Origin: Tetramitus jugosus
Taxonomy: Eukaryota > Protista > Heterolobosea
Assembly: GCA_937625935.1 (NCBI GenBank)
Contig: OW569347.1
Location: 124,001-188,000, forward strand
Length of the DNA: 64,000 bases
Direction: 5' to 3'
Part shown: piece after piece, positions 1 through 64,000 of the stretch
How positions within the stretch are numbered: the stretch's first letter is position 1
Layout of the letters: every line of letters begins with the position of its first letter
The notes under the pieces: model-generated
What the model was told of the DNA's origin: nothing
Seen by the model: only the letters and a program-made list of their open reading frames with translations
Databases searched by the model: none
Program-made: the position numbers and the translations under genes

Positions 1-297
1 AAAGATGATTATTGTGTGTCGTTGGTGTCCTTGTTTTTTTGAGTGTGACAGTGACGCGTTGTGTGCTCTCCACCATTAACATTACAATTTCCAGTCCTTG
101 AATATGTGGGGAGAGGATATGATCGCAAGTTCAATTCCCGGGAACAGCAAGCCATTTCGGTGAATTACCACCATCACGCCCAAAACAAACAAAATTGCCT
201 TTCAAACAACTATATCTCTAAATATCAAGCATAAACTGATCACCTTCTCTCTCCGGCAGTTTCCCCACCACTGTGAAAACAACAACAACAACGAATA

Positions 298-2175
298 ATG
301 ATGATCATACAACACATTCATCGAATCTTACAAATCATTCGCACATTTTTCAAGCTCAATTATTTCATTCGGCTCATCATCTATCTATTGCTCTATGCCA
401 TTTATCTCATTATTATTACACCACTTCCTCCTCCCATCTACTCTTCCTATCCATCATCCTATCATCAACCACAACAACAACAACAACAACATGATGAAAA
501 TTTGGGAGTGATACTCTCATTGGCCAAACAAACGAAAATCAAGTATAAAAAAGCGATACAGGAACCAATTTTTGATCGATTGATTTCTAATGTGAGGAAC
601 ATGAATGAGATGCCTGATTTTTGGACGGATTACCCTGGTTTGAGAGGTTATGAGATGATTGTTGGTTATTTGATGTTTGGACGATTGTATCTCTTTGCAG
701 AGAATTATCACTTTTTTTCAAAATTGAATGCTCAACATGCTCAGCAACAACAACAACAACAACAACAACAACGACAGAATTCATATTCTCCGAGTAAGAA
801 CAATCACTACATGTTCAACAAATCGCAAATCAATAACAATACTAATAGCAATTCGAAGAAACAACCATCATCACCGTCACCGTCATCGCAACAGCAACCT
901 GTTGAAGAGACACGCCATCCGACATTCTCTCAGTTGCTTCACTCTGTCTTCTGGTTCCTCATCAATGTTACATTTGTTCCCGATTATTACTTTATCTTTT
1001 TTAGTGCATGGTACAAGGGCTATCTGTTCACAAACGTGTTCCTGTGCTCCTATCACACAGCCATCTCTGTCTTCATGATCTGGTTCAATATTCTGTGCTT
1101 GTTGTCTGGTGATTGGTTCTGGGAACATAGTCGAAGTCAGACACATGAACGAAATCGCAGACAACAGCGCGTTCAAGAAGATAGACAATTGACCATTCTG
1201 GTGAGAGACATGTTGTTGCCAGAGTTGAACAATTTGCATGCATCGATCAATCAGTTGCGTTCCCCTGCAGATTACACTCGAATGAATGTCAATCAATTGG
1301 TGAGCAATGAATTGGAATTGCAAGATCAGTTGGATATGATACGGTATGAGTTGGTGAATCGATCCACGACGGGAGATGCCAATTCGGATACGAGTAACAA
1401 TCAGGGCAATAGTGCTGGTAGTGCTGATGGATCAAATGAGAGCAACAGTAGCATTTGGACAATGATGAACAATTATCGTCGCAATAACAATGGTCACAAC
1501 AGCTCCAGTGTTATTCATAGTAGTCCTTCTTCCATTGTGGGACGAGAGAGAAGAAATTCTCTTCGGTTTCATACGTGCGATCGTTGTGTCATATGCCTCG
1601 ATCGCAAACCTGACATTTATTTGAAAACGTGTTATCATGCATGCATGTGTCGATTCTGTGCTCTGAATCATAACCTCAATGGTCGCACAAGTCTCAGCAG
1701 TCAAGGTGAATTGAGTAGTCGATTCTCGTTCAACACCATTGGTCAAACACAAGTGAAAGAAGAAGAAGGTGGAGATCAAGGTGGAGGAGAAGCAGAGGAA
1801 ATGGATGCTTATTGGCGACAAATGATTGACTCTTACGAGGATGAATCAGATGAGAATAATAACAATATCGATACCAACAACGGTTTGCTTGCTGTTAATA
1901 GCGACAATGAAGACACTCATGAGGATGATAGTGATGATGCAATACGCTTCTATAATCCTCATGCAAAATTGAAGCCAGATCTCACGAAATGTCCCATGTG
2001 CAACACGACGATCCGTGGATGGGGATACTGCTACAAGCGTGCTTCACCTCTCATCTCGTCATCCAATCCCTATGAGACAACAACAACTGCAATCGAGCTC
2101 TCAAAGCTCACCAAGTACATTACATCGAATCCAACCATCATACGGAGACTCAGATATTGGTCCACCACTCAATAA
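298..2175 (+). CDS. Membrane-associated RING-HC (C3HC4) protein, putative E3 ligase, with an interrupted RING
   Basis: 625-aa ORF with hydrophobic segments; CVICLDRKPDIYLKTCYHACMCRFC followed about 110 aa later by CPMC. Confidence 0.7.
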   Translation: MMIIQHIHRILQIIRTFFKLNYFIRLIIYLLLYAIYLIIITPLPPPIYSSYPSSYHQPQQQQQQHDENLGVILSLAKQTKIKYKKAIQEPIFDRLISNVRNMNEMPDFWTDYPGLRGYEMIVGYLMFGRLYLFAENYHFFSKLNAQHAQQQQQQQQQQRQNSYSPSKNNHYMFNKSQINNNTNSNSKKQPSSPSPSSQQQPVEETRHPTFSQLLHSVFWFLINVTFVPDYYFIFFSAWYKGYLFTNVFLCSYHTAISVFMIWFNILCLLSGDWFWEHSRSQTHERNRRQQRVQEDRQLTILVRDMLLPELNNLHASINQLRSPADYTRMNVNQLVSNELELQDQLDMIRYELVNRSTTGDANSDTSNNQGNSAGSADGSNESNSSIWTMMNNYRRNNNGHNSSSVIHSSPSSIVGRERRNSLRFHTCDRCVICLDRKPDIYLKTCYHACMCRFCALNHNLNGRTSLSSQGELSSRFSFNTIGQTQVKEEEGGDQGGGEAEEMDAYWRQMIDSYEDESDENNNNIDTNNGLLAVNSDNEDTHEDDSDDAIRFYNPHAKLKPDLTKCPMCNTTIRGWGYCYKRASPLISSSNPYETTTTAIELSKLTKYITSNPTIIRRLRYWSTTQ

Positions 2176-2261
2176 AACTCCCAATCCATGGAACCAAACA
2201 TATGCTTCATGCTTTTTTAACACATCTTGAACTTTTTTCACAAAGAAAAACAACAACAAAA

Positions 2262-3554
2262 ATGACAACAACAAAACAACAACAAAAAAGATCAAGTGAC
2301 GCTCCCACCACACGACAAGAACAAGCATCCCCCATCTCCACCCTCTTCCATGCCTTCTTCGCCACCTTCCAACGAAGTCTCATTATTCAACCCATTGTCT
2401 TTGTGCAGCAATACGTGTTGAACGGTGCCAAAGTCGTTGAAACCATGGATCAGTATGGAACACTGACCATCAAGGATCGAAAGATTGCATGGCTCAAACC
2501 AATCATTCAAACCACACTTCTCGCTCTTCAATTCTTCTTGCCCAATGCACTCTTGAGTAGTAGTAGTAGTAAATCATCATCATCAAATACTAAGAATAAT
2601 AATGAGAAGAAGAATAGTGATGATACTATTAGTAGTAATGATGAAAAGGTGATTGATAGTCAAACTACTAATGATGAGAGTAATAATAACAATGAAAATA
2701 CGGAAAAAGAGGAAGAAGAGCAGGAACAACACAATAATGAAGATGAGAATGAAAATCAAAATGACAAAAAGGATGATGATAGTGAGGATGAGGAAGATGA
2801 AGATGATATTGGTGAAAGTCTATTTTCTCTCTATATTGATGAAGACTATCAATTGTATGGTTTCGAGTGGAACAATGTGTCATTTGATCTCTATCACTTG
2901 AACACAGCATCTACTCAGTATGACATGACTGGTCAAGTCATTTGGCCCGCTTCAGAAGTATTGGCACGATACTTGATTGATCACTCTGAGTCTCTTGAAC
3001 TATCAAGCAAGAAAATGTTAGAATTTGGAGCAGGTGTGGGTCTCAGTGGATTCGCAGCTGCATTTGCCGGTTGTGCCACTACTGTCATGACTGATGATTC
3101 TCAGAACAGTGTTGTTGAGCGATTGTTAATCAAGAATGTGCAACTAGCACAGGAACAATTGAAGAATCGACCAGAGTCATCCGCTACAGGAGAGCTGCCT
3201 GTTGTGTCCTATGAGCCATTGCACTGGGGAGATGAAACAGATTTGAAGAAGATTACGGATGTGTATGGAACGTTTGATATTTTGATTGGTGCTGATACAG
3301 TATATTGGCCAGATAGTGTCATTCCACTCTTGACATCGATTGATGTCCTGTTGAGTCATGATCCAGCTGCTGTGTGCTTCCTTGTCTATGTGGAAAGATC
3401 CAGACAGACATGCAATCTGCTGTTGGACACTGCGCGTGAACAATTCAACTTCCACGTCGAATACATGCCTGATGAGCAAGTGGACCACAAGTACAACTTG
3501 AATCATGTCACTGGCGAGAAAGTGAAAACCATTATCGTCAAGAGAAAAGTATAA
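2262..3554 (+). CDS. METTL21/family-16 protein lysine methyltransferase
   Basis: TGQVIWPASEVLA, motif I MLEFGAGVGLSG, LHWG and FDILIGADTVY; likely ATG at 2262 in the ORF frame. Confidence 0.85.
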   Translation: MTTTKQQQKRSSDAPTTRQEQASPISTLFHAFFATFQRSLIIQPIVFVQQYVLNGAKVVETMDQYGTLTIKDRKIAWLKPIIQTTLLALQFFLPNALLSSSSSKSSSSNTKNNNEKKNSDDTISSNDEKVIDSQTTNDESNNNNENTEKEEEEQEQHNNEDENENQNDKKDDDSEDEEDEDDIGESLFSLYIDEDYQLYGFEWNNVSFDLYHLNTASTQYDMTGQVIWPASEVLARYLIDHSESLELSSKKMLEFGAGVGLSGFAAAFAGCATTVMTDDSQNSVVERLLIKNVQLAQEQLKNRPESSATGELPVVSYEPLHWGDETDLKKITDVYGTFDILIGADTVYWPDSVIPLLTSIDVLLSHDPAAVCFLVYVERSRQTCNLLLDTAREQFNFHVEYMPDEQVDHKYNLNHVTGEKVKTIIVKRKV

Positions 3555-3625
3555 ATTTTATTCCAAATCGATATTCCATAGTTTCAATCTATCATCATGC
3601 AAGTTTTTATAAATATGCACAACAT

Positions 3626-4509
3626 TTAGAATGCCTTCTCGTCCATTTGAACAAACAAAGTGGTTCCATCGAGCTCAGACAACTCACCAAGAGCATTGTT
3701 GGCTTCTTCCTCAGAAGCAAAGCAAACAAAGCCAAATCCTCTGGATTCACCAGACTCTCTGTCCTTGACAATCTTGACGTTTTGGACGGTACCGACTTGT
3801 TCCATGTGGTTTCTCAAAGTGTCTTCGTCAATGTGTCTTGGTATCCTTCCAACAAACACTTGTCTTCCCTTGACAGACTCTCTTGGAGCTCTTGGCTCTC
3901 TTGGTTCTCTTTGTTCACGTGGCTCTCTTGGTGCATCATCATCAATAGCAATCATTGAGATGGTTCTGCCTTCAAAGTCAGAATTGTTCAATTGTTCAAG
4001 TGCCTTTTGTCTGTCTTCTTCAGTAGCAAAGTGAACAAAGGCTCTTCCTCTGGATCTGCCAGTCTCACGGTCCTTCAACACCTTGGCAAAGACAACGTGG
4101 GAAACTGGAGCGAAAAAGTCCTTGATTTGTGGCCATTCAGCACTCCATGGAAGGTTTCTGACGAGAACCTTGAACATTGGAGTGTTGTTGTTGTTATTGT
4201 TGAGAAAGTCGCTTCTTTGCTTCATGACTGGTTCTTGGTCGCCAAAAAAGTTGTCGGCAATTGTTTCTTGTTGTTGGAAAACAGGGACTGCATATGATCA
4301 TTATCAAAAAAAGAAAGAAAGAAGAATGTAAGTCATCATTGTTGTTGTTATTGTTGCCTGTTCACACAAAAAAAGAGAGACATACATTGAGCATGATAAG
4401 CTCTAAAGTTTGGAGCAAACAAGGTGGATCTTGGAGCGACAAGGCGTTGAATAACACGGTTGTTGTTTCTGCGAGAAATGAGTTGTGCAAAGGAGGCAAT
4501 CTTGGACAT
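3626..4509 (-). CDS. Two-RRM RNA-binding protein with N-terminal mitochondrial-type presequence (2 exons, intron 4288-4385)
   Basis: Two RRMs (RNP1 RGRAFVHF and RGFGFVCF). A GTATGT...CAG intron joins exon 1 (MSKIASFAQLISRRNNNRVIQRLVAPRSTLFAPNFRAYHAQ) in frame to the 3626-4225 ORF. Confidence 0.8.
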
Positions 4510-4977
4510 GATTATTATGCGAATAGGTGAGTTGTTGTTGCTTGTTTGATTATTTTTTGGTTTTTTGTGTGTGAAACAAAAATCAAATCTCCGATTACAA
4601 TTTTATGCGCAACCTTTTCTGTTGACGGCAAAATACGTAGCAAGTTTTAGCGAGAATCTGGCAACACAACATTGAGGCTTCCTTCATTGTTGAGATGCCA
4701 TGTCGTCCTGAATCTTCTTGGTGTGATTGCTGTCGTTGTTGTGAGTTTTGGTTGTGGGTGAGAGTGCATATTTCTTGTATTCGAAGTGTATTACTCTGGT
4801 TGACCTGGCTCCTTATCTTGAGCAAAGAACAGTCAACTTTTCTCTGCAAAACCAGTCGTTCATCGAGGTATATTCCTTGAAATTTCACAAATTCTTCTCC
4901 ATACTACATTGTGAAATTTCACTTTTTCTGTGTCCTCTGAGTTGAATTTCTTTGTTTCCACTGCATTTGTGATTCAT

Positions 4978-5556
4978 TCACTGCACATCCAACAACAAAA
5001 ATTGTTGCTTCTGGAAGAAGGAACGAGAGTTTGTTGAGCTCATGGAGTGCAGATAGGGCGATTTTCGAATGGTTCTCATGGCCAAAATACCACAGTCATT
5101 CTTGTTGGGCATAAAGAATGTCATTGCATTCACTAAGAGTGCCACTTTACTGCGATCGACACACAATATCGCCTCATATATCTGTCCCTGTTGTTGTGCA
5201 TGCACATTAAATGACAATACTTGAACATCAAATGTCCCTGCGAGTCCATAGTAGAATTGCAGTTGATCCTGGAGCACTTGAAGCAAGTAGTCATCAGTCA
5301 GCATGGATCCAGCGAATTCGTCTGACACTTGACTATTTGAGCGTGAAAGAGTTTGAAAATGTTGTCAAGTCAAGTTGCACACATTCAAGAACGAGTGCAT
5401 CGTAATAGTGAGAGAGAAGAAGGTTATACGTGTCAGTTCTTCAGGAGTTTATTGTTGCAACAAAGACGTTAAAAAGCTTTAGAGTGAGACTCACATTTGT
5501 ACAGAAAGAAAATAGAGTTGTGACTCGATGGTCGTTCTTTGTGATTGCTTTTGCAT
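4978..5556 (-). CDS. Rpp14/Pop5/Pop8-like RNase P/MRP subunit (2 exons, intron 5333-5494)
   Basis: Spliced model MQKQSQRTTIESQLYFLSVQI|QVSDEF...; pattern YYGLAG..DVQVLSF...AILCVDRSKVALLVNAMTF resembles the family; GTGAGT/TAG splice sites keep the frame. Confidence 0.55.
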
Positions 5557-5608
5557 TTTTACTTTGAATTTTGTTTTTTGGACCAGAGCGGAGAAAAAGT
5601 AGCAAAGC

Positions 5609-6520
5609 TTAGTGACCCTTGAGCTTGACTGCTGACTTTGAAGTCTTGTTGGCCATCTTGTCCTTGAATGACCATGGCAAAAAGCCACCAAACATCTGTC
5701 CCAAATAACCGAGTCTCGTCATCAACAATTCTGGCTCAGCCACTAGAATTGCCTTTTCGATCATATCGGCAGCCTTTGCAGGACTGATATACTTGCTCTT
5801 ATCTCTCTGGACACCTTCAGAGCCAATAGAATTCATTTGAAAGTTCGATAGAACATAACCTGGACAAGCGATAGTCACTCTCACATTAGTGTCTGACAAG
5901 TCATTTCTAAGTGAGTGCATAAAGCCTTGCAACGCAAACTTTGATGCACAGTAGGCTGTTCGGTCCATGATGCCATACTTCCCACTGAGTGACGAAATGG
6001 CAGCAATATTCTTGTTGGTGGCATCTGGTGAGCTGCTAATCATGTGAGGCAGTGCATACATGACACATCGAGCAACACCATAATAATTCACGTCCATCAA
6101 CTGCGTGTGAGTGCTCAAATCATGACAGTCTTGGAATTTTCCATACGCACCCACACCTGCATTCAACAACAAGATATCAATGGTTCCAAACTTTTCCACT
6201 GCCTTCTCAATAAAATGTTTGCAGCTTTCTTCGCTTTGAACATCGAGAGAAAGTGCAAGTGCATCTGTGGCACCGACAGACAGGCACTCTTGTTTCACTT
6301 TGTCGAGCGCATTCACATTTCTGGCTCCAATGACCACTCTAGCACCCATCTTGGCATAGTGAAGGGCCAAAGCTTCACCAATACCTGAGCTAGCTCCGGT
6401 GATCACAACTACGAGTCCTTTGTAGGACTTGAAGATGGGTTTCTTCGATCGTGATAGAATGTTTTTAAGAATATAGATGGCCAATGACAAGACACCAATT
6501 GCTGCGATAAATGTTTTCAT
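5609..6520 (-). CDS. Short-chain dehydrogenase/reductase (DHRS7-like) with N-terminal membrane anchor
   Basis: TGASSGIG, NAG and YCASK catalytic motif. Confidence 0.92.
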   Translation of the reverse strand: MKTFIAAIGVLSLAIYILKNILSRSKKPIFKSYKGLVVVITGASSGIGEALALHYAKMGARVVIGARNVNALDKVKQECLSVGATDALALSLDVQSEESCKHFIEKAVEKFGTIDILLLNAGVGAYGKFQDCHDLSTHTQLMDVNYYGVARCVMYALPHMISSSPDATNKNIAAISSLSGKYGIMDRTAYCASKFALQGFMHSLRNDLSDTNVRVTIACPGYVLSNFQMNSIGSEGVQRDKSKYISPAKAADMIEKAILVAEPELLMTRLGYLGQMFGGFLPWSFKDKMANKTSKSAVKLKGH

Positions 6521-6738
6521 TTCCAGTTCTGAGTCTTCGCTTTTGATTGAGTTGTGTGTATTTTCCGATTGAAGTATTGAAAAACTCCGTGTTTGTCAAC
6601 ATTTACAATCATCCATCAAATCCAAATGTCCTTGTGTGGGGATCGTTCGCACACTCCCCCTTAACTTCCAACCCGTTTCTCTCACTGAAAAAAAAACCAT
6701 CATCCATATATTACTATACTGTACAACATATCAAAACT

Positions 6739-7728
6739 ATGAGAAATATTATTATTGCTGTTCTCGTTGCTTTGTTTTTGGTTGCTTTTGTAGCAGCTGC
6801 TGATAACTCTGCTTGCTTGAATGCTTGTGTCTCCTCTGGCTCTAGCAAGAGTACCTGCAGAAAGCTCTGTACTTTGGTTGCCAAGAGTGAAGAAGAAGAA
6901 GAGGAAGACTGGAAGGTCTATGGTAACGCAAGCAACGGTGGTCAATGGAACGCTGGCTTTGAATGGACATCCAAGGACGACCAAGAAGAGATTGATGAAG
7001 AGCGCTGGAAGGTTCACGGAAACGTTGCCAACGGTGGAAAGTGGAATGCTGGTTTTGAATACAACTCCAATGATGACGAGGAGGAAATTGAAGACTGGAA
7101 GGTTCACGGTAACGTTGCCAATGGTGGTCAATGGAACGCAGGTTTCGAATGGACCTCCAAGGACGACCAAGAAGAGATTGATGAAGAAGACTGGAAGGTC
7201 TATGGCAATGCCGCAAACGGTGGCCAATGGCAAGCAGGTTTCGAATGGACCTCAAAGGACGATGCTGAAGAGATTGACGAAGAAGACTGGAAGGTTTACG
7301 GAAATGCTGCAAATGGTGGCCAATGGCAAGCAGGTTTCGAATGGACTTCCAAGGACGATGAAGAAGACTGGGTGACTGCTCAAGACGACGACGAAGAAGA
7401 AGACTGGAAGGTCTATGGAAATGCAAGCAACGGTGGCCAATGGAATGCTGGCTTTGAATGGACATCCAAGGATGACGAGGAAGAAGTTGAAGACTGGAAG
7501 GTTCACGGAAACGTTGCCAATGGTGGAAAGTGGAATGCTGGTTTCGAATGGACTTCCAAGGACGACCAAGAAGAGATTGATGAAGAAGACTGGTATGTCA
7601 ACGGAAACGTAGGCAACAATGGCTTCAATGCTGGTGCTGGTTACCAAAACGGTGGCTTCAAGGCAGGAGGTAACGTTGACAACAGAGGCAACTGGGGTGT
7701 CGGTGCTTCATACTCTGTTCGCTTCTAA
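6739..7728 (+). CDS. Secreted repeat polyprotein: signal peptide, CX3C-X9-CX3C module, 7 Trp/Gly-rich 22-aa cores with acidic spacers, Gly-rich C-terminal unit
   Basis: ATG 6739 gives MRNIIIAVLVALFLVAFVAAA (signal peptide); repeats WKV(Y/H)GN(A/V)(S/A)NGG(Q/K)W(N/Q)AGFEWTSK followed by DD(Q)EEIDEED; AATAAA just after the stop. Confidence 0.9.
   Translation: MRNIIIAVLVALFLVAFVAAADNSACLNACVSSGSSKSTCRKLCTLVAKSEEEEEEDWKVYGNASNGGQWNAGFEWTSKDDQEEIDEERWKVHGNVANGGKWNAGFEYNSNDDEEEIEDWKVHGNVANGGQWNAGFEWTSKDDQEEIDEEDWKVYGNAANGGQWQAGFEWTSKDDAEEIDEEDWKVYGNAANGGQWQAGFEWTSKDDEEDWVTAQDDDEEEDWKVYGNASNGGQWNAGFEWTSKDDEEEVEDWKVHGNVANGGKWNAGFEWTSKDDQEEIDEEDWYVNGNVGNNGFNAGAGYQNGGFKAGGNVDNRGNWGVGASYSVRF
6910..7590 (+). 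repeat. Coding tandem repeat array of about 90-96 bp units (7 full units plus a degenerate WVTAQ unit)
   Basis: Recurring tggaaggt...gaatggac.tc.aaggacga units that differ mainly at synonymous sites. Confidence 0.95.
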
Positions 7729-7860
7729 AGAGCAATAAACAACGATTCTAAGCTGTACCAAAATACTCGCACTTGCTCTTGTTACACCATTCCTCTTGGT
7801 CAGGTTTCCATTGCGTAGTGTCATCTTCCTTCCAACACAAGGACATGTTTCGTGTAATTT

Positions 7861-8190
7861 TTTTTTTCATACAACCTGTGTTGCCCCTTTATTCTATACA
7901 CTACAGTGAGACATGATTCCGCTCAGCACCGCTAGGTGATGAGCAGTGTTTCATCTCTCTTCACAACAGAATTGATATACACCTTGTGTTGTGCCTTGAT
8001 GCAGGCACGTTTGGTAGAGTCTACGACTCCTTTAATCCTTTTCTCTGCCTCCCTCTTCTTGCGTCCTTTAAGCTTCAGTTCCTCCAGAAGTTCCTCCCTA
8101 AAGTCTTCCTCTTTACCCATCAGACCTTCAAGAAGCCTGTCCAGTCCAAAAGGACATTTCAAGAAATAATTCCACTCCTTCGGTGGCCGA
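7861..8190 (-). mobile_element. 5'-truncated non-LTR retroelement copy E1 upstream of tRNA-Leu
   Basis: Oligo(T) 7858-7867 (poly(A) tail on the minus strand), AATAAA (TTTATT 7888-7893), 16-bp TSD ATGTTTCGTGTAATTT at 7845-7860 and 8468-8483; encoded peptide matches the E3 C-terminus. Confidence 0.8.
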
Positions 8191-8196
8191 ATGTTT

Positions 8197-8453
8197 TTTT
8201 AATACAACAAATGGTGCTCACGCACCACGTTGCGGAACTTTTATTTTTCTTTTGCGTGAGAGAAGGCTTGCCTGCTCTCAATTGCCAAACATGATGAGGT
8301 GCTTGCCCAGTGGAGTGGCAGGCCTACGCAACAGGATTCATTCTCTTCTTGGAATGTTGTTTTGTTCCCTTCTTCAGGGATTCGTTGCGAGGGCCTCCAC
8401 TACCATCTGGAGCACCACTGGTGAGATCAGATGGCTCCGTAGTCCTAGTACTG
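8197..8453 (-). mobile_element. Second short poly(A)-tailed retro-insertion E2 nested at the 5' junction of E1
   Basis: Oligo(T) 8194-8200, same TTGTAT(T/G)-A(n) 3' end and AATAAA as E1 and E3; 20-bp TSD CCTTCGGTGGCCGAATGTTT at 8177-8196 and 8454-8473. Confidence 0.75.
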
Positions 8454-8509
8454 CCTTCGGTGGCCGAATGTTTCGTGTAATTTGTTTTTTCTGAGAGCGG
8501 AGAATATCG

Positions 8510-8590
8510 GCAAGCGTTCCCGAGTGGTCAAAGGGGCTGGACTTAAGACCCAGTGCATCAGCTTCGTGAGTTCGAACCTCACCGCTTGCA
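8510..8590 (+). tRNA. tRNA-Leu (anticodon TAA)
   Basis: Acceptor GCAAGCG/CGCTTGC plus A73, D-loop AGTGGTCAAA, loop CT-TAA-GA, long variable region, T-loop GTTCGAAC, downstream T-run. Confidence 0.93.
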
Positions 8591-8777
8591 TACCTTTTGT
8601 CTTTCCTTGCATCTCTCTTGTGCTTTTTTTTGTGGGGGTTTTTGTTTGTCCCATTTTTTGTGAAGCTTTTCGAAGGGGTATTTGTTTGCGCCATTCCGCC
8701 TCGTGTGTTCTGGTTGAGTATTTTGATTTAATTCAATCTACTTGTGGAGCAGCCAACACACAAACACAAATATTAAC

Positions 8778-9455
8778 ATGTCAGACAGCATTGTTCTAAG
8801 ATACTTTGAGTTGAGAGGAAAGGCCGAAGCCATCCGTCTCTTGTTCGAAATGGCTGGTGTCGAGTACACTGAGGAGAGATTCACTGCCACTGAATGGAGA
8901 CAGGGAGGAAAGAAGCAAGAGTACATGGAGAAGGGCATCAGCTCTTATGGTCAAGTACCAGTTGTCTCGGTCAATGATAAGCACATGAGTCAAACATTGT
9001 CAATCATGAGATACTTTGCCAAGCTCAAGGGTGTCTATGGAGATGATGCTGAGCAACAGTACACATGCGACATGTTGGTCGATGGTGTCGAAGATTGGAG
9101 AAATGGTCATGTCAGACTTGTCTACAACCCTGATTTCCAAAATTTGGTTGGTGACTACATTGCCAATTCAATCCCTGCTTCTTTGACTCACTTTGAGACC
9201 TACTTGAGCAAGAAGTACTCTGCAAGCACTGACGTTCCAGAGAAGGTGTTCCTCGTTGGAGAAAAGTGGAGCTGGGCTGACATTATGCTATTGGACATGT
9301 TGGAGAACATTGTTCGTCTCGATGCTCAAGTCATGCCTGCAAGATTCCCTCTGTTGAACAAGTTCCATGAACAGTTCAAGAATGAGCCTGCAATCAAGAA
9401 GTACTTTGAGAGTGGAAGAAGACCAATCCTTGCCAACAACAGTGGCAATGCTTAA
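8778..9455 (+). CDS. Glutathione S-transferase (sigma/pi/mu-like, Tyr-type)
   Basis: LRYFELRGKAEAIRLL, GQVP, SQTLSIMRY and FLVGEKWSWAD. Confidence 0.93.
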   Translation: MSDSIVLRYFELRGKAEAIRLLFEMAGVEYTEERFTATEWRQGGKKQEYMEKGISSYGQVPVVSVNDKHMSQTLSIMRYFAKLKGVYGDDAEQQYTCDMLVDGVEDWRNGHVRLVYNPDFQNLVGDYIANSIPASLTHFETYLSKKYSASTDVPEKVFLVGEKWSWADIMLLDMLENIVRLDAQVMPARFPLLNKFHEQFKNEPAIKKYFESGRRPILANNSGNA

Positions 9456-9582
9456 TTCCATCTTTCAGACAGACACACCTTGTTTCGTGTGAATAAAACA
9501 CACAACAACTCACGAAGAGTTATTTTTGAATTTGGCTGTCTGACACTTCTTTGATCTCAAAAAACAAACAACATTCACAAAA

Positions 9583-10623
9583 ATGAGTTTTTCAGGATCA
9601 CCCTCCAACACCAACAATAATCAACTTGCTCCTCCATCCAACACCATGATGGATCAAGACAGATACTCAACATCATCTCAACAACCCTCTTCATTCTCTA
9701 CGACTACTACGAGTGGCCACAACGATCATGGTGGTCCACCGCCACACGTGAATTCACCACCCATGACACCTAATGTGCAAGTACTCACAAGGACGATGAA
9801 ATGGGCAGAGGAGCACAAGGATGAGATCACAGAAGAGGACATTACTGTTAGAAAGCAACTCGCAAAGCAATTCATGAATACGACTTTTAAACAATTTGGT
9901 GCAATGATTCTGAGCTCACTCTTCTTGACTGTGCGTTACCGATATGGTAAGGGTCAGTTTTATTCACCCATTTCTGCATCGTTTGCCAAAGTATTGAGCA
10001 CTGTGAGACCGTTTCAACCACCAGACAGTTTCCTGTACAGGTTGGGCATTTATTATCTGATGGGAAGAATCATGTTTCACAATTCGGGAAAGAAACAAGA
10101 AGAATTGGCTTTTGAAAGGTTTTCAAAGCTACAGACACCGTTTGGTTATCACTTTAGATCCTAGTATGTATATTGTTATTGTTGGTTGTGCATTAATGTT
10201 TATTGTGAGCACACGGGTGAACTGATTCATTGGTTGACGTCAAAAATGCATGATGATGATGATGATGATGATATCTATAGTTTGAGAGAACTCAATCCAT
10301 CGAGCAAATTCTTGGAAACCAATCTTGACATATCAGAGTATGACGCTGCAATGAGAGAACGTGAAATGTTTCAAGCAGTCAGTGGTTCAAATGTAAATGA
10401 AGGTTCAAGATTGCAGCAACAGAGACAAGATCAAGGAGGATTGAGCGATCTGTTTACTGACCATGAGCAATCATCTAGAGAAGGTGCGTTATCTGATGAT
10501 TTTGCAGAGAGAAGGCGAGAGAGAAGAAGAACGAGAAGAGATGTCTCGCATGGATCCATCCACGCAAGCGACAACGAATATGAAGACTATGACCAAACAA
10601 ACAGAAACGGCAGGGGCTATTGA
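9583..10623 (+). CDS. Hypothetical membrane protein, weakly OCIA-domain-like (2 exons, intron 10164-10280)
   Basis: GTATGT...TAG intron joins the 9583 and 10186 ORFs in frame (FRSY-LRELNP); two hydrophobic segments followed by ERFSKLQTPFG. Confidence 0.55.
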
Positions 10624-11021
10624 AATCAAATGTACAAAGTGTAGTTTTGAAATATCAAGACAAAGATATATGGGAGGGTGCACGGAATCACCACACCTCT
10701 CGTTGACTTCAGCAATCTTTTGAAGGAACATGAGAGTTCCTTACAAACAACCCAAAACAAAAATAAAAAAAACTGTAAGGAAACAACCTGATGAAAGATA
10801 ATTCCCCTCTTCCTTCCATGCGAACGTTCCAACAACGGAGCAGAACATTTTTAGCTTTTTCTGCTGAAACCACAGCAGCACAACAGACAAACAAAACCAA
10901 AGCATAGAGATTCTCATCCTCACATTATTAATCCAGAGTAGTAGTAGTTCCCCCATATCACTCACACAGACAAACCCCTAAGCACAAAGATACATATCTA
11001 TCACACTAACTTTAAAAAAAC

Positions 11022-11681
11022 ATGGACAAGATATTTGGCAAACAAAAGACAGTCAAGGAACACGTGAGAGAGAACAAGCGCGAGTTGACTCGATCGACGC
11101 GTGACATGGATCGTGAGATTGTCAATCTACAGAGACAAGAAAAGTTGATTCAAGCAGATATAAAGAAGGCATTGAAGCGGAATGATGAACGCACGGCAAG
11201 AACTCTTGCAAAGCAAATTGTTCAAATCAGGAAACAACAGGAACGAATGATGGCCACCAAGGGCAACATGACTGCACTGGGTCACAAACAGTCAACCATG
11301 GGAGCCAATCAGGCAATGGTGGGAGCTATTGGAAAGAGTGCAAACATTATGGGCAAGATGAATGCTCAGATGGACATGAAGCAGATGAGTAGTACTATGG
11401 CAGAGTTCCAGAAACAGAACCAGATGGCATCAATGAGTGAGGAGATGATGGACGATGTGATTGATGGCATGTTTGATGATGATGATATGGAGAGTGAGAC
11501 TGATCAGGCAATGAACGAAATTTTGGACAGTATTGGCATAGATTTGGGCAATCAGTTGGGTGGTATTCAAACATCACAGAACAAGCTTTCGTCGTCATCG
11601 ATGCAAAGTAGGATGAAGGCATTGGAGAATGATGATGACCAGGAACTAGAGTCCATGCTTGCTAAACTGCGACAACAATAA
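11022..11681 (+). CDS. VPS2: ESCRT-III subunit VPS2/CHMP2
   Basis: Snf7-family basic N-half and acidic C-half, LAKQIVQIRKQ, EEMMDDVID, C-terminal MIM ELESMLAKLR. Confidence 0.9.
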   Translation: MDKIFGKQKTVKEHVRENKRELTRSTRDMDREIVNLQRQEKLIQADIKKALKRNDERTARTLAKQIVQIRKQQERMMATKGNMTALGHKQSTMGANQAMVGAIGKSANIMGKMNAQMDMKQMSSTMAEFQKQNQMASMSEEMMDDVIDGMFDDDDMESETDQAMNEILDSIGIDLGNQLGGIQTSQNKLSSSSMQSRMKALENDDDQELESMLAKLRQQ

Positions 11682-11781
11682 GTTGTGCTGCATTCTAAAC
11701 TGTCATTGTATATAGAAAGATTAAATCATTTGTCATTGTGTACATCGAGTTGAATGATATCCTTGTTTTATTTCGTAGTAC

Positions 11782-13890
11782 TTAGTTGGATGCTAGTGTC
11801 GTTGTCTCTGTCTCGGTTGTCTCTAATGTTGGCTTGTTCGTGTTGTGATTGTGGCTCTGGCGTTTCAGGTGCAAAAGTTTGTTCAGCGTGGTCGATGTGC
11901 GATTACCACCTCTTACAGCATGATCCTCTTCGTCGTCACTCAAATCCGTTATTTCGTCCGACTCAACATTGTCATCCTTGTGCTTTTCTTCATCGGCGTC
12001 TCCCTTCCTCCTATTCTCATCACCGTCTTCATCATCACTGAGCATCAGATCCTCCACTAGTTGTTTCTCTTTCTTGTTCTCTGTTTCTGTCACAGTAGGC
12101 GCAGTCATGGGTTCAGCCGTAGGTGTAGTCGGTGTAGTAGCAGTGCTTCTCTTGCTTCGACGATTACCGTTTGGAGTTTGTTGATTCACAGTGGATGATG
12201 TTCCCAGCTCCAACAATTTTCCAATCAAATCTTCGTCGACAGACTGCCGCACCGATTTTCTCTTCTCCTCCTCGTCCACTTCGGCAATCAACATGTGCAG
12301 AGCATCCAGCGATTGCAATGAATCAAGAACACTGACACTGACTCCACTAATTCTCTGTTCGCTCTTATTGACAGTACCATTGTTGGCCGGTTCCATTGAC
12401 TTTCTCTTCTCTCGCTCCTCTCTCTCCCTTCTTTCCTCCTCTAGATAGTATTGTTCTACGAGAGACAATGGCTTTTGAGAGGACAATGGATTGGAAGCGT
12501 GTTCATTGCCTACGATTGCATCATGAATCTTTAGCATGACACTCTTTCTCCTGTTTGTCCTGGGTGACTGTGGCTTGATTGCTTCATGATGTTCACTCAC
12601 ATTACCATTTCCATTGCTATTACTATTATTATTATTACTATTCCTACTAGTGTTGTTATTGTTATTGTTGTTCGTTTGGTGATAGTTATGTACATTGAGA
12701 CTCATACGATTCGACAAAAACACGGACAGTCTCCTTAGTGGATTACCCCTCTTTTGAGATACCTCTGCATTGTTGTTGTTGTTGTTATTATTGTTGTTGT
12801 TGAGTCGATTGGGTGAAGAAGGTGGAGTGAACGATGTGGCTGATGAAGAAGGCGACGAAGGGGAGGAAAAATGGTCTTTTCGGAGAGAAAATCGTCTAAT
12901 TGCCCGATTCAACAAAGTGCCCGCACCGCTGCCACTGCCACTGTGATTGTTGCTTCTGGGTGAGGTCCTCTCGCTAGCGAGTGATGAATTGACAGAAAGG
13001 TGATGTTGAATGGCTCCATTTGTTGATGCTGTAGTGAATGAAGGAGAAACAGTAGTAGTGGATGATGGTGATGATGATGATGATGATTGTGCGTGTTCCT
13101 TGTCTGGTGTCGACTCATTGGAAATTTGAAGGTGCTTTGCGTAGAGAAGAGCCTTGTCCAACATTTGAGTCCACTCGTTCCAATCCTTGACATCCAGTGC
13201 CTTGAGTGTTATGGATGAGGATGACGCATATTCGATTCGAAATTCAGTCTCTTCCCAAATATAATCATTGTTGTTATTATTGTTGTTGCTGCTTTCCATG
13301 CTCGTAGTAGGAGTACTACTACTCGTATTGTCCAACAAATCCAAATTGTCCAGTGAAATGGAAGAAGTGGACGTTGCGGATGTCAAATGACTGGAAGAAT
13401 GATTCATATTGTTGTTGTTGTTGTTATTCGCGTTGGTAGTGGTAGTGGTTGCCGTTGTAGAGTGAACCGTTGCATATTTCAATGGAATTCTCAACTTTAT
13501 CAACGGAAACATCACTTGTCTCTCATGCTCCCATCTCATAATGTCCATTGGTGTAATTTCATGCAAATGTGACGGTTGTTCGACATCGGGCGACAGAGAA
13601 AGAGCCGTAATATCATTTGTTTGCTGTTGTTGTTGAATAGTAGTAGGAGAATTATTATTTTGTTGTTGTCTGTTGTGCAGAGAATTCGTGTCGCAAGAGT
13701 TGAGCGCAGAGTACACATCAATGTTCATTGGCGGTTGATGCTTCAACAAGACAAATTCATGTGCGTGAATCACTGCGAATCGTTTCTTCCACTTGTGAGG
13801 CCATGTGCTTGTGCGACAGTAGAGTGGGCCATGCTTTCTGGGGCATTCAAAGATGGAGAAACTGTCTCTGAAGAGTCTATGGGGGTCCAT
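11782..13890 (-). CDS. Low-complexity protein with an insertion-interrupted PH domain
   Basis: KHGPLYCRTSTWPHKWKKRFAVI ... FRIEY..ITLKALDVKDWNEWTQML. Confidence 0.65.
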   Translation of the reverse strand: MDPHRLFRDSFSIFECPRKHGPLYCRTSTWPHKWKKRFAVIHAHEFVLLKHQPPMNIDVYSALNSCDTNSLHNRQQQNNNSPTTIQQQQQTNDITALSLSPDVEQPSHLHEITPMDIMRWEHERQVMFPLIKLRIPLKYATVHSTTATTTTTNANNNNNNNMNHSSSHLTSATSTSSISLDNLDLLDNTSSSTPTTSMESSNNNNNNNDYIWEETEFRIEYASSSSITLKALDVKDWNEWTQMLDKALLYAKHLQISNESTPDKEHAQSSSSSSPSSTTTVSPSFTTASTNGAIQHHLSVNSSLASERTSPRSNNHSGSGSGAGTLLNRAIRRFSLRKDHFSSPSSPSSSATSFTPPSSPNRLNNNNNNNNNNNAEVSQKRGNPLRRLSVFLSNRMSLNVHNYHQTNNNNNNNTSRNSNNNNSNSNGNGNVSEHHEAIKPQSPRTNRRKSVMLKIHDAIVGNEHASNPLSSQKPLSLVEQYYLEEERREREEREKRKSMEPANNGTVNKSEQRISGVSVSVLDSLQSLDALHMLIAEVDEEEKRKSVRQSVDEDLIGKLLELGTSSTVNQQTPNGNRRSKRSTATTPTTPTAEPMTAPTVTETENKKEKQLVEDLMLSDDEDGDENRRKGDADEEKHKDDNVESDEITDLSDDEEDHAVRGGNRTSTTLNKLLHLKRQSHNHNTNKPTLETTETETTTLASN

Positions 13891-14335
13891 CGTTTATCGT
13901 CTTGTGTATATTTTGTGTATTTTGTGGATTGTGTGTTTTTGTGGTGTGTTGGTTGGTAGTTGGTTGATGGTATGTGAGAGAGGTGGTTGTGATGGTGGCA
14001 GTTGTGATTGGTGGAGGTGTGGATGGACACAAATAAAAACAATTCAATGTTAATTGGGGCTGCGTGAAAGGAAGAGTGGGATGGTCGTTTGTTTTTCGGT
14101 ACTTTTGGTCGTTGAGAAAATGTCGTTTTGACAACGGACATCAACTGTCTCGGATATCAGAATCCTTTTTTCTCCGAGTCAGACTGTTCAATGGAACTCA
14201 TCTACAATTGAAGTTCTTGGTATGATGGTCGCTGGAACCGAAAATTGTGCACCAACAAAAACTCGTACGCACGGAAGAATTTGGCAACAACGCTTCGAAG
14301 TCATTGTCCTTAAAACTACCCAGGACTTCAAAAAG

Positions 14336-14406
14336 TTCTCCTAGGTGGAATCGAACCACCGTCAACGGATTCAAAGTCCGCTATCATACCACTAGACCAT
14401 AGGAGA
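14336..14406 (-). tRNA. tRNA-Gln (anticodon TTG)
   Basis: Minus strand TCTCCTA TG GTCTAGTGGTATGATA GCGGA CT-TTG-AA TCCGT TGAC GGTGG TTCGATT CCACC TAGGAGA A, followed by a T-run terminator. Confidence 0.92.
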
Positions 14407-14444
14407 GTTATAGTTCATATTTTTTCGTAAATTATCACGAAATT

Positions 14445-15393
14445 TCGTGGCGACATCGAGAAGTACACGTTCTGTGCGTGGACATTAGATGTCAGCTAGG
14501 TCTCTCAAACTGCTCAGCAGTGCTGGACTGTATCAAAAACAACAGCTGCTTAAGGGAAGAATCAAGAGCTTCGAGTCACTCAAGACCGAGGTTGGCAAGG
14601 GGTCCTAAAACCTACCAAGAGGTGGCACTCGCGGTGAGAGCAACGCCAGAGTGTATGAATATGGAGTTGCATCAAACAAAGGGATTCATACATACCATCA
14701 GATTCAATGGTAAGTACGCGAGAGGAAACGAATTGTTCCTCCAGGAACGTAAAGCGTTCATCTGTCGGGATTTGCACCAGAAGTAGTGCAGCGAAAGGCC
14801 CGTAGTTTTATGTGCTGGTTGAAGAGTCGCTGCATCACAACGCTGCACAGACTTTAACAGCAATCAAAGGACTGCAAACAGTAGTAACGCTCGCAGTTCA
14901 GAATCGACAGGAAGATGGAGTGATTTGTGGCAGATCAAGAGCCATACGCTGCATACCAAAGGGGTCATGGAGTACCTCTAGGTGAAGAATATGGACACGT
15001 CATGCCCAAGATGCGGCTTTAGGCAAGAGACAGTGTTGCTTTGTCTGATTATATGTCCGATACCTATGATAGCTAGGCGTCTGCTAGTCAAAGAAGTTTC
15101 GGAGGGTAAATTGGTAAACAAAGAACTAAATCTGTGGATTTCTGGTTCGACAATCAGAAGTCTACCAAGCAAGTAACGAGGATTAATGGAGAATGGATTG
15201 ACGAAGGAGGTCGCAGAGAGAAAAGCCAAACTACTTGTACACAACACCAAGAGGAGGTGTCTTGAGTTGATGCATCGCCACTTCATTAACTCCAAAGAAC
15301 TTGACCCGTGGCGGTCACGAAGCAAACAAGTACTGCAAGTACAGAGAGCAACAAAGAAATAAAAGCGCAACCAATTGATTGTATTAAAAAAAA
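14445..15393 (+). mobile_element. Decayed 5'-truncated non-LTR retrotransposon E3 (ORF2 C-terminal zf-RVT/CCHC region) upstream of tRNA-Gln
   Basis: Stop-interrupted frame DLWQIKSHTLHTKGVMEYL*VKNMDTSCPRCGFRQETVL(L)CLIICP matching the CxxC-x7-H-x4-C knuckle with His to Leu (CTT vs CAT); AATAAA 15358-15363; A8 tail 15386-15393; 5' boundary approximate. Confidence 0.75.
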
Positions 15394-15689
15394 GTGCCAA
15401 CGGAGATTGGCAGTCATTGACTTTTTCATCCCATTGAGTCCACCAGTTACTTCTTCGATCGCATCGACCTCTATTCCCATCATTCCTACCAGGTAGTCTC
15501 GGCTCGTCTCCTCTTCAATATGACACCGCACACAGGTAATGCCACTTCACGTCTGCGCGTGGACCATACTCGAGCTTCCGACCACATGAAGACACCCTTG
15601 TTTCTAAAGATTTTTTTTATTTTTACTTTTTTAAAAATGGTTCTAAAAATAGGTTTTTGCTTCTGTCGTGCATGTTTATGGAACAAGAA

Positions 15690-15762
15690 GGTCGTTTAGC
15701 TCAGTCGGTAGAGCGTTGGTCTAATAAGCCATTGGTCGCAGGTTCGATCCCTGCAACGACCA
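15690..15762 (+). tRNA. tRNA-Ile (anticodon AAT)
   Basis: GGTCGTT/AACGACC acceptor, TAGCTCAGTCGGTAGAGC D-arm, CT-AAT-AA loop, GGTTCGATCC. Confidence 0.95.
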
Positions 15763-16248
15763 CTCATTTTCTTTGTTCTGGCGCCAAGTATTTTATTCTG
15801 TTCAGATCACTTAATAGTCTTAAACATCGAATTGGTGGTTTGATTAGCTTATTGGTATTTGCATGTATTGAGACTTGACTAGTGGAACTAGGGAAGGGCA
15901 GTCAAGTGTACTTGACCAATAGCACTGACCAATTTTATAGAACAAATTCATCACTTATCCTCGAAAAAAATTCAAGATTCTCCTAATTCTTTGCACTTGA
16001 CCTGTAATTCACAGCTTTCTCATGTTTCCATGGAATAGGTGTTGTATCGAAACAATGTTCTACTTTTCCCCGCAGTCAATAGTCCGACGGTTGGTCAACT
16101 AAAATTATTTCTTTGTTGAACCTTCTATGTTTTAGTAAAGTGACTAATTAGTTTTGTGCACTTAGTTTTTGTCAACCAGAACAAACGGAATTGATTGGCG
16201 GTAATTTCATAATCGACAGACCACCAGCACAACAAAAATCTGGAAGAG

Positions 16249-17520
16249 ATGAAGAGGGGAAGCACATTGCTTCGCGACAAACTTCGCACCTTGCAGGACG
16301 ACAAACTGTTCCACGAAGCAAGCATGAAGCGCCTGGAAGAAGAAATTAAACACATTCGTGCCACACTACCGATATTGCAGGCTCTGGAACAAGGTGAACC
16401 ATCGCCATCACCATCTCCACCCAATATAGGTGTTTTGCTGTTGGCTGCTGAAACTACGACTCCACCGACTCCTCTGTCCACAGCAACAGGCACCACGAAA
16501 GATCACCATCATCAGCATACTCTCTCTGTTCCAACATCAGCTCGACAACAACAACAGCATAACAAACAAACAACTCACAGATCACCAACAACACATCTCA
16601 ACAGTCTTCCTTCTCCTGTATCTCCCAACACTATTTATCGTCCAGTGATGCCCACTCATCACATTCCACCACCACCGACTCGACTCTTCAAAACAACAGG
16701 TGCATCACCAATGACACCAGTCACACCACTCACCACTACTTCCTCATCATCAGGAGGAGCTTCTGTACAATCATCATCATCATCAGACACAACAACAACA
16801 GTTGATGGATCATCAGAGGAAGAATTGAGTCGAATGCAAATGAAGTTTACAATGGCTAATCAACAACCATCTACACCACCAATCAAGGTGTCTTCTCCTG
16901 CTACTGCAACAACAACAACATCGATACCAACACCAACAACGAGCGCCACAATTACAGCTGCCCCAAGCAGTAGTAGTAGTAGTAATGCAGCTATAGCTAT
17001 GACAACGAGTGAACAGCTTCAACAACCTCAACAGCCACCGACATCACCAACCATCACTACGACACCAACCACAAGCATGACGACGACGACTCCATCACCG
17101 ATCACAACACCATCACAAACCTATGGCAAAAAGAGATCATTTGCCGCTGCTATTGCAGGTTCTTCACCCGTTTCATCTTCTCCGCCAACTAGTTTTGGCG
17201 CCAAAAAATCCAGGAGAACACCTGTGATGATCGAATGGCAGGGCGCAAAATATTTGACAAAGCAGGATTTGGAGCTCAGTACAGGCGTATCAGATCCGAC
17301 ACACAAGTCAAAAATTAAAAAGTACAAGGATGTGCGCAACACACAGGAGAATCCATTCACTTGTGTAGGCGAGGAACATTATGCAGAGTTGCATCGACAA
17401 CAACCTGACTTGAAGCTAAACCAGTTCACGAGTCTATATGCTGATAGCTCCTCTCGGATCATACGACTATTCACTGTAGATTACATGGACTTTTTGATAA
17501 AATTCTACACGAATAACTAA
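16249..17520 (+). CDS. Hypothetical protein (N-terminal coiled coil, S/T/P-rich linker, NLS-like basic patches, folded C-terminal domain)
   Basis: 423-aa ORF; KKRS and KKSRR patches; no family recognised. Confidence 0.6.
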   Translation: MKRGSTLLRDKLRTLQDDKLFHEASMKRLEEEIKHIRATLPILQALEQGEPSPSPSPPNIGVLLLAAETTTPPTPLSTATGTTKDHHHQHTLSVPTSARQQQQHNKQTTHRSPTTHLNSLPSPVSPNTIYRPVMPTHHIPPPPTRLFKTTGASPMTPVTPLTTTSSSSGGASVQSSSSSDTTTTVDGSSEEELSRMQMKFTMANQQPSTPPIKVSSPATATTTTSIPTPTTSATITAAPSSSSSSNAAIAMTTSEQLQQPQQPPTSPTITTTPTTSMTTTTPSPITTPSQTYGKKRSFAAAIAGSSPVSSSPPTSFGAKKSRRTPVMIEWQGAKYLTKQDLELSTGVSDPTHKSKIKKYKDVRNTQENPFTCVGEEHYAELHRQQPDLKLNQFTSLYADSSSRIIRLFTVDYMDFLIKFYTNN

Positions 17521-17594
17521 ACTCTATGAAACAAAATATAAATATTTATAACCTAAGGTGTGTGTGTTGTGGTTGTGTGATGATTGATGACAAC

Positions 17595-19712
17595 TTAATC
17601 AACATCCAATGTAATCACAAAGCGTTCTCGATCAATAAAACTATTGGGCATTGCGGTTTCGGGTGTGATTATCTCTTCGACCACCAAATTAAAAAGATCT
17701 TTCTGAACTCTTGCAATTCTTTTGATGACAACTTCGGAGCCGTACTCTTGTTGCACTATTCTGATCATTCTTGATTTCAAATCAGAGTAGGTTATCGTTG
17801 GTGGAACAATCTGTCGAAGCACCATTTCAAACTTGCAGCCTCGAAAATCGAAAAAGATGGAAATGGTTGGTTCTTGTGCTGCTGGGCTCGCTTCAACAGA
17901 AATCGCTTCTTCTGTTGGTTGCTGTGGTAGTTCGTTGACTGATGTTGATGTGGAAGGTGATGAAATAGGCAGTGGCAGAGTAACTGATAATGATGGCAAT
18001 AGTAGTGGTGGTTCTATCACTGCATTGATAGTCGAGTCTACCACAACGGGTAGTGTGATTGATTCTTCTTCGACTTGGACCCGCAAGCTACTCGATGATT
18101 CAGTTGGGGTTGAGTGTATCTGATTTGATGACGATGCTGATGCTGATGATGACGACGACGACATGGATGATCTATTCTTCTTTGCCCTGCGGAAACACCG
18201 ATGACACACTCGATTGTTGTCATTTATAGGCGAATTGGGAAACGTGTTTTGAAAATGCTCTGGATAGTACAGGAAATGAAAAGCTTCACTTCCACAGCAA
18301 CAACACATTCCATATCCGTTCGAGGATGGTGCTAGTGATTGACTCGCTTTTCGAGAACAAGCCGAACAAACATGTCCGGAATCATTCATTGGTGAACCAG
18401 GGAATAATTTTTTGTATGTCTCACTGTGTGTATCATACCTGTGATTTAGCGCTTTCACAACTTGTCCACAGCAAGAACATGCCATTGGTTTGCTTTTGAT
18501 ACCTGTGGACATTAGATACACCACTCTATAGCACTTTCCACATACGTGCTCGCGATTATTAATTGGAGATTGAGGAAATTCAATGCGATACTTGCTTTCC
18601 AACGTCTTATATATGTATCTCGGTTTAGTAAACCACATGTCACAACAAGCACAAAATTGACCACCACCACTGCCACTACCACCACCATCTCTCTCTTTAT
18701 CTGCAGTAGTAGTGATATCACTGTCTCCATGAGTGCTGGTACTCGTGATAGAAGCTTTCTTGTCGTTATTAGATAATCGAAGTCTCTTTCTCTGAGACGT
18801 ACAAGTTCGACTCTCCCTCGTGTTCGTTTCGTTGATCGTTGTTTCACTCGTCGTATCATGTTTCGTCTCTATGACTCCTTGTTCTTCTTCCTGTTCCATT
18901 TTTACATTGAATGTGTCGACATTTGTTGTTATTGTTGTGACATGTGGTGAACGTCGATGATCACTCAGCTGAGTCAAAGTGGAGAACAAGTTGTGGTGAA
19001 GGTGAGTTTCACTACTACTATTGTTACGAACTTCGCGATGATTATCCATATTCATCTTGTAATCATGATCAATACTCTCGTTACTCGTCTGATTACTACT
19101 ACTATTGTTACTACTATTACTACTACTACTAATATTACTACTACTATTATTAATAATATTCTTATTCGTATTCACATTTTGATCTTCCTCTTCATCATTC
19201 TCATTGTTACTATCATTGTCATTGTTTTCTAATTGTAAATCTTTCCAACTCTGACCTCTCTTACGACTCGTGAATCGATTCGGTACATCAAACATTGGTA
19301 CACTCCTGTACGCTGTTTTTGGTTTGGGTGTCGATGCGAATGATGGTGATTGTATCACTAGGCTTGGACTACTATTTCGTATTGATCTACTGCCTGTTCT
19401 CCTTGCATAATACTTGACCTTGTTGTCCTCTCCTAATGGTTCACTTACTAGGGAAGATGATGATGAAGATGCATTTTCCACATGATGATTGAGACTCCTA
19501 TGATTATGGTTATTATGAGTGTGACTACTACTGGTGCTTTTAGACCCGTGACGAGTGGTCAGCTGGGGTTGCATGGACCGTGATCCACCAGTGATTGGTC
19601 TGTTACTATTGTTACTCCTGTTGGTATTACTATTATTGGTGTTGGTGCTACTCGTGTGTTGTTCATCCGTTTTACGAGCAGCTGCAATCGATCTTCGTGT
19701 GGTGGTGACCAT
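17595..19712 (-). CDS. Hypothetical nuclear protein with three tandem CxCC...FP.SP.N...VCxxC repeats and a C-terminal beta-grasp-like domain
   Basis: 705-aa ORF; repeats visible in the translation; RKRLR NLS-like motif. Confidence 0.7.
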   Translation of the reverse strand: MVTTTRRSIAAARKTDEQHTSSTNTNNSNTNRSNNSNRPITGGSRSMQPQLTTRHGSKSTSSSHTHNNHNHRSLNHHVENASSSSSSLVSEPLGEDNKVKYYARRTGSRSIRNSSPSLVIQSPSFASTPKPKTAYRSVPMFDVPNRFTSRKRGQSWKDLQLENNDNDSNNENDEEEDQNVNTNKNIINNSSSNISSSSNSSNNSSSNQTSNESIDHDYKMNMDNHREVRNNSSSETHLHHNLFSTLTQLSDHRRSPHVTTITTNVDTFNVKMEQEEEQGVIETKHDTTSETTINETNTRESRTCTSQRKRLRLSNNDKKASITSTSTHGDSDITTTADKERDGGGSGSGGGQFCACCDMWFTKPRYIYKTLESKYRIEFPQSPINNREHVCGKCYRVVYLMSTGIKSKPMACSCCGQVVKALNHRYDTHSETYKKLFPGSPMNDSGHVCSACSRKASQSLAPSSNGYGMCCCCGSEAFHFLYYPEHFQNTFPNSPINDNNRVCHRCFRRAKKNRSSMSSSSSSASASSSNQIHSTPTESSSSLRVQVEEESITLPVVVDSTINAVIEPPLLLPSLSVTLPLPISSPSTSTSVNELPQQPTEEAISVEASPAAQEPTISIFFDFRGCKFEMVLRQIVPPTITYSDLKSRMIRIVQQEYGSEVVIKRIARVQKDLFNLVVEEIITPETAMPNSFIDRERFVITLDVD

Positions 19713-19800
19713 GTTATGGGTCTGATGATGATGAATGCGTTATGAATAATAATATTGCTGCGTGATGAGTTCCTCTGCTCAGAATCTATTGCAGATCTGA

Positions 19801-19810
19801 TTGGCGCCAA
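19801..19810. promoter_or_regulatory. TTGGCGCCAA palindrome (E2F-like), also at 32256-32265 and 44102-44111
   Basis: Exact 10-mer recurs in three short promoter-containing intergenic regions. Confidence 0.45.
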
Positions 19811-19913
19811 TTGTGGTTGTTTGTGTGAGTTTTTCGAGGTTTTTTGGCGCGACGGAGTTTTTAACACGATGAGTGTATTGAGTGTGATTTTACAACTAAT
19901 GAATTTGAGGTGG

Positions 19914-20930
19914 TTATGGGAGAGTACCTGCACGATTATTCTGTTTCTCGTGAGGTGATACGATAATGACGATTGCTGTCACGTTGTCTCGACTCCCTTT
20001 CTTGATTGCATGCTCGGCCAGGTGCTTTGCAATCATTCCTGGATGTTGTTTGGGTAGCCTCTTCTTGATAAATTCACACACTTCTATTCCGTCCAAGCTT
20101 TCAAACAGTCCATCACAAGCAACGACAATAAATTGTTCCTCATTCGTTTCTGAAGATTTTTCTTGTGATGACACTTTTTCCAACGAAAGAGGTCGTAGAT
20201 CTGGAGTAACAATCAGAGGTTGTTGTTGAGGTGAAAATCCATGCACTTGCTTGTCTTCAAAATCTCCGAATGCTCTACTCATTGCTAAATGACCATCAAG
20301 TCTGCTCCGACGAACAAAGCCACCATGAGTCTCTATTCTCTTCTTTTCCAATGGATCGGTCGGTTTGTGATCCTTTGACAGTGCGAACACTCTTCCTCGA
20401 TCATACACTAAGCATCGCGAGTCTCCCACATTGGCACAAGTGAGCTCAATTGAAGAGCTACAATTCTCTATAAACAACACGTTGGCTGTTGATCCAGAAG
20501 TCTTGTTCGTGGTTGGATTGACAAGACTCTTGTTTTGGTCAGACTCAAAACTCCCTCGAAATTCATCATCAATTTTGAAAAATGTGTCTCGTATAATGGT
20601 GGTAGATCGTAAGATATCAGTAACTGTTTTCTTGTACTTTACATCTTTTAAGATGTTCGATTGGACAATATCAATAAAGTGAGTTTCTAGGAACTTGGAG
20701 CATCGAGAGCCACCATGCCCATCAAAAACTGCAAAAACAGCCAGAGAATTCTCGATCAATCCTCCTTCTGCAATGTGAGAATCTTCGTGTGTTGGTCTCA
20801 ACCCCTGGGTTGACCAAATCCCCCACTGTAAAAATGTATTACTTCCCTTACCGTTGACCACAATTTTTGGAGTCGTATCCTTCGATTCAACTGTGGCAAC
20901 CTCTCCCTGTTTTTCTTGTTTTTCGCTCAT
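19914..20930 (-). CDS. PP2C/PPM protein phosphatase
   Basis: QGLRPTHED, VFDGHGG, ANVGDSR, DHKP, LAMSRAFGD, ACDGLF and GSRDNVT. Confidence 0.96.
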   Translation of the reverse strand: MSEKQEKQGEVATVESKDTTPKIVVNGKGSNTFLQWGIWSTQGLRPTHEDSHIAEGGLIENSLAVFAVFDGHGGSRCSKFLETHFIDIVQSNILKDVKYKKTVTDILRSTTIIRDTFFKIDDEFRGSFESDQNKSLVNPTTNKTSGSTANVLFIENCSSSIELTCANVGDSRCLVYDRGRVFALSKDHKPTDPLEKKRIETHGGFVRRSRLDGHLAMSRAFGDFEDKQVHGFSPQQQPLIVTPDLRPLSLEKVSSQEKSSETNEEQFIVVACDGLFESLDGIEVCEFIKKRLPKQHPGMIAKHLAEHAIKKGSRDNVTAIVIIVSPHEKQNNRAGTLP

Positions 20931-21400
20931 TGTTTCTGAAACTGTTGTATTACTTTGGATAAGAGTCGTGAAAAATTACATGTTTTTTGTTGCACACATC
21001 AGGTCACCGAACGAAACAGGCTTTTTTTAGAATTAAGTGGCAGTTTATGATCTACGACAACAGAACAGTTGCTCAATGATAATCAAGCTTCTAGTTTTGT
21101 GGCCCTTGCTCATATGTCTCTAAAAATGATGATTGTTTGGTGATGAACAAGATCACTGCCAAGGTTTTTGACAAAGGACGATTTTGTTCATTTGACACAC
21201 CAAGACACAAAACAGGTCAATCCCTTGCTGTCGGTATCTTATTTTCTCCGCTGTCAGCAAACATTGACAGTTGAAGTCACCAGCGACATTTGTCACTCAA
21301 CAAAGAAAACACAACCATCATCATTTCATAAACACACCCACACCACACCCACGCACCCACACAACCAAACACACAAACACCATACACACCAAACACACAA

Positions 21401-24010
21401 ATGAAAAAATCATTTTCATTCTCTTCTCGACTCAAGCATCGAGGAAGCACACTCATTGGTTCTCCCGGTGATCACCACCTCATTGATTCACCCACTTCTT
21501 CACTATCGTCTTCACCTTCAGCATCATCCATGTCACCATCATCAACAATAGCATCATTAGAGCCCATTGACTTTGCTCAATTGTTCACACAGTATCGATT
21601 CCCGTTCGAAGACGTGTTCGACAATGAAGAATGCAGAAAACAGTTCAAGGATCACTTGATTGAGATGAGCAACGAAGAAAGTATCATTTTTTATGAAGTG
21701 TGTGAAGAGTATAGAAGAATGAAGAGTGATAGGAATCGATTCTATACGGCCATTCATCTCATTATGAGATTTATTGAACCGGGCAGTGATTTTGAATTGA
21801 ATTTACCACAACGAGTACGCAATGATTGTCTCGTCCAATTCAAACAACACTCCAATATCAACTCTTGTCCCGAATCATTGTTTGACAAGGTTTCGAGCAC
21901 CATTTTTCTTCAAATGAAATTGGATGCGTACCCGAGATGGAATCACTCTTCCGACTTTAAATCATTCATTACACTGTTGATCAAGAGAGATAGGCACGTA
22001 CTGGACACGATTGCCGTTCGAAATCAAAGCAACAAGTCATCATCATCATCATCATCAAATACGAATCACAGTAATAACAATAACAATACAAGTGATCAAG
22101 ATGACAATCACAACAACAACAACAACAACAACAATAACAATGATAATTCACTGAGTTTCCGCCCTCGATGGATGAGCGACATTGATCGCATGACACAAAA
22201 CAAGAAACAAAACGCAGCCAACAGCAACAACACAATGACCAAAATCAGAGACATGTTCATGATGCATCACAGACAGGAGAGAAGACCGTCGAACCCTACG
22301 GCACCTACACTGGCACAATTGAATTCATCTCTGTTTGATGACGATGATGATCATCACAAGAGAAGGAGAAACGGAGGAGGAATAGGAGGCGAGTACGATT
22401 CGGATGATGAGTACGAAGATGATGATGATGATGTGAGTGTTGTTGTGATTCATGGTGCATCCATGTTGAGTGAAAATAGTTGCAACATTAACAGTACGAG
22501 TAGTATCAGCAGCAACAACAACCACAACAGTAGTAATAGCAGTAGTCCAATGGTACCAGCAATGGACAAGCATCGGTCCATGGTTGTGCCTCAATTGTCA
22601 TCTCCATTGTCGTCACCATTGTCTGCTGCGTCTTCCTCTGCATCGCCACTCTCTTCCTACTCGAATAATGCTTCTCCGGTCGTTGGTCATGGCGGAAAGA
22701 TGAATGGTAAGAATATTGTTCATCACACGTACAATGCATCGTATGACACGGTGGATATCTGGGGCACACTCGTTGAAGAACAATTGAGAGAAGAGCAGGA
22801 GAACAGTGCAGATGGCGATGGATCAATGGATCACATGGATGACAACACTGGCTCATCATCCAACAACTATCATAACAATGGTGGTGGTGGTGGTAGTGGT
22901 AGTGGTCACAACAACAATGGTAGCAACAATACAAACAATTCGAATACGTCTCTCAGGAGAATGATTAAGAAATTGGGAGAATTACCAAATGAATTGTCAT
23001 TGGCTGACTTCAATGACCCATATGTGTACGGTCGTGATTTTGATCGTGTGAGAGAGGATGGTGCATCGTTGGACGGTTGGGAAAAGTTGGATCTAGGCAG
23101 CTCTACAAGTGTGCCTGCTCATTTAACGGCCTACATTGGCAATGAAAAGTTTAATATTGTGGATCAGGAGTCATTCGAGTGCATTCGACGGTTTCGATTC
23201 AGTGGACGCTTACCCATCTCTGCTCGCAGAGCAGTGGAATACTTTTGTGCACCAGAAAATAGTATTAAATTGGATCCAACATTGACATCTGCACCTACCT
23301 TTTTAGTCATGGTGAAGAATTTGGATGGTGAAACAGGACATTCATCGTCAAATCACTCGCAAGACTCGAGAACTCATGGATCACCTCGACTAACACCGAG
23401 GGATTTCTCACATGCCTATGCGGGATTCATTTCCCATCATACGCACAAGTATTCCTGGCCAATTAAGAATCGTTCCTTCTTGACGGTGCAATCTGTCATC
23501 TATGAAGAACCATCAGATGATGAAGAGGACAATGCAGGACAATACCTGATTTATAAGAAGAGTGTGAACATTGAGGATGCTGTGATATCTTCAGTTGAAA
23601 AACTTCGTGGCCACATGACAGAAAGTGTTATTTTTAAGCAAGAAGCGAAGGGATGTAGCTTCACTGTCATCACGTGGTATGATATGAAGAAGCAATTCAG
23701 TAACTCTACATTCCAAAAAATCATGAAGAAGAGTGCGATCAGTTTTGCTGAACCAGCCTCATGGGTTGAATGGGATCAGAGGCAACCAATCTCCAAGCGA
23801 GTATCAACAATACTCAGCAGCAAACCAACTCTTTATGATACTCTAGAGTATTATCTTTTGGTGAAGGAGTTGAGTACGAAGGAGTCTGTTCAAAAGAAGA
23901 TTCGACGAACGATGAAGACATTGAACACGTTGGTTAATTTTGAATTGAACCCATATGCCGCGGTCGAGACAATTTCCAAGTATAACAATCAACAAGAAGC
24001 AACAGATTAA
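21401..24010 (+). CDS. RGS-domain protein with C-terminal START/SRPBCC-like domain
   Basis: N-terminal RGS (FKDHL..EMSNEESIIFY...FI.PGS..ELNLP...MKLDAYPRW); C-terminal YSWPIKNRSFL...VEKLRGHM is START-like. Confidence 0.8.
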   Translation: MKKSFSFSSRLKHRGSTLIGSPGDHHLIDSPTSSLSSSPSASSMSPSSTIASLEPIDFAQLFTQYRFPFEDVFDNEECRKQFKDHLIEMSNEESIIFYEVCEEYRRMKSDRNRFYTAIHLIMRFIEPGSDFELNLPQRVRNDCLVQFKQHSNINSCPESLFDKVSSTIFLQMKLDAYPRWNHSSDFKSFITLLIKRDRHVLDTIAVRNQSNKSSSSSSSNTNHSNNNNNTSDQDDNHNNNNNNNNNNDNSLSFRPRWMSDIDRMTQNKKQNAANSNNTMTKIRDMFMMHHRQERRPSNPTAPTLAQLNSSLFDDDDDHHKRRRNGGGIGGEYDSDDEYEDDDDDVSVVVIHGASMLSENSCNINSTSSISSNNNHNSSNSSSPMVPAMDKHRSMVVPQLSSPLSSPLSAASSSASPLSSYSNNASPVVGHGGKMNGKNIVHHTYNASYDTVDIWGTLVEEQLREEQENSADGDGSMDHMDDNTGSSSNNYHNNGGGGGSGSGHNNNGSNNTNNSNTSLRRMIKKLGELPNELSLADFNDPYVYGRDFDRVREDGASLDGWEKLDLGSSTSVPAHLTAYIGNEKFNIVDQESFECIRRFRFSGRLPISARRAVEYFCAPENSIKLDPTLTSAPTFLVMVKNLDGETGHSSSNHSQDSRTHGSPRLTPRDFSHAYAGFISHHTHKYSWPIKNRSFLTVQSVIYEEPSDDEEDNAGQYLIYKKSVNIEDAVISSVEKLRGHMTESVIFKQEAKGCSFTVITWYDMKKQFSNSTFQKIMKKSAISFAEPASWVEWDQRQPISKRVSTILSSKPTLYDTLEYYLLVKELSTKESVQKKIRRTMKTLNTLVNFELNPYAAVETISKYNNQQEATD

Positions 24011-24105
24011 GGTGGCCTGCATTCGGGACCTATCCGGCCTTAAGTGGGTTAACGAATAGATACACCTAGCCACTGTGCAATAAAGTTTTCCAACAAGAAT
24101 TTGCT

Positions 24106-27100
24106 TTATTCGACTGGAGATAGCTGCACAATTTTCACACGACTGTGGAGCGTGTATTTTTGTCGATTAAACTCGTCTTGCGACACAACATTGGCTTGAA
24201 CTGGTAGGTAGATAATATGTGTCTCAGTATGAACTTCAACCGTCTGATTCATCTTTTGAGGTCTAAATGCATGAATTTCGAACTCTATTTTCACACTGAT
24301 ACCTGGAGCCAGAGGACCGCTCTTACAAAATACTTTAAGGATATTTTCTGTTGGAATTTCACAAGCAGAGTTATCTGACTGTGCTCTCCTGATGTATGAA
24401 GATGTCCAAGAGCTCTTATTAAAGTGTTTGATGAAAAATCTCCCAGGAAGATGTCCAGAATTTGTTAACATTGCAGAACACCGGTAGACTTCTCCAACCA
24501 TCAAGTTGCCAAACGTGATGGATGCTGGATATATTTTTAAAAGTGCAGTATCTGTTGAGGTCTCTTGGGGAAGGGTTCCTGTCTTGAGCTTGTTTTTTAA
24601 GGCAATCTTACTTTGAGTGATGGAGACTGTTCGAAGGCTTCTCGTATTGTTTTGGAATTGATTAAAGTTTGGAACAGCTTTTGCAGAAGGTTCGAACAGT
24701 TTCTTTAGGACCGTTTTTCTCTGCTTGCCTGATTCCAATAATTTTGTGGAAGAGAGGGAGTTACTTTCTTCCTGTTGTTGATCATCGGCCTCGACTTGAG
24801 AGAGGTGATGAACAGGGAAATTTTCCTCAGACAGTTCTTCTTGGATTAAGATTGTGTCTGTGGTACTACTCAGTTGAGTTTCTGATTGATGAACAATGTC
24901 ACTGACAGGTGATTCAGAAATGGTTGCAAAGTTCGTATGAGATCTCGTTGTTTCAATAGGAATTGTAGTTATAATACGTTCTAATGCTCTTCTTCCTCGT
25001 GGGAGATTCCAATACAAAGGACGTGGAGGAATATCTGAAGGCGGTACAATGCTAGGTGGACAAGTTGAATTCTCTTCACCCAAGAAATGAGGTTCAGTCC
25101 TTTCCAAAGAGGTCAACCTTGCTTGGTTCTCATCTTGGGCGTTTGCCTGCTGATGTATTATCACAGAGGCATCATCTGTGCTGCATGTACTGCTTTCGTC
25201 TGACTCGTCGTTGGCAAGCTGTTGTGAGAGTTCATTCAATCGAGTTTGAATATTCTTTTCTATTTCGATCTCCTCTTCGGTTCTCTCAAGTGAGGTTTCA
25301 TATTGCAATTCCTGCTCCCTTCTCGTGCGGTTTTGTACCCATTTAGTCCAGTTCTGGAGTCCGGATCGTATTATCTGGTGATCTCTCTCTAATAAAATAG
25401 GATATTGAATCAATTTTCTAACCCGCAAGATATTGACTTCAGCATTTTGTTTCCTGTTCATTTGTCTCACACATTTTGGCAGTTTATACTTCAGAACCTC
25501 TCCACTTAATACTCGACTTAAACTCGAAGATTTGTATTTAGTCAAGTATGTTTGAGTTGCCATACTTTTGTCCTCATCATAGTAATCCACTTCAACAGAG
25601 GTGTGAGGATCCTCCTCACTTGCTCTCATAAAAGGACGAACCGCTTGTTCGTAGAAGTATTCTGATCCACTATTCTCTGCAATATTCAACACGAACAATC
25701 TTGGAGGAAAGCAGAAGCGAATATCCTGTTGGTGAACAAGCGACTCTCCATCCCTAAGCACAGGTGCAAGACCGTACGTCTCTTCCCTAACCAAATTCAA
25801 TTCGTCGAAAAAGATATCCTTGAACAGAGTTCTTTTGCGCTCTTTTTCATTGTAGTACCGAATCATTGAGCGTCCATCGTCTGAAAACATAAATTCATTT
25901 CCAAACAAATCAACGATTTTTGTTCGACCAAGGGAGTAGTTGAAACCATATGTACCATAGTAGTACTTCGGATTGAGCTTCGCTTTTCTTTTGTCAGCTT
26001 GTAGAAGTGACCGAGGTTCTATCATAATTGATGAATTGGCTTCCTCGATTATTATTTGGTGCCCTTCTCTCACTATTCTCATATTTTTAGATGATTCTGG
26101 TTTGTGTGAGATAAGGGTTCCGTCAGGAAGTTCTGAGTGTATTATTTTTTCATTGTCTAATTGATCTATCCTCACTGTTGCGTAATTAATTTGTTCCACC
26201 AGTATAGTATTATTTACTGGTCGAGTATCGTCTCGTTTTTCATTTCTCTTCTCATAGTAACTCCATATTTTCGTTCCATCAGGGAATTGAGTAACAATTG
26301 TGGAATCAGGATATTGTATTTTCATCACAAGATCCTCTCTTGAAAAAATTACAGCTTGGAATTCTGGGTCTACATTCTTGGAAGCATGAATTGGTGTCAA
26401 TTGTATAATTCCTGTAACAGTTTCAGCTATCCTCTGTCCCAAAGAGTTTGTTTTAATCCAAGTTCCTGCAGAGTTACGTACTTGAGTTTCACCATTGGGC
26501 AACAATACTTGGATAATATCGTCATCATAGAATACTTGAACCTCTCCAGAAATGGTGACTAATCTAGATATCTCGCGACATAGTTTGCTTACAGTTTCTC
26601 CTGTGGTATCATCAAAGATGAGCAACGGTAACTCTTCAAAATGAAGTTTGACATTCATATCTTTAGTTTTGTTTAAGAAACGTCCATGAAATCCACTCCC
26701 AAAGTTCGCCTTGTTTTCTGTCAATCTCTTGGGATACACTTGAAAAACATCCCCATTGGATGACACTTTTGTAAATAATCCATCAATCGTACCTAGAGAT
26801 AGTTCAGTTTCTTCAATACCTGACTTTGATATGAAGAGAGTTGAATCATCACTGAAATTGGTTGTGAAGAGAGGTTTTGACAATCCAGCAGATGTTTTTA
26901 AGCTGAATATCGAACCATCCTTCTCAACGCTACAAACAATATTTTGTGATGTTGTGTAGCAACTTGATAAATGAACAATAGATCCATCTAACGGATAGAA
27001 ATCGATACAATCATGGATCAAATTGGACCCCTTTCCTTCAAAAATGTAATTCTCTGATGGATTGGGGGCAGTACAAAGTCGCTTTCTCACACCAGGATTT

Positions 27101-29439
27101 TTTGCTTGTTCCAAGTTTTCTATCATAATTGAATCCGCCAGTGGTTCTTCCAACTCTTGAGCATCAGATGGTTCTTCTTCTTCGTCAAATCCTCTTCTCG
27201 ATAGTTTTTTCAGCTTTTCTAATGTATCACGATGTTCTCTGAGATGTTCCTCATGAGATGTTAGAACAAAATTATTTTGACTTTCCTGCAGACGCTCCAT
27301 CACATATGGTAAGACAGAAAAGCTTCTTACTTGGGAAAATTCTCGGAACAGACTTGCCGGGACATTCAAGTCCAATGACAAAAGGATGGAATCATCCACA
27401 TCATAAGAACAAGAACGCTGTTCATTTAAGTTGAGGAGATTCATATCCCGCAAAACTTGCACAAAAGTTTCTGAATCAAAATCCTCCCTGAAATTGACTG
27501 TTCTCAGGTCAAAGTAACTAGTTTCTTCTCTTCCCTTGTTCAGCATTTCTTCAAATTTTGTCAATAGCAGTTCCTTAGCTACAATCTCAGGTAATGGCTT
27601 ATTCACCATGGTCCTCGTTGCAAAATAATATTGTTCGGTCTGACGAACTCCCCGTGACTCAATCGAGTCCACCTTAGGGATGAGTGGGTCTGATTCCTCA
27701 TTGTTAACTAAACTTGCAGAAAATGCAGGAAACATTCGAGAATATCTGCTTTCGATATCTGATGCCTTCTCTTTTTGAATCATAAGTTGATCAATAAAAT
27801 GAGAAACTCGCTTATGAAAATATGGAATTATGGTGTTGTGTCCGATACAACTGACAGGGCCTAAATTTTCTCCTAATGGGTCATCGAATGAAACTGACTC
27901 ATTCACTCTCGAAAATATATTATCAAAAATAGCAGATATATTTTCGTTAAACTCAATTAACTTCTTATCATCTCGGTTAATCGTTGTTGGATTTTCAACA
28001 TTTCTAACTACTTGCTCAATTAAGCAATGTAACAATATTGGTACAGTCATACTTTCGTCAGGAATATCTTTTAGCAACTGTGTGTATAGTGTATCGAGAG
28101 TATTCATTCTATCACTTTTCTTTATGAACTTGGAGCATATATTGGATGATGCCTCCTTGTCCAACCATGTTTGAAGAGAAATGACATTGTGAGAGAAGAT
28201 GTTCACTATTCGATTGACCTCAGTTTCAAGATCACCTCCATCATTGAACTTTTGATTTTGATCATCATACTCATAATCATAAACTGTGTGCTCCATATAT
28301 AAAACATTGCGTATAATGGATGCAAGGTTATTCTGGCGGATATCATGTTGAACTTGTTGTACGAGCGAATATAATCGTGGTAGAGGTCTTGTAATCCCTA
28401 TTGTTGCTTCTTTCTTTTTCTCTGTTTTCTTTGCTGGTTGAGTCTTGGGAGCTTGTTTCTTCTTATCATCTGTTGGTTTTCTCTTCCTATTTCCTTCTTC
28501 AGAGAAGTAGTTAGCTGGAGGTCCTCGAATTCGATCCTTGTTGACTAACAGGAAAGCATCAAAATTTGTTTCCATCATTAAGCACTCAGTCTCTTCGGTA
28601 GTTCTAGGGTAATCTTTCAGTAGAAAGAAAACACCAGGACGTGATCCAATTATTTCCGTTCTAGTAGTTGTAGGTGTTGACGGTTTAGAACCGACTCGAT
28701 CACTGTTGCGACTGGCCCCTCTTGAGAGAGGCTTCTTTGACTTTTCCATCTTTTCTTTCTCTTTTTGTAGTCTGAGTTCTTCTGCTTTCTCTCGTTCGAT
28801 CTTCTCCTTCTTTTCCTTTTCGCGCTCATTCGACACTGTCAATATCATATGTTCGTAGTAATATTTGTACATTTTGCCCACGAGAAGTGCTTTGTTTCTA
28901 CTAGTTTCTCGTAATCTGATGTTCAATTTTTGCTCTTCTTGTTCCATTCTTTTCTCGCACTCGAACTGTGCCTGTTGAGGATCTTTCTTGTCCTTTCCAT
29001 TCAGAGTTTTTTGGATCTCCTTTATCGCTTGGTCATATGATTTTCGAGCTGCATCCTCCTGCTTCTGAGCTTCTTCATAAGCTGGATACTCCACCTTTGA
29101 ACTATCCTTACAGTATTTTAACACCTGTTCCAAAGTAATCACCCTGAACAAAGGGTACGAGGAAACCCTCAGAACAAACTTATCAATGAATGACTGAACA
29201 AACTCTCGATCCTTTTCTATACTCTCTAATTTGTTTTGTTGTGCCAACGCTTCTTCACTCTCAAGGTTTTCAAATTCTTGAATTTCAAAGTCAATCATGT
29301 CAGCCAAGTACTTAGAATCAACCGAGAAGGCAAAGTATCGATCATCTTTCATAGTCTTTGACTCCACTATTTGTTTTCTCTCATCATCACTCTGAGACAA
29401 ATGATACTCGATCAATAGGGAGCTGAAATCTTTCATCAT
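24106..29439 (-). CDS. SPAG17: SPAG17/PF6-like flagellar central-pair protein
   Basis: 1777 aa; VPILLHCLIEQV, DPEFQAVIFSREDLV..IQYPDSTIVTQFPDGTKI, PPRLFV and a C-terminal PapD/ASH-like domain (PASITFG...GPLAPGISVKIEFEI). Confidence 0.75.
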   Translation of the reverse strand: MMKDFSSLLIEYHLSQSDDERKQIVESKTMKDDRYFAFSVDSKYLADMIDFEIQEFENLESEEALAQQNKLESIEKDREFVQSFIDKFVLRVSSYPLFRVITLEQVLKYCKDSSKVEYPAYEEAQKQEDAARKSYDQAIKEIQKTLNGKDKKDPQQAQFECEKRMEQEEQKLNIRLRETSRNKALLVGKMYKYYYEHMILTVSNEREKEKKEKIEREKAEELRLQKEKEKMEKSKKPLSRGASRNSDRVGSKPSTPTTTRTEIIGSRPGVFFLLKDYPRTTEETECLMMETNFDAFLLVNKDRIRGPPANYFSEEGNRKRKPTDDKKKQAPKTQPAKKTEKKKEATIGITRPLPRLYSLVQQVQHDIRQNNLASIIRNVLYMEHTVYDYEYDDQNQKFNDGGDLETEVNRIVNIFSHNVISLQTWLDKEASSNICSKFIKKSDRMNTLDTLYTQLLKDIPDESMTVPILLHCLIEQVVRNVENPTTINRDDKKLIEFNENISAIFDNIFSRVNESVSFDDPLGENLGPVSCIGHNTIIPYFHKRVSHFIDQLMIQKEKASDIESRYSRMFPAFSASLVNNEESDPLIPKVDSIESRGVRQTEQYYFATRTMVNKPLPEIVAKELLLTKFEEMLNKGREETSYFDLRTVNFREDFDSETFVQVLRDMNLLNLNEQRSCSYDVDDSILLSLDLNVPASLFREFSQVRSFSVLPYVMERLQESQNNFVLTSHEEHLREHRDTLEKLKKLSRRGFDEEEEPSDAQELEEPLADSIMIENLEQAKNPGVRKRLCTAPNPSENYIFEGKGSNLIHDCIDFYPLDGSIVHLSSCYTTSQNIVCSVEKDGSIFSLKTSAGLSKPLFTTNFSDDSTLFISKSGIEETELSLGTIDGLFTKVSSNGDVFQVYPKRLTENKANFGSGFHGRFLNKTKDMNVKLHFEELPLLIFDDTTGETVSKLCREISRLVTISGEVQVFYDDDIIQVLLPNGETQVRNSAGTWIKTNSLGQRIAETVTGIIQLTPIHASKNVDPEFQAVIFSREDLVMKIQYPDSTIVTQFPDGTKIWSYYEKRNEKRDDTRPVNNTILVEQINYATVRIDQLDNEKIIHSELPDGTLISHKPESSKNMRIVREGHQIIIEEANSSIMIEPRSLLQADKRKAKLNPKYYYGTYGFNYSLGRTKIVDLFGNEFMFSDDGRSMIRYYNEKERKRTLFKDIFFDELNLVREETYGLAPVLRDGESLVHQQDIRFCFPPRLFVLNIAENSGSEYFYEQAVRPFMRASEEDPHTSVEVDYYDEDKSMATQTYLTKYKSSSLSRVLSGEVLKYKLPKCVRQMNRKQNAEVNILRVRKLIQYPILLERDHQIIRSGLQNWTKWVQNRTRREQELQYETSLERTEEEIEIEKNIQTRLNELSQQLANDESDESSTCSTDDASVIIHQQANAQDENQARLTSLERTEPHFLGEENSTCPPSIVPPSDIPPRPLYWNLPRGRRALERIITTIPIETTRSHTNFATISESPVSDIVHQSETQLSSTTDTILIQEELSEENFPVHHLSQVEADDQQQEESNSLSSTKLLESGKQRKTVLKKLFEPSAKAVPNFNQFQNNTRSLRTVSITQSKIALKNKLKTGTLPQETSTDTALLKIYPASITFGNLMVGEVYRCSAMLTNSGHLPGRFFIKHFNKSSWTSSYIRRAQSDNSACEIPTENILKVFCKSGPLAPGISVKIEFEIHAFRPQKMNQTVEVHTETHIIYLPVQANVVSQDEFNRQKYTLHSRVKIVQLSPVE

Positions 29440-29524
29440 CGACAGTTTTTTCGTAATGAATACCGGTCGTCGATCGAAAACTCAAAAATGGCGGCAAAAG
29501 GTCATTGTAAGTGAGCAGATGCGT

Positions 29525-32136
29525 TCATAGCCTGTTTACTAAGGGAAAGAAGGTTGGAAGAGTAAAGGGACTAAAAGAATTTTGAACCAAATGCTGATCA
29601 TTGTGCGCATCATTCGAGGATCTTAACTCATATCCAATGGGAGGAATGCTATAGTTTCCGTAATCGTTTGATCGTGGAGTCATATACGAATCATTCAACA
29701 TAGAATCAATATCCTCAAAGAACAAACTATCATTCAGCCTGACGTCAGTAAAAGCCTTAAATTGTTCGGTAAAACTTGGCTCTTCCTTGATCGGGGACTT
29801 TGTGTCGAAATTAATCTGCTTGGTCACCTCGTTTGATGCACGATTCTTCTTCTTTTTCTTTTGTGAGGTGTTGGTTCCAGAGGTACTACTGTTGGTGCTC
29901 ACAGCACTTATTGTACTTGCCGTTGACAGAGTTGGAGAAACGCTTCGTGATGGAGGCTCCAAGCTCTGCAATACAGACTCATCTCGAGGAGAGCATTCAT
30001 CCTGTGGTGAATACTTTGACTGCTTCTGTACCTTTGCTTTCGCTTGCACGACATTCCATTCATCCTCCACCATCTCTTCACTCATAATGACCGATGACGC
30101 TTCTTTTAAGATATCGAGTGGAGGAATAGCTTCCCTTTCTTGTTTTGTTGGAGTGATCTTTGATGTAGTTTTAGCAGCAGCACTAGCGGGTACTTTCTTT
30201 TGTTTTGACTTCTTTTGTTTGCTTTGTTTCTTAGTGTTCTTGCTCTGCTTATTGCTTTTCATTTTCTCATCAATCTCGCACTCTTCCAACAACTCTCTCT
30301 GTGCTTGCAATGCAACTATATCTCGGAATGCAACATTGACATTGTGCGCAAATATTCTCGCCAAGTAGATTTGAAAGAGTAAACGACTTTCCTGTGTATT
30401 GCTGCGTACTATTCCATTAATATTAATCGAATCATCCTTGGGCAATACTTCATCACATTCTTCGCCTGATATGTAACCATCGCTCGTTGATTCATCGGAA
30501 TCAGCATCAGAATCCGAGGTATATTCATCATCGTCTTCATCATCTCCTTCGTCTTCATCATCTTCATCATCATCATCGCCGTCCTCGCTGCCACTGAGCT
30601 CTTCGTCAGAAGATTCATCACTACTGTGTCTAAACAAACAACAACAATAACAAAGAACGTTTGAGTGAGTACACAGATCGGACTAATCAACAAAATCATA
30701 CACAACAACCAACACTGCTAATTCATACATTTCGTTCATCAAGGCATTTTTCTTCGCCTTTAGCATAATATTCTTAATATTTAATTCGCTATTCATTGTG
30801 CAATAGTTGATGAGCATATGAATGTTTTCAGGCGGCGGAGACTGATGAGGCTGAAGCTTTAAATCATCTGGAAATATCTCTGAACACTTCTTCATGATAT
30901 CATAAAAATGCGCGCCTCCATCCTTGAGATATGCCTCACTCACCGTCAACTTATCGTTTTTAATAATCAAACAATCGCCAAATGGAAGTTGATTGACTCC
31001 AGGCATTCTCGATGATAGAGATGTAGAGATACTTCCTAACGAAATGCTTTGTATCTGTGGACTGGGTCTCACTGGCATCGCCTTTCCGCATGATTTGCAC
31101 TCCAATTCCTCAATATAGTCCTCAAACACTGTAACCACATGAATTAACAAAGAAAATGTGAGGTTAATCAACCTGATAAAAACAACAATAGAAGCAGATT
31201 CTACTTACCCTTCACAACCACATTGAATATCGCCTTTCGCTTCTTGCATGCAGGACACAAACAAGTCTCCTTTCCGCCAAACAATGGTTTTCTACCTGAT
31301 ATACTCTTGGGTAGCATCATTTTGTTGGGCTGAGTATTGTTGTTCACATTCGGAATATTCGTATTGACACTCCCGCTGCTGCCGCTATTATTCATATTGG
31401 TCGTAGTCGCATTGTTATTTGCGACACTATTCGTATTATTTGATAGAACAGAACCATGGTGATGACTAGGGCTATTCATCGATTGTTGTTGCTGTAGTTG
31501 CGATAGTGCTGTTGATGGTTGCGATAACGATGATGATATGACAACAGAAGTCGAATTGTTAGAGTGTTGATGATGATGATGATGAGAAGATACATTGGCT
31601 GGTGTTGCTAACACTGGAGCACTAATGGTTGGTTGTGTCGACGATGCCGCCATTCGTTGCTGATTCGCGTGCATGCTGCTCGATGCCAAAGCATCAACAG
31701 TGCTTGAACTCGTTGTTGAACTGTTGTCATTGTTACTGGCATTGACTGAATTGGCAGTTGATACAGATGATGAAACAGTGGTCGTAGTAGGCCTGGTCGA
31801 CATTGTCGATGATGATGATGATGATAGAGAAGATGATAGTGTGGTTGATTTCTTGAGACTAAAGTTTGGATTATACAAATTGGAAGAACGAATCTGTTTC
31901 AAAACAAAACCCTTGTCTACTTGAAGCAACGACAACTTTTGTTTCATGCTTGTGCCATGAAACCAGAAATCTTGCACAGAATGAAATGTTCTATTGCGCT
32001 TGTTGCTCCCTATGCTTGAATCTGATGAGGAAGAATATTTTTCGCATAGTGCACAAACATTGGGTGATGATTGATTGCACTGATCAGATGAAGAGGAAGA
32101 TTTTCTCTTTTTGTTGTTTGATTTGCTTTTGCCCAT
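29525..32136 (-). CDS. NST1: NST1-like stress response protein (3 exons; introns 31129-31208 and 30630-30728)
   Basis: Spliced model restores fungal NST1 blocks: DFWF...LLQVDKGFVLKQI, CLCPACKKRKAI..V-VFEDYIEELE, LTVSEAYLKDGGAHFYDIM and ESRLLFQIYLARIFAHNV..AFRD.VA..AQRELLEE. Confidence 0.8.
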
Positions 32137-32486
32137 TGTTGTTGAAGAAATGCTCTCAAAGCTTGTTATTTTATGATTGGTAAAGTCTCAGGGTTGATTT
32201 TCAATTTGGAGAATGGTCGACGCACAAAGTATTTTTTTGCGGTCGCAACATAAAATTGGCGCCAACAGTACATTTGAGCGCTTGAATTGATTCTCCGAAA
32301 GACCGACACTGATCGAAAAAACACGAAAACCACAATTCGTGTTTCATTGCTGCAAAGATAAGACCACAAAGAAGAGAGAGATAGTGCCTCTGTGTGCGTA
32401 TGACTCGAAAGAAAAGAACAAGTAAAACACACAACTCTAACAATGTGAATTGCCTGTGCATCACCCTCTCTCTGTTCTTTGCTCGA

Positions 32487-33578
32487 ATGAACTCACAATC
32501 TCAGAGGAAGGATCACCATCAACATTCTCAATCACAACAAGACAATAGCACTAGTACTTCAAAATTATCCAATGTTGATGATGATGAAAAACATGGAAAA
32601 GATGAAAGCTTTTTCTATTCAAGAATCATGTCCATCATTTCGGCGGCCAAGCAACTTCACAAATCACATTGGAATCGATACTCTTGTGAATTTGAATCCT
32701 CTACGACTCATGATAGTAATAATATTAGTAGTAGTAGTAGTAGTAGTAGTAACAATAGCAGTATTCACCGATCTCGTATCATCATTCATATTGAAGTATC
32801 ATCCAAGGGTGATCCGTTTGGAAAAACTGTGTTGAATCATATTTGCGATGATTGCGTGTATGACAAGATGGACTACTCTTGGATGTTTTTTGACTTTCTC
32901 CATTGTAGTTGCTATCCACACAATGATCACAGTAATAGTAATACGAATGCGACGCACACTGCAGAATTCAATCAAAGAACATATTCCGATGATAATACCT
33001 ATAGTAATACTAGTTCAACAAAGAATCATACTCCTTTGCCATCGGATGGTGATCACATGAACACTGACAGTGAAGAAGTATTGTGTGAAACGTTGACTCA
33101 TGCATGTCAAACACAACAACAAGTCATCAATTATTCCTATCCGATGACTGCCACTACTACTCTTCATGATACTCAAACATCAGGTAGTTTGAGTGGAGGT
33201 GGAATGTACTCCACATCTACAATGGTGGTTGAAAATTCAAATAGAAAGAGAATGAGAGCATTGTCATATGATCAACATTCGGACGAGCAAGAGAATGAAG
33301 ATCACGACAATGACGAGTACAGTCAGAATAGTAATCATAGTTACTTCAGTCCAAGCAAGAAAGCTAAACTATCGACAGTCGCTGCCACAACAGCAACCAT
33401 CGACTCGGAAACTAGCGATCATCGTTTCCATTCAACACTGATCGGTGGTGGAGTTCATTCACCACTTTCAGACACTCAACGAACAATGAAGCGCATTGAA
33501 TCTGAATTTGACTCCATGTGTAATTTGCCCAGTAGTTCAACCTCTTCAGAGTATGACGATAGCAGCTGTAGTAGCTAG
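32487..33578 (+). CDS. Hypothetical low-complexity protein
   Basis: Long ORF, Ser/His/Asn-rich, with a small Cys-containing core and basic NLS-like motifs; start approximate. Confidence 0.55.
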   Translation: MNSQSQRKDHHQHSQSQQDNSTSTSKLSNVDDDEKHGKDESFFYSRIMSIISAAKQLHKSHWNRYSCEFESSTTHDSNNISSSSSSSSNNSSIHRSRIIIHIEVSSKGDPFGKTVLNHICDDCVYDKMDYSWMFFDFLHCSCYPHNDHSNSNTNATHTAEFNQRTYSDDNTYSNTSSTKNHTPLPSDGDHMNTDSEEVLCETLTHACQTQQQVINYSYPMTATTTLHDTQTSGSLSGGGMYSTSTMVVENSNRKRMRALSYDQHSDEQENEDHDNDEYSQNSNHSYFSPSKKAKLSTVAATTATIDSETSDHRFHSTLIGGGVHSPLSDTQRTMKRIESEFDSMCNLPSSSTSSEYDDSSCSS

Positions 33579-33746
33579 ACCTACTTGCCTTGCCAGGATG
33601 CATTAGGAAGCACACCCGAAAGAACCAAAGAATTTCTTTGGAACGCGCAGACTGGAAGGTCCCTCTCAGTCAATCTCAACCACATCATCAAGACCCCGCG
33701 AAAAGCAAGGACCCATCAACCGCACACACCAAAAAAACAAAAAATC

Positions 33747-34355
33747 ATGAAAGTTACTGCTTTGGCACTTTTGATTGTGGTCTTTGCTGCCACTCTGCTC
33801 CTCTGCAATGCTGCTTCCTCTGTTGAGCTCATCCAAAGATCTCTCTCAAAGAAACAACAACAACAACAACAACAACCAAACAAATTCTCCTCTCCAACCA
33901 GAGCTGATTACATTGCCTTCATTGAGGGATTTGCCCTTGGTGTTGAGAGTGACTTTGGTAATGTAACCGAGTGTGTTCAAGATGGAAAGGAAGCTTTCAC
34001 TTACTTGTCGAGAGCTGTTCAAGAATTGAAGGACGGTATCCACAGAAAGAGCGTCTCTGCCATCACTGCTGGTATTATTGACCTTGGTTTCGGTATCAAG
34101 GAACTGGGTGAGGACATTAAGGCATGTGACATCAAGGAAATTATTGATGATATCATGAACATTGCTCACCAATTGTCTTCTGGACCAAGTGGCATTGTTG
34201 AAGTGATTGTCAAGGAAGTTGTCAACATTTTCCATCACGGAAAGGACATTACCAATGACTTTAAGAACTTGATTAGCTTCTGGGAACAACAAAAGTACGA
34301 ATTGGCAGGTGTTCAACTCGGAAAGATTGTTGGTATCTTGATCAAGGAACAATAA
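33747..34355 (+). CDS. Secreted alpha-helical protein of unknown function
   Basis: Signal peptide MKVTALALLIVVFAATLLLCNA; amphipathic helices and two Cys; codon usage of a highly expressed gene. Confidence 0.75.
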   Translation: MKVTALALLIVVFAATLLLCNAASSVELIQRSLSKKQQQQQQQPNKFSSPTRADYIAFIEGFALGVESDFGNVTECVQDGKEAFTYLSRAVQELKDGIHRKSVSAITAGIIDLGFGIKELGEDIKACDIKEIIDDIMNIAHQLSSGPSGIVEVIVKEVVNIFHHGKDITNDFKNLISFWEQQKYELAGVQLGKIVGILIKEQ

Positions 34356-34524
34356 GTCAATCCAACACGATTTGTGTCCATCTGGAATAAACGATTTCGA
34401 AACAAATGATGACCCGCTCCTCCGCAATTCTGAATTCGCATGCATTTGTTGCGCAAATCCAAGCTCAACATTGTTACACACGAAACAAACAACAACAAGC
34501 AACAACTCAAAAAACCAATCGAAC

Positions 34525-36423
34525 ATGGAGATGACATCAACACAACAACCATCATCATCGTCACTCACCAATCATGGTGTGGTAATCATAGGAGGTGGCT
34601 ATGCCGGATTGAGCTGTGCACAGCGTGTCAGAGAACTTGATCCCAATGTCCATATTACTGTTTTGAATCGGGAGCCATTCTGCAGCAGACCAAACCTCTT
34701 CTTTCGATTCAAATTTCCACAGTGGCACGAGAGACACTTTGATTACAACTGTGGTATCATTACTGATGATTTAGAATCTGAAAAGTCGTTTCCAAAGAAG
34801 CACAATATTCATTTTTTGAATGATTGTACGGTATTGAAGGTTCACTTGGATCAAAATATGTTGACTGTGCAAAACAAGGTGACACAAGAGACGAGTCAAG
34901 TGCTGTATGATCGATTGTGCTTGGCAACGGGAGGACAACCGAATTTGGTGCCTTTTACGATTGAACACAATGGAGCAGATGGAAATTTGTTGTTACCAGA
35001 GAGTGCACAGTCAGTTTCATTTGTGAACGATGCGATCCAATATGATAAATATGTGCAAAATGTGGAGAATATGTTTGCAGTGAGAAATGTGGAAGAGATT
35101 CGATTGTTGTATAGGGCAATCAGACATTTGCATGATGCTCCAGACACTGGCGTGTCAAAGAATATTGTTATTGTGGGAAGTGGTGCTCTCTCAATTGATA
35201 TTGTGACACATATCTTGGAAGGATATGAAAATATTTTCAAGTACAAGACGAGTGATAAGACAAAGATTGAAAATTCTGCCTCTAAAATCGAAAAGGAAGT
35301 GATTTGGAACATGGATGAGATTGATATGGACCAATTGCCAAAGTTGACCATCCTTGCGCGAAAGCCAACCATGGCTCGTCCATTGTTGCAGGATGAAGTT
35401 GCCTCCAAGATGATCACAGCCATGGTATTAAAGAAGGATGATTCTACAGACAAGTTCCAAGTGTCCAAGTACCTCGACTTTGTGAGTGAGGATGCCGTAG
35501 AGTCGATTATTGTTTCTCAACAGACCAACGATGACGGCAAGTCTGCATGTATCGGTGTACGTGCCAAATCTGGCCAAATTATTCCATGCTCTGTTGTCAT
35601 TCAAGCAGTTGGTGTCAACAGTAACACTGAACTTGCATCAGATTGTGGACTCCAGATTGGTTCAAAAGGAGGTATCATTGTGAATGAGAACTTCCAGTGT
35701 TTATCCTCTGATAACGCCACAGTGATTAACAATGTGTTCGCCGCTGGTGATTGCGTTGAGTTAAGTACCAAGTACGTCGGTGGTGGTTTGAGTGACGAAC
35801 AGTCTGTTGTTTGGAAGAATTGGACCAGTGCTAGAGAGCAAGCTGTCGAGTGTGCCAATTCCATGCTGGATTCCACTCATTTGAAATCGAGCCTGTGGTT
35901 CAATCAAACACTGCGCATGTTTGGTCTTTATGTGGCATGTTTAGGCATGTACCATCACGAATCAACTGATGAATCTCAATCTATACATGTCTTCAAGAGT
36001 GTGAATGCCGATGTGAATCGGTTCTTCAAGCTTGTCTGCCATCGAAACAGCACTGGTCAAATGAAGCTTATTGGTTCACTGGTGATTGGACCTGACATGT
36101 CTGACTTCAGATTAGGATCACTTGTACTGGATACTTTGCGTAGTGAAGTGCTCTTTAGTCAGGACTTTGCAGGTCATACAATCAACTTCACTCCAGCTCA
36201 ATGGACTGCACTCGTCAAAGTTGTCAAGTCTAACCACAAGGAAAAGATTGAATGTCTGAGCCAGGAACAAGAGAAGCAAATCTTGGAAGCAGCATCCGAA
36301 GCACCCAAGAAGAGAGTGAATCCTCTATTGGCAAAGAAGGCTGTTCGCAAGAACCCTCTCGAAGCCAAGAAGCTCAAATCGACATCCACAGCTGCCACTG
36401 AGAAAATTGAACATCCCCGATAG
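34525..36423 (+). CDS. FAD-dependent pyridine nucleotide-disulfide oxidoreductase (PYROXD1/NirB/AIF-like)
   Basis: IIGGGYAG, LCLATGG, IVGSGALS and VFAAGDC. Confidence 0.88.
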   Translation: MEMTSTQQPSSSSLTNHGVVIIGGGYAGLSCAQRVRELDPNVHITVLNREPFCSRPNLFFRFKFPQWHERHFDYNCGIITDDLESEKSFPKKHNIHFLNDCTVLKVHLDQNMLTVQNKVTQETSQVLYDRLCLATGGQPNLVPFTIEHNGADGNLLLPESAQSVSFVNDAIQYDKYVQNVENMFAVRNVEEIRLLYRAIRHLHDAPDTGVSKNIVIVGSGALSIDIVTHILEGYENIFKYKTSDKTKIENSASKIEKEVIWNMDEIDMDQLPKLTILARKPTMARPLLQDEVASKMITAMVLKKDDSTDKFQVSKYLDFVSEDAVESIIVSQQTNDDGKSACIGVRAKSGQIIPCSVVIQAVGVNSNTELASDCGLQIGSKGGIIVNENFQCLSSDNATVINNVFAAGDCVELSTKYVGGGLSDEQSVVWKNWTSAREQAVECANSMLDSTHLKSSLWFNQTLRMFGLYVACLGMYHHESTDESQSIHVFKSVNADVNRFFKLVCHRNSTGQMKLIGSLVIGPDMSDFRLGSLVLDTLRSEVLFSQDFAGHTINFTPAQWTALVKVVKSNHKEKIECLSQEQEKQILEAASEAPKKRVNPLLAKKAVRKNPLEAKKLKSTSTAATEKIEHPR

Positions 36424-36619
36424 TTCTTCCTGCAGAAATTTTACAACGCGTGTTCAAAAAAGAATTCAAAAGCAGCCTCCAAAAAAAAGCAAACCACACA
36501 AAAAAACCAACAAAGAAAAAAAAGCCATAAACAACTCCCAACCCATTTAACTATTCCAACCACCACTTCCATAACCCATCAACATCAATCCCAAAGAGCA
36601 ACCTCCACAAACAACAACA

Positions 36620-38062
36620 ATGATCGCTCAAATTGAATTTGGAAAGTCTGTCCTGTTTCGCAAGAGAGAACTCTATCCGAACCACAATTACATTTTTTTC
36701 AAGAGAGATGCCGATACACGTACCAGAAAACGTGATCACCTCCCAACAACTGACTCCTCTTCTCTGTTGACAGTTGACATTTGTGCTCCAAGGTTCATTG
36801 GTCATCATGTAACAACATTAGAGTCTCAGTTATCACTCTTGCTCATTTGTCATCAATATGACATTAATGACCAATCATTGGGTCGAATGGCATCCACTCA
36901 AATCTTTAAAGCATCAGATCACATGTATCTCAACGGAGAGATGAACCGTATGACTAGGAATGTACCGTTCAATGTTCAGTTGGCACGTGGAAAAATCAAG
37001 CTGAGAGAATTTGTGTTTGTGCTGTTGGATCATGACAAAAAACAAGTGTACAGAGTACAGTGGAAGGAAATGGAGGAACAAGAGTTTACTGACTCATTCT
37101 TTAAGATTCTGTCAAGAAACACAAAGGACAGTGGCGTTCAGAAGCAAATCCAGAACGGTATCACTCTGATGAATGATGACTTGTGGCAGAGAATTGAGAG
37201 AGTGGCACTAGAGTCCATTCATTGCACCCCAACAGCAACTGAACACCACTCAAAGAGAAAGAGATTGGAATATGATCAAATAACATGTGGTATGGAGAAT
37301 GAAGAGACTGAACTTTTATCCAATAGTGCTAAACGCATGCGTTATAGTGCAGTGATGGAAGTTGCAACATCACCTCAACAGTCTTTTTTGATGACCCCTG
37401 CTAAGCAGCAGCAACAGCAGCCCCTGTTCTATGGTCATCAATTGATGACTTCGTCATCACCTTCACCTCCTCCACCACCACAACCATATTGCATCAATGA
37501 GACTGCACTGTTGCAAATGTATCAAATCATGATTATGCAACAACAACAGCAATCAATGCACATGCCACCACAGGAGACAACCATGCCTTATTATCAGACG
37601 GATCCACTTGACCTCGGTAATCATTCCATTATTGCCACTACAAATATGGATCCAGCTTACCCACAGGATGTCAAGAGCAAGATGGATCCATTGGAGTTCT
37701 CCTGGAATGTCATTGATGATATTTACAGTAATTTGCCATTCTTGAACGATTCTGAACACGTCAAGATGAATACTACACCATCTCCGACAAACAATGAAAT
37801 TGTGAATCACAGCTCTGTACTTGACTGTGATCACAATGCCGCAGCAGCATACTGCTATGCTCGTCCAAGTTCCGCCGAAAATACTATGAAGGATTCCCTG
37901 TCCCATGGTTTCGCATGTAATCATGCAAACTTCATGGATGGCACAGTCCGTGTCTCAGCAATGAGACCAAGTATTGGAAGTGAAGTCAATCAAATGACCC
38001 CTATTGAACTGACAGAGGATGTGAATGATTTGAATTGGATTCCATCCTTGTTGTTCGATTGA
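36620..38062 (+). CDS. Hypothetical protein, putative transcription factor
   Basis: Beta-rich N-terminal domain, KRKR and KRMR motifs, Q/P-rich C-terminus; function inferred only. Confidence 0.55.
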   Translation: MIAQIEFGKSVLFRKRELYPNHNYIFFKRDADTRTRKRDHLPTTDSSSLLTVDICAPRFIGHHVTTLESQLSLLLICHQYDINDQSLGRMASTQIFKASDHMYLNGEMNRMTRNVPFNVQLARGKIKLREFVFVLLDHDKKQVYRVQWKEMEEQEFTDSFFKILSRNTKDSGVQKQIQNGITLMNDDLWQRIERVALESIHCTPTATEHHSKRKRLEYDQITCGMENEETELLSNSAKRMRYSAVMEVATSPQQSFLMTPAKQQQQQPLFYGHQLMTSSSPSPPPPPQPYCINETALLQMYQIMIMQQQQQSMHMPPQETTMPYYQTDPLDLGNHSIIATTNMDPAYPQDVKSKMDPLEFSWNVIDDIYSNLPFLNDSEHVKMNTTPSPTNNEIVNHSSVLDCDHNAAAAYCYARPSSAENTMKDSLSHGFACNHANFMDGTVRVSAMRPSIGSEVNQMTPIELTEDVNDLNWIPSLLFD

Positions 38063-38235
38063 ATGATTGCGAACTTGACACGATATGGCACTATGCCGTT
38101 TTAACCTTTGTACAAGTAAACAAACAATCACAATATACGTCTTGCCTTTTCTATGATCACTCTTACCTCTCTCTTAACAATAGTTTAGTTTGCCAAGTTC
38201 AACCAAACAAAACGAAAAAAAACAGATCAGAGAAA

Positions 38236-39411
38236 ATGCTTCGAGCCTTGTTCATTATGTTTGCCCTGGGCGTCGTATTGGTTGCCATCTTTGTTCATTC
38301 AGTGCATCAATCGCATCATCGATTGTACGAGTCTTACATTTTCCATGCTGTTCAATACTGTGATCAGAGTGTCATACGGAAGAGCATTCCCATCATGCAT
38401 CACGCGTTGAATGCAAATGGAACATTGAGCAAGTTTGGTACGATTGAGTCGACTTTAGACATGACACCAAAGCATCATCATCGAGTCGAGATTGATCTGA
38501 TGCATACAACCATGGAAAAGTTGTCTTCCATGAGAAAGGCCAGTGCTTACACTGGAGAAAACAAGAGAAATCGAATGTTTTCATCGTACGATGTAATCAT
38601 GGCACGAATGATTGGTGTCATCAATGATGACAACTTCTCGGACAAGAATAGAGCTCGTGAGTTGTACCATCGGTTGTTTTCAGTGGTCAAATCTGTGCAT
38701 TATCCAGGAAACATGAACATTTCGCAGTTGGCGCACGAGGCATTTGCTGTCAAGTGGTACAATGAGTTGGCTAGTTTACCAGAGTATTGTGGAGCGAATC
38801 AAACCAAGAATTCTCATCCAGCAATCAATAGTCTTTTGGGAATTGGGACGTATGATCTGGGTGCACCATTTGCGACTCGATACTCGAATCTATTGACATC
38901 GACTGTGAATCTCACTGAATTGAATATGACGAGCCGTGTCTCAAGGATCAATCAAATCCTAACGACCTCCGAAGAACCGTCATCTTCATCATCAGAAGAG
39001 GATTCGGATCTCTATTCTGTCGAGTTGCAGAGCATGATACTGTACAATGAGTTCAAGGGAGACACTGGTATCCACAGTCAGATTGTGAGAGCATGGTGCC
39101 CTGGCTGCGTTCACTCGATTCAATTCCCTGCCTGTGACAGATTCACTTTGCTGAAATCTGGGCATGTCATCTGGGAACGACTCATGAATGCACATGTCGG
39201 TGGCTTCTTTCCAATGACGCTGCTGTATCTGAATCCGTTCAAGAGCAAGCTGATTGACACTTACCATCTCGAGTTTCAAAATGTGAGATCAATTGTTCAC
39301 AATGACAAGCTCAATCATCACCAATGGTCATCACCAGCGATCGCTGCAACACCATCCACCAACAAGGAAAACAACCTGGAAGAACAAGAATCCCAGACAA
39401 CAGTAGAATAA
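38236..39411 (+). CDS. Hypothetical signal-anchored glycoprotein
   Basis: N-terminal hydrophobic segment MLRALFIMFALGVVLVAIFV and several N-x-S/T sequons. Confidence 0.6.
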   Translation: MLRALFIMFALGVVLVAIFVHSVHQSHHRLYESYIFHAVQYCDQSVIRKSIPIMHHALNANGTLSKFGTIESTLDMTPKHHHRVEIDLMHTTMEKLSSMRKASAYTGENKRNRMFSSYDVIMARMIGVINDDNFSDKNRARELYHRLFSVVKSVHYPGNMNISQLAHEAFAVKWYNELASLPEYCGANQTKNSHPAINSLLGIGTYDLGAPFATRYSNLLTSTVNLTELNMTSRVSRINQILTTSEEPSSSSSEEDSDLYSVELQSMILYNEFKGDTGIHSQIVRAWCPGCVHSIQFPACDRFTLLKSGHVIWERLMNAHVGGFFPMTLLYLNPFKSKLIDTYHLEFQNVRSIVHNDKLNHHQWSSPAIAATPSTNKENNLEEQESQTTVE

Positions 39412-39773
39412 AAGATGTTATAATTCTTGTATTTACTTTTTGTTTTGTACAGCAAGTCAGCCATCATCATAATGGAGGAACTGGATCGATTCATCTGACA
39501 CGAGGAAAGAACACGACATGGATGAAAGAAAATGGGATGAATATAGGATTGAAAAGCCATGCATGTCTGGAGAGAATAGAGTGGAAATAAGTAAGATGCG
39601 CATTCCTGGGAGGACAAGTCTCACGCATGATTCCTCCTCTTGTGTCACCAATTCCAATTCATTTAGCTGTCACATATGTGTGACACTTTTCATATAATTA
39701 TAGTAGTAGTAGTGTGTCTGTTGACAACAACAACAACAACAAAACCAGAACGAGAACAACAATGATATGCATC

Positions 39774-40331
39774 TCAAATATTTCGCGACAACCATTCCAA
39801 TCCTTCGTACAGTCCTTCACCAGTCACTGCAGCACACGGCTGCACAAACCAATTCATATTCTTGACTTCGTACAGTCCCAACTGCTCAGTCATCTCCTGC
39901 ACACCCAACGCTCCATCCAAATCTTGCTTGTTGGCCAACACCAACAACACTACATCACTCTGTCTGTCCATCAACTGTTCATCATTGATCAATTTTTGTA
40001 ATTCTTCTGTTGCTTCCTGTAATCGATCCACATCTGCACTGTCCACCACAAAAATGACTGCATTGACATTCAAATAATAGTTGCGCCAACTGGGTCTCAT
40101 TCGCTCCTGTCCTCCCACGTCCCGTATCGTAAAATTGACCTTGTTGTAGGAGATGGTCTCAACGTTGAATCCAATGGTGGGTACGGTGGGTGGTACGTCT
40201 GCACCCTTGTTTTTGAGTTTGAGAGCGTAGAGAATGGTGGTTTTGCCTGATGCGTCCAATCCACACATGAGAATGGATGATTGTTTGTTTTTGAAGAGAT
40301 TACGAAATAGATTGGATAGTCTGTTTCCCAT
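39774..40331 (-). CDS. Divergent Arf-family small GTPase
   Basis: MG myristoylation start, GLDASGKTT, PTIGFNVE, DVGGQ, ANKQD and CA. Confidence 0.95.
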   Translation of the reverse strand: MGNRLSNLFRNLFKNKQSSILMCGLDASGKTTILYALKLKNKGADVPPTVPTIGFNVETISYNKVNFTIRDVGGQERMRPSWRNYYLNVNAVIFVVDSADVDRLQEATEELQKLINDEQLMDRQSDVVLLVLANKQDLDGALGVQEMTEQLGLYEVKNMNWFVQPCAAVTGEGLYEGLEWLSRNI

Positions 40332-40681
40332 TATGTGTCCTTTTTGTTTTTTTATTCGATATTTATTTTACAAAAGACGTCTATTATTTGTGTTTGTTGG
40401 TTTGCTGCGTGCACGGACAATGATGATGTGTGGTGCTGTCGTGTTTTTTATTTTGCCTTCTTCTGGTGGTTGTTTTCTTGATAGGAGTTGTCGAAAAAAG
40501 ATATTTGGAAGATTTCGCGACGACCCAGAAGACAAGTCCTTATTTTTTGCCAATGGAAGATTCACAAATCGAGAGTTGCATTGTGTGGTTTGGGACAAAA
40601 AGAGAGAGGACTCGTGCGTTTATTGTTCTTTCTTTTCCCTTTCATTCGTTCATCAATGGGTTTTCTTCTCCATTATTATTG

Positions 40682-43600
40682 TCAGTCACTCGTTTCAGGT
40701 TTGAGAGCCAACTCTTTGACTGATCCCAGATCCTTCATTTGAATGGGTCCTCTAAAGGTGGCATAGCTAGGAAGTGCTTGATTCAACCGTACAGCAGGTG
40801 ATTTGTCTCCAACAGAGGAGTTTGACATCACTCCCAGAGACGACTCGAATCCCAGGCTCAACTCTATATCCATCAGCGATCTCATCATTCGTCTGTTAAT
40901 TTGAATGATCGGTCTCTTGTCCTTGACATATTTAAAGGCTCTGGACAATGCCCACTGCTTACGCCTCATCATATATGCGACAATGAATGCGGCACTCCTG
41001 CCCACACCCAAGTGAGAATGAACGAGTACTGTATGACCCTTCTCAAAACAATTTTCGACATGCTGGTACAATTCATCAAAGCACTTGACCAGTGTAAAAG
41101 ATGGATCCAATCTTTGGAATCTGACATTCTTGTATTCGAACTTGCTCTGGTGGTAGTTTGGAGATTCCGCAGATAAGTTGACAATGTGCGTGATTCCAAA
41201 CGATTGTAGTTCCTTTACATTGGAGCTATTCCACTCGCTGCCGAGGAAAAGACGACGTGTTATTCTCGATGGAGGTTCCATTTGTCCCACAATCTTATCA
41301 ATCTGCAAATAGGTGAGATTCTGCTTCTCCGTCATTTTCATAGTGAGCTCTTTCTTTAGAACCTCCTTGATAGATGTTGTATCGACCCTGTTCAGATCTT
41401 TCTGTTCCTTCAATAGCTCCCACAAGCGGACGACAATCTCAGTTTCTTCAGGTTGCGAGATCATAGGACCATCAGAGTTTGTTGAATTATCCAAAATACT
41501 CAATAACTTATCTCTTGCCTTGTTGAAGCTAAAACTGACATACTTCATCACATCCTCACTATCTTCCAGAGATTTTCCTCTTCGATGATTTTGAGGCAGT
41601 ACTCTTTGAGATCTACTCTGAAAAATATTGGGCTTGTTTAACATTTCATTCTCTTGATGTTTTCTAACTAAAGCTCCCAAGTAAGCTCTGGAGGCCATCT
41701 GGATGGGATTGATTCCTTTCTGTTCAATGTACTTGGCAAAATCAGGATGTCGAACAGCAATATCCGCTAGTGTTTGCAATGCTAAAAATACGGAATCCTT
41801 ATTACTGTTGTTTATGAAGTGAATTAAGATATCTGGTCCTCCATCTCTCACAAAATTATCCAAGAGTTCCTTGTTATCAATGTTTGCAATTTGCTTTAAC
41901 AAAGAACAGCAATTAAGATGCAGCTCTATTCTATGACGAGAAGGTTGATCACATATAATCTTAAATAAACATTGGATCAATCCTTCGGAAACAAATTTCA
42001 ACGCTACTTCCTCATTCTTTGTCACTTCAATCAAAATTGAGAAAACTTGGTTTTTGTCTTGAACATATGGTGAGTTCAACAATATGTCGAAGTATTTGAA
42101 CTCTCCAATCCTAGATATTACAAGAGTGAGTGATGTCTTCTCATTTTTGTCTCCTATCATTTGAAGAAGTCTATTGAGAGCTATTTGAATCATGCTGTGC
42201 TTGTTCTCCAAATTGTAGTTACTTAAATCAATCATCGCGCAGAGTGAGTAAAACAACGAAGCATCATCCGTGTAGTTCTCGATGAAAAATGTTAATGTAT
42301 CCCACACTTTGTGCTTTTCCAGAAGAACATGATTTCCAGGATCAGAAGCTAGCTCCTTGATTTTTCTTGAACTTTCCCTCAAAATATACCATGGATTATC
42401 TTCCTTGACCCTTCTTTCAAATGCATGTAGTATTGTTTCAAAGGTAGGTCGATTTTTTGGATCATTACACGTGCATATCACTATTAGGTCTGTGAAAATC
42501 TGAGGCCACCAAGGAGGTAAGATGACATTCTCACCATTCAAAAGAGGTTCGCGTAACAGCTCGTATCCAATTGTATCATCTACTACAAAGTTAGTATCTG
42601 GATGTTCTCTCATATACAACAGCTCGAACAGCATAACACCGAACGAGAACACATCATATGTATAGTCGTAGTAAGTGATGTCCTCGTCAGTCATGCCTCC
42701 CATGATAATCTCTGTTGGCATGTAAAGTACAGTTCCATATCCCTGGGGTCCTTTAATTTTCTTCTCCAGTCCTTGTGTTATTCTGCTAATACCAAAGTCA
42801 GCCACTTTAATTGTTAGTTTATCGTCCACAAGCAAATTAAGGGGTTTCAAGTCCAAGTGCAAAATCGATCGATTGTGAAGGTAATTCATTCCGCAACATA
42901 TATCTTCTATCATTCGGGTAAATTGATTATCAGTTATGTTCATATTTTGCATAACATCATGTAAGCTCCCGTTGTCCATGTACTCAGTGACGAGACAAAT
43001 ATTGGGTAAACTCGTGCTCAATCCCATAAATAACAACACATTTGGATGTCGAAGACTCGACATTATGGAAGCCTCTTCTTTCAGTTTTCCGACAATCCTA
43101 TCCTTCTCTGTTTCATCCTCAACTATGGAAGCACTAAACTTCAATCTTTTGATAGCAACAAGTTTTCCCCACAACAAACCCTTGTACACTTCTCCAAAGA
43201 AACCCTCTGCTACTTTCTTCCCAAGTGTTAAATTTTCGTAAGGCACTTGCCATGGTTCAGTTCTATCTTCTATCTCCAGTTGTTGAGCATTGTTATCATC
43301 TCCATTCTTGTCCCTTGATCGTTTCACTGAGTGTTGTAGCGAACGCCTCACATCAGTTGTGAAAATTTGAATGTTGTCCCAATTAGGAACAACCCTTCTC
43401 ATACATGTGAAAACTTCTTCACAGAACTTTATCTGGTCGTCTTCCAAGGCGGTCAGTAAATGGCTAAAACTAGTCTGTAATCCTTGTGCTGCACAATTCT
43501 TGACCGAGCTAGAAATGTGATCAATCCATTGTTGCAACAGATCCTCTGTTTCAACAGAACATACTATAGTCCTTCCATAAGACTTAACCGTAAAACAATT

Positions 43601-43990
43601 TTCTCTTTTTTTGTGCCATTTCTGAACCTTTTGAACTTGATAGATTGAGCCGCTCTCAATGGTCATCATAGTCTTTTTATCCTTTGATGACTTGAATATC
43701 AATAACGCGTCTCCACTGAGAACCATATAACGCTTTACCCATGGCCTCAGTTGTGAAGTTGTAAGAAGTTGAAGGTTACCTTCAAAACTCTCTCTATCCA
43801 TCATGAGATTTCCTCTTGGAGTAGCAGATGGACTCAGCTTGAAATTCGCGGTAGAACACATATTGAGAAGAGAACTATTGGAGTAACTTCTTCTCTTGTT
43901 CACAATAGGTCGAAAAGATATAGAATCTACTGCATTTGGAATATTGTTACTCACAACAGGAGAGGATATCTCACTAGAAAACTCATCCAT
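40682..43990 (-). CDS. PH + TKL kinase + ARM repeats + DEK-C + Slingshot-type DSP (catalytic Cys to Ser)
   Basis: PH (WVKRYMVL...QQWIDHI); kinase (GFFGEVYKG, VAIK, HLDLKPLNLL, DFG, GTVLYMPTE); QMEPPSRI..LFLGSEWNSSN and VLVHSHLGVGRSAAFIVAYMM. Confidence 0.88.
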   Translation of the reverse strand: MDEFSSEISSPVVSNNIPNAVDSISFRPIVNKRRSYSNSSLLNMCSTANFKLSPSATPRGNLMMDRESFEGNLQLLTTSQLRPWVKRYMVLSGDALLIFKSSKDKKTMMTIESGSIYQVQKVQKWHKKRENCFTVKSYGRTIVCSVETEDLLQQWIDHISSSVKNCAAQGLQTSFSHLLTALEDDQIKFCEEVFTCMRRVVPNWDNIQIFTTDVRRSLQHSVKRSRDKNGDDNNAQQLEIEDRTEPWQVPYENLTLGKKVAEGFFGEVYKGLLWGKLVAIKRLKFSASIVEDETEKDRIVGKLKEEASIMSSLRHPNVLLFMGLSTSLPNICLVTEYMDNGSLHDVMQNMNITDNQFTRMIEDICCGMNYLHNRSILHLDLKPLNLLVDDKLTIKVADFGISRITQGLEKKIKGPQGYGTVLYMPTEIIMGGMTDEDITYYDYTYDVFSFGVMLFELLYMREHPDTNFVVDDTIGYELLREPLLNGENVILPPWWPQIFTDLIVICTCNDPKNRPTFETILHAFERRVKEDNPWYILRESSRKIKELASDPGNHVLLEKHKVWDTLTFFIENYTDDASLFYSLCAMIDLSNYNLENKHSMIQIALNRLLQMIGDKNEKTSLTLVISRIGEFKYFDILLNSPYVQDKNQVFSILIEVTKNEEVALKFVSEGLIQCLFKIICDQPSRHRIELHLNCCSLLKQIANIDNKELLDNFVRDGGPDILIHFINNSNKDSVFLALQTLADIAVRHPDFAKYIEQKGINPIQMASRAYLGALVRKHQENEMLNKPNIFQSRSQRVLPQNHRRGKSLEDSEDVMKYVSFSFNKARDKLLSILDNSTNSDGPMISQPEETEIVVRLWELLKEQKDLNRVDTTSIKEVLKKELTMKMTEKQNLTYLQIDKIVGQMEPPSRITRRLFLGSEWNSSNVKELQSFGITHIVNLSAESPNYHQSKFEYKNVRFQRLDPSFTLVKCFDELYQHVENCFEKGHTVLVHSHLGVGRSAAFIVAYMMRRKQWALSRAFKYVKDKRPIIQINRRMMRSLMDIELSLGFESSLGVMSNSSVGDKSPAVRLNQALPSYATFRGPIQMKDLGSVKELALKPETSD

Positions 43991-44150
43991 CTTGTTGGTT
44001 TCTTGCTGTGAAGAAATTTTTCAGCGCTTGGATATCTGTAGTTCGAGTTCCTTGTCATTGTTCGATTAGATGAATCCGTAAGTCGTTCAATCAAGAAGAT
44101 CTTGGCGCCAAGTTTCAATTACCCGAATATTGACTTCAATTCCATAAAAC

Positions 44151-45718
44151 ATGGAATCATTCTTGAGCAACTACAAGCAGAAGTGCGAGGAATATTCTAT
44201 TCAACCGAAACAGAGATTAGTGAATGAAGTAGAAAAAGGAATTGAGAGCAAGTAAGTATTTTGAACAATAGCTTGTGAATCTTGGCTTCAAAAGCTAAAT
44301 CTAATCAATCCCAATCAAAAGAGAGATATTTTATCATGTTGTCCTGAATGGTAACTGTGACATGATGAGAAAGGATAGAATGTCAGATTTAGAGATATTT
44401 CCACTGTGTGAAGTTTTAGAGACGGATTCTCTGTTCTTGAGTCTCGATCTAAGCTACAATCATATTAGTGATCAGGGAACAAATGCGATAGCTCGGTTCA
44501 TAACATCAAACATTAAAATGAGGCATCTATCGCTCAGGGGAAATTCAATTGGTGAAAAGGGAGCAATTGAACTTGCTGAAGCTCTTTCATCCAATACAAC
44601 GCTCACATCTTTCGATCTCAGTGAAAATGAGATTGGTGATTCAGGTGGTTTATCCATTATCCAAATGTTAACTGTAAGTAGTTTCAATCATGATTCTGAA
44701 GAGATAGGCGCAACAACACTATCTAACACGACGGTTTTGTGAAGTCCAACCGTACTCTCCAAAGACTGAATCTGAATAATACTGGGATAAAAACTGTGTC
44801 TCTCACGCATCTGGCTCTCATCCTTCGAAAACACCCATCACTTTCTGAATTGGGTATTGCTAAACCCTACCTTCATAGTGTTGAGGAGACTTGTATTCAT
44901 ATCGCTGAAATGTTGAAGCAGAACGAAGTTATGCACACGATTGATTTAAGTTACGTTGGTATCCATGCAGAGGCGATGAAACTCTTATCTCGAGGAATGG
45001 TTCAGAACAAGATACTAACGAATCTTAACTTGTGTGGGTAAGTTAATTCAATTTCACCACTTCCTTCATTGTAGGATTTTCTTACCATTCGATTCAGAAA
45101 TGAGATATCGATAGATGGAGCAATCGAACTCGCGAGATACGTAGCTTCTAGTAACTGTGTGTTGCGATACCTAAATTTAAGTGGAAATAAAATTCGAGAT
45201 AAGGGCTGCACAGTACTATCGAGAGCCATAAAGGTCAACAAAACTTTAGAAAGGTAAACTTACAACAACACTGTAACAAGTTTGGTGGATCTTTCTAACT
45301 AGTCATCTATTTGTATCACAGTATTGATATCTCGAGGAACAGTATCTTTGACGAAGGATTAACAGAAATTGGTTCAGTCGTTCTGAACAAGATGGATACA
45401 GCCATAGGATCAGTTCCCCACCTCAGAAAACTACTCGTTCTTCATAATAACTTTGGCCAGGAGTCCATGCAGATCTTTCAAGAAATACAACATAGAAATG
45501 AAAAGTTCCTGGAAGAGAACACAAAGAAATACAAGAGAAAGAGGAAGAAGCTTCTATCGGAACTTATCGAGGTAGATGTCGTCATATACAAGGTTGGTGA
45601 TCTGTTCTACAGTGCTGAGAAAAAGGAATGCATCAAAGTCACAACTAATGTTGGAACCACACCCGAACAAGTCAACCACCTTGACAACATTGTTGGTATT
45701 CAAAAAGAATTACTGTAA
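44151..45718 (+). CDS. RNI-type leucine-rich repeat protein (LRRC34-like), multi-exon
   Basis: LxxLxLxxNxIGDxG repeats spread over adjacent ORFs, separated by short introns with GTAA donors near 44252, 44674, 45038 and 45254. Confidence 0.75.
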
Positions 45719-45925
45719 CGATTTGAATAAATAAATTTACATGCTGTTGTCATCAATGAGTCCACTCATCGAAAAATGGACTGACTTCTGCTTGTTGTTC
45801 GTCACGAGGTAAATCTTGGTAGTACAGAGTATTGCATATAAAAAATGACAGTGCCAATCAACATCAAGGTTGCTTGGTTGGCAAACCACTCAATGTACAC
45901 ACATTGGCCATCATCCTTAACAACT

Positions 45926-47338
45926 TTACATCTTGTGAGTTTGGAGGAGACGCAATCCAACCTCGTCATAATCCTTCTTCTTCATCCAGAACTCTTCCTT
46001 GTCCTTCATGATATCAGCCAAGACAGCACCACCCAAGAAGACCATGTGCTTTCTTCTTGGAGGATCTTCAATCTTGAGCTTAAAGTTCTTCAAACGAGAC
46101 TCATCACCTCTCAACACCTTTTGCAAGTACAAATCCTTGATTTCCTTCTCCAATCTGGATGGGAGACCTGGATACATGGTTGTACCACCGGACAAGACAA
46201 TGTGCTTGTAGAACTCGGATCTCAAATCGATATCAGCACCCTGGATGGTATCAAACACCAACTCGTGCATACCCTTGCCTTCCTTATCGGCCAAAATAGG
46301 TTGGAAGAGAGCTTCAGCAGCCTCGAATCTCTCTGCACCAATCTTGATCTCTCTGCCATCAGGAAGAGTGTATGACTCAACAAGGACAGTAGTCTCCAAT
46401 GCCAACTTCTTCTCTAGTTGAATATCGTAGCCAACATAGCAAAACTTTTCCTTGATTAGTCTCACGGTTTCAAAATCAGCAGTACGGTTGAATGCATAAC
46501 CACGCAACAACATGAGCTTAATCAACAGGTTGGTAATGTCACGACCGGCCAAATCCAATCTCTGAACCAAGTGAGGCAGAGAATAACCATCGTACACTGG
46601 AACAACGTGAGTCACACCATCACCAGAGTCAACCACAACACCAGTCAATAGACCTTGTGCGTACAGGGTCAAAACAGCTTGAATGGAAACGTAGAGTCCT
46701 TGGAATCCATACTTTTCAAACATGGTCTCAATCATTTTTTCACGATTCTTCACAGGGTTCATTGGTGCTTCAGTCAACATGATTTGGCACTCCTTTGGAT
46801 CAACTTTCAATTTGTCCCAAGTGTAGTCCCACAAATGATACATGTCTTCCCAACTACGAATGACACCATTGGCCAATGGATAGGTAATTTCGAGGGCGTG
46901 TCTCAACTTTGCGCACTCATCACCAACCATAATGTCCTGCAATTGAACATCACCAATGCTTTCCTCATATCTGAGGATGGGTCTACCGACCATGGCTGGA
47001 AAGACGGCGGTAGGGAAATTGTCACCGGCAAATCCGCATTTTACAAACTATTTATTGTTGATGATGTAGTTGATTTGTGCGTATCATTGTTTTTTTTGTC
47101 AATAGTAGTAGTAGTCGTTATTGTTGTGGTGTGCATTGATGTGAAAATAGTGAAAAAAAAGATGAGTGATTGGTTAGCTTCTGATTGAAAGAATAGAGAC
47201 ACAGCTGAGTGATGGATGAAAATCATGTGATAGAGATCCATGATCTATGATTTGATCAACGCATCAATCAACTGAAAAAAAAGTGCAAGTACTTACACCA
47301 GTACCGTTATCACAAACGACAGTTCTTGCAGCTGGCAT
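45926..47338 (-). CDS. ARP2: Actin-related protein 2 (2 exons, intron 47048-47296)
   Basis: Exon 1 [14 protein letters not shown] joins FVKCGFAG; [14 protein letters not shown] and [19 protein letters not shown]. Confidence 0.96.
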
Positions 47339-47618
47339 TCTTCTACTTTATTTTAGTTGTTGTTTTTTTTTCGTTTGGGGGAAAAAGTGTACGAATGAAC
47401 GACGAAGCCTTTTTTTGTCGTAGTAAAGAGAAAAAGTGATTCTTCTCAGCGAGCATGACAGATGTGAGGGGTTTCATTTTACTCCGACTTACGCCGGTGA
47501 CGATCAAAATTGTAACCTTCGTGGTCAACTGGACATGTCAATCAACGTCATGTGAGTAGGAGAATTAGCGCGGATCTACAGTAAACAAACAAAAATTGTC
47601 AGAACAGGATGTGGTTGA

Positions 47619-49658
47619 TTATCTTTTATATCGATATCTTCTGAATCGGAAGTACAGATGCAAGATGCCTCTTTCGAATGTGCATTTGAATCCTCTTCGA
47701 TGAGACTTTTCCCACTCTCTGTTCACAATCTTGAACGCAACATCCTCATAAGGTGGTCCTGCATGGAAACGAATGATACAGGTATCTTTCGTATTTCCAG
47801 GCTCAATAAAGTATTGAGGTGCCTTTGTTTTGTCGATGAGATCCGGATAGAAGATATTGAACTTGTATCCCTGAATCGTCTTTGGAGGAGGATTGTCAAA
47901 GTCATAATGGACTTGATTGTACTTGTTCCATTCGTAACCAGTGTGCACTCTATTAAAGTATTTTGGTTTTCGAGGACGGTACTTGTCGTTCCATGCGTAG
48001 TACTGGCGCTTCAATTGCACTTCATCAGTAAAGTCATCATCACCTTCCTCATAGTCGGTTTGTGCAGTGCGTAGCATCTCATCTTCAGTGTAGGCTGCCT
48101 TTCCATCAGCCAATTGTCTTTTGGATTCTTCTGCAGCCAACAGCTCGTTAAATGTATTGGACAATGCAGCTTCTTCTCCATCCACAACTGCTTCATCAAC
48201 CATGTAACTTTCTTCATGTGCAACACTTTCAGATACTGACGACTGAGCCTGCAGGAGAGTTTTTTCTTTCTGTACCTGATCACGGTACTCAGTCAATAAG
48301 GTTTTATGGAACTCACGAAGAAAGGCCTTTGATTTAAATATCTTCAGTTCCTTCATTAGATACTGCCAATATTCAGCATCATCATATGGGCCTGGATTCA
48401 CAGTTTTTTGATAAATCTCTGTTTCTATATTCTCCAATTCTGTCAATGTTTTTGACAAGAGTAAGTCATCAATATCCTTCCGAACAGAAGGATGGATATG
48501 ACTGGATGGTAGTTGGGCTCCATCAGACATTTCTTTGGTTTTTGTCTTGAGAATCTCATCATCAGCGACAAGCAACAAGGCATTCCAGAATGGCTTCATA
48601 GTCTTATCAAGTTCCATATGAGTCAAGATATCTTTGCGCAGATCCTCCAACTCTGATAATGTCAGGTTCTTGAAGATAATACTGGGTTCTCTAGTCTCAA
48701 TGCCAATGTCATCTATTGATAACACTGGTTCTTCAATCAATGAGCCACTCTGTTCTCTGCCTGCGATTCGATCCAACAACTTTAAATTTTTAGCAATTAA
48801 ATCAATTGGTTTCGCTCTGCCCTCCTTCAAACGAATATCACTCTTCAGCTTTGCTTGCTTCAAATGAAATTCCTCTTCCTTCTTCTCCCATTCGATATAT
48901 GTGGATCGTTCTCTCTCACGTGCCAATCGATCACGCTCCTCCTCTGCCTCTCTGAGCTCTCTTTCTCTATTGAGACGATTTTCTTTTGCTCTCAAGAGCT
49001 CTGATCGTAAATCACTGGACTTTTTTGTTGCCACATCATCCGTTTTTTTCACCTGTTCTCTCTTTTTCCAAATAAACTTGTCGGCCAAGTTGGCATCACC
49101 AAACGGATTCTCCTCATTGGTGTAACCCAACACCTCTTTCATGCTCTTCTCTCGTTCTCTTCTCTCTCTTTCTCTCTGCTCTTGCTCTCTCTGTTTTCTT
49201 AGATCATAATCATAGTACGATTCACCAATTGGACTGCTCGGTTGTTGTTGTGTCGATGATGGTGGTGGTGGTGCAAGTGATGATGACGATGACGATGAAG
49301 AGTGATCCTCTCTTCTGTTTTCGCGTCTATGATGATGCTGTGTTGAATGCTGATAATCATCTTCTCTTTTGTAGTCGCCGCGTCGATTGTAGTGGTGATC
49401 GTTTCCTCGTCGTTGATCATCATCATGATATCGTTTGTTTACGGAATGGTCGTTGCGTTTTTCTTCATGACGCGACTTTTTATAGACCACTTCTGATGAT
49501 GATTGGCCATGGTGGTGATGAGATGATCGATTGGATCGATTGTGGTGATCATTGTCGTCAGAATCGTGTGGTGAGTATTCTCGGCTACGTTTGTGACCAC
49601 GAGATGTGGTGGATGAGTCTGGTTTGTCTCTTCGGTCTGATCGACTTGTATGGTACAT
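47619..49658 (-). CDS. CACTIN: Cactin (spliceosomal factor)
   Basis: GYTNEENPFGDANL, GRAKPID, KYRPRKPKYFNRVHTGYEWNKYNQ and FHAGPPYED. Confidence 0.96.
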   Translation of the reverse strand: MYHTSRSDRRDKPDSSTTSRGHKRSREYSPHDSDDNDHHNRSNRSSHHHHGQSSSEVVYKKSRHEEKRNDHSVNKRYHDDDQRRGNDHHYNRRGDYKREDDYQHSTQHHHRRENRREDHSSSSSSSSLAPPPPSSTQQQPSSPIGESYYDYDLRKQREQEQRERERREREKSMKEVLGYTNEENPFGDANLADKFIWKKREQVKKTDDVATKKSSDLRSELLRAKENRLNRERELREAEEERDRLARERERSTYIEWEKKEEEFHLKQAKLKSDIRLKEGRAKPIDLIAKNLKLLDRIAGREQSGSLIEEPVLSIDDIGIETREPSIIFKNLTLSELEDLRKDILTHMELDKTMKPFWNALLLVADDEILKTKTKEMSDGAQLPSSHIHPSVRKDIDDLLLSKTLTELENIETEIYQKTVNPGPYDDAEYWQYLMKELKIFKSKAFLREFHKTLLTEYRDQVQKEKTLLQAQSSVSESVAHEESYMVDEAVVDGEEAALSNTFNELLAAEESKRQLADGKAAYTEDEMLRTAQTDYEEGDDDFTDEVQLKRQYYAWNDKYRPRKPKYFNRVHTGYEWNKYNQVHYDFDNPPPKTIQGYKFNIFYPDLIDKTKAPQYFIEPGNTKDTCIIRFHAGPPYEDVAFKIVNREWEKSHRRGFKCTFERGILHLYFRFRRYRYKR

Positions 49659-49738
49659 TGATTATGTTTCGTTTTTGTTTTTTGTTGTTGTGAATGCTTC
49701 CTGTTCTTGGTTGAAGTCATGGGCAAAAGCAAAATGGA

Positions 49739-49811
49739 TGGTCGTTGCAGGGATCGAACCTGCGACCAATGGCTTATTAGACCAACGCTCTACCGACTGA
49801 GCTAAACGACC
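49739..49811 (-). tRNA. tRNA-Ile (anticodon AAT), identical to the copy at 15690
   Basis: Exact reverse complement of 15690-15762. Confidence 0.95.
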
Positions 49812-50107
49812 TTCTTGTGTTACTTATAGTCACGACAGACGCGACAGTCTATGTTTAGAAAAATGTGGGTAGCAGAATTCTAGAGGAACCAATGGCATGG
49901 GGTGGGTCCTTTCAATATGAGGTATTTGCAACAATAATCAAATCGTCGTCTTTGAGTCACTTTGGTCATTGCGTTGTCTTGGCAAGAGAAGAATTTGCCT
50001 GTTGAAGAGACCACAGGCCGGAGCGGGAGAGAAAATTGTAAGGGGATTAAGTTTGGTCAAAGCTAAAAACAAAATCACAAAAACCAATACGAATATCGAC
50101 GTCAAAC

Positions 50108-50461
50108 ATGTTGAACAGAATCCCAAGAGTTTTCGCTGCTGCCAAGAACACCAGAGCTTTCCACACCTGTGCTCCAGTTCGTGCTATCCATGAGTCTCTC
50201 GACACTGCTGAGCGTTCTCGTGAAGAAGAAGCAGCAAGAAAGCACGATTTGGAGTTGATCAGAAAGATGATGAACCAAACTGCTGAACAACAAGCCCAAA
50301 ACACTACCATTCACATCAAGAGATCCTCTGATGAATTGAAGAAAGAGGTCAAGGACGTCCTTGTTGCTCAACAAAAGGAAGATGAGAAGAAGATTCAAGA
50401 ATTGCAATCCAAGATGGAAGAAATGAAGAAGATGTTGGAACAATTGGTTCAAAAGAAGTAA
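50108..50461 (+). CDS. Small mitochondrial coiled-coil protein, ATPase inhibitor IF1-like
   Basis: Arg-rich presequence MLNRIPRVFAAAKNTRAFH; AERSREEEAARKHDLELIRKM resembles the IF1 core; C-terminal coiled coil. Confidence 0.55.
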   Translation: MLNRIPRVFAAAKNTRAFHTCAPVRAIHESLDTAERSREEEAARKHDLELIRKMMNQTAEQQAQNTTIHIKRSSDELKKEVKDVLVAQQKEDEKKIQELQSKMEEMKKMLEQLVQKK

Positions 50462-50582
50462 ATTTTTGTAAATGTATTAAACAACAACAAATGATCGTGG
50501 GTGAAGTTTTTTCTTTAGCTTTACGAATTTGATTGCAAGCACTGATTTTCTGCCTCGCGATGCATGTGATTGTGTTGTCTCA

Positions 50583-51602
50583 TCACGAAGAATTCCTAAA
50601 CAGGACATCTTTGCTCGACGTCCGTACCTTGAGTCTCAAAAAGTACTGCTGCCGTAAGTAATTATCCTTGGGTGATATTCGATAAGCTTCTGTCACATGC
50701 TTGTACGCATGGATGTACCGCTCGAGATAGCAACAACACAAGGACAGATTAAAGTGTGCATTGCAGTAGTTTGAATCAACGTTCAGTGCCATCTGACAAT
50801 CCTTGATTGCATTTGGCATCTGTCGTGCCTCATAGTACATGACACCTCTGTTGTTGTATGGGAAGGGATATGTTGGATCTAGGCGTATTGCTTCTGAATA
50901 ATCTCTCATGATCGAATCTGGTGTCGGCTTCAATGATGCATGGTGTGGCTGTGTTGAAGTTGTCGTTGTGGTCATTGTGGTCAGTGTAGCATCTGGTTCG
51001 AGGAGCGCTGCCGATGTGACTGCTCTATTGAAATAACACATGGCATAGCTTGGTTCAATCAAGATTGCTTCATTGTAGTCCTCGATCGCTTTCCCATGAT
51101 TCTTATAATCCGCATACACGAGCGCACGATTATTGTAAATGAGCGCGGCAAATTTACTCCGACTTAACCCCATATTCGCGAGCTGGTGCAGTAGATGAGT
51201 GAACTGATCGAGCGCTTCAAACGATTCATTCTTTGAAGTTTTGAACTCGTTTGTTCTCAGATAGAGAATTCCAAAATCAAGCAACAGATCCACAATCAAA
51301 TCATTCTTGTGAGGCCTTGCGTCATCATTCTCACCATGATCGCTCTCATCATTCTCATTCATATTTGCTTTTCCAACTGGAGTGCTCTTTGCTTTCCGCA
51401 ATTGCTCTATAATGACACTTCTCTTGTCAAATGGCAAGTGAGCTGTCGGTGAGAGATGAGAGCGATTGACCATGTGCAAATCTGTGTGTGGTTTCAAGAT
51501 GGATAGCAGAGTCGTCCAGAATGCATATGCGGGACTATCGCGGTCAATCAGTAAACTGCTTGGTATTGTTATTGTGGTTGTTGTTGGTGCAGGTGGTTTC
51601 AT
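50583..51602 (-). CDS. TPR repeat protein
   Basis: IYNNRALVY...AIEDYNEAI..EP and YNNRGVMY...AIKDCQMAL repeats; start approximate. Confidence 0.85.
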   Translation of the reverse strand: MKPPAPTTTTITIPSSLLIDRDSPAYAFWTTLLSILKPHTDLHMVNRSHLSPTAHLPFDKRSVIIEQLRKAKSTPVGKANMNENDESDHGENDDARPHKNDLIVDLLLDFGILYLRTNEFKTSKNESFEALDQFTHLLHQLANMGLSRSKFAALIYNNRALVYADYKNHGKAIEDYNEAILIEPSYAMCYFNRAVTSAALLEPDATLTTMTTTTTSTQPHHASLKPTPDSIMRDYSEAIRLDPTYPFPYNNRGVMYYEARQMPNAIKDCQMALNVDSNYCNAHFNLSLCCCYLERYIHAYKHVTEAYRISPKDNYLRQQYFLRLKVRTSSKDVLFRNSS

Positions 51603-51823
51603 TTCGTTTGGGTTCGTTTTTTTTGGTTTTTTGGTTTCCAGCTTCAAATTTCAGCTCAAATTACAGCGAGTGACAGGTTGCATGAAACAGCAGTCAGTTT
51701 GTGGAACAATAGAGATGACGATGGCAGACGTTTTACTTGTTGGAGGAATACATTACCCTACTTGCTTTGATCTGACAGCTTCTTCAACTAGAATAAATAA
51801 GGTTGTACTAGTGAGTGAAAAGC

Positions 51824-53515
51824 CTATTTGTGGTTCCATACGATAAAAGTCATTGCAGCAACAGCTAATAATCCAAAGCCTGTGGTTATTCTCCATGCCT
51901 TTTTCACTTCTTGCTCGAGGTGTGCTTGGTTCTGCTTCGCTGCCACCTGTTCATCGCATAGCAACTTTACGAGTTGAACTGGATCAGTTGTTTCCTTTGC
52001 GATGGTTGGATTGCTCTCTTGAATCACTTGCTTAATCTCCTCTCCGCTAACTTGGTCCTTGGATGGGAAAGCCTCCACTTTTGATGGTGCTGGTAGTTCT
52101 CGCAGAGGTGAGGACGGCACTGTCATACTTGCTCGATTTTTAAACACATCAATCACAGTTCCATCCACACGGATACATTGTCCCAGCACGGATGATACGA
52201 GCGAGAGGTTGTTTTCTCTCTTATCAAACGACCGAAGTGCATTCATCAAGTGATTCAACACACTGTTCATCACAAAGTAGGAGTTTGCATTCGGTAACTG
52301 CACAACAACCTGATTAAACAGTGCATGTACGCTGGTCGTTTGACTTTGTTCCACTTCTTGCTCATCCACTTTATCCATCTGATCTTCAATAAATTCGATA
52401 TGTCCACTCAAGTGCTCCTCTGATCTCAATTGCTCAATCATCTCCAACAGTCCGCACTCCACCATTTCATCAATGAGATAACGCTTCAGATTGATATCAT
52501 CTGGCTTATTAATTAACGTATTCAACAGTGCTAGTATCGATTTTTGAAGTGACTGGTATTCATCTTCATCATCGTCATCGTTAGACTCATCATGACTCGT
52601 CAACAATTGAATCAACACATTGAATCGTAAACCTGTTTTCTGAACATGCGATATCACGTCTAATGCGATCCAAAATCCTCGCTGATCAAACGCCGTATGA
52701 CAAATGATTGTCAATAATTGAATCACTCGACTCATTAGCTCTACATGCATATTCGTATGTGCTCTTTGCAAAATTTGTCTCAACACCAGTGCAGCCAACG
52801 AATCCCAACAAATCACACGCTCCAACGCTTCTTCATACTCGTGAGACAACATGTTCAATACAATCATTGCATCTACATAGAGTTCCATTGTACTTGCATC
52901 ATCATGATGACTCACAACCACAGCCAATAGCAATTGAAGCATAAAAGGTGTTCCACCATGTTTCACAAAATGATAGGAAAACAATTGTCCTACAGTGTCC
53001 TCGTCGTCGTCATCTTCATCATCACTATCCTGTTTGTTGCGCTGTTGTCTCTCTCCTTCGTCCAACTCATCCAAAAACACATTTAAAATTTCTCTCAACA
53101 ATTGCTCATTGGACAATGAAGATTTAAAATCACTGCCGCCACACTTGACATGATACTGAATGCACTGATCCAACGAAGAGAATTGCAACCCTCGAACTTG
53201 TTCAATACCAATACTACCAACACTACTACTACCACCATCCATGAGATTCAATCTTCTTGTTACAGTTGATTGAGATTGTTGTTCACTTTGATCACTATCA
53301 CTGGCCTCATCAAAATCATCTTCTTGATCAAAGTTCAATGACGAACGATAGAATGGATGATCCATTTGAGGTTTCGACTCTAGTAGCTCTTGTTGTTGTT
53401 GTTGTTTCTGTTGTTGTTCTTCTTTTTGGCGACGATAGGCCTGGTAGGAAGATGACTCGTCGTCTGAATCCTCTGAAAAGTCTTCCCTGTTGAGAATGGA
53501 GTGTTGTTGATTCAT
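51824..53515 (-). CDS. GBD/FH3(DID)-like armadillo protein with C-terminal tail anchor and no FH1/FH2
   Basis: ILALLNTLINKPDDINLKRYLIDEMVECGLLEMIEQLR matches the formin FH3 signature; ends ITTGFGLLAVAAMTFIVWNHK. Confidence 0.65.
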   Translation of the reverse strand: MNQQHSILNREDFSEDSDDESSSYQAYRRQKEEQQQKQQQQQELLESKPQMDHPFYRSSLNFDQEDDFDEASDSDQSEQQSQSTVTRRLNLMDGGSSSVGSIGIEQVRGLQFSSLDQCIQYHVKCGGSDFKSSLSNEQLLREILNVFLDELDEGERQQRNKQDSDDEDDDDEDTVGQLFSYHFVKHGGTPFMLQLLLAVVVSHHDDASTMELYVDAMIVLNMLSHEYEEALERVICWDSLAALVLRQILQRAHTNMHVELMSRVIQLLTIICHTAFDQRGFWIALDVISHVQKTGLRFNVLIQLLTSHDESNDDDDEDEYQSLQKSILALLNTLINKPDDINLKRYLIDEMVECGLLEMIEQLRSEEHLSGHIEFIEDQMDKVDEQEVEQSQTTSVHALFNQVVVQLPNANSYFVMNSVLNHLMNALRSFDKRENNLSLVSSVLGQCIRVDGTVIDVFKNRASMTVPSSPLRELPAPSKVEAFPSKDQVSGEEIKQVIQESNPTIAKETTDPVQLVKLLCDEQVAAKQNQAHLEQEVKKAWRITTGFGLLAVAAMTFIVWNHK

Positions 53516-53837
53516 TTTTGCGTTCCTGTCCTGGGAAAGTTGTGTTTTGTACTGAAAGCTATGGAGAATTGCTGTTGTTGTTGGCGAATCGAGAGAAGAT
53601 TGGTGGGAGTAGTTTTTACAAACGTCCAAAAGATTTTATTCGTCTGTTTGACTGCTTGATGAAAGGGTCATCATGATGTAGGCTTTGATGGCATCAAAGC
53701 ACTGAGATCCTGACTCATCAAGAGCGTCACGAACAGTTTAACTATGATACAAAATATAGATATATACAATAGACAAAAGCTTGTTGTGTCCTAAGAATTC
53801 TTAGTGTTTAACTCTTACTACCCTCTGTACTTTAGCT

Positions 53838-54218
53838 CTAGAGCTCACACCTGTTCTGGTATTGACTGTCATCAGCCTTAGAGAAACCTCTCCACTCACT
53901 GTTCATCTCCGAGGTGTACCTGTCAAAAACGCTGCCCTCCTGCTCTCTCATGCGGTCGACAATGAATGAAGACTCGCGTTCAATTGATGGAAACTCGTCC
54001 ACAAAGAAGCCATCTCCTCGTTCTTTGATAAACTTGCCTCTCGATCCACTCTTAGAATCTACGGATGACTGTGAGAAACTGGCACTATTGTCCACGTTTG
54101 TCCATCGGGGATTGGTGGAGAAACCTCTTGCACTGATAATAGGCAGGGAGTTCACGAGAGAGGCCTTGGCGTTTGATGAAGAAGATTGGAGTACAATGGA
54201 AAGTCTTCGTTGTAACAT
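53838..54218 (-). CDS. Small hypothetical protein with mitochondrial-type presequence
   Basis: MLQRRLSIVL...ISARGFST (Arg/Ser-rich, no acidic residues). Confidence 0.5.
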   Translation of the reverse strand: MLQRRLSIVLQSSSSNAKASLVNSLPIISARGFSTNPRWTNVDNSASFSQSSVDSKSGSRGKFIKERGDGFFVDEFPSIERESSFIVDRMREQEGSVFDRYTSEMNSEWRGFSKADDSQYQNRCEL

Positions 54219-54985
54219 TGTTGATTGATATAGATAGATAGTGATGTATAGAAATTATATGATTGCTGTCAATACTGGGAAGCAATGGGAATATAGAAGC
54301 TGTGAGGGGGAAGAGCAGCCGAAGACGTTTGTAAATATATAGACTATATAATAGATAGATTATACAGATGAAGAGAACAACAAGCTATGAGGTAGTATTG
54401 TAGAGTTATTGTGTTTTGTCTGATGTGAAAGACGAGACGTCTGGATGTTGTTGTCAACTCCATTTTATAGATCAGAGACACCCCCTTCATTATTTTTACA
54501 ACATTTTCAGCAGTTTACAATCATTGAATAGATCAAAAGAATATTTTACAATGAATAAATTGTTCGTTCAGTATAACTTTAGAAAACAGACTTCACTAAA
54601 CATAGGAGAGATCTCATTTCTGTACACAGAACAAATCATAATCTTGACCTGTTCTGGAGTTTCGGCTCCGTTCAGGAAGTCAACTCCTTTTGACACAAAA
54701 ATAAAGTACTGAACGTGCCCGAGATGCCCGGTTTACAGTACAGCTCACAAGGAAGACAAAAGTCTTCACATGCGCAGAAATTCGAATAACATCGCTGACA
54801 GACCAATCCACTCAACCTTCTTACATCTGAAACATTCGACAGCGTTTCCACAATTCAGTCAACTTTCGATTCATGTAAAAACAAAAACAATCACGCGTAG
54901 TCTGATAAATTACAGTTTAATGTAAAAATTAATGAGAGTTCATTGGTCAACCACCCACCAGTGATGATTCCTTTCGTTGACAAAC

Positions 54986-55257
54986 TTAGTCTTGTGTGAC
55001 AATGTACAAGGCATGCTGAAGTGAAGGAAGTAGTGTTATTGAAAACAATTCTCTCTTGTACTACAATCACAAAAAGAAACACAAGAAGAAGGCAACGAAC
55101 TGTCAGTGATACATACAATGATAGCACCAATGTCAAAAGTGAAAATGAGCAGCAGAATGTTGATGAGCAAGTGAATGGAGCATCCTCTGGCCAACAAGAC
55201 GGAAATTGGTGGCAAGAAAATGGCCAAAATGATGAGCAGAATCTTATTGATATCCAT
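54986..55257 (-). CDS. PMP3: Pmp3/RCI2/UPF0057 small membrane proteolipid, 56 aa (intron 55016-55116)
   Basis: ILAIFLPPISVLL..GC...LLINILL; splicing gives the conserved end GAII-HALYIVTQD*. Confidence 0.88.
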
Positions 55258-55455
55258 GTTGTCTGATTAGTCTAGTGTATAGAATGGTGGTTTCTTTTTT
55301 TCGTTGTTGTAGTTGTTGGAATTGTGTTATTGTTATTGGCACACATGAAGGTATTGGGAGACAGCCCTCAAGATTCGAAGACGGATATTTCCGGGTTGCC
55401 CAATCTGGGCTCAAAATCCCGATACTGGAGAACGGGAATACGGGAGGAGGCCAAA

Positions 55456-56442
55456 TTATGATGATAGCTCTCTTCGTTGAATTCGCTCAAGCTGTGCAGG
55501 TAATAGGGGTTGTTTGCCATAGAGCCACATGGACACAGCATATCTCTTGTGGAATGTAGGTCTGACTTCATGTGGCGTGTCTCGACTTGAAAACAAGACA
55601 AGTCTGTCCTTCACTGGTGCTACATCCACATGATGGGAATCTCCAGAGACGGCCGAAGGGAATAACCTCAAGTGACCTCCGAGATTCCCTTCTTCAATCT
55701 CTTGATCTGATACATGATCAGATACATAGTAAACGCATGTGATAATACGATCGAAAACACCCCTTGCATCATCAATATGTCTGTCATAGTGTGCTGAATT
55801 GGATGGATAACAACTCACCATGACCTCCATCTTTTTCATTTCATGCATTTCACTGATTTGAAGCTCTTGTTGCGATTGAATTTGATTCATTGCTTCAAAC
55901 AACTCATGTTGCAATTGTGTCATGATGGCCATGTACTCGTCAAAACAACTACCACTGGCACTACTATTGTTCTTCTCAATCCATTTGACTCGATCAGTTC
56001 GAAATGCCACCTGATTCAACACAAATTTCAATTCATTGTTCGCATCCATCTCTCGCACTCGATTCGTCAGTGCATCCATCAACGGTTTTTGATTCATGCT
56101 CTCCAGGAAGTGATCCCACACGTGATACTGAATCATGTCATCATTGTCGCAACTGTTATTGGATGATATCGTCGTACGAGGAGCTTTGACTCCCTTCAGC
56201 AGATGAGTGGCAATATCCTGAATGGATTCTTGTAATGTTTGGATATGACGTCGACTGTGGTGGTATGTGGGACGATTGAGTTGGTGAGTTATGCGGACGA
56301 CAGATGGAATGGCTCTCCTGTTCCACAAGAAAACATGTTTTGTGAGTAAAAGAAATATTGGAATTTTGTTGTTTTGTTCGTGGAAGAACTTGAGCTTCTT
56401 TTGGTCGCCTGAAGAAATCTGGGTTGGTATTGCTAAAATCAA
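55456..56442 (-). CDS. EGLN/PHD-like 2OG-Fe(II) prolyl hydroxylase
   Basis: CYP...YDRHID, RIITCVYY, GGHLRLF, DRLVLF..DTPHEVRP...RYAVSMW; true start uncertain. Confidence 0.85.
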   Translation of the reverse strand: MILAIPTQISSGDQKKLKFFHEQNNKIPIFLLLTKHVFLWNRRAIPSVVRITHQLNRPTYHHSRRHIQTLQESIQDIATHLLKGVKAPRTTISSNNSCDNDDMIQYHVWDHFLESMNQKPLMDALTNRVREMDANNELKFVLNQVAFRTDRVKWIEKNNSSASGSCFDEYMAIMTQLQHELFEAMNQIQSQQELQISEMHEMKKMEVMVSCYPSNSAHYDRHIDDARGVFDRIITCVYYVSDHVSDQEIEEGNLGGHLRLFPSAVSGDSHHVDVAPVKDRLVLFSSRDTPHEVRPTFHKRYAVSMWLYGKQPLLPAQLERIQRRELSS

Positions 56443-57725
56443 CTGGCAGGAACAGTGTTGCCCAAGGGAGGAAATATGGTGCTCAAAACTTCTTGAATGG
56501 CACCGTACGAGTCATATGCGTGCTCTGATAGTCTGTTCACTGTACCTTCCTTGTCAATGATGAAGATCTTTTCTGGTGCGATACCTATCGATAGATAGGC
56601 TTGATGGTCAGATACTTTGTTTCCGAATCCAGCAACTATGGGGTTAGCTCCATCTGGGAACAAATCTTTAATCATTTTGACGGCACCAATTTTGAAAGAG
56701 TCACTTCGGCCGAACAAGTACTCTCTAATCGCTGAATGAGAGAACGTATTGTATGAGGTAATGATTGGACCTTGTGGCATTTTAGAGAGCTTCTCCTGCT
56801 CAATGTGCTGAATGAATCTTCTCGTCTTATCACCTTGGGTGATAGCTCTGGCTGTCAAATACACAAGCTTGTAACCTTGATCAGTCACTGCAGTCAATAG
56901 GCTGGCTATGCCTGGATGAGTATACCGATAATTCTTGAGTACATTGACACAGAATATTCCCCTGAGATCAGTTTTTGTAATTGTTCCATCGACATCACAC
57001 AACACAAGCTTCTCATAACTATTCCAGAGAAACAGATTGCACGTTGCTACTTCTTCGATGCACTCATAATTCTCGGGACTCCTCTTCACAAAATGAACAG
57101 TATTAAATCCTTTTTGCAACTTCATTCCCTGAATCTCTTCATTCGTTGGTGTTAGTAAACTTGGATGATAGACCATGTCTAGTTTCATCTTGTTCAAGTG
57201 TTCCTCAGCATGCAACAAAACGTTTCGCCTGGAATGAACATTGTCGTTAGCCGCAGCAACTCTTTGCATGACTTCTTCATTTGAAACATTTCCTTGATTT
57301 TCATTCTCCACATGGTTCTTTCCCAACCTCTTTCGGATTTGCCTCTTCACTGACTTCTTTCCTTTGTAGTTCTTAGTCAGTTTATGTCCCTTCAATTCAT
57401 CATCAATATGCAAAAACATTCCTGTTGGAGGTAGTTGTGCACGAGGAAAGTAAGCATTCGACATTCGGTGATCCAGAAACATTCTTGTTTGACTCATTGT
57501 ATAAAATTCTATAGTCTTCTTCTCGTCTTGGTCGCTCAACTCTTTGCGAAGACGATAAAAATCCAAGTTCCTTCTCTCTTCTAAGGTTACTGTGGCGTCG
57601 TTGACCACATGAATTTCGATAGGAATCGGTCCACGATTATTCTCTTCTGAAAACTTGACAAAGAATGGCGAGCTCTTGAACTGACCATTTCCATGGTCTA
57701 TGATTACTATATCACAACAACTCAT
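56439..57725 (-). CDS. Lipin/PAH1-type phosphatidate phosphatase
   Basis: N-LIP CDIVII...FKSSPFFVKF; C-LIP LVLCDVDGTITKTD, YLTAR and AGFGN. Confidence 0.92.
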   Translation of the reverse strand: MSCCDIVIIDHGNGQFKSSPFFVKFSEENNRGPIPIEIHVVNDATVTLEERRNLDFYRLRKELSDQDEKKTIEFYTMSQTRMFLDHRMSNAYFPRAQLPPTGMFLHIDDELKGHKLTKNYKGKKSVKRQIRKRLGKNHVENENQGNVSNEEVMQRVAAANDNVHSRRNVLLHAEEHLNKMKLDMVYHPSLLTPTNEEIQGMKLQKGFNTVHFVKRSPENYECIEEVATCNLFLWNSYEKLVLCDVDGTITKTDLRGIFCVNVLKNYRYTHPGIASLLTAVTDQGYKLVYLTARAITQGDKTRRFIQHIEQEKLSKMPQGPIITSYNTFSHSAIREYLFGRSDSFKIGAVKMIKDLFPDGANPIVAGFGNKVSDHQAYLSIGIAPEKIFIIDKEGTVNRLSEHAYDSYGAIQEVLSTIFPPLGNTVPAS

Positions 57726-57896
57726 GCTTGAAACACTTGATTATGTTTTTTGAATCACCATGTTGTATGCCTTATACTCTGTTGCAAAGGTATACACTCC
57801 TATTATTAACCAGCCAGTCAACTTGAAAATCATTTTTGGATAATTTCGGAGTAAATATTTAATGGCAGGTTGTTTTACAGAAAACTCTAGAGGATT

Positions 57897-59297
57897 TTAC
57901 TTTTGTTCGTTGGCCTTGATGGTTTGGCACAACTTCTTCAAAGCGTCAGTGGTCATGGACTTTGGTCTTTCAATTGGTTGACCCAAAGCTCTGTCCCAAA
58001 CGAGAGAAGACAAGACACCAATAGCACGACTGACACCGAACATGACAGTGTAGTAGTCTTCTTCGACCAATCCGTAGTGTTGCAACAAGCATCCAGAGTG
58101 AGCATCAACGTTTGGATATGGGTTCTTAGTCTTTCCGTGTTGAGTCAAGATATCTGGAATAATTTCGTACAGGTTGCTGACAAGCTTGAACAACTCGTCG
58201 TTTGGCATATACTTTTGAGCAAACTCACGTTGGCAAGTATATCGAGGATCAGTCTTTCTCAACACAGCGTGACCATAGCCAGGAACGACTCTTCCAGCGT
58301 TCAAAGTATCCCAAATGACTTGAGTCAAGTTCTCCTTGTTGGCTTCCTTTCCGTTCAAAGCAGCCTTCACTTCCTTCAACCATCTCAAGACTTCTTGATT
58401 GGCCAAACCGTGCAATGGACCAGCCAAACCGTTCATACCAGCACTCAATGACAAGTATGGATCGGAGAGAGCGGAACCAACCAAGTGAGTAGCGTGAGCA
58501 GAGACGTTACCACCTTCGTGATCAGTGTGAATAGTCAAGTACAGTCTGAACAATTCATATACTTCCTTGTTGCCAGAGAAGCCCATCATGTGAGCAAAGT
58601 TGGCAGCCCAATCCAAATCAGTGTTTGGTGCGATATAGTTGGAATTGTGGTATTGCTTTCTGTAGATCATGGAAGCAACAGCTGGCAATCTAGCGATACA
58701 GTTCAATGTGTCTTCATAGGTAGTCTTCCAGTATTCCTTCTTGTGGACACCGTCTTGATATGCCTTGGCGAACAGAGAATCGCCTTGCAAGGCCAAGATG
58801 GCCATGGAGAATTGAGTCATTGGATGCAAATTGTTTGGCAGAGACTTGACAACAGCTTCGACTCTCGAGTCAACCTTGGCAGCACGCTCGTGCAAATCCT
58901 TTCTCAGTCCTTCGACTTGTTGGCTGGTTGGAACTTCACCAGTCAACAACAACCATAGCATAGCTTCAGGAAGTGGTTCACTGCAGCCTGGTGCAGATGG
59001 AAGCTTTGCTTGGCATTCTGGAATGGTCATTCCTCTGAAGCGGATACCTTCTTCAGCGTCCAAGAGAGATGTTTCAGTGACGAGGCCCTTGATTCCTCTC
59101 ATACCTTGATATGCCATGTTGACAGTACATTGAGTGATGACAGTCTCACCAAACTCCTTCTTGACAGCAGCAACTTCAGCTTGCTTGACTGGGATCTGTT
59201 TCTCGATGACAGATCTCAATTCAGCAGAGTAGAATCTCTTTTGGGAGGAGGATGCAACAGATCTCAAGACGTTTCTTCTCACGGTGTTGGTGAACAT
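57897..59297 (-). CDS. CS: Mitochondrial citrate synthase
   Basis: Presequence; [39 protein letters not shown] and PNVDAHSG. Confidence 0.98.
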
Positions 59298-60042
59298 TGT
59301 GTGTTTGTGTGGTGGAGCGTTAAAAAAACTAACTGTTCAGGATAGGTGTGTTTGTTTGTTGTTGTCGAGTTTGTTGGGAGTTGCAAGCTCTGTCCCTGCT
59401 CGGTTTTGATTTGTTTTTTCCCAGAGAGAGACCCAAACCCGCGGTGGGGTTTGCGGTGCAGTGCGGGTGGGATTCCGGATTTAGATCTCTCATAATACTC
59501 CGTGATCAAGTAGCCGATTACAATCAATCGGCTAAACATGAGAGAGCGAAAAAAATCCTCCCTTAGAGGAGTAGGAGTCAAAGTGGAGATTTCACACAGT
59601 CCGTGCTCAGAATCCATGCGCTCCTTTGAACAGATCGTGCGTGAAGCGAGAGATAATATGCGATCTCAAAGTTGTCGCCTGAAGATTCTCCTTGCTGGAG
59701 CACAAGCGTATGTTTGAGCGATCTTATCGTTTTTCATTGCAACATGTTTCGGATAAGCGGAGTAATGTTTATCGGAGATTTTTTATTGTAACTCTTGTGC
59801 ATTGTTCAACACTTTTCGTGAAGAGCGGGCTTGAATGAAAAATGTGAAGTTTTCACACAGACAAAGAACTTTGCTTCTTTTTCTTGCTTTGCATCACTCA
59901 CAGACAACCTCTGTGCATGGTTGAAATTTTTCTGCCCAACAAAAAAGCCGCACACTCAATAAAAAAACATAACATTCAATTCTTTTCAAGTAGTTCTTCT
60001 TCACCAACCACAACCACAAACAACAAAAAACACATTCACACA

Positions 60043-61626
60043 ATGGGAAAAAAGACATCATCAAAGACATCATCCTCCTCTTCATCATCTGTTGCTGACA
60101 AGCAACACAATGGAGATTTCCGCGTTGAAGAAAAGTCTGCCGTCACCGCACTCGACACGAGCAACTGGCCACTCTTGCTCAAGAATTATGACAAATTGCA
60201 CGTGAGAACAGGTCATTACACACCTATTCCAAGCGGACACTCCCCATTGAAGAGACCTATTGCTGAATATATCAAGTATGGTGTCATCAATCTAGATAAG
60301 CCTGCCAACCCAAGTTCTCACGAAGTTGTCGCATGGATTCGTAAGATTTTAAAGGTTGAAAAGACTGGTCACAGTGGTACATTGGATCCAAAGGTCACTG
60401 GTTGCCTCATTGTTTGCATTGACCGTGCCACTAGACTTGTCAAGTCACAACAAGCTGCCGGTAAGGAGTACGTTGCCATCTTGAAATTGCACTCCCCATT
60501 CAGTGACACACAAAAGGTGGAAGAAGCCATTCAGACATTGACTGGTGCACTCTTCCAGAGACCTCCATTGATCTCTGCTGTCAAGAGACAATTGAGAGTG
60601 AGAAGCATCTACAAGAGCAAGCTCTTTGAGTTTGACCCTGAGAAGGGAATGGCTGTTTTCTGGGTCAGTTGTCAAGCAGGTACCTACATTCGTACATTGT
60701 GCGAGCACTTGGGTCTCTTGTTGGGCACTGGTGGAAAAATGCAAGAATTGAGAAGAGTGAGATCAGGTGCCATGACCGAAGGCAAGTACATGTACACAAT
60801 GCACGATGTTCTCGATGCTCAATACGTGTTGGACAAGGAAGGTGACGAGACATATATTCGCCGCGTTGTCAAGCCACTCGAAATTTTGTTGACCGGATTC
60901 AAGCGTATCGTTGTCAAGGACACTGCAATCACTGCTGTGACCTATGGCGCTCAATTGATGGTTTCTGGTGTGTTGAGATTCGAGAATGGTATCGAAGTTG
61001 GTGAGGAAGTTGTTCTCATTACCACCAAGGGTGAGGCCATTGGTGTCGCATATGCCGCCATGACCAGCATTCAAATCTTGACCGCTTCTCACGGTGTTGT
61101 CTGTAAGACCAAGAGAGTCATCATGGACAGAACCACCTATCCAAAGAAGTGGGGCTGTGGACCAGTTTCCAAGCTCAAGAAGGAATTGAAGGCTCAAGAC
61201 AAGTTGGACAAGTTTGGTCTACCAAATGAGAAGACACCTGAGATTTGGCTCAAGAACTACACTGATTGCTCTGCCAACAAGTGGTACTATAACCAAAAGT
61301 CTGAGATTGAGAAGGAGTTGGGCAAGAAGTTGGAGCCTGCTGCTGTCAAGGAGAACATGTTGAAGTTTAACAAGAAGCCTGAGGAGACGACAGTTCCTGA
61401 GGTTAAGAAGGAAGAACCTGAAATCAAGAAGGAAGTCAAGAAGGAGGAAGAAGTCGTACCTAAGAAGGACAAGAAGGAGAAGAAGGAAAAGAAGGACAAG
61501 AAGAGAAAGCGTGAAGACTCTGATTCCGAAGACCAAAAGGACAAGAAAGAAAAGAAGGATAAGAAGAAGAAGGACAAGAAGGAAAAGAAGGAGAAGAAGG
61601 ACAAGAAAAAGGCCAAGAAGGAGTAA
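60043..61626 (+). CDS. CBF5: H/ACA pseudouridine synthase dyskerin/Cbf5
   Basis: [31 protein letters not shown] domain and KKE/KKD tail. Confidence 0.98.
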
Positions 61627-61646
61627 ATAATACATCTAGTTCGTTC

Positions 61647-63659
61647 TTATAATTTACTGTTAATGTGTGGTGCGTCTTCTGGTTGACTTGTAATTCGTTC
61701 TCTGGATCTGGTGATTGGTGTTGTTGGTTTGCGAAGTGACCGAATATTGGGTGTCGTTGGCTGGATTCTGGAGCTCTTCTTGAGAGCCCATATGGAGGAC
61801 AGTTCTTCATTTGGTTGATTCATGACCTGGTTGAGTGTATGAAGAGAGGAAGGAGTTGGATTGAGTATGTAGGCAGATAAAGGTTCGAGCCGAGTCGTTG
61901 GTAGAGCAAAATTGAGAGAAGGTATGAGTCTGGAGGTTCCAGATAATCGATCTGTCACATGTCTTACATTGCTAGTCACCAAACCGATGAGTGCACCACT
62001 ACTATCAAATATTCCACCTCCACTATTTCCATTGTGAATGAGCACACTCGATTGAAGCAATACAGGAACAGTGTTGTGTCGAACAATTTTTGAGAGAACA
62101 CCCTTAGTTATTGTTGATGTTCTTATGGACGTTCCGACTGTCATTGGATGATACAGTGGATATCCTATGCCATACACTGTTTGACCTTGTTTCATGGGTT
62201 GCGTTGCATTGAGAGATACAAAGTGCTTGGGACGAACGCTAGTATCATTGAGCTGAATAACAGCAACATCAAACGGTCCAGTTTTGTTAGTAAATTTGAG
62301 AGACGCCGAATAGAATCGATTGTTTCTGTTCAAATTACTTGTATCCTCATCGAATTGCACCGTAATACTCACATCTGTCTTCAGGGCTGTCTTGTCACTG
62401 TTCAAAAATGGAGCAAACAGGTGAGCATTTGTCAATATGAATCCCTGTTGACTAATCACAATTCCAGATGACCAAGAATTTGCAATATTGATCAGCACTA
62501 CCGATTTCTTCGCATTGTCCATAGAGGGAGATAGTGATTCAAATGGTGAATTACTCGCAAAGCATTGCAATGGTTCAACAATGGGCACGTTCTTTACCAC
62601 CTTTTCATTACTAGTTTTGGCAACATCCAATCGTATAACATTATCTACCTCTCTGTATATTGCATTCAGAGTAATCACCAGATTAAAGTCAATGTTGCTG
62701 CTCTTGGAACGAATCGGTATCGTACATATGCCTATACAACTGGAATCGGACTTGTAAAACACGCCTCCTCCCTCGGATCCAGGCAACATTCTCGCATCTG
62801 TCAAGAAGGCTAAGCATTGATACTTTGAATCACAAATAACATTACTAACGATACCCTTGGAAACCGAATTGGAGAAGCAATCAGGACTAAGTAGCCCAAA
62901 CGGCGAAGACACCACATAAACGCTCTTCATCTGCTGAATGACACTCGATGTTCGAAATTCGCCCTGTACACACTGAATCCTGCGCCTATGCTTCTCCGAT
63001 TTAATATCACTCTTTAACAGTTTTAGTACAGCGAAAGAACTAGGAATTAATGATGGTGACGATGTATCAGCAGTAGTGCTACTGTTCCACCCCAGACAAA
63101 AATCATCACAATTCTGATTCAACAACTGATAAATATACTTGTCTGCATTCACATTGTTGACCATATCCAAGAAATGCACGGGAAAGCACGTTTGGGAGAC
63201 ACCATGAATCATCACTGAGAGAGACACAAAGGGAACAAGCTCTTGTTGTTGCTGTTGTGCATCAAACACATGAAACGAGCTACTTTGATGTCGCACCTTT
63301 CTCATAAATGGTTGAATGACACTGGAGCTCGTGAGCATGTAAAAGCTCTTGTCAGTCTCTTGAAAGACGATGCCAGATGCGGAGAAGGTGGACTTGCCGC
63401 AGCCATCAGTTTCATAGAATGGTGCGTTTTTAATCTTGAGTTCTTTGGGATCCTGTGTGGATTCAATTGAAACGCCAAGAATGAAAGATGTGAGTGTTAG
63501 CTTGCATGTGTGAGTGAATCAAGGAGATCAAGAAATCACAACACATACAGGTCCCTCTACAATTATGAGAACGACGGATGACGTAAGCTTATTGTTGTTG
63601 CTTCCATTGGCAAGTGTTATGGTCGCGCTGGTGGTCTCATTGATGTGGGCTGATACCAT
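61647..63659 (-). CDS. TYSND1: Peroxisomal processing protease TYSND1/DEG15 (2 exons, intron 63453-63548)
   Basis: Spliced N-terminus VVLIIVEGP-DPKELK...FSASGI matches DEG15; LPGSEGG, LTNAH and GNSGG; PTS1 SKL at the C-terminus. Confidence 0.9.
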
Positions 63660-63902
63660 TTTGCATCTTTTTTGTCCAATGTTTCTCCGCAAGTTCATTA
63701 GCTTTCAACTTAAAAATAGACCAGCATTACAAGACAAACCCTTGGGCGGAACTTGAAAGCATCAAGCTTGCGATTCAAAGACAGTCAAACAAATCAAGTT
63801 TGAAGAAAAAAAAAACACAAAACAACAACCAACAACAGGGCTCAAAGCAGCACACAAAACAATATCAACAACAACAACCTTATAAATCAAACAACAATAA
63901 TC

Positions 63903-64000
63903 ATGTCCACATCTCCAGTAGATTCCAACTATGACGAAGACGATGTATATATAGGTGATGAAGAAGACATTGATTTGAATGACGATGACTTGAATGATGA
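63903..64000 (+). CDS. 5' end of an acidic-N-terminus protein truncated by the window edge
   Basis: ATG after a typical A/C-rich leader; frame MSTSPVDSNYDEDDVYIGDEED open to the edge. Confidence 0.5.
   Translation, partial: MSTSPVDSNYDEDDVYIGDEEDIDLNDDDLND

Follow-up and report, generated by a model that had tools for sequence, protein, structure and literature searches.

The killing of Gram-negative prey by free-living protists is partly known, and the effectors described are mostly saposin-like or enzymatic: amoebapores and naegleriapores, for instance, are saposin-like, helical and disulfide-bonded. Amoebapores, naegleriapores, acanthaporin and the Bad proteins of Dictyostelium are described as pore-formers or bacteriolytic proteins, and naegleriapores as deriving from a pre-pro-multipeptide (PMC6723116, PMC7886984); a role against ingested bacteria and an origin of this kind are proposed for the protein reported here.

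The closest described systems are the glycine-rich peptides of insects (attacin, diptericin, hymenoptaecin and gloverin). A structural model of attacin is reported as a sheet like those of membrane barrels, with a predicted trimer, and the peptide as damaging the outer membrane (PMC10690985); attacins are also reported to inhibit outer-membrane protein synthesis (PMC4874388). The barrel architecture of these peptides is described as so far predicted only, their net charge as low, and diptericins as combining a Pro-rich with a Gly-rich part (PMC12940664). For Camponotus floridanus, hymenoptaecin is described as the product of a single-exon multipeptide precursor in which about seven Gly-rich repeats (97-aa units) stand behind a signal and pro-region; RR and EAEP sites serve Kex2, Kex1 and dipeptidyl aminopeptidase, and repeat number varies between species (PMC3415428). 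Here we describe a precursor from Tetramitus jugosus, together with its relatives, and compare it with these systems.

Results

The precursor

The precursor (P0001) is a protein of 329 aa encoded by an intronless ORF at positions 6739–7728 of the window (the whole 64-kb stretch of DNA that was analysed), on the plus strand, as are all of its features given below. It opens with a predicted signal peptide (aa 1–21, 6739–6801), visible in the sequence as a hydrophobic stretch (aa 4–21) with an Ala-Ala-Ala end and in the structure model as a helix (2–22). An N-terminal module (aa 22–50, 6802–6888) holds four cysteines, C26-x3-C30-x9-C40-x3-C44, in alpha-hairpinin-type spacing; in the model its only element is a helix at 40–49, of low confidence (pLDDT ~50 or below). 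Seven cores of 22 aa, recognised by sequence pattern, occupy aa 58–79 (6910–6975), 90–111 (7006–7071; with the start E-R-W), 120–141 (7096–7161), 152–173 (7192–7257), 184–205 (7288–7353), 223–244 (7405–7470) and 253–274 (7495–7560). The long spacer before the sixth core contains a mini-module of five residues (aa 211–215, 7369–7383) with an E-D-W start of its own. Eight Asp/Glu spacers (spanning 6889–7590) place E-x last before each module start, and the chain closes with a terminal module of 45 aa (aa 285–329, 7591–7725): four Gly/Asn-rich strands (pLDDT ~80) and a C-terminal Phe.

The first-pass annotation had described a signal peptide, seven cores of this pattern and Asp/Glu-rich spacers of variable length, all of which were recovered; its anatomy was nevertheless incomplete, the four-Cys and terminal modules having been overlooked. 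The cores are slightly cationic, as had been stated (net charge, K+R−D−E, of +1 in six and +2 in one), while spacers measure 8–17 aa and carry charges of −6 to −12; the net charge of the mature chain is −50. Gly accounts for 18–27% and Asn for 14–20% of composition; cores and terminal module (Gly 27%) are free of Cys. Dibasic sites, described as absent, are indeed absent around the cores, but one pair (RK, aa 41–42) lies within the Cys module. A six-frame scan of the whole 64 kb found the core pattern nowhere outside the ORF.

Conservation of the cores had also been claimed, and it is borne out at the level of codons. Differences between cores are mostly silent (pS 0.64, pN 0.09, dN/dS 0.066 over 21 core pairs); the cores are therefore selected protein, neither chance nor DNA repeat, and all seven are under purifying selection.

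Genomic setting and RNA contigs

A short-chain dehydrogenase gene lies upstream of P0001, and a tRNA-Leu gene followed by a GST gene lie downstream; other genes of the window (Snf7, PP2C, RGS-START, Arp2 and others) are ordinary eukaryotic ones. The Arp2 gene has a GT-AG intron, which indicates a spliceosomal eukaryote, and the genome is compact and intron-poor. No RiPP enzyme family was found among the Pfam matches of 25 other window ORFs (of 38 listed).

Several other observations were made in the window. The non-coding segment between the P0001 gene and tRNA-Leu (7860–8450) reaches 10–80 times the depth of single-copy genes in the DNA-like run X1 and shows many variant contigs and joints; it has the look of a high-copy repeat, or of a small mobile element lying next to a tRNA gene, and it has no Rfam match. 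An inverted repeat of 130 nt (87%), reaching beyond the tRNA itself, is shared by two tRNA-Ile(AAT) genes (15641–15770 and 49731–49860). Two ORFs encode domain fusions: a protein of 1102 aa with PH, kinase, ARM-like and dual-specificity phosphatase domains (40682–43990, minus strand), and a fusion of RGS with a START-like domain (21401–24010, plus strand), a combination that PMC3971589 does not link to Naegleria.

Sequencing runs place the region in soil, groundwater, sediment and hydrocarbon metagenomes and in three coded organisms, and metatranscriptome contigs from three studies span the P0001 ORF. Contigs in runs X7 and X13 both start at 6719; those of X8 and X10, two separate studies, end at 7747 and 7746, just past an AATAAA (7734–7739) that is a candidate polyadenylation signal, and the X7 contig continues to 7811. 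The flanks of the gene are empty in X8 and X10 and covered in the DNA-like run X3. Together these data point, weakly, to a transcript about 1 kb long. Depth of the X7 RNA contig is 764 and 505 at the unique ends of the ORF versus 21 and 43 at the neighbours, values that cannot rank genes. Among the differences listed for the ORF in other runs (at least 14), 12 are silent; some may reflect misplaced repeat copies. Loose contig ends in these runs read D-P-E-D-W and E-E-Q-W, that is, as module starts, which suggests paralogues, or they may stem from other organisms in the metagenomes.

A family of relatives

Sequence searches returned four proteins and then 13 representatives, 11 of which carry the motif; the remaining two (P0014 and P0021) are unrelated repeats without the core motif and were rejected as relatives. 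One further relative came from a metagenome locus (P0032) and two from a profile search. The analysis covered 17 proteins, with P0002 and P0006 (longer calls of P0008), P0009–P0011 (the 90% cluster of P0003), P0014 and P0021 left out; P0007 and P0008 belong to a single cluster. All relatives are annotated no further than 'hypothetical protein'. The usual family plan comprises a leader, a variable cargo, 0–7 spacer-flanked cores and a terminal module of 2–8 strands, the last being the most constant part; complete relatives total 4 to 18 strands, and Phe or Trp is the final residue in 12 of the 13 termini examined.

The cargos are diverse. N-regions with 10–16% Pro are found in six relatives and cationic stretches in several, while the arrangement C-x3-C-xn-C-x3-C occurs in two proteins (P0001 of the window and P0003). 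In a single protein, P0015, a cationic spacer cargo (aa 30–70) has the arrangement C-x3-C-x4-C-x3-C, a tachyplesin-type spacing; judged from its cysteines, this segment is possibly a disulfide beta-hairpin peptide. That one cassette carries segments like those of several classes of antimicrobial peptide is the chief pointer to function, and it is one of resemblance.

Searches beyond these relatives, all pattern-limited, confirmed none in prokaryote genomes (33 and 41 stretches) or viral contigs (18 and 66 stretches; exact pattern, 0), and found none in phage and plasmid collections. Two metagenome scans confirmed 0 of 216 and 1 of 45 stretches, respectively; a search for shorter homologues (0 of 92 candidates) was confined to 30–38 aa and is uninformative. 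An HMM built from 21 cores outscored all 200 shuffles for four core-less relatives, whereas against the terminal module of P0001 one of 200 shuffles scored higher. Because the window's own module fails this test, only for the relatives does it support the descent of cores and terminal strands from one source. No description of this protein family was found in the literature covered, which was largely open-access; the family is real and, within that literature, undescribed.

Module boundaries

Each core had been said to start at a D-W (once R-W) junction; the Trp start stands, but the conserved junction is E-x-W rather than D-W. A start pattern blind to upstream residues gave 49 matches in 17 proteins, 47 following a spacer and two inside terminal modules. 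Position −2 is Glu in 47 of the 47 spacer-following starts (a count that overstates independence, since the sites share ancestry) and in neither of the two strand starts inside terminal modules. Position −1 varies (D in 34, Q in six, E in five, R in two), and position +2 after the core is Asp in 29 of 32. The Glu is kept in P0012, P0013, P0016 and P0020, where the spacer looks helical and not poly-acidic. Given that strand starts inside terminal modules lack it, Glu −2 is tied to module boundaries and not to the hairpin fold. The E-x-aromatic start thus points to a processing signal and is the best evidence for processing that the sequences offer.

Four relatives (P0005, P0019, P0033 and P0034) have long Pro-rich N-regions in which S-D or A-D motifs recur and runs of D-A-E-A-E occur, features that suggest a second cut signal and trimming by dipeptidyl-peptidase.

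Predicted hairpin fold and self-association

The cores had been proposed to be beta-hairpins, and three features of the strand pairs agree with this. Insertions of five residues are confined to the turn (26 distinct pairs). All 20 distinct strand pairs that have Lys or Arg at core position 2 have Glu at position 18; Lys18 is seen solely where position 2 is Ser or Thr (four of six, all from three related proteins). Hydropathy of the two faces of the hairpin differs markedly (1.34 vs −2.30). Turn insertions and K/R–E pairing in particular support a predicted hairpin.

The full-chain model called for by the first-pass annotation was poor overall (pLDDT 54), with the four strands of the terminal module at ~80. 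It had no match among PDB folds at E up to 0.001; its best rows were porins, at E >0.01 and TM ~0.2. A viral fold search gave no match at E up to 0.001. The eight-strand terminal module of P0032 modelled better (pLDDT 78) and aligned with Tom40 (Z 9.8, rmsd 2.8, 92 aligned residues) and BtuB (Z 8.9, rmsd 1.5, 81 aligned), Z values of 8–10 that may reflect merely the sheet arrangement common to barrels. Since the alignment is to segments of larger barrels, an open sheet is suggested. Terminal modules are accordingly predicted as curved sheets that resemble parts of outer-membrane barrels.

A model of three copies of the P0001 terminal module scored 0.54, compared to 0.01 for the best of three controls, with contact agreement of at least 97% and partner pLDDT of at least 85. 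The last strand of one copy pairs antiparallel with the opening strand of its neighbour. Of the three interfaces possible, two are confident, so that edge pairing is obtained and the ring is not confidently closed. In the calibration, which used two-copy cases only, 21 of 30 solved pairs from microbes attained the score mark, as did 17 of 29 from eukaryotes, against 0 of 23 microbial and 0 of 30 eukaryotic single chains; among eukaryote pairs lacking an older solved relative, one of seven attained it. The terminal modules of P0001 are predicted to self-associate edge to edge, head-to-tail, a result that may owe something to their likeness to solved barrels and that, as modelled, fits fibrils equally well.

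Comparison with known systems

P0001 and its relatives have much in common with the insect peptides: a predicted signal peptide, and a Cys-free, Gly-rich C-terminal sheet, modelled as antiparallel with one hydrophobic face. The models of P0032 and P0001 parallel the published attacin model in resembling parts of membrane barrels and in oligomerising (PMC10690985), and the low net charge and the Pro-rich plus Gly-rich build described for the insect peptides (PMC12940664) recur, the latter in relatives. They differ in that units here go down to one 22-aa hairpin, that boundaries are acidic and of E-x-aromatic type, and that the host is a microbial eukaryote. The Camponotus precursor (PMC3415428) likewise matches P0001 in its general plan and in about seven repeats, but there the units are far longer than 22 aa and dibasic sites are part of the processing described; in P0001 no furin/Kex2 site flanks a core, and X-P/X-A dipeptides occur in the spacers of relatives and in none of its own.

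No match to Pfam Attacin_C (PF03769), Attacin_N or Gloverin was found with 15 full-length proteins (E up to 1) or with terminal modules alone (10 searched, E up to 10). Neighbours by Atlas features include hymenoptaecin-like, Attacin_C and gloverin clusters, with scores of 0.75–0.86; as all are below 0.9, they are leads only. The family, set apart by Pfam profiles, flanking dibasic sites and Atlas scores, is not a member of the attacins. For one segment (P0012 aa 167–259) the nearest Atlas neighbours were unnamed viral proteins of 70–102 aa (phage and giant-virus clusters, 0.88–0.89), ahead of attacins; no sequence link was found in viral contigs, and PHROGs gave no match (0/10).

Other resemblances are more limited. 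P0001 has no Pfam match to saposin or DUF3430. With plant alpha-hairpinins, which are described as arising from modular precursors (PMC7191063), it shares C-x3-C-xn-C-x3-C (C26, C30, C40, C44), but it has one such module, and the motif, which is short, has evolved separately in several families. Alpha-hairpinins have a helix-loop-helix fold with C1–C4 and C2–C3 disulfides, of which the P0001 model contains the low-confidence helix 40–49. Outer-membrane beta-barrels (Porin_4, YadA anchor) share amphipathic hairpins, a Gly/aromatic pattern, a C-terminal aromatic and weak Pfam matches; in P0001, however, those matches are all under cutoff, the predicted signal peptide is eukaryotic, linkers are acidic and the outer-membrane beta-signal pattern is shifted by two. 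Eukaryotic repetitive RiPP precursors differ in having Kex2-flanked cores and clustered modifying enzymes, neither of which was found for P0001 (for the enzymes, among the 25 other window ORFs scanned). Matches to BRCA1 and GCP6 repeats in PDB sequences were set aside as chance, and one to NCBIfam TapY2, under cutoff, as a match to acidic sequence.

Discussion

Our preferred explanation, to which we give about an even chance, is that P0001 is an attacin/hymenoptaecin-like antibacterial polyprotein of a protist, cut into pieces that stack in outer membranes. The precursor would enter the secretory or lysosomal route, kept soluble and silent by its acidic linkers. A protease directed by acidic residues would then cut directly behind Glu or one position further on; in the former case the six E-Q starts would carry pyroglutamate. 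Released hairpins and short sheets would stack into curved amphipathic assemblies or pores in Gram-negative outer membranes, and bacteria would be killed. Module number varies freely (0–7 cores, 2–8 terminal strands), as in multipeptide precursors. The original proposal is partly supported: hairpins, selection on the cores and the boundary-tied start signal fit a processed multi-peptide precursor, and the cargos of relatives together with the predicted self-association would fit a membrane-active antibacterial role. The charge of the cores (+1 to +2) is low for classic membrane-active peptides and counts against this explanation. The system had further been called a candidate new one; given the overlooked terminal module and the likeness to insect Gly-rich peptides, which the annotation had also missed, it is less unprecedented than claimed.

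A wider reading of the whole family is possible, though we advance it tentatively: that its members are antimicrobial 'arsenal' precursors of microbial eukaryotes, from which an acid-directed protease would free single outer-membrane-like hairpins and short sheets. These would self-assemble into pores or jam BAM, and Pro-rich and disulfide peptides belonging to other classes would be packed along with them.

Edge pairing that extends head-to-tail, as predicted for the terminal module, could go on without limit, and it is here that a structural role deserves thought. Gly/Asn/Trp-rich strands, in released or whole modules, might polymerise into amyloid-like sheets of the cyst wall, a slime coat or the extrusome matrix, and acidic linkers might keep them from assembling early; the Gly- and Asn-rich composition is in keeping with this, and in ciliate granule proteins acidic propieces hold back polymerisation. 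We judge it unlikely. Pfam reveals no curli (Curlin) or wall-protein family; the hairpin has a hydrophobic and a polar face, like the sheets of membrane proteins; and a structural role does not readily account for the exchange of Pro-rich, disulfide and cationic cargos. Were the role structural, the proteins would be a new protist functional-amyloid family.

Quite unlikely, too, is an uncut chain whose hairpins form one self-inserting beta-barrel or sheet, with the acidic linkers as one-sided loops that are protonated in the acid food vacuole and so trigger insertion. Short turns alternate with long loops as described for outer-membrane proteins (PMC13067283), Pfam Porin_4 reaches P0001 aa 11–326 (E 1.5e-5; 25.4 bits, under the cutoff of 27), porins head the fold rows of the full-length model, and bacteriolysis in acid only is reported for Dictyostelium (PMC7886984). 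Those fold rows are nevertheless weak matches to a weak model, acidic loops run contrary to the positive-outside rule (PMC13067283), and the strand totals of some complete relatives are below what a barrel needs. Non-strand cargos lying between modules, and the restriction of Glu −2 to module starts, also count against it.

The aromatic C-termini raise the prospect that killing depends not on pores but on jamming of the BAM complex by peptides that imitate the outer-membrane beta-signal. The motif described for that signal, G-x-x-aromatic-x-aromatic (PMC13067283), is exact in two of 13 termini and near in one, and the reported block of outer-membrane protein synthesis by attacin (PMC4874388) offers a precedent; linear mimics, however, are reported to bind BamA more weakly than cross-linked ones (PMC13067283). 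With Gly and Tyr two residues too far from the end in eight of 13 termini, P0001 included, and with most cores ending S-K and having no terminal aromatic, we regard this as improbable. Signals (cues for aggregation, mating or encystment) or lectin-like agents that bind bacteria without killing are more improbable still: near-identical short peptide repeats are typical of pheromone and neuropeptide precursors and the net charge of the cores is low, but amphipathic hairpins, sheets of 4–8 strands and predicted self-association exceed what a signal needs.

If the attacin-like explanation is true, beta-sheet peptides would be a new class of protist effector. A processed precursor implies a protease that reads acidic sites, and the linear units of 22–45 aa, which are easily synthesised, would provide a minimal system for the attacin-type mode of action (pore vs block of outer-membrane protein assembly). 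On the wider 'arsenal' reading, the family would either parallel insect attacins in protists through convergence or preserve a sign that attacins originated before animals, and the 22-aa hairpin would be a minimal barrel-building antibiotic unit.
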